A stretch of DNA of 56,148 nt from assembly GCA_007129255.1 (NCBI GenBank), contig SKVW01000180.1, positions 1-56,148 of the forward strand. The letters run 5' to 3'. This document shows, piece after piece, positions 1 to 56,148 of the stretch. Each line of letters opens with the position of its first letter. The first letter of the stretch is position 1. The notes below the pieces were generated by a model that saw only the letters and a program-made list of their open reading frames with translations, searched no databases and had not been told where the DNA came from. This DNA comes from Bacteroidales bacterium. GTDB taxonomy: Bacteria > Bacteroidota > Bacteroidia > Bacteroidales > UBA7960. A program made the translations under genes and the position numbers.

Positions 1-93
1 AAAACAGGCGTAAGAAATGCTTTCTTTTTCACAATGAGTTTATTTCATGTCAGGTAAGTATTGAACGGCCGTAAACAAGAGATATTGTTTTTA

Positions 94-741
94 TTATGGG
101 GCCAGTCTATGCATTTTCCAGCTTTTGCCAGAGGCATAATACAGCAGGCGGTCGTGCAAACGACTCCGTCGGCCCTGCCAGAATTCAATTTTTTCAGGGG
201 TCAGCCGGTATCCGCCCCAATGGTCAGGTCTTTTGATAGCTGTCTGACCTTTAAACCGGCTTTCAGCTTCCTTGAATTTTTTTTCCAAAAAACGCCTGTC
301 GGGGATGGGTTGGCTTTGGGGTGAGGCAATGGCGCCGATACGGCTCTCCCATGGACGGGAATTAAAGTAAGCATCCGACTCCCGGGGGGAAAGTTTTTCA
401 ACAACTCCTACCACCCTTACCTGGCGCTGAAGCTCAAGCCAGAGAAAAACAAGGGCTGCATGAGGGTTTTGCGCCAGATCTTTTGCCTTGTTGCTTAAAT
501 AATTGGTGTAAAAAACGAATCCTTTTTGGTCAAGCTCTTTTAAAAGAACCACCCTGGCCGAGGGTACACCATGCTGATCCACTGTAGCCAGGGTCATGGC
601 ATTGGGTTCAGGTAAAAAGCTTTCAAGGGCTTGTTCAAACCACTGGTTAAATTGCTCCAGGGGATTGGGAGCGGCGCTTTTTTCATCAAGGGAAGCACGG
701 GTATACTCTTCCCGTAAAGCTGAAAGATCTCTCTTTACCAT
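94..741 (-). CDS. pdxH: Pyridoxamine 5'-phosphate oxidase
   Basis: Motifs [50 protein letters not shown]. Confidence 0.97.
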
Positions 742-747
742 AAATTG

Positions 748-1764
748 TTATTGACAAAAACTTTTAGAGGCTTCTGCAAACAGTTTATCTTTATCAACAG
801 GAACCACCCCAACATGTTCACAAACCAACCCTCCTCCAAGGTTGCAAAGCCTGGCGGTCATTTCAGCTGACGCACCAGAAGCCATGCAAAGCGCAGCCAG
901 GCCGATCACCGTGTCCCCGGCCCCGGATACATCTGCAATATCGCGAACATGAGCCGGAATATGGCCCTCTTCCAATATTTTGCCGTTGGTGTGCTGGCTG
1001 TAATATATTCCCCGGTCCGAAAGGGTCACAAGGGCAATATCGGCTTCAAGTTTCCATTGCAGATTATGTAATGCCTGCTTTATTTCTTCAATGGTTTTGG
1101 GTGCTTCTATTAGCTTTAAGCCTTCTACCAATTCTTTTAGGTTGGGTTTAAATAAATTTACATCCTTGTAATTCCAGAAATTTTTCTTTTTTGGATCTAC
1201 AACCACAGGCAATTTATGAAATTTTGCTAGTTTGTTCACTTCCCGGATCAGCCAGGGAGTAATTACCCCTTTATCGTAATCTTCAAATACAATGGCAGCG
1301 GCCTTTTTTGCTTCAATAAAAGTTTTTATCCTCTCATAAAGCAGGAGGGTTTCCTTTTTTGGCAGGCTGAACTCCACTTCTTCATCTACCCTCAACATTT
1401 GGGTGTTATTGCCGATAACACGGTATTTAACGGTGGTGATCCTTTGATCGCTGGCAATGATCCCTTCGTTGGTCAATCCCTGTTTTTCAAGAAGTTCAAA
1501 AAAAACCTCACTTTTTTCATCCTTCCCGATTACCGAACATAGAATGGGAACCCCTCCCATATTCTGAACATTCAAAGCCACATTGGCGGCACCTCCAAGT
1601 CGGCTTTCCCTTTTGTCGAGGGCAACGATTGGAACAGGGGCTTCCGGGGATATGCGATCTACCCGACCCCAGAGGTAAGAATCGATCATTACATCCCCGA
1701 TGATCAGCATATGCTTTCCCTCAAAGGAATCAAACAGGGTTAAGAGTGTATTTTTATTCATCAT
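748..1764 (-). CDS. PfkB-family D-glycero-beta-D-manno-heptose-7-phosphate kinase (HldE/RfaE kinase domain only)
   Basis: IGDVMIDSY..G.VDRISPEAPVP, GGAANVA, DYDKG, KPNLKE and DVSGAGDT motifs; no C-terminal adenylyltransferase domain. Confidence 0.9.
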   Translation of the reverse strand: MMNKNTLLTLFDSFEGKHMLIIGDVMIDSYLWGRVDRISPEAPVPIVALDKRESRLGGAANVALNVQNMGGVPILCSVIGKDEKSEVFFELLEKQGLTNEGIIASDQRITTVKYRVIGNNTQMLRVDEEVEFSLPKKETLLLYERIKTFIEAKKAAAIVFEDYDKGVITPWLIREVNKLAKFHKLPVVVDPKKKNFWNYKDVNLFKPNLKELVEGLKLIEAPKTIEEIKQALHNLQWKLEADIALVTLSDRGIYYSQHTNGKILEEGHIPAHVRDIADVSGAGDTVIGLAALCMASGASAEMTARLCNLGGGLVCEHVGVVPVDKDKLFAEASKSFCQ

Positions 1765-1781
1765 TTAAGTAAGCCAAAAAA

Positions 1782-2975
1782 TTATTTAAGTGTTTGCAGG
1801 GCTTTTTTAATCCTGTCCACGGCTTCTATAAGCAGGTCTTGTGAAGTGGCATAAGAGAACCGGAGGCAGTTTGGAGAACCGAAGGCATCTCCCGGAACCA
1901 GGGCTACATGCACTTTGTTTAAAATAAACATGCAAAGATCCGGGGCATTTTTTATGGTGGTTTCCCCATCGGATTTTCCGAAATAAGCGCTCACATCGGG
2001 AAACAGGTAAAAAGCCCCGTTGGGTTGGTTGGTTTGCAATCCTGGAATGTCTTTCAGAAGGCTGAGCACCAGGTCACGCCTTTGGCGAAATTTCTCAAGC
2101 ATGCCCTTTGTTTCTTCCGGATCCATTTGCATGGCTTCCAGGGCAGCCCGTTGTGCAATGGAGCAGGTGCCCGAAGTAAACTGACCCTGCAATTTGCTGC
2201 AGGCTTTGGCGATTTCTGCATTGGCGGCAAGGTAACCCACTCGCCATCCCGTCATGGCAAATCCTTTGGAAACCCCGTTAACCAATATTACCCGGTCTTT
2301 GATCTCCGGAAATTGCGCTATGCTTTCGTGTTTGCCGGAAAAGTTAATATGTTCGTATATTTCATCAGAAAGTATATAAACATGAGGGTAACGGTTGAAA
2401 ACATCAGCCAGGGCCCTTAATTCTTCTTTATTGTATACCGATCCGGTGGGATTACAAGGGCTGGAAAACATAAAAAGCCTGGTGTTGGCTGTAATGGCGT
2501 TTTCAAGTTGGACAGGGGTAATTTTGAAATTGTTTTCAATGCCGGCTTCCAGGTATATCTCTTTACCATCGGCCATATTTACAATCTGCTTGTAACTGAC
2601 CCAATAGGGGGTAGGAATGATCACTTCATCACCGGGATTTACCAGGCACATTACTGTATTGGCAATGGCTTGCTTGCCGCCGGTAGAAACAACTATATGC
2701 TCGGCATCATAGTCCAGACCATTGTCCCGTTTGAGTTTGCCGGAAATTTCCTGGCGCAGATCAAGGTAGCCGTTCACCGGGGTGTAAAAACTATAATTTT
2801 GATCAATGGCGTTTTTTGCGGCTTCCTTAATCCTGTCAGGAGTAAAAAAATCAGGCTCTCCAAGGCTAAGGTTGATCACATCATGTCCTAAAGCTTTCAG
2901 CTCCCTGCTTTTTCTGGCCATGGCAAGGGTCTCAGATTCTGTTAATCGGTTAATTCTGTCGGATAAAGTAATCAT
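1782..2975 (-). CDS. aspC: PLP-dependent aminotransferase class I/II (aspartate aminotransferase-like)
   Basis: GEPDF, SPCNPTG, SDEIY and SKGFAMTGWRVG (PLP lysine) motifs. Confidence 0.9.
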   Translation of the reverse strand: MITLSDRINRLTESETLAMARKSRELKALGHDVINLSLGEPDFFTPDRIKEAAKNAIDQNYSFYTPVNGYLDLRQEISGKLKRDNGLDYDAEHIVVSTGGKQAIANTVMCLVNPGDEVIIPTPYWVSYKQIVNMADGKEIYLEAGIENNFKITPVQLENAITANTRLFMFSSPCNPTGSVYNKEELRALADVFNRYPHVYILSDEIYEHINFSGKHESIAQFPEIKDRVILVNGVSKGFAMTGWRVGYLAANAEIAKACSKLQGQFTSGTCSIAQRAALEAMQMDPEETKGMLEKFRQRRDLVLSLLKDIPGLQTNQPNGAFYLFPDVSAYFGKSDGETTIKNAPDLCMFILNKVHVALVPGDAFGSPNCLRFSYATSQDLLIEAVDRIKKALQTLK

Positions 2976-3047
2976 GATAATATGCTAATTTTTTTATCGG
3001 AGTGAATAATGGTTTGATTTTAGGTTGTTTATAGAATTGTAAACCGG

Positions 3048-3055
3048 CAAATTTA
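3048..3055 (-). promoter_or_regulatory. Bacteroidota -7 promoter box (TAAATTTG) for aspC-kinase-pdxH
   Basis: Matches TAnnTTTG about 70 nt upstream of aspC; a second match (TATATTTG) lies at 3114-3121. Confidence 0.55.
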
Positions 3056-3140
3056 GCAAATTAACCGCTCACAAAAAAAAATAAAGCGGTTTTCGGTGCC
3101 TTGTATGCTTGGGCAAATATACTTTTCTTTCAAAAGACCT

Positions 3141-3148
3141 TATATTTG
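3141..3148 (+). promoter_or_regulatory. Bacteroidota -7 promoter box (TATATTTG)
   Basis: TATATTTGCA about 20 nt upstream of ATG 3170. Confidence 0.65.
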
Positions 3149-3169
3149 CAAACATAAAACTTATTTTTT

Positions 3170-3685
3170 ATGCAGGATTTATTGTATTCTTTAAGGTATG
3201 TATTGCCTTCGGTAGTGGTGTTTTTAACGGCTTATTACCTGCTAAGGGAGTTTTTTCAGAACCAAAGCCGGCAGCGCAAATTTGACCTGATGGGCGAAAA
3301 GATCCGTATTTCGCTTCCATTGCGGTTGCAGGCTTATGAACGGATTATTTTATTACTTGAACGTATTTCTCCTAATAGCCTGGTGATGAGGGTATATCAA
3401 CCTGGACTGTCGGTCAAGGAATTTCACCAACTGTTAATAAAAAGCATCAGGGACGAATTTTCCCACAATCTTTCCCAGCAACTTTATGTTTCTATCCAGG
3501 CGTGGGAAATGGTAAAAAATGCCAAAGAGGAAATGATACGCCAGATCAACACCTCTGCTGCCAGGCTGGATGAGAAGGCAACGGCAACAGATTTAAGCAA
3601 TAAATTGCTGGAAATGAGTGTTGAAAAACTGGCCACCAGGCGTGCCCTGGATTTTTTGAAGGAAGAAGCCAGGAAAAATTTCTGA
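3170..3685 (+). CDS. Conserved hypothetical protein with N-terminal membrane anchor
   Basis: 171-aa ORF, hydrophobic N-terminus, LRLQAYER segment, own promoter box. Confidence 0.8.
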   Translation: MQDLLYSLRYVLPSVVVFLTAYYLLREFFQNQSRQRKFDLMGEKIRISLPLRLQAYERIILLLERISPNSLVMRVYQPGLSVKEFHQLLIKSIRDEFSHNLSQQLYVSIQAWEMVKNAKEEMIRQINTSAARLDEKATATDLSNKLLEMSVEKLATRRALDFLKEEARKNF

Positions 3686-3762
3686 GAAAACTATAATGTA
3701 TATATGTTTTAACCTGAGAAGGGTGAACAGATTTCGGAAATTTAAAAAATTACCTCCTGAAT

Positions 3763-3969
3763 ATGAAGATTACATTGAATAACCGCCCGGAAGAGATTCC
3801 CGGGAAGACCCAAATGACAGTAAGGGAATTGCTGGACTACAAAAATTTTACCTTTAAATTCCTCGCTGTACGGATTAATGGTGTTCCGGTTAAACCCAAC
3901 GAATTTGAAAAGGCGGTGTTTAAAGACGGAGACATTGTTTTTGTGCTCCATCTTATTAGTGGGGGGTAA
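3763..3969 (+). CDS. thiS: ThiS/MoaD-family sulfur carrier protein
   Basis: 68 aa, MKITLN start, AVRING, GD-x-V and C-terminal Gly-Gly. Confidence 0.85.
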   Translation: MKITLNNRPEEIPGKTQMTVRELLDYKNFTFKFLAVRINGVPVKPNEFEKAVFKDGDIVFVLHLISGG

Positions 3970-4002
3970 AACCTTTTGAGACCTGAGTCTTTAAGCTTGT
4001 AA

Positions 4003-5418
4003 TTATCTTGGTAAAGAGGAATTAAGGTGTTTTATGCCAATCAGGCGGTCGTGCAATGCGCCCGGCTGGCGATGGTAAATAAAAACAGTGTAGTCATTTT
4101 CCGTTTCGGAATGACTCCCCTCAATAAAATCAAGGCTGGCCTCGCTTTCACTGTCTTCCTTAAATGCATAAAGATAATTATAGTATCCTTGTTTTAACAG
4201 CAGTTCTATTTCATATTCTTTTTCGTTGTAGTTATAAGTCATTTGATTCCTTTCCGAAAACTGCCAATCGGTGAGTTCGCCCATGATATAAATTCCTCCG
4301 GAGGCCAAAGGAGTTTCCATGGGGAGTCGGAAATGCACATGGGCATAGTCTCCCTCAAGCATATCATCAGCCGCATCATAATTTTTTATCTGAAATTTTC
4401 CATTGATATCCTCCCGGGATGTATACCTGCGGTATTTTCTCCTTTGATCGGGAAGCAAAAACACATCATTATGGCGGGAAGAAGTGCTGATATCTGCCAC
4501 CCGGGCCGATAAATGCCTGAGACTCCGGATATCGAAATCCCGGAACTCGTTCCCCGCTTCAAACAAGGTTTCTACATCATAATCATAAATCAGCTGGTTG
4601 CCCCTGACCGATCGCGGGGACAGGTCTTTGATGGCATTGTCCCAGCGGCCGTTTTGCGTGATCACTATCCTGATATCCTGGAATGGGTTATCAATGCGGT
4701 AATTTGGCGAATTAATGGAAAAGGTTACCTGGTGTTTGGTGTCTCTGTAGCGCACAAGGTCTGCCTGCCTGGCCTGCCCTTCAACCTGAAGCTGCTGTTC
4801 GAAAATCATAAAGCGCCGGGTAAAGGCAATATTTTCCCGATCTCCATCAAGGAAAACTTTCAGTATATAATTTCCGGATTTGGTAGGGCGGAGATCATGG
4901 TTCGGAAACTCCAGGTAATAATGGGTATATGGCACACGGGTATTAATGGAGCGTGAATAATCGCGGATCTGGTCCTCATAAAATCCTTCAATATATTCAT
5001 ATTGCTGCAGGGGGGAAGGTTGCCAATGGGCATCACAATGAATAATGGTATAGTAATAGTTTTTATAATCTGCGTCGAGGTCATCAAAACGCAACACCAG
5101 CTTTTCGTTAGTGCCCATGCGAATCAATGGTGGGGCCATTTCAAAGCCCTTTTTATTAAACAAAACCGTTTGGATGTTGTTTTTATGGATGAAATCGCCA
5201 AAAAGAAAAAAATCTTTAATAACTTTAGTTTCCTTTTCAGGCGATCGTTTTGATTCAATGGCCTCAGTGCCTGAAAGATTTTTTTCTGGAGAAAATGATC
5301 TGGATTCCGCACTGGTTCCAATCACCAATAAGGTTAAAACAAACAATGGAAGGGAGGCCTCCAAACGAGCGTTTAACCTATAAAATGCGGGCTTTAAGGG
5401 AAATAAGTAGCTGAACAT
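4003..5418 (-). CDS. DUF5103 / type IX secretion system plug-like protein (start uncertain)
   Basis: LRFDDL, HCDAHW, SGNY, NEFRDFD, LKQGYYNY and ETENDY motifs characteristic of DUF5103; signal-like hydrophobic stretch near the N-terminus. Confidence 0.8.
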   Translation of the reverse strand: MFSYLFPLKPAFYRLNARLEASLPLFVLTLLVIGTSAESRSFSPEKNLSGTEAIESKRSPEKETKVIKDFFLFGDFIHKNNIQTVLFNKKGFEMAPPLIRMGTNEKLVLRFDDLDADYKNYYYTIIHCDAHWQPSPLQQYEYIEGFYEDQIRDYSRSINTRVPYTHYYLEFPNHDLRPTKSGNYILKVFLDGDRENIAFTRRFMIFEQQLQVEGQARQADLVRYRDTKHQVTFSINSPNYRIDNPFQDIRIVITQNGRWDNAIKDLSPRSVRGNQLIYDYDVETLFEAGNEFRDFDIRSLRHLSARVADISTSSRHNDVFLLPDQRRKYRRYTSREDINGKFQIKNYDAADDMLEGDYAHVHFRLPMETPLASGGIYIMGELTDWQFSERNQMTYNYNEKEYEIELLLKQGYYNYLYAFKEDSESEASLDFIEGSHSETENDYTVFIYHRQPGALHDRLIGIKHLNSSLPR

Positions 5419-5523
5419 GGAGCTTTTTAAAAAATATACTGAAACTGGTAATCCGTTCGTTTAAACAAATCTAATTAAAAACGAAATTCTGGCAAAAACA
5501 TTTTAAGTATTTAAAAATATGAA

Positions 5524-5531
5524 TAATTTTG
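5524..5531 (+). promoter_or_regulatory. -7 promoter box (TAATTTTG) for the nqr operon
   Basis: TAnnTTTG match about 35 nt upstream of the nqrA ATG. Confidence 0.65.
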
Positions 5532-5565
5532 CCTCTCATATTTGTATTAAAAACAACGTCCAAAG

Positions 5566-6927
5566 ATGTCACAAGTGATCAAGATCAAAAAAGGGTTGGA
5601 TATTCGTTTACAGGGCGAAGCGGAAAAAATCTTGGAAACAGCTCCGCGCTCTGAGGTTTATGCCCTTAAGCCCCCTGATTTCCATGGTCTTTTCCCTAAA
5701 ATGATGGTAAAAGAAGGGGAGAAAGTGAAAGCCGGTACACCCTTGTTTTTTGATAAATACAACGAAAAAGTTTTATTTACGGCACCGGTAAGCGGTATAT
5801 ACAAAGAACTGGTAAGGGGGGCAAAGCGCCGTATTCTGGAAGTAAATATCACGCCCGATGCAGAAACGGATCATTTAGACTTTAAAATTGGTTCCCTTGG
5901 GGATATGGACCGACAGGAAATTGTTGACAAGATGTTGCAAAGCGGATTATGGCCCATGGTTCACCAAAGGCCTTATTCGGTCATTGCCAATCCTGAAGAT
6001 AAACCCAAAGCTATATTTGTTTCCGGATTTAACACTGCCCCCCTGGCTCCCGACTTTGATTTTATTATAAAGGGTCAGGAAGACCATTTTCAGAAAGGGT
6101 TGGATGCATTAGCCAGATTGACGGATGGCGATGTACACCTCAGCATTGATGCGGAAAATACCCGGTCCAATGCACTCCAAAATGCCAAAGGTGTTAAAGT
6201 TCATCAGTTTTCCGGACCCCATCCCGCAGGAAATGTCGGAATTCAGATTCATCATATCGACCCTGTTGATAAAGGAGATATTGTGTGGTATGTCGACTTT
6301 CAGGATGTGATCATTATCGGTCGTTTTTTCGAAAAAGGAATTTATGACCCTTCGAAAATAATTGCCCTTACCGGGTCTGAAGTGCTTAACCCAAGATATT
6401 ACCGGGTGATCACCGGGGCAAAAATTTCCGACATTACCAGGGATAATATCCGTCAGGAAAAAGAGGTGAACAAAAGATTTATTAGTGGGGATGTTTTAAC
6501 AGGTGATAAAGTTGATCCCAATGGATTCCTCGGTTTTTACGATAACCAGGTAACGGTAATTCCTGAAGGTGATAAACCCGAATTTATGGGTTGGCTTATT
6601 CCTTCACCCGAAAAATTCAGTGTTTCCAGGACTTTCTTTTCTTTTTTGATGCCATGGAAAAAATACCGGATCAACACCAATATCCGCAGTGGCGAAAGGC
6701 CTTTTGTCATTACCGGGATTTACGAAAAAGTACTGCCCATGGAAATTATGCCCATGCAGTTGATTAAATCCATTATGATCAATGACATTGACATGATGGA
6801 AAAGCTTGGCATTTACGAAGTGGCCCCTGAAGATTTTGCCTTGTGTGAGTTTGTTTGTCCTTCAAAGATTGAAATGCAAACCATTATCCGCGAAGGCCTT
6901 GATACTATGCAGCGTGAGTTTTCCTGA
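5566..6927 (+). CDS. nqrA: Na+-translocating NADH:quinone reductase subunit A
   Basis: IKKGLDIRL, GPHPAGNVG and EDFALCEFVCPSK motifs; first gene of the nqr operon. Confidence 0.97.
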   Translation: MSQVIKIKKGLDIRLQGEAEKILETAPRSEVYALKPPDFHGLFPKMMVKEGEKVKAGTPLFFDKYNEKVLFTAPVSGIYKELVRGAKRRILEVNITPDAETDHLDFKIGSLGDMDRQEIVDKMLQSGLWPMVHQRPYSVIANPEDKPKAIFVSGFNTAPLAPDFDFIIKGQEDHFQKGLDALARLTDGDVHLSIDAENTRSNALQNAKGVKVHQFSGPHPAGNVGIQIHHIDPVDKGDIVWYVDFQDVIIIGRFFEKGIYDPSKIIALTGSEVLNPRYYRVITGAKISDITRDNIRQEKEVNKRFISGDVLTGDKVDPNGFLGFYDNQVTVIPEGDKPEFMGWLIPSPEKFSVSRTFFSFLMPWKKYRINTNIRSGERPFVITGIYEKVLPMEIMPMQLIKSIMINDIDMMEKLGIYEVAPEDFALCEFVCPSKIEMQTIIREGLDTMQREFS

Positions 6928-6973
6928 TTCAAACGGATTGTGATTTGTTTTAGAAATAAAAAAGTACAGAACA

Positions 6974-8128
6974 TTGAAACCATTACAAAATTTAGTTGAG
7001 AAGGTTAAGCCCCATTTTGAAAAGGGAGGGAGGTTTGAAAAGTTTTATCGGTCTTTTGAAGCTTTTGAAACTTTTCTGTTTGTGCCGGGCAATGTTACCA
7101 CAAGGGGTAGTCACATTCGCGATGCCATGGACATGAAGCGTACCATGGTGCATGTGATCATTGCCTTGGTACCCGTCCTGTTATTTGGCATGTGGAATGT
7201 TGGTTATCAACATTTCAAAGCCATTGGGGTTGAAGCCGAATTTATTGACCAGTTTGTTTATGGTCTGATAAAGGTGTTGCCCATTGTGATAGTCAGCTAT
7301 GCAGCGGGCCTTGCCATTGAGTTCATTTTTGCAAGCATTCGTGATCATGAAGTCAATGAGGGATTCCTGGTTTCCGGTATGTTGATTCCTCTGATAATAC
7401 CTGCTTCTACTCCTTTATGGATGGTAGCTGTTGCAACCATTTTTGCTGTGATCATCGGCAAGGAGGTTTTCGGGGGCACGGGTATGAACATCCTGAACCC
7501 TGCCTTGCTGGCCAGGGCATTTCTGTTTTTCGCTTACCCCTCTTACCTTTCAGGGGAGGTGTGGATAGCCGGCACTGCGGAGCAACTCGACGGGGTTTCC
7601 GGGGCTACACCCCTGGCCGTTCTGGCCATTGGCGAAGGAGATATGCCCTCTGCCATGGAAATGTTTTTAGGAACCATTCCCGGGTCCATTGGTGAAACCT
7701 CAACAGTGGCCATCCTTTTGGGAGCCATTGTGCTGGTGGTAACTGGTGTTGGCAGCCTGCGCATTATGCTTTCTGTTGTGGCAGGAGGGCTCCTGATGGG
7801 GGGGATTCTCAACCTGGTCGCGGTCAATGAATTTATGGAAATCCCGCCTTACTATCATCTGATTATGGGAGGCTTTGCCTTTGGTACCGTTTATATGGCG
7901 ACAGATCCGGTGTCGGCTTCACAGACCGGAGTCGGAAAGTATATCTACGGCTTACTGATTGGGGTACTTACGGTACTTATCAGGGTGGTAAACCCTGCCT
8001 ATCCCGAAGGAATGATGCTGGCCATTCTGTTTATGAATGTATTTGCACCACTGATTGACCATTATGTGGTTCAGTCTCACATTAAAAAACGAATGCAACG
8101 CATGGAAAAAATCCCTGCAAAAGCTTAA
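6974..8128 (+). CDS. nqrB: Na+-NQR subunit B (TTG start)
   Basis: HIRDAMDMKR, KEVFGGTG, SGAT flavinylation motif, GSIGETS, MATDPVS; multi-TM. Confidence 0.97.
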   Translation: MKPLQNLVEKVKPHFEKGGRFEKFYRSFEAFETFLFVPGNVTTRGSHIRDAMDMKRTMVHVIIALVPVLLFGMWNVGYQHFKAIGVEAEFIDQFVYGLIKVLPIVIVSYAAGLAIEFIFASIRDHEVNEGFLVSGMLIPLIIPASTPLWMVAVATIFAVIIGKEVFGGTGMNILNPALLARAFLFFAYPSYLSGEVWIAGTAEQLDGVSGATPLAVLAIGEGDMPSAMEMFLGTIPGSIGETSTVAILLGAIVLVVTGVGSLRIMLSVVAGGLLMGGILNLVAVNEFMEIPPYYHLIMGGFAFGTVYMATDPVSASQTGVGKYIYGLLIGVLTVLIRVVNPAYPEGMMLAILFMNVFAPLIDHYVVQSHIKKRMQRMEKIPAKA

Positions 8129-8153
8129 CTTTAAACAGGAAAACCAATAAAAC

Positions 8154-8846
8154 ATGAGTAACCGGTATATATTTTTATACGCATCTGCAATGGTAATCAT
8201 TGTAGCCCTTGTGCTTTCGGGTGCCGCCACCTTGCTGAGGCCCTTACAGGAAAGAAACATGCGCATTGAAAAAATGCAGAATATCCTGTCTACCATCAAT
8301 ATTCCTGCACCCAGGGGTGAAGCTGAGGAACTTTTTGATCGCTATATCATAGAAACCAAAATTGTCAATTACCAAGGAGAAGAAGTGGAAGGCGATGCTT
8401 TTGAGGTGGATCTTCAGGACGAAAACCGCAAGGATCCTTCAGAACGTGATCTTCCGGTTTTTATCGCCGAAGTGGATGGCGAAAATTACTACATCATGCC
8501 TGTAAGGGGCGGAGGGCTATGGGGACCCATATGGGGCTATATCAGCCTGGAATCGGATTTGGCCACTATTTATGGAGCCAATTTCGATCATGCAAGCGAA
8601 ACCCCGGGCCTTGGAGCCGAAATTGCCGATAGGGAGTTTGAAGAGCAGTTCAGAGGCAAACGGATTTTTGACGAAGACTCAAACTTTCGTTCGGTGCGCG
8701 TGGTTAAGGGCCGCGCCCCCGAAGATGATCCCCATGCTGTTGACGGTATCAGCGGAGGAACCATTACTTCAAACGGGGTTCAACGAATGTTGAGAGACGG
8801 GCTCGGAATTTATGAACCGTATTTTAAAAAAATCAGAACATCATGA
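8154..8846 (+). CDS. nqrC: Na+-NQR subunit C
   Basis: GLWGPIWGY, ETPGLG and DGISGGTITS FMN attachment motif. Confidence 0.97.
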   Translation: MSNRYIFLYASAMVIIVALVLSGAATLLRPLQERNMRIEKMQNILSTINIPAPRGEAEELFDRYIIETKIVNYQGEEVEGDAFEVDLQDENRKDPSERDLPVFIAEVDGENYYIMPVRGGGLWGPIWGYISLESDLATIYGANFDHASETPGLGAEIADREFEEQFRGKRIFDEDSNFRSVRVVKGRAPEDDPHAVDGISGGTITSNGVQRMLRDGLGIYEPYFKKIRTS

Positions 8847-9502
8847 GCGAAAATAATAGCATGCCAAAAGAAAGTTTGTTGTCTCCCCGCAATAAAAAAC
8901 TGCTGACAGATCCGCTCGGGAAAGACAACCCCATCAATGTACAGGTATTGGGGATCTGTTCTGTGTTGGCCATTACCGTTCAGCTCAGGACCTCCCTGGT
9001 AATGGCCATATCGGTGGTGGCTGTGATGGGTTTTGCGAATGTGATTATTTCCCTGCTTCGCAGTACCATTCCCCCAAGGATCCGGATCATTGTTCAGCTT
9101 ACGGTGATTGCATCCCTTGTTATTTTGGTAGACCAAATACTTAAAGCTTTTGTTTACGATATCAGCAGGCAGCTTTCTGTATTTGTGGGGCTAATCATTA
9201 CCAACTGTATCATTATGGGGCGCCTGGAAGCTTTTGCCCTGAACAATAAACCCTGGCCTTCATTTCTGGATGGAATTGGAAATGCCGCCGGTTACGGATG
9301 GGTATTGCTTGCCGTGGGGTTTTTCCGGGAGGTGTTTGGTTCAGGCACCCTGATGGGTTATGCAGTAATTCCGCAATTTTTATACGACATCGGCTATGAG
9401 GATAACGGCCTGATGATCCTGCCGCCCATGGCGCTGATCACTGTGGGTATTATCATATGGGTGCAACGGTATAAAGACCGCAGGTTGATCGATATCAGCT
9501 AA
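8843..9502 (+). CDS. nqrD: Na+-NQR subunit D
   Basis: QVLGICSVLAIT and GLIITNCIIMGR motifs; ATGA overlap with nqrC. Confidence 0.97.
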   Translation: MSENNSMPKESLLSPRNKKLLTDPLGKDNPINVQVLGICSVLAITVQLRTSLVMAISVVAVMGFANVIISLLRSTIPPRIRIIVQLTVIASLVILVDQILKAFVYDISRQLSVFVGLIITNCIIMGRLEAFALNNKPWPSFLDGIGNAAGYGWVLLAVGFFREVFGSGTLMGYAVIPQFLYDIGYEDNGLMILPPMALITVGIIIWVQRYKDRRLIDIS

Positions 9503-9535
9503 AACCCTTTTTGCTAATCAAAAAATGGTCAAAAA

Positions 9536-10153
9536 ATGGAAGAGTTATTAAACATATTTGTCAAGTCGATATTTATCGACAACATGATATTTGCTTATTT
9601 CCTTGGAATGTGTTCTTACCTTGCGGTATCCAGAACGGTAAACACCAGTGTGGGCCTGGGCTTTGCAGTGATCTTTGTACTTGGCTTCACCGTACCCATT
9701 AATTTTCTTCTGGAAAATTACATATTGGGAAGGGGCGCCCTTTCCTGGCTGGGGCCGCAGTTTGCGGCTGTTGACCTGAGTTTTCTCACCTTTATTATGT
9801 TTATTGCCATTATTGCCGCCATGGTGCAGCTTGTGGAAATGATCATTGAAAAACTCAGCCCCACGCTTTACAGCTCCCTGGGTATTTTTCTTCCACTGAT
9901 TGCGGTTAACTGTGCCATTCTTGGAGGATCCCTGTTTATGCAGGAGCGCAACTATGCCAATATCTCTGAAGCCATCTCTTTTGGCCTGGGAAGCGGGGTA
10001 GGTTGGTTCCTGGCCATTGTGGGCATTGCAGCCATCCGGGAAAAAATCAGGTATTCCAATGTGCCTGCACCCTTGCGTGGCCTGGGAATTACCTTCATTA
10101 TTACCGGTTTGATGGGTATTGCTTTTATGAGCTTTATGGGTATTGAATTATAA
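9536..10153 (+). CDS. nqrE: Na+-NQR subunit E
   Basis: FLGMCSYLAVS and LPLIAVNCAILG motifs. Confidence 0.97.
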   Translation: MEELLNIFVKSIFIDNMIFAYFLGMCSYLAVSRTVNTSVGLGFAVIFVLGFTVPINFLLENYILGRGALSWLGPQFAAVDLSFLTFIMFIAIIAAMVQLVEMIIEKLSPTLYSSLGIFLPLIAVNCAILGGSLFMQERNYANISEAISFGLGSGVGWFLAIVGIAAIREKIRYSNVPAPLRGLGITFIITGLMGIAFMSFMGIEL

Positions 10154-10183
10154 TAATCAGAAATTTTGAAAACACCTATTATC

Positions 10184-11443
10184 ATGATATTGTTAGATGT
10201 CGGTAATCTCTGGGTCATTACCCTCAGCGTGGTTATGTTTCTTGCGGTGATGCTGATACTGGTGGGCGTTTTATTGTATGCCCGGTCAAAACTGGTGCCG
10301 AGTGGACCGGTAAAGATCACTATTAATGAAGAAAAAGAACTGGAGGTAAATGCCGGGAGCACCCTGCTTTCTACCCTCTCCGAAGAGGGGATATACCTGC
10401 CCAGTGCATGCGGTGGGGGGGGTACCTGTGCCATGTGTAAATGCCAGATTTTTGACGGCGCAGGAGATATCCTTCCTACAGAGGTGGGTTATTTTACCCG
10501 CAAAGAGATCCAGGAAAACTGGCGCCTGAGTTGCCAGGTTAAGGTAAAACAGGATCTTGATATCGGCGTTCCCAAAGAAGTATTTGGTATTAAAAAGTGG
10601 GAGTGCGAAGTGGTTTCCAACAAAAACGTGGCTACATTTATCAAGGAGTTCGTGGTTAAACTGCCCGAAGGAGAAAAACTGGACTTTCAATCCGGCGGGT
10701 ATATACAGGTTGATGTGCCCCCTTGTGAAGTAAACTTTAAAGATATTGAGGTTGAGAAAGAATTTCGCCAGGATTGGGATAAACTGAAAATATGGGATCT
10801 GAAAATGGTGAATCCCGAACCCATTTTCCGTGCATACTCTATGGCCAATCATCCTGCCGAAGGAAACATCATTAAGCTGAATGTGCGTATTGCCACGCCC
10901 CCATGGGATAGCAAGAAAAATCAATTCATGAACGTGAATCCCGGAATTTGTTCATCTTATATCTTCGCCAGGAAGCCCGGAGATAAGGTGACCATTTCCG
11001 GGCCTTATGGAGACTTTTTCATTAAAGAAACCGAACGGGAAATGGTTTATATTGGCGGTGGTGCCGGAATGGCCCCGTTGCGATCGCATATCTTTCACAT
11101 GTTCCATACCCTGAAAACCGGACGCAAAGTTTCTTACTGGTACGGGGCAAGGTCTAAGCGGGAAATTTTTTACGAGGAGGATTTCCGTGAAATCGAAAAG
11201 AAGTTTCCCAATTTTTCCTTCCATATTGCTTTATCTGAACCTCTTCCTGAAGATAACTGGGACGGGCATACAGGATTTATCCACCAGGTTGTGCTGGATA
11301 ATTATCTTGAAAAACATCCTGAACCTGAAGAAGTGGAATATTATCTTTGTGGGCCCCCAATAATGAATGAATCCGTGCTGACCATGCTCGATAATCTTGG
11401 AGTTCCTGAAGAAAATATTGACCTTGACGATTTTGGCGGTTAA
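10184..11443 (+). CDS. nqrF: Na+-NQR subunit F (ATG 10184 preferred over TTG 10166)
   Basis: 2Fe-2S motif [33 protein letters not shown]-terminal DDFGG. Confidence 0.97.
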
Positions 11444-11449
11444 CTTTGT

Positions 11450-11474
11450 AGCCCCGTTTTTCGGGGCTTTTTTT
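11450..11474 (+). terminator. Intrinsic terminator after nqrF
   Basis: AGCCCCG-TTTTT-CGGGGCT followed by a T-run. Confidence 0.8.
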
Positions 11475-11484
11475 ATGCTTTTTC

Positions 11485-12384
11485 ATGGCAAAACCCAAAA
11501 ATAATCGTCATCATCAGGCCAGCTATGCCACTTGGATTGGCTTTTTTGCCAATGTGTTGCTTACCCTGTTTAAGCTTTTGGCAGGATTGCTTGGGCGTAG
11601 CTCTGCAATGATTGCTGACGCTGTGCACTCCATCAGTGACTTTGTCACCGACCTGGTAATTGTTGGAAGCCTGAAAGTAGCCTCCAAACCCAGGGATACC
11701 AACCATAAATACGGGCACGGAAAGGTGGAAACCCTTGCCGCGGCTTTTGTTGGCGGGGTATTGCTGGCGGTGGGATTTGGCATTTTCTATTCCGGTCTTA
11801 CCAAAATAGTCGGGCATTACCGGGAAACTCCTTTGCAAAGCCCTGGTATGATCGCTTTTTATGCGGCTTTGATCTCCGTTATCATCAAAGAGGTTTTATA
11901 CCGGTATACCCTGGTAATTGGCAAGCGAATTGACAGCATGGTGTTGGTGGCCAATGCCTGGCACCATCGCAGCGATGTTTATTCTTCTTTTGGAACATTG
12001 ATCGGAATTGGGGGTGCCATTTACCTTGGAGAAAACTGGGTGATCCTCGACCCCCTTGCGGCCATGCTGGTTAGCGGGTTTATCTTAAAGGTGGGTTTTG
12101 TAATTATCAGGGAATCCCTGCTGGAACTGATTGAAACTTCACTTCCAAAAAAGAAAGAAAAAGAAATCCTGGATATCGCTTCCAAAATAGATGGGGTTTA
12201 CAATCCCCATGATCTGAAAACCAGGAAAATCGGGAGCAACATTGCCATTGACCTGCATATTGAAGTGAAAAAAAATCTGAATATTGTGCAGGCCCATGAA
12301 ATAACCATCAACCTGGAAAAACGCCTGCGCGAAAACTTTGGAGAAGAAACATATATTTCCATTCATACCGAACCGTTAAAATGA
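11485..12384 (+). CDS. Cation diffusion facilitator (FieF-like) transporter
   Basis: ADAVHSISD, HKYGHGKVE, AWHHRSD and IHTEP motifs. Confidence 0.93.
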   Translation: MAKPKNNRHHQASYATWIGFFANVLLTLFKLLAGLLGRSSAMIADAVHSISDFVTDLVIVGSLKVASKPRDTNHKYGHGKVETLAAAFVGGVLLAVGFGIFYSGLTKIVGHYRETPLQSPGMIAFYAALISVIIKEVLYRYTLVIGKRIDSMVLVANAWHHRSDVYSSFGTLIGIGGAIYLGENWVILDPLAAMLVSGFILKVGFVIIRESLLELIETSLPKKKEKEILDIASKIDGVYNPHDLKTRKIGSNIAIDLHIEVKKNLNIVQAHEITINLEKRLRENFGEETYISIHTEPLK

Positions 12385-13421
12385 ATCTCACTAAATTTAA
12401 ACCCGCCATGAAACCTGCCGGTAAATTATTTTTGGCTGCTCTCTTATTTATGATGGCTTGCAGCCCTGCCGAACGAACCCCTCAATTGATCAATATCCGG
12501 GGGTTGGTTTTCGGAACTTATTACTCTATTACCTATTTTTCCGAAGATGATGAAGTTTATCAGGAATCCATTGACAGCCTTTTCAAGGCTTTCAATAATT
12601 CCCTCTCGTATTATGAGAAAAATTCACTGATCTCACGTATTAACCGAAATGAAACCACCGAAGTGGATGAATGGTTTATAACCGTTTTTAATCGTTCGCA
12701 GGAAATTGCAGAAGAAACCCAGGGTGCTTTTGATGCAACGGTTTCTCCTTTGGTCAATGCCTGGGGTTTTGGTTTTTCCGACAGATCAGAGGTGCCATCG
12801 CAACAAGTGGATAGCATTTTGCAATTTGTGGGGTATGAAAAGATCAGGCTTGAGAATAATCGTATTGTCAAAGAGGACCCAAGGGTGCAACTTGATTTTA
12901 ATGCCATTGCCAAAGGTTATGCAGCAGATGTTGTGGGGGAGTTTCTCCGTTCTGAGGGAGTAGAGATATATCTTGTTGATATTGGTGGTGACATGGTGGC
13001 GCATGGCCTGAAACCCGATGGCAGCCAATGGCGCATTGGCCTGGAAAAACCCAGCGGCAGATTTGATGACCCCCAGGAGGTGGGATTTCTGGTGGAGGTA
13101 AAGGATATCGGTCTGGCAACCTCAGGAACTTACCGCCAATACTTTGAAGAAGATGGACAGCGCTACTCCCATACCATCGATCCTTCCACCGGTTTTCCCG
13201 TTGAGCATAACCTGTTGAGCGTTTCGGTTTTTGCAGAAGATGGCATGTCTGCTGATGCCTATGCCACGGCTTTTATGGTGATGGGCCTGGAAAAAGCCAG
13301 GCAATTTGTAAAGAAAAGGGATGAGCTGGAAGCTTTTTTTATTTTCTCCGAAGCTGAACGAGAAGAGTTTGGCACCTACACAAGTGCGGGCCTGGATATT
13401 TTATTGATGGAGGATATTTAA
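12381..13421 (+). CDS. apbE: FAD:protein FMN transferase, lipoprotein (start may be ATG 12408)
   Basis: Lipobox-like MMAC, FDATV, NAIAKGYAAD, DIGGD, ATSGTYR, YSHTIDP, ADAYATA; next to nqr. Confidence 0.95.
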   Translation: MNLTKFKPAMKPAGKLFLAALLFMMACSPAERTPQLINIRGLVFGTYYSITYFSEDDEVYQESIDSLFKAFNNSLSYYEKNSLISRINRNETTEVDEWFITVFNRSQEIAEETQGAFDATVSPLVNAWGFGFSDRSEVPSQQVDSILQFVGYEKIRLENNRIVKEDPRVQLDFNAIAKGYAADVVGEFLRSEGVEIYLVDIGGDMVAHGLKPDGSQWRIGLEKPSGRFDDPQEVGFLVEVKDIGLATSGTYRQYFEEDGQRYSHTIDPSTGFPVEHNLLSVSVFAEDGMSADAYATAFMVMGLEKARQFVKKRDELEAFFIFSEAEREEFGTYTSAGLDILLMEDI

Positions 13422-13490
13422 ACTTTAGAAAGTCCCTTCCTGAAATAAAAAAAACCGAATGCATTGGCTGTGACCAAATGGGAGGTCCTT

Positions 13491-13724
13491 TTATGCTTCA
13501 GGGGTTTCCCGGTTAATTTTGATCTCGCTCATGGGGATCTTGTTGCTTTCACAATCTTCAGGAGAATCGGAACTGCATGAACAGGGCATAGGTTCCCCTG
13601 TTTCCGGATGAAAATTGCTTCCGCAGGTTTTGGTAAAAGTGCCACCGGGCTTTAAAAACATCTTTACCGCAAACCCTGCAATGGCTATCCCTATAAGTAA
13701 TATGGCGAGAAGGATGACTTGCAT
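13491..13724 (-). CDS. Small single-TM, four-Cys protein; putative NqrM-like Na+-NQR maturation factor
   Basis: 77 aa; N-terminal TM helix followed by KTCGS...CSC...C; convergent with apbE. Confidence 0.65.
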   Translation of the reverse strand: MQVILLAILLIGIAIAGFAVKMFLKPGGTFTKTCGSNFHPETGEPMPCSCSSDSPEDCESNKIPMSEIKINRETPEA

Positions 13725-13786
13725 TGTTTTATTTTTTATAAAATTCTCAAATAACTACCATAAAAACAAACAATTGGTTTGAATGT

Positions 13787-14551
13787 TCAGGTTTTCCTGA
13801 ACCATGCCATTAAAATTCCGGCGGCCACTGAGGCATTCAGCGAATCAACCTTATTGGCCCTGTTTGGCCGCTCAAATCCCGGTATGGTTATTTCTTCGGT
13901 AACCATCGACTTTACTTCTTCGGAAATACCATGGGATTCGCTCCCGATGATCAATATTCCGGGCAATTCTGGCTGGTGCTCAAAAAGACTCCTGCCTTCA
14001 AGGGTGGTACCGTAAACCGGCAGCTTGTTTTTCAAACTTTTCAGCAAAGGCCATAACTCAGTATAATGAACCTTTACCCTTAGCAATGAACCCATGGTTG
14101 CCTGTACCACTTTTGGATTATAAACATCTGCAGTGGCTGGAGAACAAATAATATGCTCTATGCCAAACCAGTCGGCCGTTCGAATAATGGTGCCAAGGTT
14201 GCCCGGGTCCTGTAGGTTATCCAAAACCAAGGTAAGGTCATTTTCCAACTCTGAGTCTTGAACGGTATATTCCGGAATATCCACCACAGCAAGCACCTGA
14301 TTGGGGGTCTTCAGGGCGCTGATGCGGTCAAGTTCTTTTACGGAAATTTCCACACAGGAAATATTATGCGGGAGAATGCTTTGGTTTTTTTCAACCCAGG
14401 CAGGCAAAGCGCAGATCATCCGGATACTGAAAGACGTTGCCAGCAACTCCGATACGATCTTTTCCCCTTCTGCAATAAACGACTGGTGCTGAATGCGATA
14501 TTTTTTTTGGTGAAGGGAACGGATAAATTTTATTTGTGCATTACTCAGCAT
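13787..14551 (-). CDS. TrmH/SpoU-family RNA methyltransferase
   Basis: FIAEG, QDPGNLGTIIRTADWFG, GSESHG and DSLNASVA motifs. Confidence 0.93.
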   Translation of the reverse strand: MLSNAQIKFIRSLHQKKYRIQHQSFIAEGEKIVSELLATSFSIRMICALPAWVEKNQSILPHNISCVEISVKELDRISALKTPNQVLAVVDIPEYTVQDSELENDLTLVLDNLQDPGNLGTIIRTADWFGIEHIICSPATADVYNPKVVQATMGSLLRVKVHYTELWPLLKSLKNKLPVYGTTLEGRSLFEHQPELPGILIIGSESHGISEEVKSMVTEEITIPGFERPNRANKVDSLNASVAAGILMAWFRKT

Positions 14552-14580
14552 ATCATGCAAGGTTTTATTCCCGGCTGCCT

Positions 14581-14617
14581 AAAAAGAAGCCTGCCCCTGT
14601 CAGCAGGAACAGGCTTC
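14581..14617 (-). terminator. Intrinsic terminator after rplI
   Basis: GAAGCCTG...CAGGCTTC stem followed by a U-run on the minus strand. Confidence 0.75.
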
Positions 14618-14643
14618 ATTTTGCTGCTCATGGGTCGGAGAAA

Positions 14644-15093
14644 TTACTCTCCTACCACTTCAAATTTCAAATCCACGCGAACATCCTTATGAAGGTTGAT
14701 CTTGGCGGTATAGGTGCCCAGTTCCTTGATGGCATCTCCGTCCACCATGATTTTCTTGCGGTCAATATCAATATCGTATTGGTTTTTGATGGCTTCTGCA
14801 ATTTGCAGGGCATTAACCGAACCGAATATTTTTCCGGAGGTGCCGGTTTTGGCGCCAATTTTTACTTCGATATCCTGAAGCTTTTCTGCCACCTTTTCTG
14901 CTTCCTTCTTTACCTTCTCCTCTTTAAAAGCCCTTTGTTTCATGGTTTCGGCAAGCTTTTTCTTCTCCGAATCCAGTGCCATCATGGCAAGGCCTTTGGG
15001 GATAAGGTAGTTGGTTGCGTACCCGTCTTTTACTGTAACCAGGTCGTCTTTAAATCCCAGGTTGGGAACGTCTTGTTTTAAAATAATTTCCAT
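14644..15093 (-). CDS. rplI: 50S ribosomal protein bL9
   Basis: MEIILKQDV.NLG, VKDGYATNYLIP and KIFGSV motifs. Confidence 0.98.
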   Translation of the reverse strand: MEIILKQDVPNLGFKDDLVTVKDGYATNYLIPKGLAMMALDSEKKKLAETMKQRAFKEEKVKKEAEKVAEKLQDIEVKIGAKTGTSGKIFGSVNALQIAEAIKNQYDIDIDRKKIMVDGDAIKELGTYTAKINLHKDVRVDLKFEVVGE

Positions 15094-15097
15094 TTTT

Positions 15098-15103
15098 ACC
15101 TCC
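15098..15103 (-). promoter_or_regulatory. Strong Shine-Dalgarno sequence (GGAGGT) upstream of rplI
   Basis: Minus strand reads TAGGGAGGTAAAAATG. Confidence 0.7.
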
Positions 15104-15376
15104 CTATTTTAAAAGATCCGCTACATATGGCATTAAAGAAAGATGCCTTGCCCTTTTTATGGCCTTGGCCACTTTACGCTGGTATTTTAAGGATGTACCA
15201 GTGATCCTTCTTGGAAGGATTTTCCCCTGTTCATTTACAAACTTTAACAGGAAATTCGGGTCTTTGTAATCGATATATTTAATGCCTGCTTTTTTAAAGC
15301 GGCAGTATTTTTTCTTTTTGACATCTACCGCGATGGGCGCAAGATATCTTATTTCAGAATTTTGCTGGTTTGCCAT
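15104..15376 (-). CDS. rpsR: 30S ribosomal protein bS18
   Basis: [15 protein letters not shown] and [12 protein letters not shown] motifs. Confidence 0.98.
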
Positions 15377-15410
15377 GTTTCAATTTCTTTTTGGGTTACT
15401 ACCTGTTTTT

Positions 15411-15773
15411 TTAGCTTTCCTGCTGTTCTTTTTCTTTAGCAGCCTCTTTTTCCTTTCTCTTTTTCTCGTTGTAGGCCAGGGCGTATTTGTCCAGGCTCAC
15501 GGTGAGAAAACGAATCACCCGCTCATCCCTTTTGAGCTCAAGCTCAAATTCCTTTAACAGCTGGGTGTCGGCCTTAAACTCAACGAGGTGAAAAAAACCG
15601 GTTGATTTTTTTTGGATTGGATAGGCCAGTTTACGCAAGCCCCAATGGTCCTCGTAAACAATCTCTGCCCCCTTTTTCTTCAGGTAGTCCTGAAACTTAC
15701 TTACCGCTTCCTTCATCTGTTCATCAGACAAAACGGGAGTCATAATGAAAACGGTTTCGTACTGTTTTACCAT
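15411..15773 (-). CDS. rpsF: 30S ribosomal protein bS6
   Basis: [21 protein letters not shown] and DERVIRFL motifs. Confidence 0.98.
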
Positions 15774-15828
15774 TACTTTGATTTTTAAAGGTTTGAAAAA
15801 TTATTGGCTCGTTTTGGAAAACGAAGTG

Positions 15829-15836
15829 CAAAATTA
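15829..15836 (-). promoter_or_regulatory. -7 promoter box (TAATTTTG) for rpsF-rpsR-rplI
   Basis: TAATTTTGCA about 55 nt upstream of rpsF. Confidence 0.7.
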
Positions 15837-16050
15837 ATAAAAATTTCCAAATTAATTCATCCCATGAGATTTAATTAAAAAAGGATTTCATAGCCCTGTA
15901 AGCTATTTTTTGCCTTTTAGAAAATTTGTAGAAAAGCCCGCGGCATTTTTCTTTTTTGGTAGTTTATAAAGAAATTAAAGACCCATTATTTTGTAAATAA
16001 GATTTATTTATCTAAATTACAATATATAGTTAAATCAAAATATCAAAAGG

Positions 16051-17334
16051 ATGAAAAAAAATAATTTACGGCCCCGGGACTTCATCACCACACCGCAGAT
16101 GCAATTGCTTATTGAAGAAGCAGAAAGCCTGAAATCCAATCCCGGATTTAAGGTTTCCGATGTAATTGACCATAAGGGGCACCAATACGTTGATCTTGTG
16201 CAGGAAGGAGGAGGTGTACTAGGCATTGCCCTGCTGGGCTATACATTTATTATGGAAAAAGCCGGGCTGCGATTTTTCAATCTGGGCGGAACTTCTGCAG
16301 GAGCTATCAACACTATGTTACTGGCAGGATGTGGAAAGGTGGAGGAAGAGAAGTCAACCCGCATCCTGGAAGAATTATGCAACAAGAACCTTTTCGATTT
16401 TGTGGATGGTGATGGCCGGATCGGAGCTCTGATAAAGGCGGTGGTTAATAAAGAGGGAAATTTGCTATGGAGAGTGATCAGGATCATCAGAACGATCTGG
16501 AGAACCTTGCGTGATAAGCTTGGACTGAACCCGGGCGATGCTTTTACAGTATGGCTTTCAGAAATTCTTGGCAAATATGACATTCGTCAATTGTCTCATT
16601 TGGAAGAAAGGTTGTCGGATATCCCCGATCTGAACATTCGGGGCAAAGGGAAAGCAACATATAAAAAGGCCCTGTTTACCATTATTGCCGCTGATGTGAC
16701 CACCAAAACAAAAGTGAACTTTCCCCTGATGGCTCCTTTATATTGGAAAGAACCCTTACAAACAAACCCTTCTGTTTTTGTGAGGGCCTCCATGTCCATC
16801 CCTTTCTTTTTTGAGCCTTTGCTGGTGAAAAATATCCCGGAGGCTGGAAAAGAAAACTCCGGCTTATGGTGGCAAAAAGCCAGGTATTCAGGCATGGTGC
16901 CCTCCGAAGTAAGTTTTGTCGATGGTGGGATGTTGTCCAATTTTCCGATCAATGTTTTTCATTCGCAGGACCAGGTTCCCCAAAAGCCCACCTTTGGCGC
17001 AAGGTTGAGCTCCTACCGGGAGGCCCCTTCAGATACTGCCTCCCTTTTAGGATATATGGGGGCAATGATCAGTACCATGCGGCAGGTTTATGACCTTGAT
17101 TTCCTGCTTAGGAATGCCGATTACAAAAAACTCATCTGTCGTATCGATGCCGATGAAAAATTTAACTGGCTGGATTTTGACATGAAAGATGAAGAAAAAA
17201 TAGAATTGTTTTATCTGGGGGCTAAAAAAGGCCTTGGGTTTTTGAAGACTTTCGATTGGGAAGCTTACAAGCAATTGCGAAGAGATATGTTGGATAAACC
17301 CGGGGCGTCAAGGCGAAGGTCTGCCGCACGCTAG
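16051..17334 (+). CDS. Patatin-like phospholipase
   Basis: EGGGVLG oxyanion loop, GTSAG nucleophile, RASMSIP and DGG motifs. Confidence 0.9.
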   Translation: MKKNNLRPRDFITTPQMQLLIEEAESLKSNPGFKVSDVIDHKGHQYVDLVQEGGGVLGIALLGYTFIMEKAGLRFFNLGGTSAGAINTMLLAGCGKVEEEKSTRILEELCNKNLFDFVDGDGRIGALIKAVVNKEGNLLWRVIRIIRTIWRTLRDKLGLNPGDAFTVWLSEILGKYDIRQLSHLEERLSDIPDLNIRGKGKATYKKALFTIIAADVTTKTKVNFPLMAPLYWKEPLQTNPSVFVRASMSIPFFFEPLLVKNIPEAGKENSGLWWQKARYSGMVPSEVSFVDGGMLSNFPINVFHSQDQVPQKPTFGARLSSYREAPSDTASLLGYMGAMISTMRQVYDLDFLLRNADYKKLICRIDADEKFNWLDFDMKDEEKIELFYLGAKKGLGFLKTFDWEAYKQLRRDMLDKPGASRRRSAAR

Positions 17335-17384
17335 TTTTCTTTATGCCCTGCCGGGTTTTTTATGGGTGATTGGTGATTTGTATT

Positions 17385-17392
17385 TATCTTTG
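17385..17392 (+). promoter_or_regulatory. -7 promoter box (TATCTTTG)
   Basis: TAnnTTTG 18 nt upstream of ATG 17411; supports that start. Confidence 0.6.
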
Positions 17393-17410
17393 CCGCCTTT
17401 GGCAGGAAAA

Positions 17411-18352
17411 ATGACCCAGGAAAACAAACCCGTTTTGATTGATTGGCTTGCGCTGGTTTTGCTGATGCTGGTGTGGGGCAGCTCCTTTATTCTGATTAAA
17501 AGAGGACTTGTTTCCTTCAGCAGCTTTGAGGTGGGTGCTTTAAGGGTAGCAATCTCATTTATGGTGCTTTTCCCTTTTGTTTTCAGGCGCTTAAAACGGG
17601 TTCCCAAAGGAAAGCTTATTTATTTTTTTCTTGCCGGTTTCATCGGCAATGGCTTGCCACCTTTTCTCTTTGCCCAGGCACAAACCGTTATTGACAGCTA
17701 CATGGCAGGAGTATTGAATTCTCTCACGCCATTATTTACCCTTTTGGTAGGCATCGCTTTTTTTGGCAGGAAAACCCGCTGGATCAACGTTACCGGGGTG
17801 ATAATCGGCCTGGTTGGAGCCGTAGGGTTGCTTTCTGCTGCCAGTGATCCCGCCATCAGCAAAAGTATTGCTTACGGACTTTTTGCCGTGGGCGGAGCTG
17901 TTTGTTATGCCTTCAACATGAACATCATCAAAACCTATTTATCCGAATTTGATGCTCTTACCATTACTTCCGTAGCGTTTCTTTTTATTGGGATTCCCTC
18001 CCTGGTTTATTTAATGGGTTGGTCTGATTTTATGGCGACCATGGCAAACCATCCCGAAAGCTGGAAAAGCCTTGGGTATATTGCTATCCTGGCCATTGTT
18101 GGCACGTCTCTGGCCATGATCATTCACAACTGGCTGATAAAAAGAACCTCTCCTTTGTTTACGGCCACTGTAACCTATATGATGCCCATTGTTTCCATTT
18201 TCTGGGGGGTGGCCGACGGAGAGCGTTTTGTGCTGTTTTTCCTGCTCTGGATCGCTTTGATACTGGTTGGGGTTTACCTGGCAAACCGACCCCGCCCGGG
18301 AATGAAAAAACCACCGGCTGCACTGGATCAGGCAGGAAAATCCCTGTATTAA
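17411..18352 (+). CDS. DMT/EamA-family transporter
   Basis: WGSSFILIK, LNSLTPLF, about 10 TM helices in two repeats. Confidence 0.92.
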   Translation: MTQENKPVLIDWLALVLLMLVWGSSFILIKRGLVSFSSFEVGALRVAISFMVLFPFVFRRLKRVPKGKLIYFFLAGFIGNGLPPFLFAQAQTVIDSYMAGVLNSLTPLFTLLVGIAFFGRKTRWINVTGVIIGLVGAVGLLSAASDPAISKSIAYGLFAVGGAVCYAFNMNIIKTYLSEFDALTITSVAFLFIGIPSLVYLMGWSDFMATMANHPESWKSLGYIAILAIVGTSLAMIIHNWLIKRTSPLFTATVTYMMPIVSIFWGVADGERFVLFFLLWIALILVGVYLANRPRPGMKKPPAALDQAGKSLY

Positions 18353-18396
18353 AAAATTATTTACAAATGGAATAGGAAACCTTGAAAAATTTTTTT

Positions 18397-18404
18397 TATC
18401 TTTG
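18397..18404 (+). promoter_or_regulatory. -7 promoter box (TATCTTTG) for rplU-rpmA
   Basis: TATCTTTGCA 40 nt upstream of rplU. Confidence 0.75.
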
Positions 18405-18444
18405 CACCCCAATATTCGAGTAAACCATTTAATCAGAATAGAAA

Positions 18445-18756
18445 ATGTACGCAATTGTTGAAATAGGCGGCCAGCAATTTAAAATCGAAAAGGATCAGAA
18501 GATTTTCGTAAACCGGCTCATGAACGAAGAAGGAAGTGAACTGGAGTTTGAAAATGTATTGCTGTTTGCCGATGGGAAAAAAATCCAGGTTGGTACCCCG
18601 CTGGTAGAAGGAGCTAAAATTAAAGCCAAAGTTCTTGGCCACGTTAAGTCCGATAAAATTTTGGTCTTTAAGAAGAAAAGAAGAAAAGGCTACCAGAAAC
18701 TTAACGGACACAGGCAACCTTTAACCCAGATCCAGATTGAAGAACTGGTTGCATAA
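18445..18756 (+). CDS. rplU: 50S ribosomal protein bL21
   Basis: MYAIVEIGGQQFK and KKKRRKGY..NGHRQ motifs. Confidence 0.98.
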   Translation: MYAIVEIGGQQFKIEKDQKIFVNRLMNEEGSELEFENVLLFADGKKIQVGTPLVEGAKIKAKVLGHVKSDKILVFKKKRRKGYQKLNGHRQPLTQIQIEELVA

Positions 18757-18787
18757 CTTTTTCTGCAAACAAAAAAACTGAAATATT

Positions 18788-19051
18788 ATGGCACACAAAA
18801 AAGGAGTTGGTAGCTCACGTAACGGGCGCGAATCGCATAGCAAACGCCTTGGTATAAAATTATTTGGTGGCCAGCAGGCCGTTGCAGGCAATATTATTGT
18901 CAGGCAAAGAGGTACACAGCACAATCCCGGCCTCAATGTGGGCATGGGAAAAGACCATACCCTTTACGCCTTGACTGACGGGAAGGTGGTTTTTAAGAAA
19001 AAAACCGATAATAAATCCTACGTTTACATTGAGCCCATTGCTGAAAAATAG
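18788..19051 (+). CDS. rpmA: 50S ribosomal protein bL27
   Basis: [21 protein letters not shown] and GKDHTL motifs. Confidence 0.98.
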
Positions 19052-19070
19052 CTCCCGGAAAAAAAGATTT

Positions 19071-19100
19071 AAAAATCCTGCTGCGGCAGGATTTTTTTTT
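19071..19100. terminator. Intrinsic terminator after rpmA
   Basis: AAAAATCCTGC-TGCG-GCAGGATTTTT plus an extended T-run. Confidence 0.85.
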
Positions 19101-19171
19101 GCCATGCGCGTAGTTTTTCTGCTCAGAGCAACAAATTTGCGGGCACGGGTTTTCTTAGCCGGATTTCTTTT

Positions 19172-19179
19172 TAAATTTG
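19172..19179 (+). promoter_or_regulatory. -7 promoter box (TAAATTTG) for serS
   Basis: TAnnTTTG about 30 nt upstream of the ATG, downstream of the rpmA terminator. Confidence 0.55.
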
Positions 19180-19208
19180 AAACTTTGTTCTGAGAAATTT
19201 TTTTAACC

Positions 19209-20480
19209 ATGATAGAGATTGCAGTAATTCGGAATAATGGCCCGGAAGTGTTGGAAAGGCTGAAAATTAAAAATTTTGATGCCACAGGAATTATGGAAAG
19301 GCTTCAGCAGGTTGATGCAGAAAGAAGGCAAACCCAGAAGCATCTGGATGATATGCTGGCTGAAAGTAAATCCCTGGCCAAAGATATCGGCCGGCTTTTT
19401 AAAGAGGGAAAAGCAGACGAGGCGTCTGCCCTTAAAGAGCGCACTTCTGCCATTAAAAAAGAGTCAAAAATTTTGCAGGAGCAGCTCAATAACCTTAGCC
19501 GGGAGCAAAATGAACTGATGGTTCAGTTGCCCAATCTCCCGCATGAGTCTGTTCCCCCGGGAAGAACAGCCGAAGACAATGTTATTGTTTCCAGCGAAGG
19601 TTCTTTACCGGAGTTGGGCGACAACGCAATGCCCCATTGGGAGCTTGCACAAAAATACCAACTGATAGATTTTGAGTGGGGAACCAAGATTACCGGCGCC
19701 GGATTCCCGGTTTATAAAGGTCTTGGCGCCAGGTTGCAACGGGCCCTGATCGCCTTTTTCCTGGATGAGGCCATTGATGCCGGGTATACTGAATACCAGC
19801 CCCCGCTGCTGGTAAATGAAGATTCTGCCTTTGCTACCGGGCAGCTTCCGGATAAAGACGGCCAAATGTATCACATCCCACTTGATAATCTTTACCTTAT
19901 CCCCACGGCCGAAGTACCGGTGACCAATTTCTACAGGGATACCATTTTACAAGCAGAGGATCTGCCTGTAAAAAGTACGGCCTATTCTTTATGCTTCAGA
20001 AGGGAAGCCGGATCGTATGGAAAAGAGGTGAGGGGCCTCAACCGCCTGCATCAGTTTGATAAAGTGGAGATTGTGCAGGTAACCCACCCGGATAAAAGTT
20101 ACCAGGCACTTAAAGAAATGGTGGAACATGTTTCCATGCTTTTAAGGAAGCTGAAACTCCCTTACCGTGTTGCCCGCCTTTGTGGGGGAGACATGAGTTT
20201 TGCCGCCGCTCTTACCTACGATATGGAGGTTTTTTCTGCTGCCCAGAAACGGTGGCTGGAAGTAAGCTCTGTATCCAATTTTGAAACCTTTCAGTCCAAC
20301 CGTATGAAATTGCGGTTTCGCACCGGCGAAGGGAAGAACGAAATGGCCCATACCCTCAATGGCAGCGCTTTGGCATTGCCACGCATTATGGCTGCGTTGC
20401 TGGAAAACAATCAATCCGAAAAGGGAATCAATATTCCCGAAGTGCTGCAACCCTATTTAAGAACGGACATGATTCGGTAG
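19209..20480 (+). CDS. serS: Serine--tRNA ligase
   Basis: TGQLP, LIPTAEVP, FRREAGSYG..RGL.RLHQFDKVE, EVSSVSN and TLNGSALA motifs. Confidence 0.98.
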   Translation: MIEIAVIRNNGPEVLERLKIKNFDATGIMERLQQVDAERRQTQKHLDDMLAESKSLAKDIGRLFKEGKADEASALKERTSAIKKESKILQEQLNNLSREQNELMVQLPNLPHESVPPGRTAEDNVIVSSEGSLPELGDNAMPHWELAQKYQLIDFEWGTKITGAGFPVYKGLGARLQRALIAFFLDEAIDAGYTEYQPPLLVNEDSAFATGQLPDKDGQMYHIPLDNLYLIPTAEVPVTNFYRDTILQAEDLPVKSTAYSLCFRREAGSYGKEVRGLNRLHQFDKVEIVQVTHPDKSYQALKEMVEHVSMLLRKLKLPYRVARLCGGDMSFAAALTYDMEVFSAAQKRWLEVSSVSNFETFQSNRMKLRFRTGEGKNEMAHTLNGSALALPRIMAALLENNQSEKGINIPEVLQPYLRTDMIR

Positions 20481-20604
20481 ACCATTTCAGTTTACGGGAA
20501 AATGGCACTGCAAAACAATTAACCTGAGCCGGCGTTTTTATTATAAACCTTTGGGCCGGTTTTTGCATTATGGTCAGCGGAAGACAGGTAAACTCCATAC
20601 GTAT

Positions 20605-22446
20605 ATGTTTATTAAATCAAAATTTTTTCTCCTTCAATGCCTTGCCCTGACAAGCGTTTTGCTGTTGCCTTTTTCCCTGTTGGGACAGGACCATACAGAC
20701 GAGCAGCTGGCAGCCCAGTATTTCAGGGAAGGCCGGTTTGAAAGGGCTGCTGCCTTGTATGAAGAGTTATTTGAAAAGAATCCCACCCGGCTGGTGTATA
20801 ACAATTATCTGGAATCACTTTTTGCTATTGAAGAGTTTCGGAAGGCGGAACGGGTGGTACGTTCATTAATCCGGGAAAACCCCGGAGAAATTCGTTACCA
20901 GGTTGATCTTGGATGGGTACACCATGAGGCCGGAAATGAGCGCCAGGCCCGCCGGCAGCTGGATGGCCTGATCAGCGATATGCAGGCCAACCCCGATGCG
21001 GTAAATGCTCTGGCAGGAGCTTTTGAAAGCAGGGGCTTTTTTGAACGTGCCCTGGAAACCTACAAACGAGGGCGCAGATTGCTTGGCCAGCGCCATCCTT
21101 TCCATATCCAGATTGCCCGTCTTTATGAAAGAAAAGAGGATTATGTTGCCATGATGAATGAGTACATAGACTACCTGGTTGAAAATATTTCCGAAATGGA
21201 GCGGGTAAGGGGTCTTCTCCAGGATGCCATTACCAATGATCCGGATTTTTCCCGTAATGAAGCATTGAGGGAGGTGCTGATGCGCCGGACTCAGCGAAAT
21301 CCTGACAATACCCTTTATTCGGAAATGCTGCTGTGGCTCTCCCTGCAGCAAAAAGACTTTAATATGGCTTTTATGCAGGCAAGGGCACTTGACCGCCGCC
21401 TGCGCAAAGACGGAGAAATGGTGCTGGAAGTTGCCACCCTAAGCACCAATAACGAAAATTATAATGTGGCCGCAAAAGCTTTTCAGTTTGTCCTGGACAA
21501 GGGGGAAGCTAACCCATTCTATATTGAAGCCCTGGTGGGTTACCTGGATGTGAAGTTTTTGGATGTTACATCATCCTATACTTACGAAAGGGAAGATCTT
21601 TTGAGAATTGAAAAGGAATATCAGGAAGCCATTGAAAAATTAGGCGTGCACCGGAATACGGTACGCCTTATTCGCAACCTGGCCAACCTTCAGGCCTTTT
21701 ACCTGGGGAAAACAGGTACGGCCATTGAACTGCTCCATTCCATTTTGGATATACCCAATGTTTCTAACCGCGTAAAAGCAGAATGCCGCATAGAACTGGC
21801 AGACATTCTTGTACTTATCGGGGATGTTTGGGATGCCAAACTGCTTTACGCACAGGTGGATCGGATGTTTCGTGATGACCCCCTGGCCCATGAAGCCAAA
21901 TTTAAAAATGCAAGGCTTTCTTTTTATATCGGTGAGTTTGACTGGGCCAAAGCCCAGCTGGATATCCTGAAAGCCGGCACCTCCCGCCTGATTGCAAATG
22001 ATGCCATGAAGCTTTCCCTGCGCATCCAGGATAATATCGGGTTTGACGAAAATACCGAACCACTTGAAATGTATGCCCGGGCAGAAAAGCTTATTTTTAT
22101 GAATCGCCTTGATGAGGCCATTGCAGTTCTTGATTCTGTCAACAAGCTTTTTCCCGGGCATCAGATCAATGATGACGTGATCTATGCCAGGGTTGAAATA
22201 ATGATGCAGAAAGGCGATTACCAGCAGGCAGACAGCTTGCTTGCAAAAATTGTTGAGCAATACCCTTCGGGTTTGCTGGCAGATGATGCCCTTTTTAAGA
22301 GAGCCGAACTTTATGAAAATATTTTTGAGGACCGTGAAAAGGCCATGAACCTTTACCAGGAACTGATGGTTGGTTTTCCCGGCAGCCTCCATACCGTCAC
22401 AGCCCGCAATCGTTTCAGAACCCTCAGGGGAGATCTGGTAAACTAA
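20605..22446 (+). CDS. Exported tetratricopeptide-repeat protein
   Basis: Signal-peptide-like N-terminus from ATG 20605; repeated TPR-like helices (..YP.. turns, A..LY..L). Confidence 0.82.
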   Translation: MFIKSKFFLLQCLALTSVLLLPFSLLGQDHTDEQLAAQYFREGRFERAAALYEELFEKNPTRLVYNNYLESLFAIEEFRKAERVVRSLIRENPGEIRYQVDLGWVHHEAGNERQARRQLDGLISDMQANPDAVNALAGAFESRGFFERALETYKRGRRLLGQRHPFHIQIARLYERKEDYVAMMNEYIDYLVENISEMERVRGLLQDAITNDPDFSRNEALREVLMRRTQRNPDNTLYSEMLLWLSLQQKDFNMAFMQARALDRRLRKDGEMVLEVATLSTNNENYNVAAKAFQFVLDKGEANPFYIEALVGYLDVKFLDVTSSYTYEREDLLRIEKEYQEAIEKLGVHRNTVRLIRNLANLQAFYLGKTGTAIELLHSILDIPNVSNRVKAECRIELADILVLIGDVWDAKLLYAQVDRMFRDDPLAHEAKFKNARLSFYIGEFDWAKAQLDILKAGTSRLIANDAMKLSLRIQDNIGFDENTEPLEMYARAEKLIFMNRLDEAIAVLDSVNKLFPGHQINDDVIYARVEIMMQKGDYQQADSLLAKIVEQYPSGLLADDALFKRAELYENIFEDREKAMNLYQELMVGFPGSLHTVTARNRFRTLRGDLVN

Positions 22447-22458
22447 AAAAAACTGCAA

Positions 22459-23253
22459 GTGCCTTCATCCGTATTTCCCAAAAAATTTCTCGGCCAGCAC
22501 TTCCTGCGTGATGAAAATATCGCCCGAAAGGTTGTGGAAAGCCTGACAGGCTTCGGAAACTATGATACCATGCTCGAGGTCGGCCCCGGTACCGGAGTGC
22601 TTACCAAATATCTTCTGGAAAAAGGGAAATGGAAATGGTTTGGGGCAGAGCTTGACCGTGATTCGGCGGCTTATCTCCGGGGAAAATATCCTCACCTGGA
22701 ATCTCAAATCATCGAAGGAGACTTTCTTAAAATGGATTTTAACAGGTGGATGGGGAAAGAACCTTTTGCCGTGATTGGCAATTTCCCCTATAACATCTCC
22801 TCGCAGATCCTTTTTAAAGTTCTTGAAAACCGCGAACAGATTCCGGAAATGGTGGGCATGTTTCAAAAGGAAGTTGCCATGCGCATCGCCTCACAACCCG
22901 GCAACAAGGTATATGGCATCCTGAGTGTGCTTACCCAGGCTTTTTATAATGTTCAGTTGTTGTTTGGTGTCGATCCGCATGTATTTCAGCCTCCTCCAAA
23001 GGTGCAATCGGCAGTGATCAGGCTGGAGAGGAAAACCGGTGAGCCCTTGGATTGTGATCCTGAACTTTTCTTCCGGGTGGTAAAAACAGCCTTTAACCAA
23101 AGAAGGAAGATGCTTAGCAACTCCCTGAAAAGCATGAAGGTGAATTGGGAAAAACTCCCGGAGAAACTTCCTTTTAAGAGGCCCGAGCAACTCGGTGTAA
23201 CGGAGTTTTCGAAAATTACCAACGCCTCAAGTCCCGATCAGAAGGATAATTGA
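22459..23253 (+). CDS. rsmA: 16S rRNA dimethyladenosine transferase (GTG start)
   Basis: KKFLGQHFL, LEVGPGTG, GNFPYNISS, MFQKEVA, PPPKVQS and AFNQRRK motifs. Confidence 0.97.
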   Translation: MPSSVFPKKFLGQHFLRDENIARKVVESLTGFGNYDTMLEVGPGTGVLTKYLLEKGKWKWFGAELDRDSAAYLRGKYPHLESQIIEGDFLKMDFNRWMGKEPFAVIGNFPYNISSQILFKVLENREQIPEMVGMFQKEVAMRIASQPGNKVYGILSVLTQAFYNVQLLFGVDPHVFQPPPKVQSAVIRLERKTGEPLDCDPELFFRVVKTAFNQRRKMLSNSLKSMKVNWEKLPEKLPFKRPEQLGVTEFSKITNASSPDQKDN

Positions 23254-23391
23254 TATTGATGTTTTGGTTTGCCAGGCTTTCAGTTTGCCCTTTTTAAAAT
23301 TTTTATGAAGATTGTAACCGGCTAACCATTGGCTTTCCGGCTGAGGTTTAAAATGTTTTTGTATTTTTGAAGTTGTTTCAAAACCGTTGCC

Positions 23392-24681
23392 ATGGCTACC
23401 AAAAAGCTGAAAAATTTTGAATATGCAGGACATACCGAAGCGGGCCCTTCCGGTATGGAAGGCCTTTGCCTGCAGGATGCTTTTGACACTCCAAATGGTT
23501 TTGTATTTGTAGTTACAGCCAATGAAGATCACTCCGCCAGCGAAAATCAGTTGGTGAAAATTTTTTCTGAAAGGATCCGGTATTATCTTGATAATGAAAT
23601 ACTGGAAAACCCCACTGAAGCGGTGAGCAATGCCATGATCTATTCCAACGGGTATATTTTTGAGTATCTGCGAAAAATCCCGAAAATTTCTCCTGGAGAG
23701 CTTAGTGGTTTATGTGTGCTTATAAGGGACGAAAAGGTTTATTATGGCTGGATTGGTGAGGTTTGCCTGTTTTTATTTACGGGAAAAAAGTTTTACCAGC
23801 TTGCATCCTGCGGCCAAAAGACCCGGGAGGAAGACGGGCAGGCTGCAGTTGATGGGGACGGATTTATTGGTTCACAGCAATTTGTCGTACCTGGAAATTG
23901 CCAACAGCCTTATGTGCCGGTTAACGGAGACAGGTTGATTGCCGGAACCGGCGGGTTGTGCCGAAACTTCCAGGATAAAACCTTTAAGAAATTGCTGCGG
24001 GATTCCATGCCCACCCAAACTAAGGTACTTCGCCTTGCAAACATTGCCGGTAACACCGGAGGTAAAGAACCTATGGCTTTGCAGCTGATCAACTTCTATA
24101 ACCTTGTGAACACCTTGCGCTCTTTTGCTCCTGCCACCCATCCAGGCCCTCCTGAAACAAATTCTTCCAAAGTCAAAAAAGTTTTTAATGAAAAAAAGTC
24201 TTCCCCGGTGATGAGATATCTTTTTACGGCAATCGTTTTGCTGTTGGTCGGTTATATGGTCTATGACCTTTTTATTTATAATCCCAGGCCCGCGCGCCAT
24301 GTCCCCTTGACCCAGGAGCATCTTCAGGCCGATCACGACTCCCTGATAAAAGTCCGGGGAGTTGAAATATCCGGCACCCCCGAGCAACTTCCCGAGGATG
24401 TTAGTTACACTGTCAGAAGCGGGGATACCTGGAGCCGCATCTATCAGCAATTTGGTGTGTGCTCATGGTTTATTCGTAATCACCCGCCCAACCAGGGCAA
24501 ATTCGACAGCGAAGGAAATCCTGTTGCCGGAAGTACACTGCAAATCCCTGTGATGTATTCAGGAAGACCCCAGCTAAATCCCTATTTCTATCGTGAATTT
24601 CAAACCAGCAGGGTAGGCGGTTCCTGTGAGCATGCTGATGAAGACTTCCTCCGGAGATTTGAAGAAAAAATATATGATTAG
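23392..24681 (+). CDS. Degenerate PP2C-like domain + TM helix + LysM domain protein
   Basis: PP2C-type order of elements but lacking the metal-binding Asp residues; TM YLFTAIVLLLVGYMVY; LysM YTVRSGDTWSRI...GSTLQIP. Confidence 0.75.
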   Translation: MATKKLKNFEYAGHTEAGPSGMEGLCLQDAFDTPNGFVFVVTANEDHSASENQLVKIFSERIRYYLDNEILENPTEAVSNAMIYSNGYIFEYLRKIPKISPGELSGLCVLIRDEKVYYGWIGEVCLFLFTGKKFYQLASCGQKTREEDGQAAVDGDGFIGSQQFVVPGNCQQPYVPVNGDRLIAGTGGLCRNFQDKTFKKLLRDSMPTQTKVLRLANIAGNTGGKEPMALQLINFYNLVNTLRSFAPATHPGPPETNSSKVKKVFNEKKSSPVMRYLFTAIVLLLVGYMVYDLFIYNPRPARHVPLTQEHLQADHDSLIKVRGVEISGTPEQLPEDVSYTVRSGDTWSRIYQQFGVCSWFIRNHPPNQGKFDSEGNPVAGSTLQIPVMYSGRPQLNPYFYREFQTSRVGGSCEHADEDFLRRFEEKIYD

Positions 24682-25645
24682 CAACAGCAAAGGAAAATAT
24701 CTTCGGAAAGGGAAAGTTTTGTTCCTGGATAAAGCCCATCCTTCCCTGATGGATGAATTGGAAAACCTGGGGTATTCCTGCCATTATGATCCTGCCATTA
24801 CTCCCGGAAAACTGATTTCCATCCTTCCCGAATTATCCGGTTTAATTGTAAGAAGCAAATTCCGGCTGGATAAAAACATCTTGCAACATGCCGATAAACT
24901 TCAGTTTATTGGAAGAGTCGGAAGTGGTCTTGAAAATATAGACGTGGATTATGCCCGTTCTAAAGGGATTGTCTGCATGAATTCACCGGAAGGAAACCGC
25001 GATGCCGTAGGTGAGTATGCCCTGGGACTTTTACTTGCCCTGATCAACAATCTTGTGATTGCTGACCGGGAGGTAAGACAAGGGACATGGGAAAGGGAGA
25101 AAAACCGGGGTGTTGAAATAAAAGGCAAAACGGTTGCCATCATCGGCTATGGAAATACAGGAAGTGCTTTTGCTCAGCGCCTGCAGGGGTTTGAGGCAAA
25201 AATTATAGCCTTCGATAAGCACAAAAAAAATTACACCCCAGCCTTTGTTAAAGAAGGATCCCTGGAAGAAGTTTATGAACATGCCGATATCGTTAGCTTT
25301 CACGTTCCGCTTAACCCTGAAACCAGGTATATGTGCGACAGACAATTTTTTGAAAGATTTCAAAAAAATATTCTGCTGGTCAATACGGCAAGGGGAGGCA
25401 TCTTGAATACAAGCGACCTGGTAGCGGCCTTAAAAAGTGGGAAGGTTCAGGGGGCTGCACTGGATGTGCTGGAGTACGAACATCTTTCCTTTGAAAAACT
25501 TGAAAAGAAAGACCTGCCGCCCCCGTTTCAATACCTTGCCTCGAGCAAAAATGTAGTGCTGTCCCCCCATATTGCCGGCTGGACCCATGAATCTTATATA
25601 AAACTATCTACTGTATTGGCAGAAAAGATAAAGGCCCTCAGGTAG
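24674..25645 (+). CDS. D-isomer-specific 2-hydroxyacid dehydrogenase (SerA-like, no ACT domain)
   Basis: IVRS, GSGLENID, GYGNTG, NTARG, LDVLEYE and SPHIAG motifs. Confidence 0.9.
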   Translation: MISNSKGKYLRKGKVLFLDKAHPSLMDELENLGYSCHYDPAITPGKLISILPELSGLIVRSKFRLDKNILQHADKLQFIGRVGSGLENIDVDYARSKGIVCMNSPEGNRDAVGEYALGLLLALINNLVIADREVRQGTWEREKNRGVEIKGKTVAIIGYGNTGSAFAQRLQGFEAKIIAFDKHKKNYTPAFVKEGSLEEVYEHADIVSFHVPLNPETRYMCDRQFFERFQKNILLVNTARGGILNTSDLVAALKSGKVQGAALDVLEYEHLSFEKLEKKDLPPPFQYLASSKNVVLSPHIAGWTHESYIKLSTVLAEKIKALR

Positions 25646-26936
25646 TCGGCCGTTCCTTAACCACCAATTGAAGGGTGGTGCGATTTTTTTGTTCAAGCAT
25701 TACCTTTTTTCCTTTGAGCAGGTAATCCACTTCCGCTTTCTGGTAATGTCTTACGGTGATTAATCTCAGATCATGGTTGTATTTTACATTAAAATTTTTT
25801 TCCAGATCCCTTATCAGTGCCGGGGTTTTTACCCGGTCATGGTCAAAACATACCGAAAAACTAATGGCAGAATTTTGCATCAGGTTAATCTTAACACCGT
25901 GGCTTGCAAAATCTGAAAAAATGCGGGAAAGGTTTTCTTCGGCAATAAAACTGAAATCTTTTGGGAAAATAGATATCAAAACCTGGTTGAATTTATAAAT
26001 GTAGGAAGGAACCAGGTCATCATTCTTGAAATTATCATTGATAAGGGTTCCGGGGGCTGCGGGATTGGAAAAAGATTTGACCTTCAAAGGAATGTTTTTG
26101 TTCAGCAACGGCTTTAAGGTTTTCGGATGAATTACCGTGGCTCCGTAATAAGCCAGTTCGATAGCTTCCTGGTAACTGATATTGGGCAGAAGCAGTGTTT
26201 TTTCAAAAAATTTTGGGTCGGCATTGAGCAGACCGGGAACATCTTTCCAGATCACTAATTCTTCAGCCATCAATGAATAGGCAATAATGGCTGCGGTGTA
26301 GTCACTTCCTTCCCTGCCCAAAGTGGTTGTAAACCCCTGCCTTGTCCCCCCGATAAAACCCTGGGTAAGCACAACAGAAGGTTTCCCGTTATTTTTTCCG
26401 GGCTTAAGATAGGGTGAAAGATTTTCATTGATGGCCCTTGAAGTGAGAATCCAGTCGACCCTGGCATCCCGGAAATGCGCATCGGTGATCACCAGTTTCT
26501 GTGCCGGGAAAAGCTGATTCGAGATCCCGCAATCCTTCAGGTGCTGGTTTACAATTTGTGTGGAAACCCTTTCGCCGGTAGAAACTATGCGGTCATATTC
26601 ATAATTATAATTGGTGCCGGCTTCTTCCCTTATATAATAGTATAAATGATAAAAGGATTGCTCCAGGATGTCGAATACCGGATGCGAAGGATATTCAAAA
26701 AGTTCCCTGGCAATATTGAAATGGAAGGCTTTGATTTGGTCAAACAAAGCGTACATCTCCTCTTTTCTTCCTTCCATAAAAAAGGCGGTCAGCTTCTCCA
26801 GTGCGTTGGTGGTTTTGGCCATGGCCGATAATACCACAACCAGGGGCTCATCCCCATATTGTTTGATGATTTTACCTACATTTTTTACCGAATTGGGATC
26901 CTTGACAGAAGCCCCGCCAAATTTGAATACGCGCAT
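25638..26936 (-). CDS. lysC: Aspartate kinase
   Basis: KFGGASV, VVLSAM.KTT, TTLGREGSDYTA, WKDVPG and ELAYYGATVIHP motifs. Confidence 0.95.
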   Translation of the reverse strand: MRVFKFGGASVKDPNSVKNVGKIIKQYGDEPLVVVLSAMAKTTNALEKLTAFFMEGRKEEMYALFDQIKAFHFNIARELFEYPSHPVFDILEQSFYHLYYYIREEAGTNYNYEYDRIVSTGERVSTQIVNQHLKDCGISNQLFPAQKLVITDAHFRDARVDWILTSRAINENLSPYLKPGKNNGKPSVVLTQGFIGGTRQGFTTTLGREGSDYTAAIIAYSLMAEELVIWKDVPGLLNADPKFFEKTLLLPNISYQEAIELAYYGATVIHPKTLKPLLNKNIPLKVKSFSNPAAPGTLINDNFKNDDLVPSYIYKFNQVLISIFPKDFSFIAEENLSRIFSDFASHGVKINLMQNSAISFSVCFDHDRVKTPALIRDLEKNFNVKYNHDLRLITVRHYQKAEVDYLLKGKKVMLEQKNRTTLQLVVKERPTT

Positions 26937-27003
26937 CCTTTTGTTATGGTTTTTTGCGGCAACTGACCTGAAAACAAAATTAACAAAATATGGGTATGCA
27001 GGC

Positions 27004-27037
27004 AAAAAGAAACCCTGGTCAGTAAACTAACCAGGGT
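27004..27037 (-). terminator. Intrinsic terminator after the ECF sigma gene
   Basis: ACCCTGGT...ACCAGGGT stem followed by TTCTTTTT on the minus strand. Confidence 0.7.
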
Positions 27038-27077
27038 AGGGACAGAGAAAATAAATATTGAGGAATGTTACAAATAA

Positions 27078-27578
27078 CTATTTTTCATTAAGGGCTTCCA
27101 TCAGCTTTTTGCGGGTAAAGAAAATCCGGCTTTTAACCGTACCAATGGACAGGTTCAGCTTGTCTGCAATTTCTTTGTATTTGTAACCATCATTATACAT
27201 TTCAAAGGGCTTGCGCTGGTCCTGGTCAATCTTCTTTATTTCGCGGGTAATTTCCTTTATCGCGTAAGAGGAATCCGGGAGGCCTGTTTTGCTCTCTTTG
27301 GATAAATTCAGGTAATAAAGGTCATCGGTTTTGTCAAGAATGGTGTTGTTTCTAACATTCTGCCTGTAATTGTTAATGAAGGTGTTTTTCATGATGGTAA
27401 AAGTCCACGCCTTCAAATTGGTGTTGGCAGTGAATTTATCACGATTGGTTAATGCTTTAAGGTAGGTTTCCTGAACCAGGTCCTGAGCATCCTCATAATT
27501 TGAGGTCAAAGTGTAGGCAAAATATTTAAGGTTTTTCTGAAGACCCAGAAGCTTATAGTTGAATTCCAGTGCTGTCAT
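27078..27578 (-). CDS. ECF-type RNA polymerase sigma factor
   Basis: Region 2 DAQDLVQETYLKA..NLKAW..IMKNTFIN; region 4 YKYKEIA..IGTVKSRIF. Confidence 0.95.
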   Translation of the reverse strand: MTALEFNYKLLGLQKNLKYFAYTLTSNYEDAQDLVQETYLKALTNRDKFTANTNLKAWTFTIMKNTFINNYRQNVRNNTILDKTDDLYYLNLSKESKTGLPDSSYAIKEITREIKKIDQDQRKPFEMYNDGYKYKEIADKLNLSIGTVKSRIFFTRKKLMEALNEK

Positions 27579-27618
27579 AATTGATAAGGTTTTTGGGTTT
27601 GTTTAATTTTCTTTATAT

Positions 27619-27626
27619 CAAAGTTA
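27619..27626 (-). promoter_or_regulatory. -7 promoter box (TAACTTTG) for the ECF sigma gene
   Basis: TAnnTTTG 40 nt upstream of the ATG, embedded in TTAAAC-like repeats. Confidence 0.6.
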
Positions 27627-28085
27627 AACAAAAAAATATTAACTCCAAGCTTTTTTAAACTTTTTAACAAAATAAATTATGCTTAAAACCAAATACATTA
27701 CCTATAAAGGCCTGTTTGTAGTACAAATATAATAATTTCTATTAGTAAATTAAAAAAACAGAAATATAAATTTTGTTAAATGAAAAACCTGAAAATGAGA
27801 ACAGTGTAATTTGCGTAACTTCCTGATTAACCGTTGGTTTCAGGTAAAAAGGAGTCTTATTACCTGAATTGGGATTGGCAAATACTTTGGAAAACCATTA
27901 AAAAATTTACAGGAAACATCCATGACTAATTTTAAACGCACATGAGAATGATTATCAGGAGAACAGGACTTAATCCAACAATGAAAACTGAATTGTGATG
28001 TTTTTCCACCCCGGCATGGAAGGCCGCTGACCGAATTAATCAAATTATAAACAGATGAATTTTTTTGAAAAGGAGGATAGGAAAT

Positions 28086-28970
28086 TTACCCGATTTCTTT
28101 CAGCATTTCTTTAAACTGCTCTGCATTTTCAACCGGAATAATATTTTTGGGAAGTTCTTCTTTAACTTCCTTTAATTGAAGCCCGGTTACAAATACTTTC
28201 TTGTTTTTTACCGCTTTTGACAACTTCCTGAGGTATTCGGGTATTTCTTTTGGGGCAAGGGCTGCAACAAAATAAGTAAAGAGGTAGTCTGTCTCCCGTA
28301 TTTGTAGAATTTCAACCAGATCGTCAAAAGGGACTGACTGACCGAGATAGATCACTTTATGTCCGCTTTTCTTCAGGAGATAGCTGTAAAAAAGCAGGCC
28401 CATTTCATGCAATTCATTTTCGGGAAGGAACAAAAGAAATGTTTTGCCACCCTCTTTTGGGGGATCCGTTTGCCCATCTATGGCGATGATGAGTTTTTGC
28501 CGGATAAGGTTGGTAATGAAATGCTCCTGTGCAGGGTTGATGGTGCCTATTTGCCAAAGTAATCCAATTTTTTCAAGGAAAGGATACAAGATATGGGTTA
28601 CGGTTTTTTCAAAACCCATTTTCAAAATCGAGGATGATAGAACTTTGTTAAAGCCATTTTCGTTAAGTTCTATCATGGAAACCACCAGGCTGTTGATCTG
28701 GCTTTCGTAATCATTGGCAGATCCTGATAATTCGACCACCTTTTCGTTTACCTCTTCCGGATCCATTCTAATGATCTGGGAGATCTTAAATCCGTGCTTG
28801 TTTAGCGTGCTTATGTTTAATAGCTTTTTCAGGTCGCAGTCCTGGTAGTACCTGATATTGGTAGAGGTGCGCTCAGGCAAAACCACATTGTAACGCTTTT
28901 CCCACATCCTGATGGTGTGGGCTTTAATTCCGGTAATCTTTTCCAGATCGTTAATGGAGTATCGGATCAT
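28086..28970 (-). CDS. MerR-family regulator with cobalamin-binding domain (CarH/LitR-like)
   Basis: MerR HTH (YSI.DL...GIKAHTIR.WEKRY..P.R...RYY); W-x9-EH (WQIGTINPAQEH), E-x-H-x-x-G (ELHEMG) and YLG motifs. Confidence 0.92.
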   Translation of the reverse strand: MIRYSINDLEKITGIKAHTIRMWEKRYNVVLPERTSTNIRYYQDCDLKKLLNISTLNKHGFKISQIIRMDPEEVNEKVVELSGSANDYESQINSLVVSMIELNENGFNKVLSSSILKMGFEKTVTHILYPFLEKIGLLWQIGTINPAQEHFITNLIRQKLIIAIDGQTDPPKEGGKTFLLFLPENELHEMGLLFYSYLLKKSGHKVIYLGQSVPFDDLVEILQIRETDYLFTYFVAALAPKEIPEYLRKLSKAVKNKKVFVTGLQLKEVKEELPKNIIPVENAEQFKEMLKEIG

Positions 28971-29349
28971 GGCCTGAATTGGCGTTTAATATTATTGTGG
29001 AATTTTAAAACAAAAATAAATTTTTCCATTTTAGCAGGAATGGCAAAAAAATCAAAAATTCAACAAAGCCAGTATGAAAAAGTTCAACCCTTTAGTTATA
29101 TGGTAGTTTTTTGTTTACAATTTTGTCTTTTTACCAAAACAATTTCTCTTTTGAGAAACCCATGGTATTGTTCCAGCAGGGGGTTTAGTTAAAATAGTTG
29201 GATTATACTTCGCTTAAAAAAAACAGAAAGTTTTGCAGCATAAATGATGAAAAAATTCTTATATTGTGTTGCAAGAAGCAGATAATAATAAAATAACAAA
29301 AACAGCGAAAAATCCCGCCGGAGACCTGGTAAAACAAAGTGACCCATTT

Positions 29350-29721
29350 ATGGAGGATTTAAACATTGAGCCTACTAAAACAACTTTTGGCGTGCGTTTT
29401 CATTCAACCAACGGATTCATGGAGATAAAGGGAAACTCCTATCCAGAAAATGCAATAGAGTTTTTCCAGCCCCTTTTAGACTGGGTGCGAAACTTTACAA
29501 AGGCCAATCGCAAACCCGTAAGGCTGGTTTTCAAAGTAAATTATTTTAATACGAGCTCCTCTAAATATATTTTCAAGCTCATGGAAATTTTTCATGAATA
29601 TCAAAAAAGAGGAAACAAGATTGAAGTGCAATGGCAGTTTTTTCAGGGCCAGGAAGACATGCTTGAAACCTGGCAGGAACTTATGGGGGAACTTGATATG
29701 AAATATCAGGTTGTTAAATAA
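29350..29721 (+). CDS. DUF1987 / SiaC-family regulatory phosphoprotein
   Basis: GNSYPENA..FF.P and YFNTSSSK motifs; about 120 aa. Confidence 0.88.
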   Translation: MEDLNIEPTKTTFGVRFHSTNGFMEIKGNSYPENAIEFFQPLLDWVRNFTKANRKPVRLVFKVNYFNTSSSKYIFKLMEIFHEYQKRGNKIEVQWQFFQGQEDMLETWQELMGELDMKYQVVK

Positions 29722-29754
29722 CGTTTTTTATGAAAGTGCCCCTTTGATTTTTTC

Positions 29755-29762
29755 TAAATTTG
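29755..29762 (+). promoter_or_regulatory. -7 promoter box (TAAATTTG) for the DnaB-like gene
   Basis: TAnnTTTG 32 nt upstream of ATG 29795, with a TTTG further upstream. Confidence 0.55.
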
Positions 29763-29794
29763 AAATTCATTTGTCGTTCTTAAAACCTTATGTC

Positions 29795-30694
29795 ATGGAA
29801 CAAAACACTTTAGAAATCACAGAGCAGACGGAGGTGTTTGGGTTTACCAGCATTCGCGAGCTGGTAAACCAAACACTGAAAAAAGACTTCGGCCGGAAAT
29901 TGAAAAATAATGGGTTATCCTCCGGCTTTAAAGCCCTGGATAAAATTACGGGCGGATTTCAAAAAGGCGAACTCACCACCGTTGCGGTAAAACCCGGCAT
30001 GGGAAAAACCGCTTTTTTATTATCTGTCGCCAATAATATTGCCATCAAAAACAACCATTCGGTGGCTATTTTCTCCTCAGAACGGTCCAACCTAAAAATT
30101 ACCAATCGCCTGATTGAAAGCGAAACAGGGATGTCCCTGGATAAGCTTATGCATGGGGACCTTAAGGATAGCGAGCAAGATCACATGCATTCACTGATCA
30201 GCAGCATTGCCAAAGCCAGTATTTTCCTTGATGATACCCCTTCCTTATCAACCGATGAGCTGGAAAAGAAATCACGTGCCCTTAAGTTGCAGTATAATGT
30301 GGATCTTATCATTGTTGACTACCTGGAGTTGCTTACCACCAGTATTACTGATACATCTTCCCGTGAGGAACAGCTGAGCCGGATCGTTCAAACCCTCAAA
30401 GATATTGCCAGGGAGCTGAACCTGCCCATTTTGTTGTTCTCCCAGATCCCGGGGCATTTTCATGGCTTTGGACAAACCAAACCGCCTTCGCTCAAAAACC
30501 TGCCAGTTTTTTTAAGCGAAATATCCGATGTGGTGATGTTTTTGCATCGAACAGATATTTTCCCTGCTGAAAATCAACCACACGGCAAAGGAATGGTGGA
30601 ACTTATTGTAGCAAAGCATCCTGTGCACAATGAGCAAAATGTTGCCCCTCTTACTTTTATTGAAAGTCATGCCAAATTTGCTGACTTTTCATAA
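29795..30694 (+). CDS. DnaB-like protein, C-terminal ATPase domain only, with degenerate helicase motifs
   Basis: SGF..LDKITGGFQ, Walker A PGMGKT, DDTP, IVDYLEL, REEQL, ARELNLP; no N-terminal domain; KHP in place of KHR. Confidence 0.88.
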   Translation: MEQNTLEITEQTEVFGFTSIRELVNQTLKKDFGRKLKNNGLSSGFKALDKITGGFQKGELTTVAVKPGMGKTAFLLSVANNIAIKNNHSVAIFSSERSNLKITNRLIESETGMSLDKLMHGDLKDSEQDHMHSLISSIAKASIFLDDTPSLSTDELEKKSRALKLQYNVDLIIVDYLELLTTSITDTSSREEQLSRIVQTLKDIARELNLPILLFSQIPGHFHGFGQTKPPSLKNLPVFLSEISDVVMFLHRTDIFPAENQPHGKGMVELIVAKHPVHNEQNVAPLTFIESHAKFADFS

Positions 30695-30714
30695 ATAATA
30701 AAATTTTGCAATTG

Positions 30715-30747
30715 GCCCGGTATTATTTTTTAGTACCGGGCTTTTTT
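30715..30747 (+). terminator. Intrinsic terminator after the DnaB-like gene
   Basis: GCCCGGTA...TACCGGGC stem followed by TTTTTT. Confidence 0.78.
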
Positions 30748-30780
30748 ATTAATTTTCCGGCAAAATTCAAACGGCTTGTT

Positions 30781-31320
30781 ATGGCAATTATAAATGAAAA
30801 CGAATTAAGACGCGATTCTCTGGTAAGTATTGCAAAAAAAATGATCATAGCTGCCCGAACAGCTCCCAAAGCAAAGGGAGTGAATAATATGGCAATGTCT
30901 ATTCTTACAGGTAGCGATATTCAATTGCTTGCAAAAAAAATGAAGGAAATGGGGGAGAAGCAGCAAAATGAAATTTTTACCAGGGATGCCAATAATATCC
31001 GTGCTTCTGCAGATGTGGTGCTGATTATGGGCAGCAAGATTCAAAGTCTTGGGCTGAAGCTTTGCGGCATTTGCGGTTATAAAAATTGTGAAGAAAAAAA
31101 TGAACACCCTGAAGTGCCTTGTGCTTTCAATACTGGTGACCTGGGTATTGCCATCGGGTCAGCTGTGAGTGTTGCCATGGACTACCGGGTGGACAACCGC
31201 ATCATGTATACCATTGGCATGGCTGCCAAAGAACTTGAGTTGCTGGGCAAAGACTTCAAAATCATCTATGGCATTCCCCTGAGTGCCACCTCAAAAAACC
31301 CTTTCTTTGACAGAAAATAA
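30781..31320 (+). CDS. DUF2148 ferredoxin-domain / nitroreductase-like protein
   Basis: AARTAPKAKG, CGICGYKNC..C, DLGIAIGSA, DNRIMY and KNPFFDR motifs. Confidence 0.85.
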   Translation: MAIINENELRRDSLVSIAKKMIIAARTAPKAKGVNNMAMSILTGSDIQLLAKKMKEMGEKQQNEIFTRDANNIRASADVVLIMGSKIQSLGLKLCGICGYKNCEEKNEHPEVPCAFNTGDLGIAIGSAVSVAMDYRVDNRIMYTIGMAAKELELLGKDFKIIYGIPLSATSKNPFFDRK

Positions 31321-31550
31321 ATTAGGATATTAAGGCTGGAACATAAATCATACCGGTCTTTTTTTAACTTTTCTTTGGCTTTTCTCCCTTTCTTTTTTAC
31401 GGTTACCCGGGAATAGACAGTTCTGCCCGGAAAAAATTGCTGTTTTGATTAACCATTCCCGCTGGTAGTTAAAAAAATACGTTTTGCCCTTAATTATTTT
31501 TGTTTTAATAATAAATTTTCTATTTTTGATCTTATTTAAAGAACCGGGCT

Positions 31551-32063
31551 ATGAAACGAAATTCTAATATTGTCACCTTTGGGGGTAACCCGGTGACTTT
31601 ACTCGGAAAAATGGTAAAATCAGGCAACCATGCCAAAAATTTTATTGCCACCACACCAGATTTTAAACCATTTCGTTTGAGCGATCACCAGGGTAAAGTC
31701 CGGATAATTTCTTCCGCTGCAAGTGTTGACACCGATGTTTGTGCAGAGCAAACCAGGCGTTTTAACCTGGAAGCTTCCAAATTGGAGGGAATTCAGGTAA
31801 TACATATTACCTGTGATCTTCCTTTTGCCCTCAAACGGTTTTGTGCGGCCGAAGGTATTGATAAAATCATTACGGTTTCCGATCACAAGGATACTGATTT
31901 TGGGGTGAAATATGGCTTTCTGATTGAAGAATACCGTTTGCTAACCAGGGGTATTGTGGTGATCGATCAGTTTGACATGGTCAGATATGTGGAGTTTGTC
32001 AAAGAGGTATCGGAGCATCCTGATTATGACAAAGCCCTGGCTGCAGCCAGTGAACTTGTCTAG
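31551..32063 (+). CDS. tpx: Thiol peroxidase (atypical 2-Cys peroxiredoxin)
   Basis: [17 protein letters not shown] (peroxidatic Cys), [10 protein letters not shown] (resolving Cys) and EHPDYD motifs. Confidence 0.92.
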
Positions 32064-32079
32064 AAAATTTTTGAAACAA

Positions 32080-32117
32080 AAAAAAGGGTGGTTGCCGATC
32101 GGCAACCACCCTTTTTT
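32080..32117. terminator. Bidirectional terminator (perfect 38-bp palindrome) between tpx and dnaK
   Basis: AAAAAAGGGTGGTTGCC-GATC-GGCAACCACCCTTTTTT. Confidence 0.92.
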
Positions 32118-32132
32118 AATCATTTATTGGAA

Positions 32133-34049
32133 TTACTTCACTTCTTCAAAGTCAACATCGGTAACATCTCCATCATCTCCCTTATCTTTTCCTTCTTTAC
32201 CTTCTTCTGACTTTGGTTCTTCAGCTCCTTGCTGTTCACCCTGTCCCTGGGAAGCCTGGTACATTTCTGAACTGGCGGCTTGCCATGCAGTGTTCAGGGC
32301 AGCCATGGCTGCATCGATCTCTTCGATATTTTTGTTTTTATGGGCTTCCTTAAGCTGGGATAACCCTTTTTCAATCGGCTCTTTTTTATCGGCCGGCAAC
32401 TTCTCTCCAAACTCTTTTAGTTGCTTTTCAGTTTGGAAGATCAAAGAATCGGCAGCATTGATCTTTTCTATCTCTTCCTTGACCTTTTTGTCTTTTTCTG
32501 CATTGGCTTCAGCTTCGGACTTCATTTTCTTGATTTCCTCTTCACTTAATCCGGAAGAAGCTTCAATGCGGATGTTCTGTGATTTACCGGTCGCCTTATC
32601 TTTGGCCGAAACATTCAGAATACCATTGGCATCAATATCAAAAGTTACCTCAATTTGCGGCACTCCTCTTGGGGCCGGGGGTATCCCATCCAGATGAAAG
32701 CGTCCAATGGTGCGGTTATCTTTTGCCATGGGCCTTTCACCTTGCAGGATATGGATCTCTACTGAAGTTTGGTTATCGGCTGCCGTGGAAAAAGTTTCCA
32801 TTTTCTTAGTCGGGATGGTGGTATTGGCCTCAATTAGCTTGGTCATTACCCCGCCCATGGTTTCAATACCAAGGGAAAGCGGAGTGACATCCAAAAGCAA
32901 TACGTCTTTAATTTCTCCCGTTAAAACAGCACCCTGAATTGCAGCACCAATAGAAACTACCTCATCGGGGTTTACGCCCTTGGAAGGTTTTTTGCCAAAG
33001 AATTTTTCAACTACTTCCTGGATTGCCGGAATACGTGTTGAACCGCCTACAAGAATTACTTCATCAATGTCTGAAGGCTGGATCTTGGCATCTTTCAGTG
33101 CCTTTTTACACGGTTCAAGAGTAGCCTGAATAAGCTTATCGGTAAGCTGCTCAAACTTACTTCTGCTGAGAGTTTTTACCAGGTGCTTTGGTATTCCGTC
33201 AACCGGCATAATGTATGGCAGGTTGATCTCCGTGGAAGTGGAGCTGGAAAGTTCTATTTTGGCTTTCTCAGCAGCTTCTTTCAGGCGTTGTTTTGCCATG
33301 GGATCTTTTCGGAGATCAATTCCTTCGTCTTTTTTAAACTCTTCAGCCAGCCAGTCAATGATAATGTCATCAAAATCGTCACCTCCCAGGTGGGTGTCCC
33401 CATGAGTGGATTTAACTTCAAATACCCCGTCGCCCAATTCCAGAATGGAAATGTCAAAGGTACCGCCACCCAGGTCAAAGACGGCAATCCGTATGTCCTT
33501 GTCTTTTTTGTCCAGCCCATAAGCCAAAGAGGCTGCCGTTGGCTCATTAATAATGCGGCGTACTTTCAATCCGGCAATTTCACCGGCTTCTTTGGTGGCC
33601 TGGCGTTGCGAATCATTAAAATATGCCGGAACAGTAATCACTGCTTCCGTTACTTCCTGCCCCAGGTAATCTTCTGCGGTTTTCTTCATCTTCTGAAGCA
33701 CCATAGCAGAGATCTCCTGCGGAGTATATTTACGGTCGTCAATTACCACCCTGGGAATATTATTTTCGCCTTTGTCCAGTTTATAGGCCACCCGTTGACG
33801 CTCTTTTTCAGCAGTATCATAGGTTTCTCCCATAAACCGCTTGATAGAATATACAGTTTTTTCAGGATTGATAATGGCCTGCCGTTTGGCTGGGTCTCCT
33901 ACCTTTCGTTCTCCGTTTTCTGTAAAAGCAACAATGGATGGGGTTGTGCGGCGTCCTTCGCTGTTGGGAATAACTACCGGTTCATTACCTTCCATCACTG
34001 CTACGCATGAGTTGGTTGTTCCTAAATCAATACCTATTATTTTACCCAT
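32133..34049 (-). CDS. dnaK: Chaperone DnaK (Hsp70)
   Basis: [33 protein letters not shown] and NPDEVV motifs. Confidence 0.99.
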
Positions 34050-34101
34050 TGTTTATTTTATTTTTTGGATTTTTTCATTACAAATTTTCGGTTTTAACAT
34101 T

Positions 34102-34116
34102 TCAATCATTATGCCA
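34102..34116 (-). promoter_or_regulatory. Putative sigma54-type (-24/-12) promoter of dnaK
   Basis: Minus strand TGGCATAATGATTGA fits TGGCAC-N5-TTGC spacing; about 52 nt upstream of the ATG. Confidence 0.6.
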
Positions 34117-34312
34117 TTGATGGTTTTTCGGGTATTTTTGAAATATTGGCACTGAAATTTAGCTTTAATCCGGCCATTATACCTGATAACACTTTTATTA
34201 ACAATAATAATGAATTGTATGTCAGTTTGTTATGGTGTTTGGGCTATTGGTAAGGGTTGTTGTCAAAGAAAAGCCCCAAAGATGTCAGAAGGGTGACAAA
34301 AAGGCATGAGGT

Positions 34313-36760
34313 CTAGAATCTTGCCACCAGTTTGATGTTGATCAGCCTTGAAGTGAGGAAGTTTGGAACGGCGTACATCCGGTTTTCAACATCTTTTATC
34401 CAAAGGTAAGAAATGGTATTGTTGATTTCAAGCAGGTTAAATACTTCGGCTGTGAGCCATAAGGATTCAAAATTACCCCAGAGGGAGTTTTCCCCAAACT
34501 GGCTTTCGCTGCTGATCAACTGTTTGGAAAACCCAATGTCCACTCTTTTGTAGGAAGGCATGCGCAGTGTGTCTTTATGCCGCTCGAAGGTGGGTGGCCC
34601 GAAGGGCATGCCCGTACCAAAAATGAACCCAAGCTGCACCTTGTAAGATGGGTTGCGCGGCAGAAAATCCTGGAAAAACATACTGAAATTGAACCGCTGG
34701 TCGGTGGGCCTGGGAATGTATCCGGCCGGAATCAGGTTGCCATCGGCATCGGTGTAAAAACTGTCTTCTATTTTTTCTTCGGTTTTTAATAAGGAGATGC
34801 TTGCCCAGGACTCCACACCGGGAACAAACTCCCCATGAACCTTCATGTCCAGCCCGGTGGCATAACCACTGGCTATATTGTCGGCATAATACCTTATCCT
34901 TACATTATCCAGTTCATAAGGAATCAGGTTGTTGAGTTGCTTATAATAAGCCTCGGCGGTATATTTGAAAGGCCTGCCCCATGCCTGGAAGTTATATTCC
35001 GAACCCAGGACGAAGTGGATCGATTCCTGGGCTTTGATGTTTTGATTGAGTTGCCCGGTTAGGTCTCTAAGCTCCCGGTAAAACGGGGGTTGATGAAAGT
35101 AACCTGCCGAGGCCCTGAATGCCCAGCTAGGTGCCCACACAGGTTTATAAAGCAGGGTAGCCCGGGGACTGAAAACGAACTGGTTATTGAAATCCCAGTA
35201 ATTTGCCCTGAAACCCGCCGTGAGGGCAAACCTGCCGTGTGGTCTCTGAATCTCCCAGGTGTTTTGCACGAAGCCTGATAGACGATTTGACTGCAAATTG
35301 ATGCGGGCACTAAGGGTGTCCTGCAGAAGTACTTGTTCATCCGGTTTTTGCGGCAGTGTAAAACCTGCAGAATCGATCATGGTCCATTCATTCAGGCGAT
35401 CAAATATATCTTCATGCTGAAATTTTATGCCCCATTTCAGCTGCTGGTCGTCAAAAGTGTGATCTCCTTTATGCTCAAGGTTCCAGACAATTGCATTAAG
35501 GTAATTCCTGGCATGGTTCAAAAAAGTTCCCACACCAAGTGGTTCTCCGGTGGGTTGCCCAAAATCATCCTCCCCAAAATCGGTTTCTACCCTTCGAAGC
35601 CAGTATTGGCCCAGGATGTCAAAGTTTTCGGTTTCATCGGTTTGAAACACCGAGGTGATCAGTTGAAGGTTTGTTTCCGGCTGAAGCTGGTAATGAAGAG
35701 ATAATGCCCCCATGGCGGTGATGAAACGATCCACCTCCTGTCCATCAAAAAACACGGTAAGCTGTTTTACATCGGTAAGGGTGCCAAAGCGGGTATTTTG
35801 TACTTCGGGTTCGAAAAGGTAACGGTTAAGGCTTAAATTTCCTAAAAAACTTAATTCCAGCCTGTTTGTAATGTCATAAGTCAGCAAAGTTTGAAAGTCG
35901 GAAAAAGAAGGCCGGTAATCTCCCTTGGTGTCCAGGGTGCCGAGAAGGTATTGATTGGATTTGTGACGCAAGCCTGCCAGGTAACTGAATTTCTGATTTT
36001 GAGATACGCCTTCCAGGTGCAGAGAGCCTTCCAGCAGACTCATGGAAAAAGAACCCCCGAATTTTTCCGGCTTCCGGTATTCAATGTCCAGTACCGATGC
36101 CATTTTGTCCCCATATTGGGGAGTGAATCCTCCGGCAGAAAATTTAATGGAAGAAACCAGGTCGGAATTGAGGAAACTTAACCCTTCCTGCTGCCCGGAA
36201 CGGACCAAAAACGGACGATAAATTTCAATGCCATTGACATAGATTAGGTTTTCATCAAAACTTCCCCCACGAACAGAATATTGAGCAGAAAGTTCGGTGG
36301 TAGAGGAGACCCCGGGAAGGGTTTTTACCAGTGCTTCCACACTTGAGGTAGGACCTGGCAAAAGGGCAGTGAGATTTGGATCGAGCCTGGTGAGGTCAGT
36401 AGAAAGAATTTGCCGGTCCACTACTTCTACATCCGGCAGGTCTGTTGCAATGGGCTGCAGGGTAATATTGAGGGTGCGGGTTTCATTAGGACTCAGGTTG
36501 AGAGATACATTGCGGGGCGTGTATCCGAGATAGGAAACGATCAGGTTGATGCCGGTGGCTGCAGGAACCCTGAACCGGAAAAAACCGTCTTCACCGGTAG
36601 AAGTGCCAATAGAGGTATCCTGAATGGCCAGGTTAACAAATTCAAGAGGATTGCCTTGATCATCGAGCACATGACCCTCAAGAACAGCATGCTGAGCCGT
36701 GGACTGAAGGCACAGGATCATCAAAAAAAACAGGAATAAATGGACCCGGAATTTTTTCAC
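34313..36760 (-). CDS. TonB-dependent receptor with carboxypeptidase-regulatory-like N-terminal domain (GTG 36760 preferred start)
   Basis: Signal peptide, G.V.D..G.PL..VN, SYLGY, plug motif LPGV..YSVRGG..DEN, C-terminal Phe. Confidence 0.9.
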   Translation of the reverse strand: MKKFRVHLFLFFLMILCLQSTAQHAVLEGHVLDDQGNPLEFVNLAIQDTSIGTSTGEDGFFRFRVPAATGINLIVSYLGYTPRNVSLNLSPNETRTLNITLQPIATDLPDVEVVDRQILSTDLTRLDPNLTALLPGPTSSVEALVKTLPGVSSTTELSAQYSVRGGSFDENLIYVNGIEIYRPFLVRSGQQEGLSFLNSDLVSSIKFSAGGFTPQYGDKMASVLDIEYRKPEKFGGSFSMSLLEGSLHLEGVSQNQKFSYLAGLRHKSNQYLLGTLDTKGDYRPSFSDFQTLLTYDITNRLELSFLGNLSLNRYLFEPEVQNTRFGTLTDVKQLTVFFDGQEVDRFITAMGALSLHYQLQPETNLQLITSVFQTDETENFDILGQYWLRRVETDFGEDDFGQPTGEPLGVGTFLNHARNYLNAIVWNLEHKGDHTFDDQQLKWGIKFQHEDIFDRLNEWTMIDSAGFTLPQKPDEQVLLQDTLSARINLQSNRLSGFVQNTWEIQRPHGRFALTAGFRANYWDFNNQFVFSPRATLLYKPVWAPSWAFRASAGYFHQPPFYRELRDLTGQLNQNIKAQESIHFVLGSEYNFQAWGRPFKYTAEAYYKQLNNLIPYELDNVRIRYYADNIASGYATGLDMKVHGEFVPGVESWASISLLKTEEKIEDSFYTDADGNLIPAGYIPRPTDQRFNFSMFFQDFLPRNPSYKVQLGFIFGTGMPFGPPTFERHKDTLRMPSYKRVDIGFSKQLISSESQFGENSLWGNFESLWLTAEVFNLLEINNTISYLWIKDVENRMYAVPNFLTSRLINIKLVARF

Positions 36761-36877
36761 CTGGCAAAAATATAAATAATATGTCGTATTCTGCTTAAAT
36801 TGAAAAGCAATCCCCAAAACCGGGGTGCTGAAAATATAACATTTCCCGGCATTTTTTATTGCATCCGAAAAAGTTAT

Positions 36878-37528
36878 TTATTGTCTGCGAAAACGTCCTT
36901 CCCGCCAGGCTTTAATAAATTCTCCCCATGCCAGGGGATCAAAAATACGCATGGGGGGGCGCTGTCCTGCATAATAAAGACGGTTGGCTTGCTGATTCAT
37001 TTGATGCCGGAAATTCATGGACCCATCCATGGGCATTTCTTCCATGCGGTCTTTCATTTCTGCCCTGGCAAGGTTTCGCATGGCATAGTCATAATCGTCA
37101 TCGGGCACCTCCGTATGAATAAAGGCATGCCTGAATTGCTCCCGCGTTGGCCAGGGGTATATGACTGTTTCCGGAAGATGAATGGTATCTTTTGACATGA
37201 GTTGTATGGCCGAATACCTGTTTTGGGTGAGGGTGTCGGGAACGGTGTAATAAACTTCCTTATAGCCCACCGAAGAAAACCTCAGGGTGTCGGATGTATA
37301 AACCGGCAGGGAGAAAAAACCATTGTAATCCGAAACCGTACCCCTCTGAGTGCCTTTTACATAAACTGTTGCATAGGAGACAGGCTCGAGGCTGTCACCC
37401 GTTAACACAAGCCCGGAAAATTGTATGACCCTGCCCGGACGATCCTTCCCACTCGTATTGCCCGCCCCTTGCAGCAACAATACGCAGCCAATCAAAAACA
37501 AAATCAGATGTTTGGACTTTAGTGGCAT
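36878..37528 (-). CDS. Carboxypeptidase-regulatory-like domain protein, exported
   Basis: Hydrophobic N-terminus; FSG.V...DS.EPV.YATV..GT.RGT.SD.NGFFS...DTL.FSSVGY. Confidence 0.82.
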   Translation of the reverse strand: MPLKSKHLILFLIGCVLLLQGAGNTSGKDRPGRVIQFSGLVLTGDSLEPVSYATVYVKGTQRGTVSDYNGFFSLPVYTSDTLRFSSVGYKEVYYTVPDTLTQNRYSAIQLMSKDTIHLPETVIYPWPTREQFRHAFIHTEVPDDDYDYAMRNLARAEMKDRMEEMPMDGSMNFRHQMNQQANRLYYAGQRPPMRIFDPLAWGEFIKAWREGRFRRQ

Positions 37529-37641
37529 AAGAAGATTATTAGAAAATATCAAAAATTAATCACAAATCAGACCAAAAATTTTCAAAGGCAGGGTTTGGTT
37601 TTTTTAATTAACCAATCCGGGCTCCCATTGTTTTTTTATAC

Positions 37642-37677
37642 AAAAAAAGGCTGTTGTTTCTATAACAACAGCCTTTT
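37642..37677. terminator. Intrinsic terminator after rpmB
   Basis: AAAAGGCTGTTGTT-TCTAT-AACAACAGCCTTTT with A/T flanks. Confidence 0.85.
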
Positions 37678-37710
37678 GGTTTTATTTTTTAGGAAACCTT
37701 TTTAAAGTGC

Positions 37711-37947
37711 CTACTTATAATATCCTTTAAGTTTAGCTTCTTTAAGGCTGGCCTTAATTCCTTTTTTGTTAATGATCCTGATTCCTTTTGCAGATACCTT
37801 CAAGGTGATCCAGCGGTTTTCTTCAGGAATAAAAAACTTTTTTTCCTGGATGTTGGGATAATACCATCTTTTGGTTTTGATATTGGAGTGCGATACCTTA
37901 TGCCCTACAATTGGCCTTTTCCCGGTTATCTGACAAATTCGTGACAT
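37711..37947 (-). CDS. rpmB: 50S ribosomal protein bL28
   Basis: [19 protein letters not shown]...PN motif. Confidence 0.97.
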
Positions 37948-38277
37948 TGCTGTATGATTTAGGTTCGAATAACTTTTTTCTTAACGCGTTTTTTGAGGAG
38001 TGCAAAGTACGGGATTTTTTTTCTTATTGACAAATGTTTCTTTGGTTTTTTAAAAACCCCCTGATGAGGGATTCTCAGTTTTATTTTACTGGTTTTACCA
38101 ACCGGTTATTTGCTATCTCAAAAGCAATGCTCTTTTTTATATTATTTACCTGCATGCAATACCCCGGGGAACAATTCTTCCGTTGAATATGTAAACAATA
38201 CTATGGATTTATTGGTTTTTTAAACCTAAGTTTTTAATTTTATAATGTAATAGATTGAAAATAATCAAAGATCCGGT

Positions 38278-38805
38278 TTGAAGGATTACTATCAAATATT
38301 AGGAGTAAGGCGGACGGCATCCTGTGAGAATATCCGGAAGGCTTTTCGTTGCCAGGCAATGGTGCTGCATCCTGATGTAAATTCTACGGCGGAAGCCAAA
38401 GCCGAATTCCAGAAAATCAACGAGGCCTACCAGGTGCTGAAAAATACCGAAAAGCGCCGGATTTATGATTTACGTTTGCAAAACGGATTGTTCAGCCAAA
38501 AAATATACTACCATCCGGGCCGTGCTGCCCGGCCGTACCGCCCTCCCCATGCAAACCACAATTCATACCGGTCGACCCGTTTTGATGCAAATAACCATAA
38601 GCCCTCTGCTTTTGAAAAAGCGTTCGATAATTTTTTGTTGTTCTTTATGCTGGCCACCGGCATAGGGGCTATTGGATTTGGCATCTTTAACCTTACCCAG
38701 GAGCCCGAGGAAGGTACCAATCAATTTGCCGGATTAATTTTTGGCCTGGTTTTTACCGGCTTACTGCTTTTTCTTTGGGAGAAGAAAAAAAAGTACATGT
38801 CCTGA
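38278..38805 (+). CDS. J-domain protein with two C-terminal TM helices (TTG start)
   Basis: DYYQILGV, HPD, F..INEAYQVL...KR..YD; hydrophobic C-terminus. Confidence 0.85.
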   Translation: MKDYYQILGVRRTASCENIRKAFRCQAMVLHPDVNSTAEAKAEFQKINEAYQVLKNTEKRRIYDLRLQNGLFSQKIYYHPGRAARPYRPPHANHNSYRSTRFDANNHKPSAFEKAFDNFLLFFMLATGIGAIGFGIFNLTQEPEEGTNQFAGLIFGLVFTGLLLFLWEKKKKYMS

Positions 38806-38819
38806 CCTCTCTTCCTGAT

Positions 38820-39566
38820 TTACTCATTCCAGATTTGCCAGGCTTTTTCAGCCTGAAATTTTAACATGGTTTGGCCATTTACTATTTTACAACCTGCTGC
38901 TTTACCAAACTCCAGAAATTTTGTCAGGGGGGGATTGTAAACCAAATCGTATAGCGTATTTCGGGGATTCAAAAAATGATAGGGCAGCGGAGGAAAACTT
39001 TCGGTTTTCGGAGACATTCCCAGCGGGGTGCAATTGATGATAAAGGGATACTCCCTGATCAACTGCTCATCTGTTTGGGCATAGGATATTTCATTTTCTC
39101 CGGACGGGAATCGGGATACCTGCATATAAGGGCAGTTAATTTTTTCCAACACCCAGGCTACCGCTTTGGCCGCCCCACCCGTGCCTAAAATGAGTGCATT
39201 TTCGGGAATGGCCAGGGCGTGAACTTCCAGGCTTTTTTCAAAACCGAATGCATCGGTATTGTACCCATGAAGTAATAATTTTTCCTTTTCACGGGAAATT
39301 TTGATGGTATTTACTGCCAGGATGTCTGTGGCAACTTCATGCAGGGTGTCAAGGTGAGGTATTATTTTTTCTTTGTGAGGAATGGTCACATTCAACCCGC
39401 ATAAACCGGGATTTTGTGAAACCCAGGTCCTGAAATTTTCCAGGTCTTTCACCGGGAACAACCTGTAGGTTGCTCCGGAAATTTTTTCCTTCCTGAACTT
39501 TTCTTTAAAATAGGATGCTGACCATGAATGGGACAAGGGATATCCGATCAGTCCAAAGGTTTTCAT
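38820..39566 (-). CDS. aroE: Shikimate dehydrogenase
   Basis: GYPLSHS.S, NVTIPHK, AVNT, GYNTD, GTGGAA, NCTPLG and DLVYNP motifs. Confidence 0.95.
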   Translation of the reverse strand: MKTFGLIGYPLSHSWSASYFKEKFRKEKISGATYRLFPVKDLENFRTWVSQNPGLCGLNVTIPHKEKIIPHLDTLHEVATDILAVNTIKISREKEKLLLHGYNTDAFGFEKSLEVHALAIPENALILGTGGAAKAVAWVLEKINCPYMQVSRFPSGENEISYAQTDEQLIREYPFIINCTPLGMSPKTESFPPLPYHFLNPRNTLYDLVYNPPLTKFLEFGKAAGCKIVNGQTMLKFQAEKAWQIWNE

Positions 39567-39683
39567 CTGTTTATAATTTGATAAAATCGGTTACATGCCT
39601 GTCCCGCCCATGCGGGAGAACTCGCCATGGCATAATCATTCCCCTGTACGTTAAGGCCTTTGGTATGGTTCGTTTCAGGTTTT

Positions 39684-40631
39684 TTAAGCCGGTTTTTTTT
39701 CCTGCTTTTTACTCTGAAGGTATTCAAACACGAAAATGATGGCCATGCCAATAAAAGCAAAAATGAGCACCTGAAAAACCAAAGGGTCTTCGCCGGTTAC
39801 CTGGGAATACCTTTCCGGGCTGATATTTTTTTCAAGAAAAGGCACCTCTTCTCCGGCAGTGGTAATACGTGTTTCCAAAACTTCTTTCCAGGGCCAGAGT
39901 TTATTCAGGGAGCCGATCATAAAACCCGAAAGTACCCCCAGGGTGGCATTGGGGAAATTTTTAAAAAACCAGGAAATGATATTTGAAAAAGCTACCAGGC
40001 CTATGGCGCATCCTACAGCAAAAACGGCCAGCACATCGGCTTGCAGGTCCCTCACGGCATTGAGCATAAACTCGTATTTTCCCAGTAACAGCAGGATAAA
40101 GCTTCCTGAAATACCCGGCAGGATCATGGCACATATGGCAATAGATCCGGAGATGAAAACAAACCAAAGTGTCTGGGGAGTGCTGGCAGGAGTGGCCACC
40201 GTAACATAAAATGCAATAGCGGTGCCGACTATAAGCATGAGAATGGTGAATAAACTCCAGCGGTCTATCTTCCTGCCGATGTAAACCGCCGATCCAATGA
40301 TCAACCCAAAAAAGAAGGCCCACACCAGCTTTTCATGGTTAGCCAGCAGCCAGGAAATGAGCCTTGCCAGGGAGAAGATGCTGATTAATACACCCCCAAG
40401 TACCGTTAACAGAAAAGTCCCGTTGATATGCTTCCAGGCAGATACGATCCCTTCTTTAAAAAGGATCCTGAGAAAACCGGCGTTGATGGATTTAATGCTG
40501 TGGATAAGTTCTTCATAAATACCGGTGATAAATGCTATGGTACCGCCTGAAACTCCGGGAATAACATCAGCAGCTCCCATTCCCATACCCCTTAATCCGA
40601 CAAGCAGGTAATCAGTAAAACTTCTTCTCAT
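39684..40631 (-). CDS. DUF368 protein (putative undecaprenyl-phosphate translocase)
   Basis: MGAADVIPGVSGGTIA and AMILPGISGSF re-entrant motifs; multi-TM. Confidence 0.92.
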   Translation of the reverse strand: MRRSFTDYLLVGLRGMGMGAADVIPGVSGGTIAFITGIYEELIHSIKSINAGFLRILFKEGIVSAWKHINGTFLLTVLGGVLISIFSLARLISWLLANHEKLVWAFFFGLIIGSAVYIGRKIDRWSLFTILMLIVGTAIAFYVTVATPASTPQTLWFVFISGSIAICAMILPGISGSFILLLLGKYEFMLNAVRDLQADVLAVFAVGCAIGLVAFSNIISWFFKNFPNATLGVLSGFMIGSLNKLWPWKEVLETRITTAGEEVPFLEKNISPERYSQVTGEDPLVFQVLIFAFIGMAIIFVFEYLQSKKQEKKPA

Positions 40632-40651
40632 GCTTTTTAATTAATAATAAA

Positions 40652-40690
40652 TGCCTTTATCCTGCTATCCGGCCATTCAGGATAAAGGCA
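40652..40690. terminator. 13-bp inverted repeat between comA and DUF368 (weak terminator or mRNA stabiliser)
   Basis: TGCCTTTATCCTG...CAGGATAAAGGCA, followed by TTTATTATT on the minus strand. Confidence 0.55.
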
Positions 40691-40715
40691 CCGGATCATT
40701 GAATTTTTTTTAAAA

Positions 40716-41495
40716 TTACTCCAGCTTCAGATGTTGCAGATCAGCGGGCAGGAAATCAAAAAAGGTATCTCCCCTGAGCCCCAGTCTGAGCGTTTCCAGA
40801 GGAACGGCATCAAAAGGGGCGATGTTGCCAAGATTGACTTCAGCCCCCTGCATTTTGATAAACCATACCTGTTGGGGCTTGAGGGGGGCTTCCCATATGA
40901 TTTTATCTTTTGGAACTTCTTTCAGTATATCATTGATCAGTGAGTTGTCCGCCTTTCCGTTCTGGGAATAAATGCCTACGTTTCCGCTCTCGCGGGCCTC
41001 ACCGATAACATAGCTGCTGCCTGCTTCCAGCTCGTGTTTCATTTGGGTAACCCACTCCCCGTGGTTCATTACCACACCGGCTTCTTTGGCACCCACCTCC
41101 GATAACACCAGACGATCGCGGGAAAACTTTTCAATGTATCCACATTTTTCCTCATGGGGGATTTTAAATGATCCATCGGAAACCTCCACGGCATCCAATC
41201 CAAGGTTTTCCAGGTGCTTCAGGTAATTATCCAGTTGATTGCGGATAAGAAAGGCCTCAAAAAGGGTCCCTCCGGCAAAAACTTTGATATTATATTCCTG
41301 GTACAAACGGACTTTTTCTTCAACATTGTTTGAAACGTAGGAGGTGCCAAATCCAAGTTTAATGAAATCAATCAGGTGAGCTGCGGTAGACATAAGATCC
41401 CGGGCTTGAGAAATGCCCAAACCCTTGTCCATGACCATGGTAATGCCTTTTTTTCTTGGCTTGGCTTCTCTCTCCGGCAATAAGGTCAGTTTCAT
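40716..41495 (-). CDS. comA: Phosphosulfolactate synthase (ComA family)
   Basis: KPR..GITMVMDKG, IKLGFGT, GGTLFE, EVSDG, SEVG.K, EARESG, WEAP and LETLRLGLRGDT motifs. Confidence 0.92.
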   Translation of the reverse strand: MKLTLLPEREAKPRKKGITMVMDKGLGISQARDLMSTAAHLIDFIKLGFGTSYVSNNVEEKVRLYQEYNIKVFAGGTLFEAFLIRNQLDNYLKHLENLGLDAVEVSDGSFKIPHEEKCGYIEKFSRDRLVLSEVGAKEAGVVMNHGEWVTQMKHELEAGSSYVIGEARESGNVGIYSQNGKADNSLINDILKEVPKDKIIWEAPLKPQQVWFIKMQGAEVNLGNIAPFDAVPLETLRLGLRGDTFFDFLPADLQHLKLE

Positions 41496-41512
41496 AAAAC
41501 AATTTAAATATT

Positions 41513-42925
41513 TCAGGATGAAGTATCGGGTCTGTAGTGTTCAATAAGGTCTATAAGGGACGAGTTTGCCCATAGGGCCGGGTAGTTGGTAAGCAGTGCA
41601 ATATGTCCTTCAAAGTTTTTTGAGAGAGCTTCCTCCAGGAAAAAAGAACCTTCTTTTCCCCTGCCGCTTAAATAAAGGTATGCGGCCATGCGGTATTGCA
41701 GGCCTGCATTATTGGGGAGCACTACCAGGCCACGCACCAGCACGCCTGTAGCAGCGGCCAGGTCTTTTTTCCTTGCATAGGCTTCTGCATATTCCAGCCA
41801 GCTTTCTTCATCCTCTGGTTCAACTTTTACAGCTTTTTCGTAAATATCCATGGCCTGATCAAATTCATTGGCCTGAATTAAACAGTCAGCCAAAAGACAT
41901 AAATAAGCGGGATTTTCCGGGTCCTTTTCCACCCCTTTTCGAAAAAAATTAACGGCATTTTTTGCAGAACCCATTTCTATTTCACAAATTCCCATCCCAA
42001 TCCATGCATCAGCGATAGAGGCATCCATTTTGGCAGTTTTTTGATAAAATTCAGCCGCCATGGGATATTCTTCCATTTTTTCATAACATTCCCCAATATA
42101 ATAAAACTTCATGGGGTCAAACTCATCTTCTGTAAGGGATTGGCGGTATGCCTCCAGTGCTTCAGGATAGCGATTCAGCAGACTCAGGGCATAACCTTTG
42201 TGAAACCAGGAGTGCTCGTGATCCTGGTTGATGGCAATGGAATAATCCAGTGCCTGTATGGCTTTTTCATACAAACCGCTGTTGATATAAGATACCCCAA
42301 GGTTAAACCAGGCTTCTGAACTGTAAGGATGACGGTCCAGTAAACGATTAAAAAAGGAAATACTTTCCTCAGTCAATGATAGCAGATCAAAGCAATAGGC
42401 TGCCTCGTAAATGGCCAGATCGTTTTCGGGATTTACTTCCAGGGCCTTGCCAAGGTATTCCAGGGTTTTGTCATAATTGCCCATGTTTTCATATTCAAAG
42501 GCAATATTGCAATATACATGGTCGGGTTCATCAGAGATAAAAACTGCTTTATTATATTCTTCTATGGCTTTTTCATAATTGCGCATTTGAGAATATATGG
42601 CACCTTTGGTAAGAAAAATATCAGTATTGGATGGTTCCAGCGTTTCCACCCCGGAAAGGATATCCAAAGCATATTTTTCTTTGTTGAGAGCGGCAAATAA
42701 CTGTGCTTTTTTGAGCATTAAAGGCACGGAGGTAGGGTGCACCTGCCCGGCATAATCGCAAACTTTGAGGGCCTTTTTATAATTGCCCTCCAGCACAAAG
42801 TGTTCAATAATTTCCTCAAAGTCGTCCACGTCAAAGTAAACCGAGGAGTTGCTGGCCAAAAGCGCTTCAAACTTTTCAACCTGCCACGGAACGTTATTGA
42901 AGTTATTTTCTAATTCTTTATTCAT
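41513..42925 (-). CDS. Cytoplasmic tetratricopeptide-repeat protein
   Basis: Many tandem TPRs (A....KAL..NP, AWFNLG, AWIGMG). Confidence 0.88.
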   Translation of the reverse strand: MNKELENNFNNVPWQVEKFEALLASNSSVYFDVDDFEEIIEHFVLEGNYKKALKVCDYAGQVHPTSVPLMLKKAQLFAALNKEKYALDILSGVETLEPSNTDIFLTKGAIYSQMRNYEKAIEEYNKAVFISDEPDHVYCNIAFEYENMGNYDKTLEYLGKALEVNPENDLAIYEAAYCFDLLSLTEESISFFNRLLDRHPYSSEAWFNLGVSYINSGLYEKAIQALDYSIAINQDHEHSWFHKGYALSLLNRYPEALEAYRQSLTEDEFDPMKFYYIGECYEKMEEYPMAAEFYQKTAKMDASIADAWIGMGICEIEMGSAKNAVNFFRKGVEKDPENPAYLCLLADCLIQANEFDQAMDIYEKAVKVEPEDEESWLEYAEAYARKKDLAAATGVLVRGLVVLPNNAGLQYRMAAYLYLSGRGKEGSFFLEEALSKNFEGHIALLTNYPALWANSSLIDLIEHYRPDTSS

Positions 42926-42997
42926 AAATTTTTACCGGTGTTTTTTATTTAACCCTGATAAACATTATCAAATAACCTGCCACCGGTTTAAACGGTG

Positions 42998-43005
42998 CAA
43001 AGTTA
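42998..43005 (-). promoter_or_regulatory. -7 promoter box (TAACTTTG) for TPR-comA-DUF368-aroE
   Basis: TAACTTTGCA about 72 nt upstream of the TPR gene. Confidence 0.65.
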
Positions 43006-43171
43006 ACAAAAAACAATAAAGAACGCTTCACTGCTAAGGGGCTTTCATTAGGATAAATGTAAGAAAATATATTCGGGTTTATGCTGGTAAAAACACGGTT
43101 TTTTTTAATTATTATCAACATCGTCAACCGGGTTTACCCGATTTTGGAATGGAAAATACGATAATAAATGG

Positions 43172-43179
43172 TAATTTTG
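43172..43179 (+). promoter_or_regulatory. -7 promoter box (TAATTTTG) for ffh
   Basis: TAATTTTGCA 23 nt upstream of ATG 43203. Confidence 0.7.
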
Positions 43180-43202
43180 CACAAATTTTCAAAAGGATTA
43201 AA

Positions 43203-44546
43203 ATGTTCGAAAACTTAAATGATAAATTAGAAAAGGCATTCAAATTGTTAAAAGGGCAGGGGCACATTTCCGAGATCAATGTGGCCGAAACCCTTAAGGA
43301 TGTTCGTCGTGCTTTGCTGGATGCCGATGTTAGCTTTAAGATTGCCAAAAGCTTTACCGAAACGGTTAAGGAAAAAGCCCTTGGACAGGGAGTGCTTACC
43401 TCAGTTTCGCCCGGGCAGCTCATGGTGAAAATTGTTCATGAGGAGCTTACCCGCCTGATGGGCACAACCCACGAGGAAATAAACATTAAAGGCAGCCCTG
43501 CGGTGATTCTCATCGCTGGTTTGCAAGGAAGTGGTAAAACAACTTTCTCGGCAAAACTTGCCAATTACCTCAAGTCCAAAAAAAGCAAAAAAGTATTGCT
43601 GGTGGCCTGTGATGTTTACCGCCCCGCAGCCATTGACCAGCTGAAGGTTTTGGGCGATCAGATTGAAGTCGAGGTTTATACCGAGCCTGACAATCAGGAT
43701 CCGGTAGGTATTGCCAAGCGCGCCATATTGCATGCCAAAACCATGGGCCACCAGGCTGTGGTAGTGGATACCGCTGGCCGGTTGGCCATTGACCAGGAAA
43801 TGATGAACGAGATCGCTTCCCTCAAAAAAGCCCTTAATCCCCACGAAACCCTGTTTGTGGTGGATGCCATGACGGGTCAGGATGCCGTGAATACTGCCAA
43901 GGCCTTTAATGATCGCCTGGATTATGACGGGGTAGTGCTTACCAAGCTGGACGGGGACACCCGCGGGGGAGCCGCACTAACAGTGCGGTCGGTGGTAAAT
44001 AAACCCATCAAGTTTATAGGTATTGGCGAAAAAGCAGATGCCATTGATGTATTTCATCCCAGACGAATGGCCGACCGTATTCTGGGAATGGGTGATGTAG
44101 TATCTTTGGTTGAAAAAGCCCAGGAGCAGTATGATGTAGAAGAAGCACGGCAGCTTCAAAAGAAAATTGCCAAAAATCAATTCAACTTCAACGACTTCCT
44201 TTCCCAGATGCAGCAAATAAAAAAGATGGGAAATGTGAAAGACCTGATGGGGATGATCCCTGGAATGGGAAAAGCCATGAAGGATATTGATATGGAAGAT
44301 GATGCTTTTAAAGGAATTGAAGCCATTATTTATTCCATGACTGAGGAAGAAAAAGAAAACCCCGGCATCATCAATGGCAGCCGAAGAAAGCGAATAGCAG
44401 CAGGTAGCGGATCTTCCATTCAGGAAGTGAACCGCCTTATCAAGCAGTTTGAAGATACCCGCAAAATGATGCGCATGATGTCTGGCGGTAAAGGAGGTGC
44501 CAAAATGGCCAACCTCATGCGCAATATGTCCGGAATGAGAAAATAA
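43203..44546 (+). CDS. ffh: Signal recognition particle protein
   Basis: MFENL, GLQGSGKTT, DTAGR, TKLDGD, Met-rich M domain. Confidence 0.98.
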   Translation: MFENLNDKLEKAFKLLKGQGHISEINVAETLKDVRRALLDADVSFKIAKSFTETVKEKALGQGVLTSVSPGQLMVKIVHEELTRLMGTTHEEINIKGSPAVILIAGLQGSGKTTFSAKLANYLKSKKSKKVLLVACDVYRPAAIDQLKVLGDQIEVEVYTEPDNQDPVGIAKRAILHAKTMGHQAVVVDTAGRLAIDQEMMNEIASLKKALNPHETLFVVDAMTGQDAVNTAKAFNDRLDYDGVVLTKLDGDTRGGAALTVRSVVNKPIKFIGIGEKADAIDVFHPRRMADRILGMGDVVSLVEKAQEQYDVEEARQLQKKIAKNQFNFNDFLSQMQQIKKMGNVKDLMGMIPGMGKAMKDIDMEDDAFKGIEAIIYSMTEEEKENPGIINGSRRKRIAAGSGSSIQEVNRLIKQFEDTRKMMRMMSGGKGGAKMANLMRNMSGMRK

Positions 44547-44547
44547 A

Positions 44548-44590
44548 CTGACGGGTTGAACAACCCTCCTTTGCAGCCCGTTAGCTTTTT
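44548..44590 (+). terminator. Probable terminator after ffh
   Basis: CTGACGGGTTG pairs with CAGCCCGTTAG (two G-U pairs), followed by a T-run. Confidence 0.6.
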
Positions 44591-44627
44591 GATTTTTGCA
44601 TAGTACATATTTTAACAGCTGAAAGAA

Positions 44628-45509
44628 ATGGAACTTATTGACGGAAAAAAGGTTGCTGTGACCATAAAGCAGGAAATTGCCGCAGAGGTAAAGAGAATGC
44701 TGGATCAGGGGGAAAAAGCTCCCCACCTGGCCGCCATTTTGGTGGGAGAGGATCCTGCCAGCCAAACCTATGTAAACAGTAAGGCCAAAGCCTGTAAAGA
44801 GGTTGGCTTTATTTCTTCTAACTACAATTTTCCTGAAGATGTCAGTGAAGAAGAGCTATTGAAAACCGTTGAATTTATCAATAACGATGACGACATCGAT
44901 GGCTTGATCGTGCAACTCCCCCTTCCCGACCATATTGACAACCAGAAGATCATACAGCACATCCGCCCTGAAAAAGATGTGGACGGATTTCATCCGGTAA
45001 ATGTAGGGCGCATGACCATTGGTTTGCCTTCCTACGTATCTGCAACACCATACGGCATTTTGGAACTGATCATGCGCAGCCGCATTGAAACCAAAGGGAA
45101 GAACTGCGTAATCCTTGGACGTAGCAATATTGTAGGCAAGCCTATGAGCATACTGATGGCTCGCAATGAAGAACCCGGCAATGCCACCGTTACGGTTTGC
45201 CACAGTAAAACAAAAAATCTTAAGGAGATCACCTCCAAAGCCGATATCCTGATCGTGGCCATTGGCAAGCCCGAATTCGTAACTGAAGATATGGTTAAAG
45301 ACAATGCTGTGGTAATAGATGTGGGGATTCACCGCGTGAAGTCCGACAAAACCAAATCGGGTTTCCGCCTGATCGGGGATGTAAAATTTGATGAGGTATC
45401 CCCAAAGGCCTCGCATATTACACCTGTTCCGGGGGGAGTAGGACCCATGACCATTGTTTCTTTGCTGATGAACACCCTGAAAGCTTCCAAAAAAGAAATT
45501 TACGCATAA
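44628..45509 (+). CDS. folD: Bifunctional methylenetetrahydrofolate dehydrogenase/cyclohydrolase
   Basis: [27 protein letters not shown] and [11 protein letters not shown] motifs. Confidence 0.98.
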
Positions 45510-45510
45510 T

Positions 45511-46167
45511 TTGAACAACTGCCGATTAACCAATCTTACCCCGGAGCAGCAGCAATTGCTTGAGCATGGCAGCTTACTGCCTGTTATGGAGAAATTTTAT
45601 TCTGTGCAGGGCGAAGGATACAATACCGGTAAAGCAGCCAGCTTCGTGCGCATCGGGGGGTGTGATGTGGGCTGCCACTGGTGCGATGTAAAAGAAGCAT
45701 GGGATGCAAGCATGCATCCACTTACATCCCTGGGAGAGATCATTAAATTCGTTACTTCCTTTCCTGCTAAATCAGTGGTGATCACTGGCGGAGAACCCCT
45801 GATGTATAACCTGGATCCCCTATGCAGGGAATTGAAAGACCGGGGAATCAGGATCTTTCTTGAAACTTCCGGTGCTTACCCTTTAAGCGGCCATTATGAC
45901 TGGGTTTGCCTCTCTCCCAAAACCAATATTCAGCCCCGCCAGGATATGCTGTTAATGGCAGATGAGCTTAAAGTGATCATCCATGAAAAAAACGATTTTG
46001 AATGGGCCAAGAAGAATGCCCGACTGGTAAAAGAAAAATGTCTGCTTTATCTTCAGCCTGAATGGAGCCGTTACCAGCAGATCCTTCCCCAGGTTGTGGA
46101 TTTTGTTATGCAAAACCCCCGTTGGATGATTTCTTTGCAGTCTCATAAGTTTATGAATATCCCCTGA
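45511..46167 (+). CDS. queE: 7-carboxy-7-deazaguanine synthase (radical SAM; start uncertain)
   Basis: FYSVQGEG, CDVGCHWCD, ITGGEP, ETSG, SPK and SLQSHK motifs. Confidence 0.93.
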   Translation: MNNCRLTNLTPEQQQLLEHGSLLPVMEKFYSVQGEGYNTGKAASFVRIGGCDVGCHWCDVKEAWDASMHPLTSLGEIIKFVTSFPAKSVVITGGEPLMYNLDPLCRELKDRGIRIFLETSGAYPLSGHYDWVCLSPKTNIQPRQDMLLMADELKVIIHEKNDFEWAKKNARLVKEKCLLYLQPEWSRYQQILPQVVDFVMQNPRWMISLQSHKFMNIP

Positions 46168-46294
46168 TAGAAAGAATGTTTTCCCGGTGCGGGGCGATTG
46201 AATTTTTTAAATCTGTTTCTTAACTGAGGAGTTATTCAGGAAAATCTTTTTTTCTGAATAAACTTTCTTTAATTTTGGATTTATATCTTTTGAA

Positions 46295-48250
46295 ATGAAG
46301 CCATTCTCCTTTTTTATCCTGTTTCTTTTGGTTTTGGGATTTCAGCCACTGCAAGCCCAGGTAGCCGATGATCTGACCACCAGAAACAACAGGGCACGTA
46401 GTGCCTTTCAAAGCGGGGTGCAAGCCTACCGTCTTATGGATTACGATCAGGCTGTTTACTATTTTCAAAGGGCTATAAATCATGATCCTGAATTTATTGA
46501 AGCATACATCCTAAAGGCTGAAGTATATTATTCCGATGAGCAATACGAGCATAGCGCTGCTGCCTATGAGCAAGCCATTCGCGTTGATTCATTGTTTTTC
46601 CCTTCCAAACACTTTTACCTGGGTTCTGCCTTGTTGAAAACCGGGCAATACCAAAAAGCCCGGAACCGTTTGAATATTTTCCTGGAGTTGCCCGGCATAA
46701 GTGACTCTATGCGTGAATCGGCCGGGAAGCACCTTGAACAATGTGCATTTGCCATTGATGCCCAGGAAAATCCCGTTCCTTTTGAGCCGGTCAACCCGGG
46801 ATCGGCCATAAACAGCGAATTTGCCGAGTACAGCCCCACCCTTACGGCCGATGAGCAAACCCTGGTATTTACCCGTAAAAAACCACGTACTGATCCTGCA
46901 TTAATGTCATATGGACCGGAGTATGAAGATTTTTATGTAAGCCATTATAAGGATGGGGCCTGGACGGAGGCCGAAAACCTTGGGCCTCCCATCAATACCC
47001 CTGGAAATGAAGGCGCACAAAGTATTTCTGCCGATGGCCGGCACCTGTTTTACACCGCCTGCAACCGGCCCGAGGGTGTTGGCAGTTGCGATATTTATTA
47101 TGCCCGCCGTACCGGCGACCGCTGGAGCACCCCCTCAAACATGGGCCGGGTGGTTAATTCCACTTCCTGGGATTCCCAGCCATCCATTTCACCGGATGGA
47201 AGAACACTTTATTTTACCAGTGCCCGCTCAGGAAGCTATGGGAAAATGGATATCTGGAAAACCTCCCTGGATGACAGCGGAAACTGGCAAACCCCGGTAA
47301 ACATTGGCCCGGCAATCAACACCTCCGGAAGGGAAATGTCACCCTTTATCCATCCCGATAACCAAACCCTGTTTTTTGCCTCTGACGGCCATATGGGCAT
47401 GGGAGGTCTGGATATTTTCTATAGCCGGAAACAGAAGGATGGGTCCTGGGGCGAACCCGTTAACATCGGCTATCCCATCAATACCTATGCGGATGAGTTT
47501 TCCCTGGTTGTGGGCGCAAAAGGAGATATTGCATGGTTTGCTTCTGATAAATTTGGCGGATATGGGGAAACGGATATCTACTATTTTGACCTTTACGAAG
47601 CAGCACGCCCGGATCCGGTGACTTATATGCGTGGCATAGTTTACGATAAGGAAACCGGTGAAAAATTGAGGGCCTTTTTTGAGTTGACGGATGTGGAGTT
47701 GGATGAGGTGATTGCCATGTCGGTTTCCGATCCGGAAACCGGCAGTTTCCTGGTTTCTATCCCCACAGGGCGTAATCTGGCCCTTAACGTCAATAAGACA
47801 GGTTATTTGTTTTTTTCAGAAAACTTTTCCTATGCCGATGTAAGGGTGGGAATCGATCCTTACACCCGGGACATTCCCCTGCAGCCCATCAAAGAAGGGG
47901 TGGCGGTGGTTTTGCGGAATATCTTTTTTGATACCGACCAATATGAACTAAAACCTGAGTCAAAAATTGAACTGTTAAGGCTGGCAGAGTTGATGCAAGA
48001 AAACCCGGAGATGAAAGTGGAAATTAGCGGGCACACCGACAATGTGGGGGCTTATGAATACAACCTGGAACTTTCGCGTAACAGGGCCCGAAGCGTATTG
48101 GAGTTTTTAACAGAACAAGGAGTTGAGGAAAACCGGTTGGAATATGAAGGTTATGCCGATACCCGGCCAATAGATACCAACGAAACCGAAGAAGGCAGAG
48201 CCAATAACCGCCGCACCGAGTTTGAGGTACTGGAATATCAAAATCAGTAA
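46295..48250 (+). CDS. TPR + PD40 beta-propeller + OmpA-like peptidoglycan-binding protein (PorE-like architecture)
   Basis: Signal peptide, TPRs, repeated P.IS.DG..LYF / W..P.N.G..IN, C-terminal NIFFD, GHTDNVG, LSRNRA, NRRTEF. Confidence 0.9.
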   Translation: MKPFSFFILFLLVLGFQPLQAQVADDLTTRNNRARSAFQSGVQAYRLMDYDQAVYYFQRAINHDPEFIEAYILKAEVYYSDEQYEHSAAAYEQAIRVDSLFFPSKHFYLGSALLKTGQYQKARNRLNIFLELPGISDSMRESAGKHLEQCAFAIDAQENPVPFEPVNPGSAINSEFAEYSPTLTADEQTLVFTRKKPRTDPALMSYGPEYEDFYVSHYKDGAWTEAENLGPPINTPGNEGAQSISADGRHLFYTACNRPEGVGSCDIYYARRTGDRWSTPSNMGRVVNSTSWDSQPSISPDGRTLYFTSARSGSYGKMDIWKTSLDDSGNWQTPVNIGPAINTSGREMSPFIHPDNQTLFFASDGHMGMGGLDIFYSRKQKDGSWGEPVNIGYPINTYADEFSLVVGAKGDIAWFASDKFGGYGETDIYYFDLYEAARPDPVTYMRGIVYDKETGEKLRAFFELTDVELDEVIAMSVSDPETGSFLVSIPTGRNLALNVNKTGYLFFSENFSYADVRVGIDPYTRDIPLQPIKEGVAVVLRNIFFDTDQYELKPESKIELLRLAELMQENPEMKVEISGHTDNVGAYEYNLELSRNRARSVLEFLTEQGVEENRLEYEGYADTRPIDTNETEEGRANNRRTEFEVLEYQNQ

Positions 48251-48251
48251 T

Positions 48252-48980
48252 ATGTTTGAGAAAATCAGTTTAAACAGGATCCTGTTTCTGGATGTGGAAA
48301 CGGTGCCCATGGCAGCCGATTATTCCGAATTGCCTGAAACATTCCAGGCATTGTGGGAGAAAAAATGCCAGCGCATAAAAACCAGTGAGGATGAAACGCC
48401 TGACAGTTTGTTTTTTGAAAAAGCCGGCATTTTTGCCGAGTTTGGAAAGACTGTCTGTGTCTCTGCAGGTTTCTTCCGGCCCGGAGAAGAAGAAGGCAGC
48501 CTGGTTTTCAGGGTAAAGTCTTATTTCGGGGATTGCGAAAAAACTTTGCTCACAGAATTTTCCCGGCTTCTGGAAGAGCACTTTAATACCCCGGCACATT
48601 TTCTTTGTGCTCACAATGGAAAAGAATTCGACTTCCCCTATCTGTCAAGGCGCATGCTTATTAATGGCCTGGATCTGCCTTTTTTGCTAAACAATCACGG
48701 AAAAAAACCCTGGGAAGTTTCTTTGCTTGATACCATGGAATTATGGAAATTCGGGGACCATAAAAATTTTACATCCCTGGCGCTCCTGGCTGCAGTTTTT
48801 AACATTCCTACCCCCAAGGACGACATTGATGGGAGCGATGTGGCAAGAGTATACTGGCAGGATAAGGATCTGGAGCGAATAGCTCTTTATTGCAGCAAAG
48901 ACGTGGTTACCACCGCCAGGTTATTCCTGAAATACTCTAATACAGGCGCCCTGCCTGATGATAACATTCTTTTCCTGTAA
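48252..48980 (+). CDS. DEDD 3'-5' exonuclease related to the PolB exonuclease domain
   Basis: FLDVET (Exo I), AHNGKEFDFP (Exo II) and YCSKDV (Exo III) motifs. Confidence 0.9.
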   Translation: MFEKISLNRILFLDVETVPMAADYSELPETFQALWEKKCQRIKTSEDETPDSLFFEKAGIFAEFGKTVCVSAGFFRPGEEEGSLVFRVKSYFGDCEKTLLTEFSRLLEEHFNTPAHFLCAHNGKEFDFPYLSRRMLINGLDLPFLLNNHGKKPWEVSLLDTMELWKFGDHKNFTSLALLAAVFNIPTPKDDIDGSDVARVYWQDKDLERIALYCSKDVVTTARLFLKYSNTGALPDDNILFL

Positions 48981-48992
48981 ATCCTGTTTTTA

Positions 48993-50492
48993 ATGAGTAA
49001 ATCTTTGACCCCTAAACCTTTTTTATCCAAATCTACTTTTATTCGTGGGCTGCAATGCGAAAAGTCCTTGTATCTGCACAAAAAAAGACCATTTCTTCGC
49101 GATAAACTTTCGCCAGAGCAAAGGGCTAAATTCTCCCGTGGTTTGGATGTGGGTCTTTTTGCACAGCAATTGTATCCCGGTGGGGTGGATGCTTCCCCCC
49201 AGAGCCATTTTCAAATTGCAGCAGCCGTTAAAAAAACTGCCGAATTGATTGCCGGGGGGCAGGAAATCATTTATGAGGCAGCTTTTCAGTATATGGGGGT
49301 AAGGGTTGCACTGGATATACTTGTAAAAGAGAACGGACAGTGGAAGGCTGTTGAGGTAAAAAGCAGCAAAGCCATATCCGACACCTACCTGTGGGACGCC
49401 TCTTTGCAATATTTTGTCATAACCGGGGCCGGGATCCGGCTCAATGATTTTCATATTGCCTATATGAATGATAATTTTATCAGAAAAGGAGCGATTGATA
49501 TTCACCTGCTTTTTCACTCTGAGAGTGTTTTTGATGAAATTTTAAAAAGGCAGCCTGAAGTAGAAAAGAAGGTTGAAAGTTTAAGGGAAGTTTCCGGTTT
49601 GAAAAGCTCTCCTGATATTCCGATAGGAACTCATTGCCGGAATCCTTATCCCTGTGATTTTATTGGCCATTGCTGGAAAAAAGTTCCTGATGGATCTGTT
49701 TTTCAGCTAAAAGCCCTTGATGAAACTAAAAAGTTCGAATATTTTCATCAGGGTATTCAAACAGCCGAAGCCTTGCCTGAAGAGTTAATTCATGAAGAAA
49801 ACCTTCGGCTGCAAATTCAGAGCATTAAAGAGAAACGGGTTATTACCAAACCTTCTTCTTTAAAAGAATACCATGGGATTTTTGAAAAACCTCACGCTTT
49901 TGTTTCTTCCCTTTCGTTTTCTCCGGCAATCCCTCCCTTTGATAACGTAAAGCCCTACCAGCCATTGGCGTTTTCTTTAGGAGTAAAGGCAGGTGATCAG
50001 GGCCAGGATCCTCCAAAATTTTTTATGGCTGTGCCTGGGGCTCCAATGCCCCTTGATGTTATCCGGGGCTTTTTTGACTCCCTGGAAGGATTTGAACAAA
50101 TCATGGTTTTTGATGGAGCAAAGGAATTAAAAGCATGGAAACAAATGATTTCCGGGGATAATCATCTGGCTGGGAAATTGGATACCCTTTCGGAAAAGCT
50201 TTTTGACATTGGCTTGCCTTTTAGGGATTACCGAATATTCTGGGCCCATATGAGCGAATGCCATAGCCCCGAAACCATTTTGAAATCCATGGGGTTTAAT
50301 GCCAGGGCAGCCAATGGCAGAGTGAAATCGCCACTTGAGGCGGCTTTGCTTTTTGCAAAGCTTACCCCTGAAACAGAAGAAGAGGCCAACGCAAACCACC
50401 TGAAAGACATAAAGGAATATCACTACAACGAATTGAGCTTTTTAAGAGAAATGGCAGGTGTTTTAAAAGAATTATCAGCCAATTCCATGTAA
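48993..50492 (+). CDS. DUF2779-type protein: Cas4/AddB-like PD-(D/E)xK nuclease with 4 Cys plus a degenerate C-terminal domain
   Basis: LSKS.F..GLQC, DILV..EVKSS, Q.FV, CRNPYPCDFIGHC and AIP.F...PYQ segments. Confidence 0.78.
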   Translation: MSKSLTPKPFLSKSTFIRGLQCEKSLYLHKKRPFLRDKLSPEQRAKFSRGLDVGLFAQQLYPGGVDASPQSHFQIAAAVKKTAELIAGGQEIIYEAAFQYMGVRVALDILVKENGQWKAVEVKSSKAISDTYLWDASLQYFVITGAGIRLNDFHIAYMNDNFIRKGAIDIHLLFHSESVFDEILKRQPEVEKKVESLREVSGLKSSPDIPIGTHCRNPYPCDFIGHCWKKVPDGSVFQLKALDETKKFEYFHQGIQTAEALPEELIHEENLRLQIQSIKEKRVITKPSSLKEYHGIFEKPHAFVSSLSFSPAIPPFDNVKPYQPLAFSLGVKAGDQGQDPPKFFMAVPGAPMPLDVIRGFFDSLEGFEQIMVFDGAKELKAWKQMISGDNHLAGKLDTLSEKLFDIGLPFRDYRIFWAHMSECHSPETILKSMGFNARAANGRVKSPLEAALLFAKLTPETEEEANANHLKDIKEYHYNELSFLREMAGVLKELSANSM

Positions 50493-50579
50493 AGAATCCT
50501 GAAGTCTTTGTAAATCAAGGCATGCAAGTTTTGTTAATATTATTTTCATTTTTTTATTGTAAGCCGCAGTTTGATTTCT

Positions 50580-50587
50580 TACTTTTG
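50580..50587 (+). promoter_or_regulatory. -7 promoter box (TACTTTTG) 4 nt before the dnaB ATG
   Basis: TACTTTTG-AAAC-ATG. Confidence 0.55.
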
Positions 50588-50591
50588 AAAC

Positions 50592-52124
50592 ATGGAAGAA
50601 AAGGATCAAAAAAAGCGGGAAACCTCTACCAGAAGAGGAAAAAGAAGTTCATTGTCATTTGATTATTCGGATCACGGAAGGGTCCCACCGCAGGCAACCG
50701 ACCTTGAGGAAGCCGTGCTCGGTGCCATGATGCTTGAGCAGAACGCACTGACCAATGTCATTGATATTCTGAAACCGGCGGTTTTTTATAAAGAGGCCCA
50801 TCAGAAAATTTTTTCCGCCATTTTTGACCTTTTTTCCGATTCCCATCCCGTAGATATTCTTACTGTAACCCAGGAACTAAAAAAAAGGGGAGAGTTGGAT
50901 ATGGTAGGCGGAGCCTATTATATTTCCATGCTGACCAACCGGGTGGCTTCCGCCGCCAATGTTGAATACCATGCCCGCATTGTGCTGCAGAAATTCCTGC
51001 AAAGGGAATTGATCCGCATCAGTTCGGATATCATTAAAGAATCATACGAAGATGCTACGGATGTTTTTGACACCCTCGACAGGGCGGAGAGAGAACTTTT
51101 TGCCGTAAGTGAAACCAACCTTCGACGCAGTTTTGAAGATATGCATTCCCTGGTCAAGGATGCCGTAAAACAGATTGAAAGTGCCAAAAACCAGGATGGC
51201 CATATTAGCGGAATCCCAAGTGGCTTTTCCGATCTTGACCGGGTTACGGCTGGATGGCAGAAATCCGACCTGGTGGTTATGGCTGCTCGCCCCGGTATGG
51301 GTAAAACCGCTTTTGTGCTTTCCATGGCCCGCAATATGGCGGTTGATTTTAAAAAACCCATTGCTGTTTTTTCCCTGGAAATGTCAGGGGTACAGCTTGT
51401 TACCCGACTCATTGCCAGTGAAACCGAACTGGAGGCCGATAAACTCAAGCGCGGGCAACTCGAGCAATACGAATGGGAACAACTCAACTCCCGCCTGAAT
51501 ACCCTTACCGAAGCGCCATTATTTATTGATGATACCCCGGCGTTGTCAATTTTTGAATTAAGGGCAAAGTGCCGGCGCCTCAAGGCACAGCATAATATTC
51601 AACTGGCTATTGTGGATTACCTGCAACTTATGTCCGCTGGCAACGATAATAACCGCGGAAACCGTGAGCAGGAGATCAGCAACATTTCCCGCTCCATGAA
51701 AAGTCTGGCCAAAGAGTTGAACATTCCCATTATTGCACTTTCTCAGCTAAGCCGGGCAGTGGAAACCAGGGGTGGATCCAAGCGTCCCATTCTTTCTGAT
51801 CTTCGCGAATCCGGGGCAATTGAGCAGGATGCCGATATGGTGCTGTTCATCTATCGCCCGGAGTATTACCAGATACTGGAGGATGAGCAGGGCAACAGTA
51901 CCGAAGGCCTTGCCCAGATCATTATTGCAAAACACCGAAATGGCGGACTTGCGGATATCAACCTCCGGTTCATCACCCAGTTTGCCAAATTTACCGATTA
52001 TGGTACGGATGAATATGAATTCTCTGGTGAAATGAAACCTTCCGATTCATTCGAAAAAGGCTCCAATACCATGACCCTGCCTTCCAAAATGAATGATATG
52101 GATGAGGATGATGTGCCTTTCTAA
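50592..52124 (+). CDS. dnaB: Replicative DNA helicase
   Basis: N-terminal PPQ..E.AVLG, AARPGMGKT, FSLEM, IVDYLQL, SQLSR, LSDLRESGAIEQDAD and AKHRNG motifs. Confidence 0.99.
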   Translation: MEEKDQKKRETSTRRGKRSSLSFDYSDHGRVPPQATDLEEAVLGAMMLEQNALTNVIDILKPAVFYKEAHQKIFSAIFDLFSDSHPVDILTVTQELKKRGELDMVGGAYYISMLTNRVASAANVEYHARIVLQKFLQRELIRISSDIIKESYEDATDVFDTLDRAERELFAVSETNLRRSFEDMHSLVKDAVKQIESAKNQDGHISGIPSGFSDLDRVTAGWQKSDLVVMAARPGMGKTAFVLSMARNMAVDFKKPIAVFSLEMSGVQLVTRLIASETELEADKLKRGQLEQYEWEQLNSRLNTLTEAPLFIDDTPALSIFELRAKCRRLKAQHNIQLAIVDYLQLMSAGNDNNRGNREQEISNISRSMKSLAKELNIPIIALSQLSRAVETRGGSKRPILSDLRESGAIEQDADMVLFIYRPEYYQILEDEQGNSTEGLAQIIIAKHRNGGLADINLRFITQFAKFTDYGTDEYEFSGEMKPSDSFEKGSNTMTLPSKMNDMDEDDVPF

Positions 52125-52172
52125 AGGTTAAAATCTCAAAAGGTTTTTGAACTTTTTCCTATCTTTATAAGT

Positions 52173-52202
52173 AGGCATTCTTTTTGCAGAATAAGAATGC
52201 CT
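52173..52202 (+). terminator. Hairpin after dnaB (possible terminator)
   Basis: AGGCATTCTT...AAGAATGCCT 10-bp stem followed by a T-rich tract. Confidence 0.5.
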
Positions 52203-52243
52203 TTGATTCGTTTTTTAGATAGTCAATCCAAATTTTTTTTGAA

Positions 52244-53518
52244 ATGAAAAAACTGATCCTCATATTTCTTTTCGCTTTTGTTCACCTGACAGTCCATTCT
52301 GCACAAATTCTTATTCCCATGGATGATTCACAGCAGAATCATTTGAAAGCATACGGAATAGCATACTTTGTTTTAACCCATGATGTGGAGGTAAGCTGGC
52401 TGTTGAATTACCGGGGAGGGAGTTTTATGTTTGAGCACCATCCGGAGGTTGAGGAAGAATGTGTGATTCGGGGCATAAGTTACCAGGTGATTGCGGATGT
52501 GCAGGCAGGAGCTATTTTGCAGGAAATTGCCAACACGGAAGTTAACAAAGAAGAGATCCGCCTGCATAAAGTGCCAAGAATTGCGGTTTATACCCCTCCC
52601 AACAGTTTGCCCTGGGATGATGCCGTAACCCTGGCCCTTACCTATGCCGAAATTCCTTACGATGAGGTGTATGATGAGGAAGTGCTGGATGGAAAACTTC
52701 CTTTATATGATTGGTTGCACCTGCATCATGAGGATTTTACCGGGCAGTTCGGGAAATTCTGGCGTGCCTATCGCAACCATGACTGGTACAAAGAGGATGT
52801 GCGCCTTGCAGAGGAAATGGCGCGGCGGCTGGGTTATTCACAGGTAGCCGACCTGAAACTGGATGTGGCCAAACGCATCAGGGACTTTGTTGCCGGTGGG
52901 GGGTATATGTTTGCCATGTGTTCTGCTCCTGAAAGTATAGATATTGCCTTGGCCGCAGAAGGCGTAGACATCCTTCATGAGGTGTATAACGGCACCCCCC
53001 CTGACCCCAGCGCACAGGAAAAACTTGACTTTAGCCGAACTTTCGCTTTTCAAAACTTTAAAATAATACCGGATCCAAATATTTACGAAAAATCCAATAT
53101 TGATGTGCCCAAAACAGGACGCAGCGAAACCACCGACTTTTTTTCCCTTTTTGAGTTTTCGGCCAAATGGGATCCGGTACCTACCATGCTTACCCAAAAC
53201 CATAAAACCCTGGTAAAGGGCTTTATGGGGCAAACAACCGCTTTTCGTCATGAGGTGATCAAACCCACGGTTACGATCCTGGGGGAAAACCGCTCAAAAA
53301 ATGAAGCCAGGTATATTCATGGAACTTTGGGAAACGGCACCTTTACTTTTCTCGGAGGGCATGATCCGGAAGATTACCGGCATTTTGTGGGGGATCCCCC
53401 AACTGATCTGAATCTTTTCCCTAACTCACCGGGATATCGGTTGATCCTGAACAACGTTCTGTTTCCGGCTGCAAGAAAACAAAAGCAAAAAACCCAGTTA
53501 TCAGGCTTTGGGCTTTGA
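52244..53518 (+). CDS. Conserved exported Bacteroidota protein (family often labelled 'asparagine synthetase B'; true function unknown)
   Basis: Signal peptide; HLKAYG, WLHLHHEDFTGQ, FAMCSA, GGHDPEDY and LILNNVLFPAA segments. Confidence 0.75.
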   Translation: MKKLILIFLFAFVHLTVHSAQILIPMDDSQQNHLKAYGIAYFVLTHDVEVSWLLNYRGGSFMFEHHPEVEEECVIRGISYQVIADVQAGAILQEIANTEVNKEEIRLHKVPRIAVYTPPNSLPWDDAVTLALTYAEIPYDEVYDEEVLDGKLPLYDWLHLHHEDFTGQFGKFWRAYRNHDWYKEDVRLAEEMARRLGYSQVADLKLDVAKRIRDFVAGGGYMFAMCSAPESIDIALAAEGVDILHEVYNGTPPDPSAQEKLDFSRTFAFQNFKIIPDPNIYEKSNIDVPKTGRSETTDFFSLFEFSAKWDPVPTMLTQNHKTLVKGFMGQTTAFRHEVIKPTVTILGENRSKNEARYIHGTLGNGTFTFLGGHDPEDYRHFVGDPPTDLNLFPNSPGYRLILNNVLFPAARKQKQKTQLSGFGL

Positions 53519-54010
53519 TTTCTTTTTATATGTCATGAAAGCGTAAGTGTAATTGTTTTTTTCATCTGGAGAGAAATCCACCCTTTCCACCAGCTCCCAT
53601 TTCTCCGGATCTATTTCCGGGAAAAAGGTATCCCCCTCAAAAGTGGCAAAAATCCTGGTGAGATATATTCTCCGGGTATAATGTAAATCAATGGCCTGCT
53701 CATAAATTTCAGCACCCCCGGCAATAAAAACCTCTTCCTTTTTGTCTTTTAACATCCTGATGGCTTCTTTCAGGCTGGAGGCAGTCAGGCATCCCTGTGC
53801 ATCGTAATCTTTTTGTCTGGTGAGCACGATGGTAGTTCTTCCTTTTAAGGGCTTGCCAATGGATTCAAAGGTTTTACGGCCCATGATCAGGGTGTGCCCC
53901 ATGGTCAGGTTTTTAAAATGCTTCAGGTCGGCCGGCAAATGCCACACCAATTGGTTTTCATTCCCGATTACGTTATTATTGGCTACTGCTGCTACGATTG
54001 AAAGTTTCAT
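53501..54010 (-). CDS. folA: Dihydrofolate reductase
   Basis: N.VIG..N.L.W.LP.DL..FK, IMGRKTFESI, GGAEIY and GDTFFP motifs; downstream of thyA. Confidence 0.96.
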   Translation of the reverse strand: MKLSIVAAVANNNVIGNENQLVWHLPADLKHFKNLTMGHTLIMGRKTFESIGKPLKGRTTIVLTRQKDYDAQGCLTASSLKEAIRMLKDKKEEVFIAGGAEIYEQAIDLHYTRRIYLTRIFATFEGDTFFPEIDPEKWELVERVDFSPDEKNNYTYAFMTYKKKSKPKA

Positions 54011-54053
54011 GTCAGAGTTTTTTATGCCTGAACAAGCTAAAAAAGAGAACCCG

Positions 54054-54845
54054 TTAAACGGCAACCGGTGCTTTTATATGAGGATGAGGCTCATAGCCGG
54101 TTAATTCAAAATCGGAATATTCAAAGGTAAAAATATCTTTTTTGTCAGGGTTGATCTTCATATGAGGTAACGGCCCTGGTTTACGGGTGAGTTGCAACCT
54201 TGCCTGATCAAGATGGTTCAGGTAAAGATGCGCATCTCCAAAGCTATGGATAAACTCACCGGGTTTAAGATCGCAAACCTGGGCAACCATAAGGGTAAGC
54301 AAAGCATAAGAAGCAATGTTAAAGGGCACTCCCAGAAAAATGTCGGCACTTCGCTGGTAAAGCTGGCAGGAGAGCTTTCCCTTTGCCACATAAAACTGGA
54401 ACAAAACATGGCAGGGCGCTAAGGCCATTTCAGGAAGCTGGCCCACATTCCAGGCACTGATAAGCAATCTGCGAGAGTCGGGGTTGGTTTTGATCTGGCG
54501 GATCAATTCGCTGATCTGGTCAATATTTTTCCCATTATGTGGCCAGGAACGCCATTGAGCACCGTAAACCGGCCCAAGATTTCCCTCCGCATCTGCCCAT
54601 TCGTCCCATATGGAAACCCCGTTTTCCTTAAGATACCTGATGTTGGTGTCTCCTTGCAAAAACCAAAGCAACTCGTGGATGATGGATCTGAGGTGAAGTT
54701 TCTTGGTGGTTACCAGGGGAAAACCTTCAGACAGATCAAAGCGCATCTGGTAGCCAAAAACACTGATGGTGCCGGTACCGGTGCGGTCATCTTTGTTTAC
54801 CCCGTTTTGCAGCACGTGATCCAGAAGTTTAAGATATTGGTTCAT
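54054..54845 (-). CDS. thyA: Thymidylate synthase
   Basis: DRTGTGT, ELLWFL, GPVYG.QWR, LAPCH and [14 protein letters not shown] motifs. Confidence 0.98.
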
Positions 54846-54885
54846 GGCATTAAAGTTAGCAATGCTTTTTTTCTTAACAAAAGAA

Positions 54886-56148
54886 TTAACCCAATATCAT
54901 TCCCACAATGGTTGCACTCATCAATCCGGCCAGCGTTCCACCAAGCAGGGCACGCATTCCAAATTTGGAGAGCAATACCTTTCTTGTGGGGGCCAGGGAA
55001 CCGATACCACCGATCTGGATGCCGATACTGGCGAAGTTGGCAAATCCGCAAAGCAAATAGGTAGCCATGATGATGGATTTTGGATCGGCAAATGCCCCGG
55101 CTTCCTTCAATTCTGCCAGGCTTACATATCCGATGAATTCGGTCATGATGATCTTTTCTCCAAGCAGCCTTCCCACAAGGGTGATATCCGGCAGGCTGAC
55201 CCCGATTAACCACATAATTGGAGCAAAGGTATATCCAAGGATAAACTGCAGGGATAAATCCTGGTAACGGCCGTCAGTTGCTTCGGCAATTAAAGGGTTG
55301 AGGTTGGCAAAATCACCGATTTTACCTACAATAAAGTTGAACATGGCAATGAAAGCCAGAAATACCAAAAGCATCGCTGCTACATTGGCAGCAAGTCTAA
55401 GACCTTCACCGGCTCCGTTGGTAATGGAGTCCAGAACGTTATCCCCGATTTTTTCCCTGGAAATCTCCATGGTCTTGTCCACTTCCTCGGTTTGGGGATA
55501 TAAAACTTTGGTAATTACCACAGCTCCCGGAGCCGCCATAATAGAGGCAGCAAGAAGGTGCTGGGCAAATATAAGCCGTTGCACCGGGTCGTCCCCACCA
55601 AGAAAACCGATATAAGCAGCCAATACTCCTCCGGCCAGGGTAGCCATCCCCCCGGTCATTACCAGCAGGATCTCCGATTTGGTCATATCGGGAAGGTAGG
55701 CTTTGATCATCAGGGGCGATTCGGTTTGGCCAAGAAAAATATTCCCGGCTACTGAAAGGCTTTCTGCTCCTGAAAGTTTCATGGCTTTTGACATGAGCCA
55801 GGCCAGGCCATATACAACTTTCTGGATGATACCCAGGTAAAATAACAAGCTGGTAAGGGCAGAGAAAAAGATGATGGTAGGCAACACCTGGAAGGCAAAG
55901 ATATAACCAAACCTTTCTGTATCCAGGAATCCTTCAAAAAGAAAATCCGTCCCAGCCTTGGTAAAATCAAGGATTACCACGAAAACCGATCCGATCATTT
56001 CAAAAAAATACTGAACCGCCGGCACCTGCAGCACCCCAATAGCTAATAAAACCTGAGCAGACAAACCAATGCCCACTATTTTCCAGGAAATGGCCCTGCG
56101 GTTGGCACTGAAGATCCAGGCGATACCTATCAAAACAAACATACCCAG
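54886..56148 (-). CDS. Concentrative nucleoside transporter (NupC/CNT family), 5'-truncated by the window edge
   Basis: [31 protein letters not shown] and [16 protein letters not shown] motifs. Confidence 0.93.

Follow-up and report, generated by a model that had tools for sequence, protein, structure and literature searches.

The DNA analysed here, to which we refer as the window, is a stretch of 56,148 nucleotides from a Bacteroidales bacterium that carries two genes of the DnaB family, a canonical dnaB and a short paralogue, the latter being the subject of this work. The paralogue, its comparator and the features around it are listed below by position.

28086 to 28970, minus strand: MerR/B12-binding (CarH-like) regulator, divergent, a neighbour of the paralogue only in the window's family
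29350 to 29721, plus strand: SiaC-family (PF09345) gene directly 5' of the paralogue, the only SiaC of the genome and an optional neighbour
29755 to 29762, plus strand: candidate promoter box TAAATTTG, 40 nt 5' of the ATG, matching TAnnTTTG
29795 to 30694, plus strand: coding sequence of the short DnaB paralogue, 299 aa plus stop, with the linker helix and the RecA-like DnaB C-terminal domain only
30714 to 30742, plus strand: intrinsic-terminator-like hairpin, 12-bp stem with 6 GC pairs, then a T run, 20 nt past the stop
30781 to 31320, plus strand: DUF2148 (ferredoxin-domain) gene directly 3' of the paralogue, a recurrent, not obligate, neighbour
50592 to 52124, plus strand: canonical dnaB of the same genome, the comparator, 510 aa, with N- and C-terminal domains

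Start site and transcription signals

In the list of open reading frames, the frame of the paralogue extends from 29711 to 30694 on the plus strand and opens with TTG. The true start is the ATG at 29795, from which a protein of 299 aa is read; all 121 aligned relatives share M1, and an ATG is found at the homologous site in all 28 orthologous coding sequences from related loci.

The preliminary description of this DNA had credited the gene with its own promoter box and its own terminator. The hairpin at 30714-30742, with its 12-bp stem and T run, bears out the second of these. As to the first, the box TAAATTTG, which fits TAnnTTTG, the consensus of Bacteroidetes -7 promoter elements, is in place at 29755-29762, but the word alone is no more frequent than expected by chance (6 occurrences in the window, 8.35 expected). 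Of 29 distinct spacers between SiaC and the paralogue, 14 have a TAnnTTTG box 35-49 nt 5' of the ATG. The spacer between the CarH-like gene and the paralogue contains a conserved block, TAAC-N13-AAAAAGTTCA-N3-TTG-N20-TTATATTG, which we read as two putative back-to-back promoters; a CarH operator was also sought in this spacer, and no clear repeat operator could be defined. On the other side of the gene, the spacer to DUF2148 has a median length of 69 bp (range 3-229 in 68 loci, not deduplicated), and in the window it is there that the terminator stands. The paralogue is thus predicted, for the window, to end a short transcription unit, with the promoter box before it and the terminator after it.

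Domain composition and fold of the paralogue

Over 266 aa, the paralogue shares 38% of its residues with the C-terminal half of the DnaB of the window (BLASTP, E 4e-62). Pfam assigns DnaB_C (PF03796; 5e-58, 196.8 bits) to the 299-aa protein and detects in it no DnaB N-terminal domain (PF00772), which the 510-aa DnaB has at 5e-32. In DnaB, this N-terminal domain forms the collar and binds primase and loaders. Against the equivalog model TIGR00665, whose DnaBs include the solved structures 2r6a, 4esv and 4nmn, the paralogue scores 208.1 bits, below the cut-off of 385.25, and the window's DnaB 544.2 bits. The paralogue is a member of the DnaB_C family that differs from a replicative DnaB in domain content, equivalog score, arginine finger and DNA loop, and the two proteins account for the only DnaB_C matches in their genome (3.14 Mb, 95% complete).

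Residues 2-38 of the paralogue align with approximately residues 144-180 of the solved Geobacillus DnaB (HMMER), and the linker helix is therefore present. An AF2 model built from 40 relatives (mean pLDDT 79.3) places a short helix at residues 20-28, the site of the DnaB linker helix, with residues 1-19 modelled at low confidence, and its best Foldseek matches are DnaB C-terminal domains (TM 0.70-0.78). In DnaB, as known from the structures 2r6a and 4esv, this helix docks on the adjacent subunit. The narrow paralogue family shows striking conservation of the first ten residues, M-E-x-N-T-L-E-[IV]-T-E. A second DnaB homologue of about 300 aa, devoid of the collar and still endowed with the linker helix, is what the preliminary description had claimed, and the protein agrees with it in length, in domain content and in the alignment and model of the helix.

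Motifs kept, lost and gained

Walker A (PGMGKT) and Walker B (IVDYL) are the same in the paralogue and in the window's DnaB, and the motif of the catalytic Glu reads FSSE in the former and FSLE in the latter. Three other motifs are lost, with SQIPG in the place of SQLSR, LKNLPVF in the place of LSDLRESG, and AKHP in the place of AKHR; all these comparisons, first quoted in the preliminary description, are found in the translations. In DnaB, the RESG loop grips single-stranded DNA, which it contacts in 4esv, and the arginine finger acts in trans, completing the active site of the neighbouring subunit. Relative to the solved Geobacillus DnaB, the RESG loop of the paralogue has a two-residue deletion and is changed to L-P-V, and P276 stands opposite the R of AKQRNG in the HMMER alignment.

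These positions were then counted in 162 distinct members of the clade of short forms, which comprises at least that number of distinct sequences. Residues D49, K71, T72, R97, R105, D175 and R252 are invariant (162 of 162), and the catalytic E96 is kept in 161. The residues predicted to bind ATP-Mg (K71/T72, D175) and to activate water (E96) are thus retained. The motor elements tell the opposite: neither ESG nor DSG, the mark of the RESG DNA loop, occurs in any of the 162 members, and the arginine-finger position holds R in only three (P0034, P0126 and L214). The preliminary description had suggested checking whether the change from R to P is conserved; the absence of R from 159 of 162 members answers in favour of a conserved loss. 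The losses, that of the N-terminal domain included, are a property of the whole clade, beyond the gene of the window, and the linker helix is retained throughout it.

The clade also has conserved residues of its own, namely R97, E108, T111-G112-x-S114, E178 and P237. R97 adjoins the catalytic Glu, where DnaB has Met; E178, which is Gln in DnaB, is found in 156 members, P237 in 153, and S114, part of an E-[ST]-E-T-G-x-S block, in 160. Position 274 is basic (K/R) in 148. With R97 and a basic residue at 274, ATP hydrolysis may survive, so that the word "pseudo" of the preliminary description, which stands as far as the DNA loop (0 of 162) and the finger (3 of 162) are concerned, may overstate the loss; if these two residues do restore hydrolysis, the description of the protein as a non-motor rests mainly on the lost DNA loop.

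Distribution and phylogenetic position

A protein search returned 1282 matches, of which the best 120 are nearly all of about 296-300 aa (three are of 307-350) and 57-100% identical to the paralogue, the match at 100% being the window's own protein. Among 30 related genomes, the short gene is present in 17 of the 18 others of the window's own family (f1), the sole genome without it being 89% complete, and is absent from all 12 genomes that represent as many other families of the order. These genomes also carry a DnaB frame, of about 500-540 aa overall and of about 510-527 aa in those with the short gene, apart from G010, where the second DnaB match lies in an open frame of 278 aa, and G022, where the DnaB match lies in a 445-aa frame starting near a contig end. 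The paralogue coexists with a normal DnaB in the genomes checked.

In a wider sample of 401 Bacteroidales genomes from about 148 families, the short form occurs in 21 genomes of 8 families; a further frame of 320 aa in G574 scores like a canonical DnaB and is outside the 21 counted. The paralogue is therefore kept in a minority of Bacteroidales. In 400 genomes sampled across the phylum, no short form was found, all matches being in frames of 468-579 aa. A profile search of 1.84 billion representatives added about 25 clusters at 50% identity, of 282-310 aa, most of which outscore all canonical DnaBs save two or three long proteins; the motif states of the clade were present in all 19 short clusters that were read individually. 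Those members whose source is named all come from Bacteroidales, Bacteroidia, Bacteroidota or Sphingobacteriia MAGs.

A quick maximum-likelihood tree was built from 85 rows, comprising 22 short forms, 33 C-terminal regions of Bacteroidota DnaBs (that of the window and 32 drawn randomly from 91 loci) and 30 representatives (22 random ones of 430-480 aa and 8 of 495-535 aa); P0131, P0141, P0142, P0145 and others were left out. The 22 short forms make up one side of a branch with an SH-aLRT of 100, and this branch is long (0.42 plus 0.70). In this tree, obtained by a short search without bootstrap and with midpoint rooting only, the clade is not nested in the DnaBs of the host lineage and lies outside all canonical DnaBs sampled. 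The short forms are a single clade with its own invariant residues.

The stretch itself is found wholly or partly in sixteen public sequencing runs, with at least half of the sampled words in ten of them, and all sixteen are labelled as soda-lake, salt-lake or alkali-sediment metagenomes. One metatranscriptome run contains 0.62 of the sampled words of positions 28900-31400, a value that holds for the interval as a whole and may include carry-over of DNA.

Selection and evolutionary rate

All 28 orthologous coding sequences are intact. We compared 406 pairs by the Nei-Gojobori method; synonymous saturation affects most of them and limits the use of dN/dS to the closest pairs. The three least saturated informative pairs give values of 0.041 (the window against its closest relative, L004, dS 1.17), 0.061 and 0.090 (NG86, the last two from other close pairs). 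The paralogue is under purifying selection, and orthologues that are intact and conserved, with a low dN/dS, indicate a working protein and no decaying duplicate. The preliminary description had proposed looking for orthologues and for dN/dS, and the orthologues proved numerous, with ratios of 0.04-0.09 in these pairs. Across the same 8 genomes, the paralogues are 42-90% identical and the C-terminal domains of DnaB 73-97%; the paralogue evolves roughly three times faster than the latter, yet is clearly constrained.

Genomic context

In the window's family, the minus strand carries an ECF sigma factor and the CarH-like regulator, and the plus strand carries, in order, an optional SiaC gene, the paralogue, DUF2148, a thiol peroxidase and then dnaK, which we take to be such from its translation alone. 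The paralogue of the window thus has stress genes around it (CarH/ECF sigma, thiol peroxidase). A Pfam scan of 23 neighbouring ORFs gave genes of the housekeeping type (e.g., SerRS, KsgA, aspartokinase, L28, Ffh and FolD) and no marks of a phage or plasmid, as the preliminary description had stated.

Two sets of genome loci, of 11 and of 17, have DUF2148 directly 3' of the paralogue without exception, two pairs of these loci being identical in sequence. The same holds for 41 of 48 metagenome loci (L136-L183), the other seven having either a contig edge (five) or UbiD (two) at that place. In L025 the flanks are rearranged and the block ECF-CarH-paralogue-DUF2148 is intact. The adjacency extends to four families, f1 and three more, and the paralogues of these three are 34-41% identical to that of the window. 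Among the 21 paralogue-bearing genomes of the order, DUF2148 is adjacent in 9, elsewhere in 5 and absent from 7; it is a single-copy gene in 112 of the 401 genomes, 98 of which have no paralogue.

The window's own genome and 10 of the 18 others in the family possess at least one SiaC gene. Each of these 11 has a copy directly upstream of the paralogue, and in 4 of the 11 there is no other copy. Seven paralogue-bearing genomes of the family have no SiaC at all. The copies adjacent to the paralogue have an invariant N67-T68 (26 sequences), and in one further family a SiaC-like gene is the divergent neighbour of the paralogue. A predicted complex of the paralogue with the adjacent SiaC scored 0.00 in both runs, which were made without controls, and this says nothing on binding.

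In other lineages, the context changes. The neighbours are superoxide dismutase, an aminotransferase, an RDD protein and a decarboxylase in one; a glycosyltransferase, a MORN protein and UbiD in another; and subunits of pyruvate:ferredoxin oxidoreductase, DUF2400 and a UDG-family gene in a divergent one. Adjacency to CarH was seen in the window's family only. The link to a CarH/ECF module put forward in the preliminary description therefore holds only within the family, where gene order is kept; between families, the neighbours vary. Since the neighbours differ in this way, context leaves the role of the protein unfixed.

Comparison with known systems

The paralogue resembles DnaB in the C-terminal RecA-like fold, the linker helix, Walker A and B, the catalytic Glu, R105 and R252. 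It differs in having no N-terminal domain and no RESG loop, in the absence of the finger from 159 of 162 members, in its own invariant residues, and in being present in addition to DnaB. Bacteria and phages widely encode short proteins consisting of DnaB_C only (phrog_243; Atlas clusters of 285-340 aa), and these share with the paralogue the single domain and a similar length. Six short representatives outside the clade (P0148, P0183, P0188, P0199, P0234 and P0244) have both the RESG loop and a K-x-R finger and are plausibly true helicases or fragments, whereas the clade of the paralogue is chromosomal and has lost both motifs. The paralogue matches phrog_243 at E 2e-38, over 253 of 273 positions, and phrog_19 at E 9e-47, and the host DnaB matches both better.

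Proteins of the KaiC and RadA-RadB type have a RecA fold in which ATP serves switching or timing instead of translocation. Their likeness to the paralogue is weak and confined to the P-loop core: PF06745 (KaiC) gives 27.6 bits at a cut-off of 26.6, beneath the 196.8-bit DnaB_C match, the RadB and KaiC matches from NCBIfam have E-values of 1e-4 to 1e-6, and KaiC is duplicated whereas the paralogue has a single domain. PF20307, a DnaB-like ATPase of conflict systems, does not match the paralogue at E up to 0.01, and no defence family gives a match of weight at or near the gene (best PADLOC E 2.7e-4). By analogy, the DnaC loader, a relative of DnaA, and the Rad51 paralogues offer cases of a core-ATPase paralogue in which the motor is lost and binding and assembly are kept; the paralogue of the window has no homology to either. 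The listings and abstracts of the literature searched contain no description of a DnaB paralogue of this kind. What is new is a chromosomal clade, spread over several families, in which the motor elements are lost throughout and invariant residues of its own have been gained.

Proposed function and alternative explanations

The invariant residues of the ATP pocket, together with losses that extend over the clade, make a protein that binds nucleotide, may oligomerise and does not translocate the best-supported molecular reading. We consider it somewhat more probable than otherwise that the paralogue is a DnaB-derived, ATP-binding and still-assembling protein that works as a non-translocating switch or adaptor. 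Such a protein would bind ATP, and its retained linker helix would let it form rings or smaller oligomers, in which its partners would be further copies of itself or the C-terminal domains of DnaB. It should be unable to walk along single-stranded DNA, and without translocation it would act as a nucleotide-dependent switch or adaptor rather than as a motor. The conserved, acidic and probably disordered N-terminal peptide would be the likeliest handle for a partner. As to the target of a switch or adaptor, our rough estimate is that the replicative DnaB ring and a DNA-repair or stress role of its own are both possible, each on the doubtful side, and that something else is the better guess, though still short of an even chance. 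The high evolutionary rate speaks somewhat against the first of these, being a poor fit with a subunit that slots into conserved DnaB rings.

A more specific form of the idea, which we hold to be improbable, is that of a pseudo-helicase gating the replicative helicase under stress through the C-terminal rings of DnaB. The paralogue would be expressed from the promoter region common to the B12/light-sensing CarH and the ECF sigma factor, would be inserted into DnaB C-terminal rings by its linker helix or would cap them, and, having neither arginine finger nor DNA loop, would stall unwinding until the stress is over; in some lineages, the SiaC-type phosphoprotein might tune it. Replacement of the helicase loader was considered separately. 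DciA (PF05258) is the usual loader, and the window's own genome encodes it, as do 17 of the 18 others in the family, so that the paralogue is no stand-in for a missing loader and this candidate was ruled out.

The switch or adaptor reading has to be weighed against several others. The paralogue might be a still-active enzyme, in which R97 would replace the trans finger in cis, ATP would be hydrolysed and the new loops would work on DNA or another polymer, for instance in repair. We judge this unlikely, while giving it real weight as the chief alternative: all 162 members have R97 in the place of the Met of DnaB, 161 have E96 beside it and 148 a basic position 274, and an adjacent Glu-Arg pair acts on the gamma-phosphate in the Rho helicase. 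The conservation of the replacement loop (P237 in 153 of 162) speaks for a function newly gained rather than for simple loss, and one divergent lineage has the gene among DUF2400 and UDG-family genes. On the other hand, the relatives aligned have no conserved basic residue in the region replacing the DNA loop, and no DNA-repair neighbour recurs across families. Alternatively, and with still smaller probability, the paralogue could be the ATP-binding partner of a signalling module formed with SiaC and/or DUF2148, as its target or its nucleotide-dependent modifier. The upstream SiaC copy in 11 of 11 SiaC-bearing genomes of the family (the sole copy in 4), the invariant N67-T68 of the 26 adjacent copies, the SiaC-like neighbour in a second family, and DUF2148 following directly in four families and in 41 of the 48 metagenome loci all point this way. 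However, seven genomes of the family keep the paralogue without any SiaC; DUF2148 is missing from 7 and elsewhere in 5 of the 21 genomes and is found in 98 genomes that have no paralogue; the spacers are mostly of 50-140 bp, and the window's terminator separates the paralogue from DUF2148. Moreover, kin are not independent, and shared ancestry could explain much of the adjacency.

We judge it very unlikely that the gene was left behind, or is carried, by a phage, plasmid or defence island and encodes a short DnaB-like helicase of the type found in many phages. The match to phrog_243 covers nearly its whole length, short DnaB_C-only clusters are common in phages, and the clade is not nested inside the host DnaBs in the tree. 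Against this, the neighbours are housekeeping genes whose order is kept over tens of kb in related genomes, the gene is a single copy at a stable chromosomal site in each family, no defence match has weight, and it is the host DnaB that fits the phage profiles better. Finally, the lost helicase motifs and the evolution faster than that of DnaB are what a decaying, functionless duplicate of dnaB could display, but the 28 intact coding sequences, the dN/dS of 0.04-0.09, the spread of the clade across 8 families and the seven residues that are invariant in all 162 distinct members, several of them gained by the clade, refute that explanation, to which we attach virtually no probability.

Implications for the DnaB family

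Several source databases name relatives of the paralogue "replicative DNA helicase", a label that does not fit it. The clade is a natural separation-of-function variant of DnaB, in which the nucleotide pocket and the assembly helix have long been kept and the elements of translocation discarded. To our knowledge, the known control of bacterial replicative helicases is exerted via loaders and initiators and not via paralogues of the helicase itself. If gating under stress were true, improbable as we hold it, this would be the first dedicated paralogue that inhibits or modulates a bacterial replicative helicase. More generally, if the paralogue acts on DnaB, it would reveal a further level at which replication is controlled in these anaerobes, which form an abundant order, and if it acts elsewhere, the fold of a hexameric motor would have been recycled as a switch.

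Genes surrounding the paralogue

The genes and the spacer considered here have the following positions in the window:

27078-27578, minus strand: ECF sigma factor gene, adjoining the CarH gene
28086-28970, minus strand: MerR/B12-binding regulator (CarH-like)
28971-29349: spacer between the CarH and SiaC genes
29350-29721, plus strand: SiaC-family gene, adjoining the paralogue
30781-31320, plus strand: DUF2148 gene, whose ferredoxin-domain product has the cysteine pattern C-x2-C-x5-C...C
48252-50492, plus strand: PolB-exonuclease-like/RNase H-fold gene and the gene for a 499-aa DUF2779 protein, directly upstream of the canonical dnaB

Inspection by eye of the MerR/B12-binding regulator revealed the motifs W-x9-E-H and E-x-H-x-x-G, which are typical of CarH-type adenosylcobalamin photoreceptors. 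The identity of the adjoining ECF sigma factor across loci is 80-96%, compared with 50-75% for CarH, the paralogue and DUF2148 at these loci; its constraint is unusually high for an ECF sigma.

The SiaC-family gene is the only one in its genome, while the copy number elsewhere in Bacteroidales reaches as many as 16. Neither a HATPase_c_2 kinase nor a SpoIIE phosphatase gene adjoins it in its own genome, where such genes are located on other contigs. In the SiaC proteins encoded next to the paralogue, residues N67-T68, within an N-T-S-S motif, are invariant (26 of the 26 aligned). At the metagenome locus L139, an insertion of about 4 kb separates CarH from SiaC, and SiaC, the paralogue and DUF2148 remain clustered despite it. 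The DUF2148 gene is present as a single copy in 112 of the 401 sampled Bacteroidales genomes, and our literature search found no mention of DUF2148.

Relatives of the paralogue

In one orthologue (G014:C91:65968-66852), a TAA was reported within the search match; because the open frame spans 297 aa, this is probably the natural C-terminal stop and not a break. The profile of the short-paralogue clade matches two separate stretches of a long metagenomic relative (P0131, 573 aa), possibly a pseudo-DnaB in tandem or fused form; the Walker A of its first copy is degenerate (G-E-R-S).

Candidate promoters in the CarH-paralogue spacer

Spacers homologous to that of the window occur in related loci such as L027, L166 and L173, which lack SiaC, and there include the conserved block TAAC-N13-AAAAAGTTCA-N3-TTG-N20-TTATATTG. 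In the window spacer, the two halves of the block are apart, one at offset 109 and the other at offset 289. The minus-strand reading, TGAACTTTTT-N14-GTTA, resembles an ECF-type promoter that would drive the carH-sigma operon. The TTG...TATATTG part of the block resembles a Bacteroidetes housekeeping promoter that would be directed at the paralogue.
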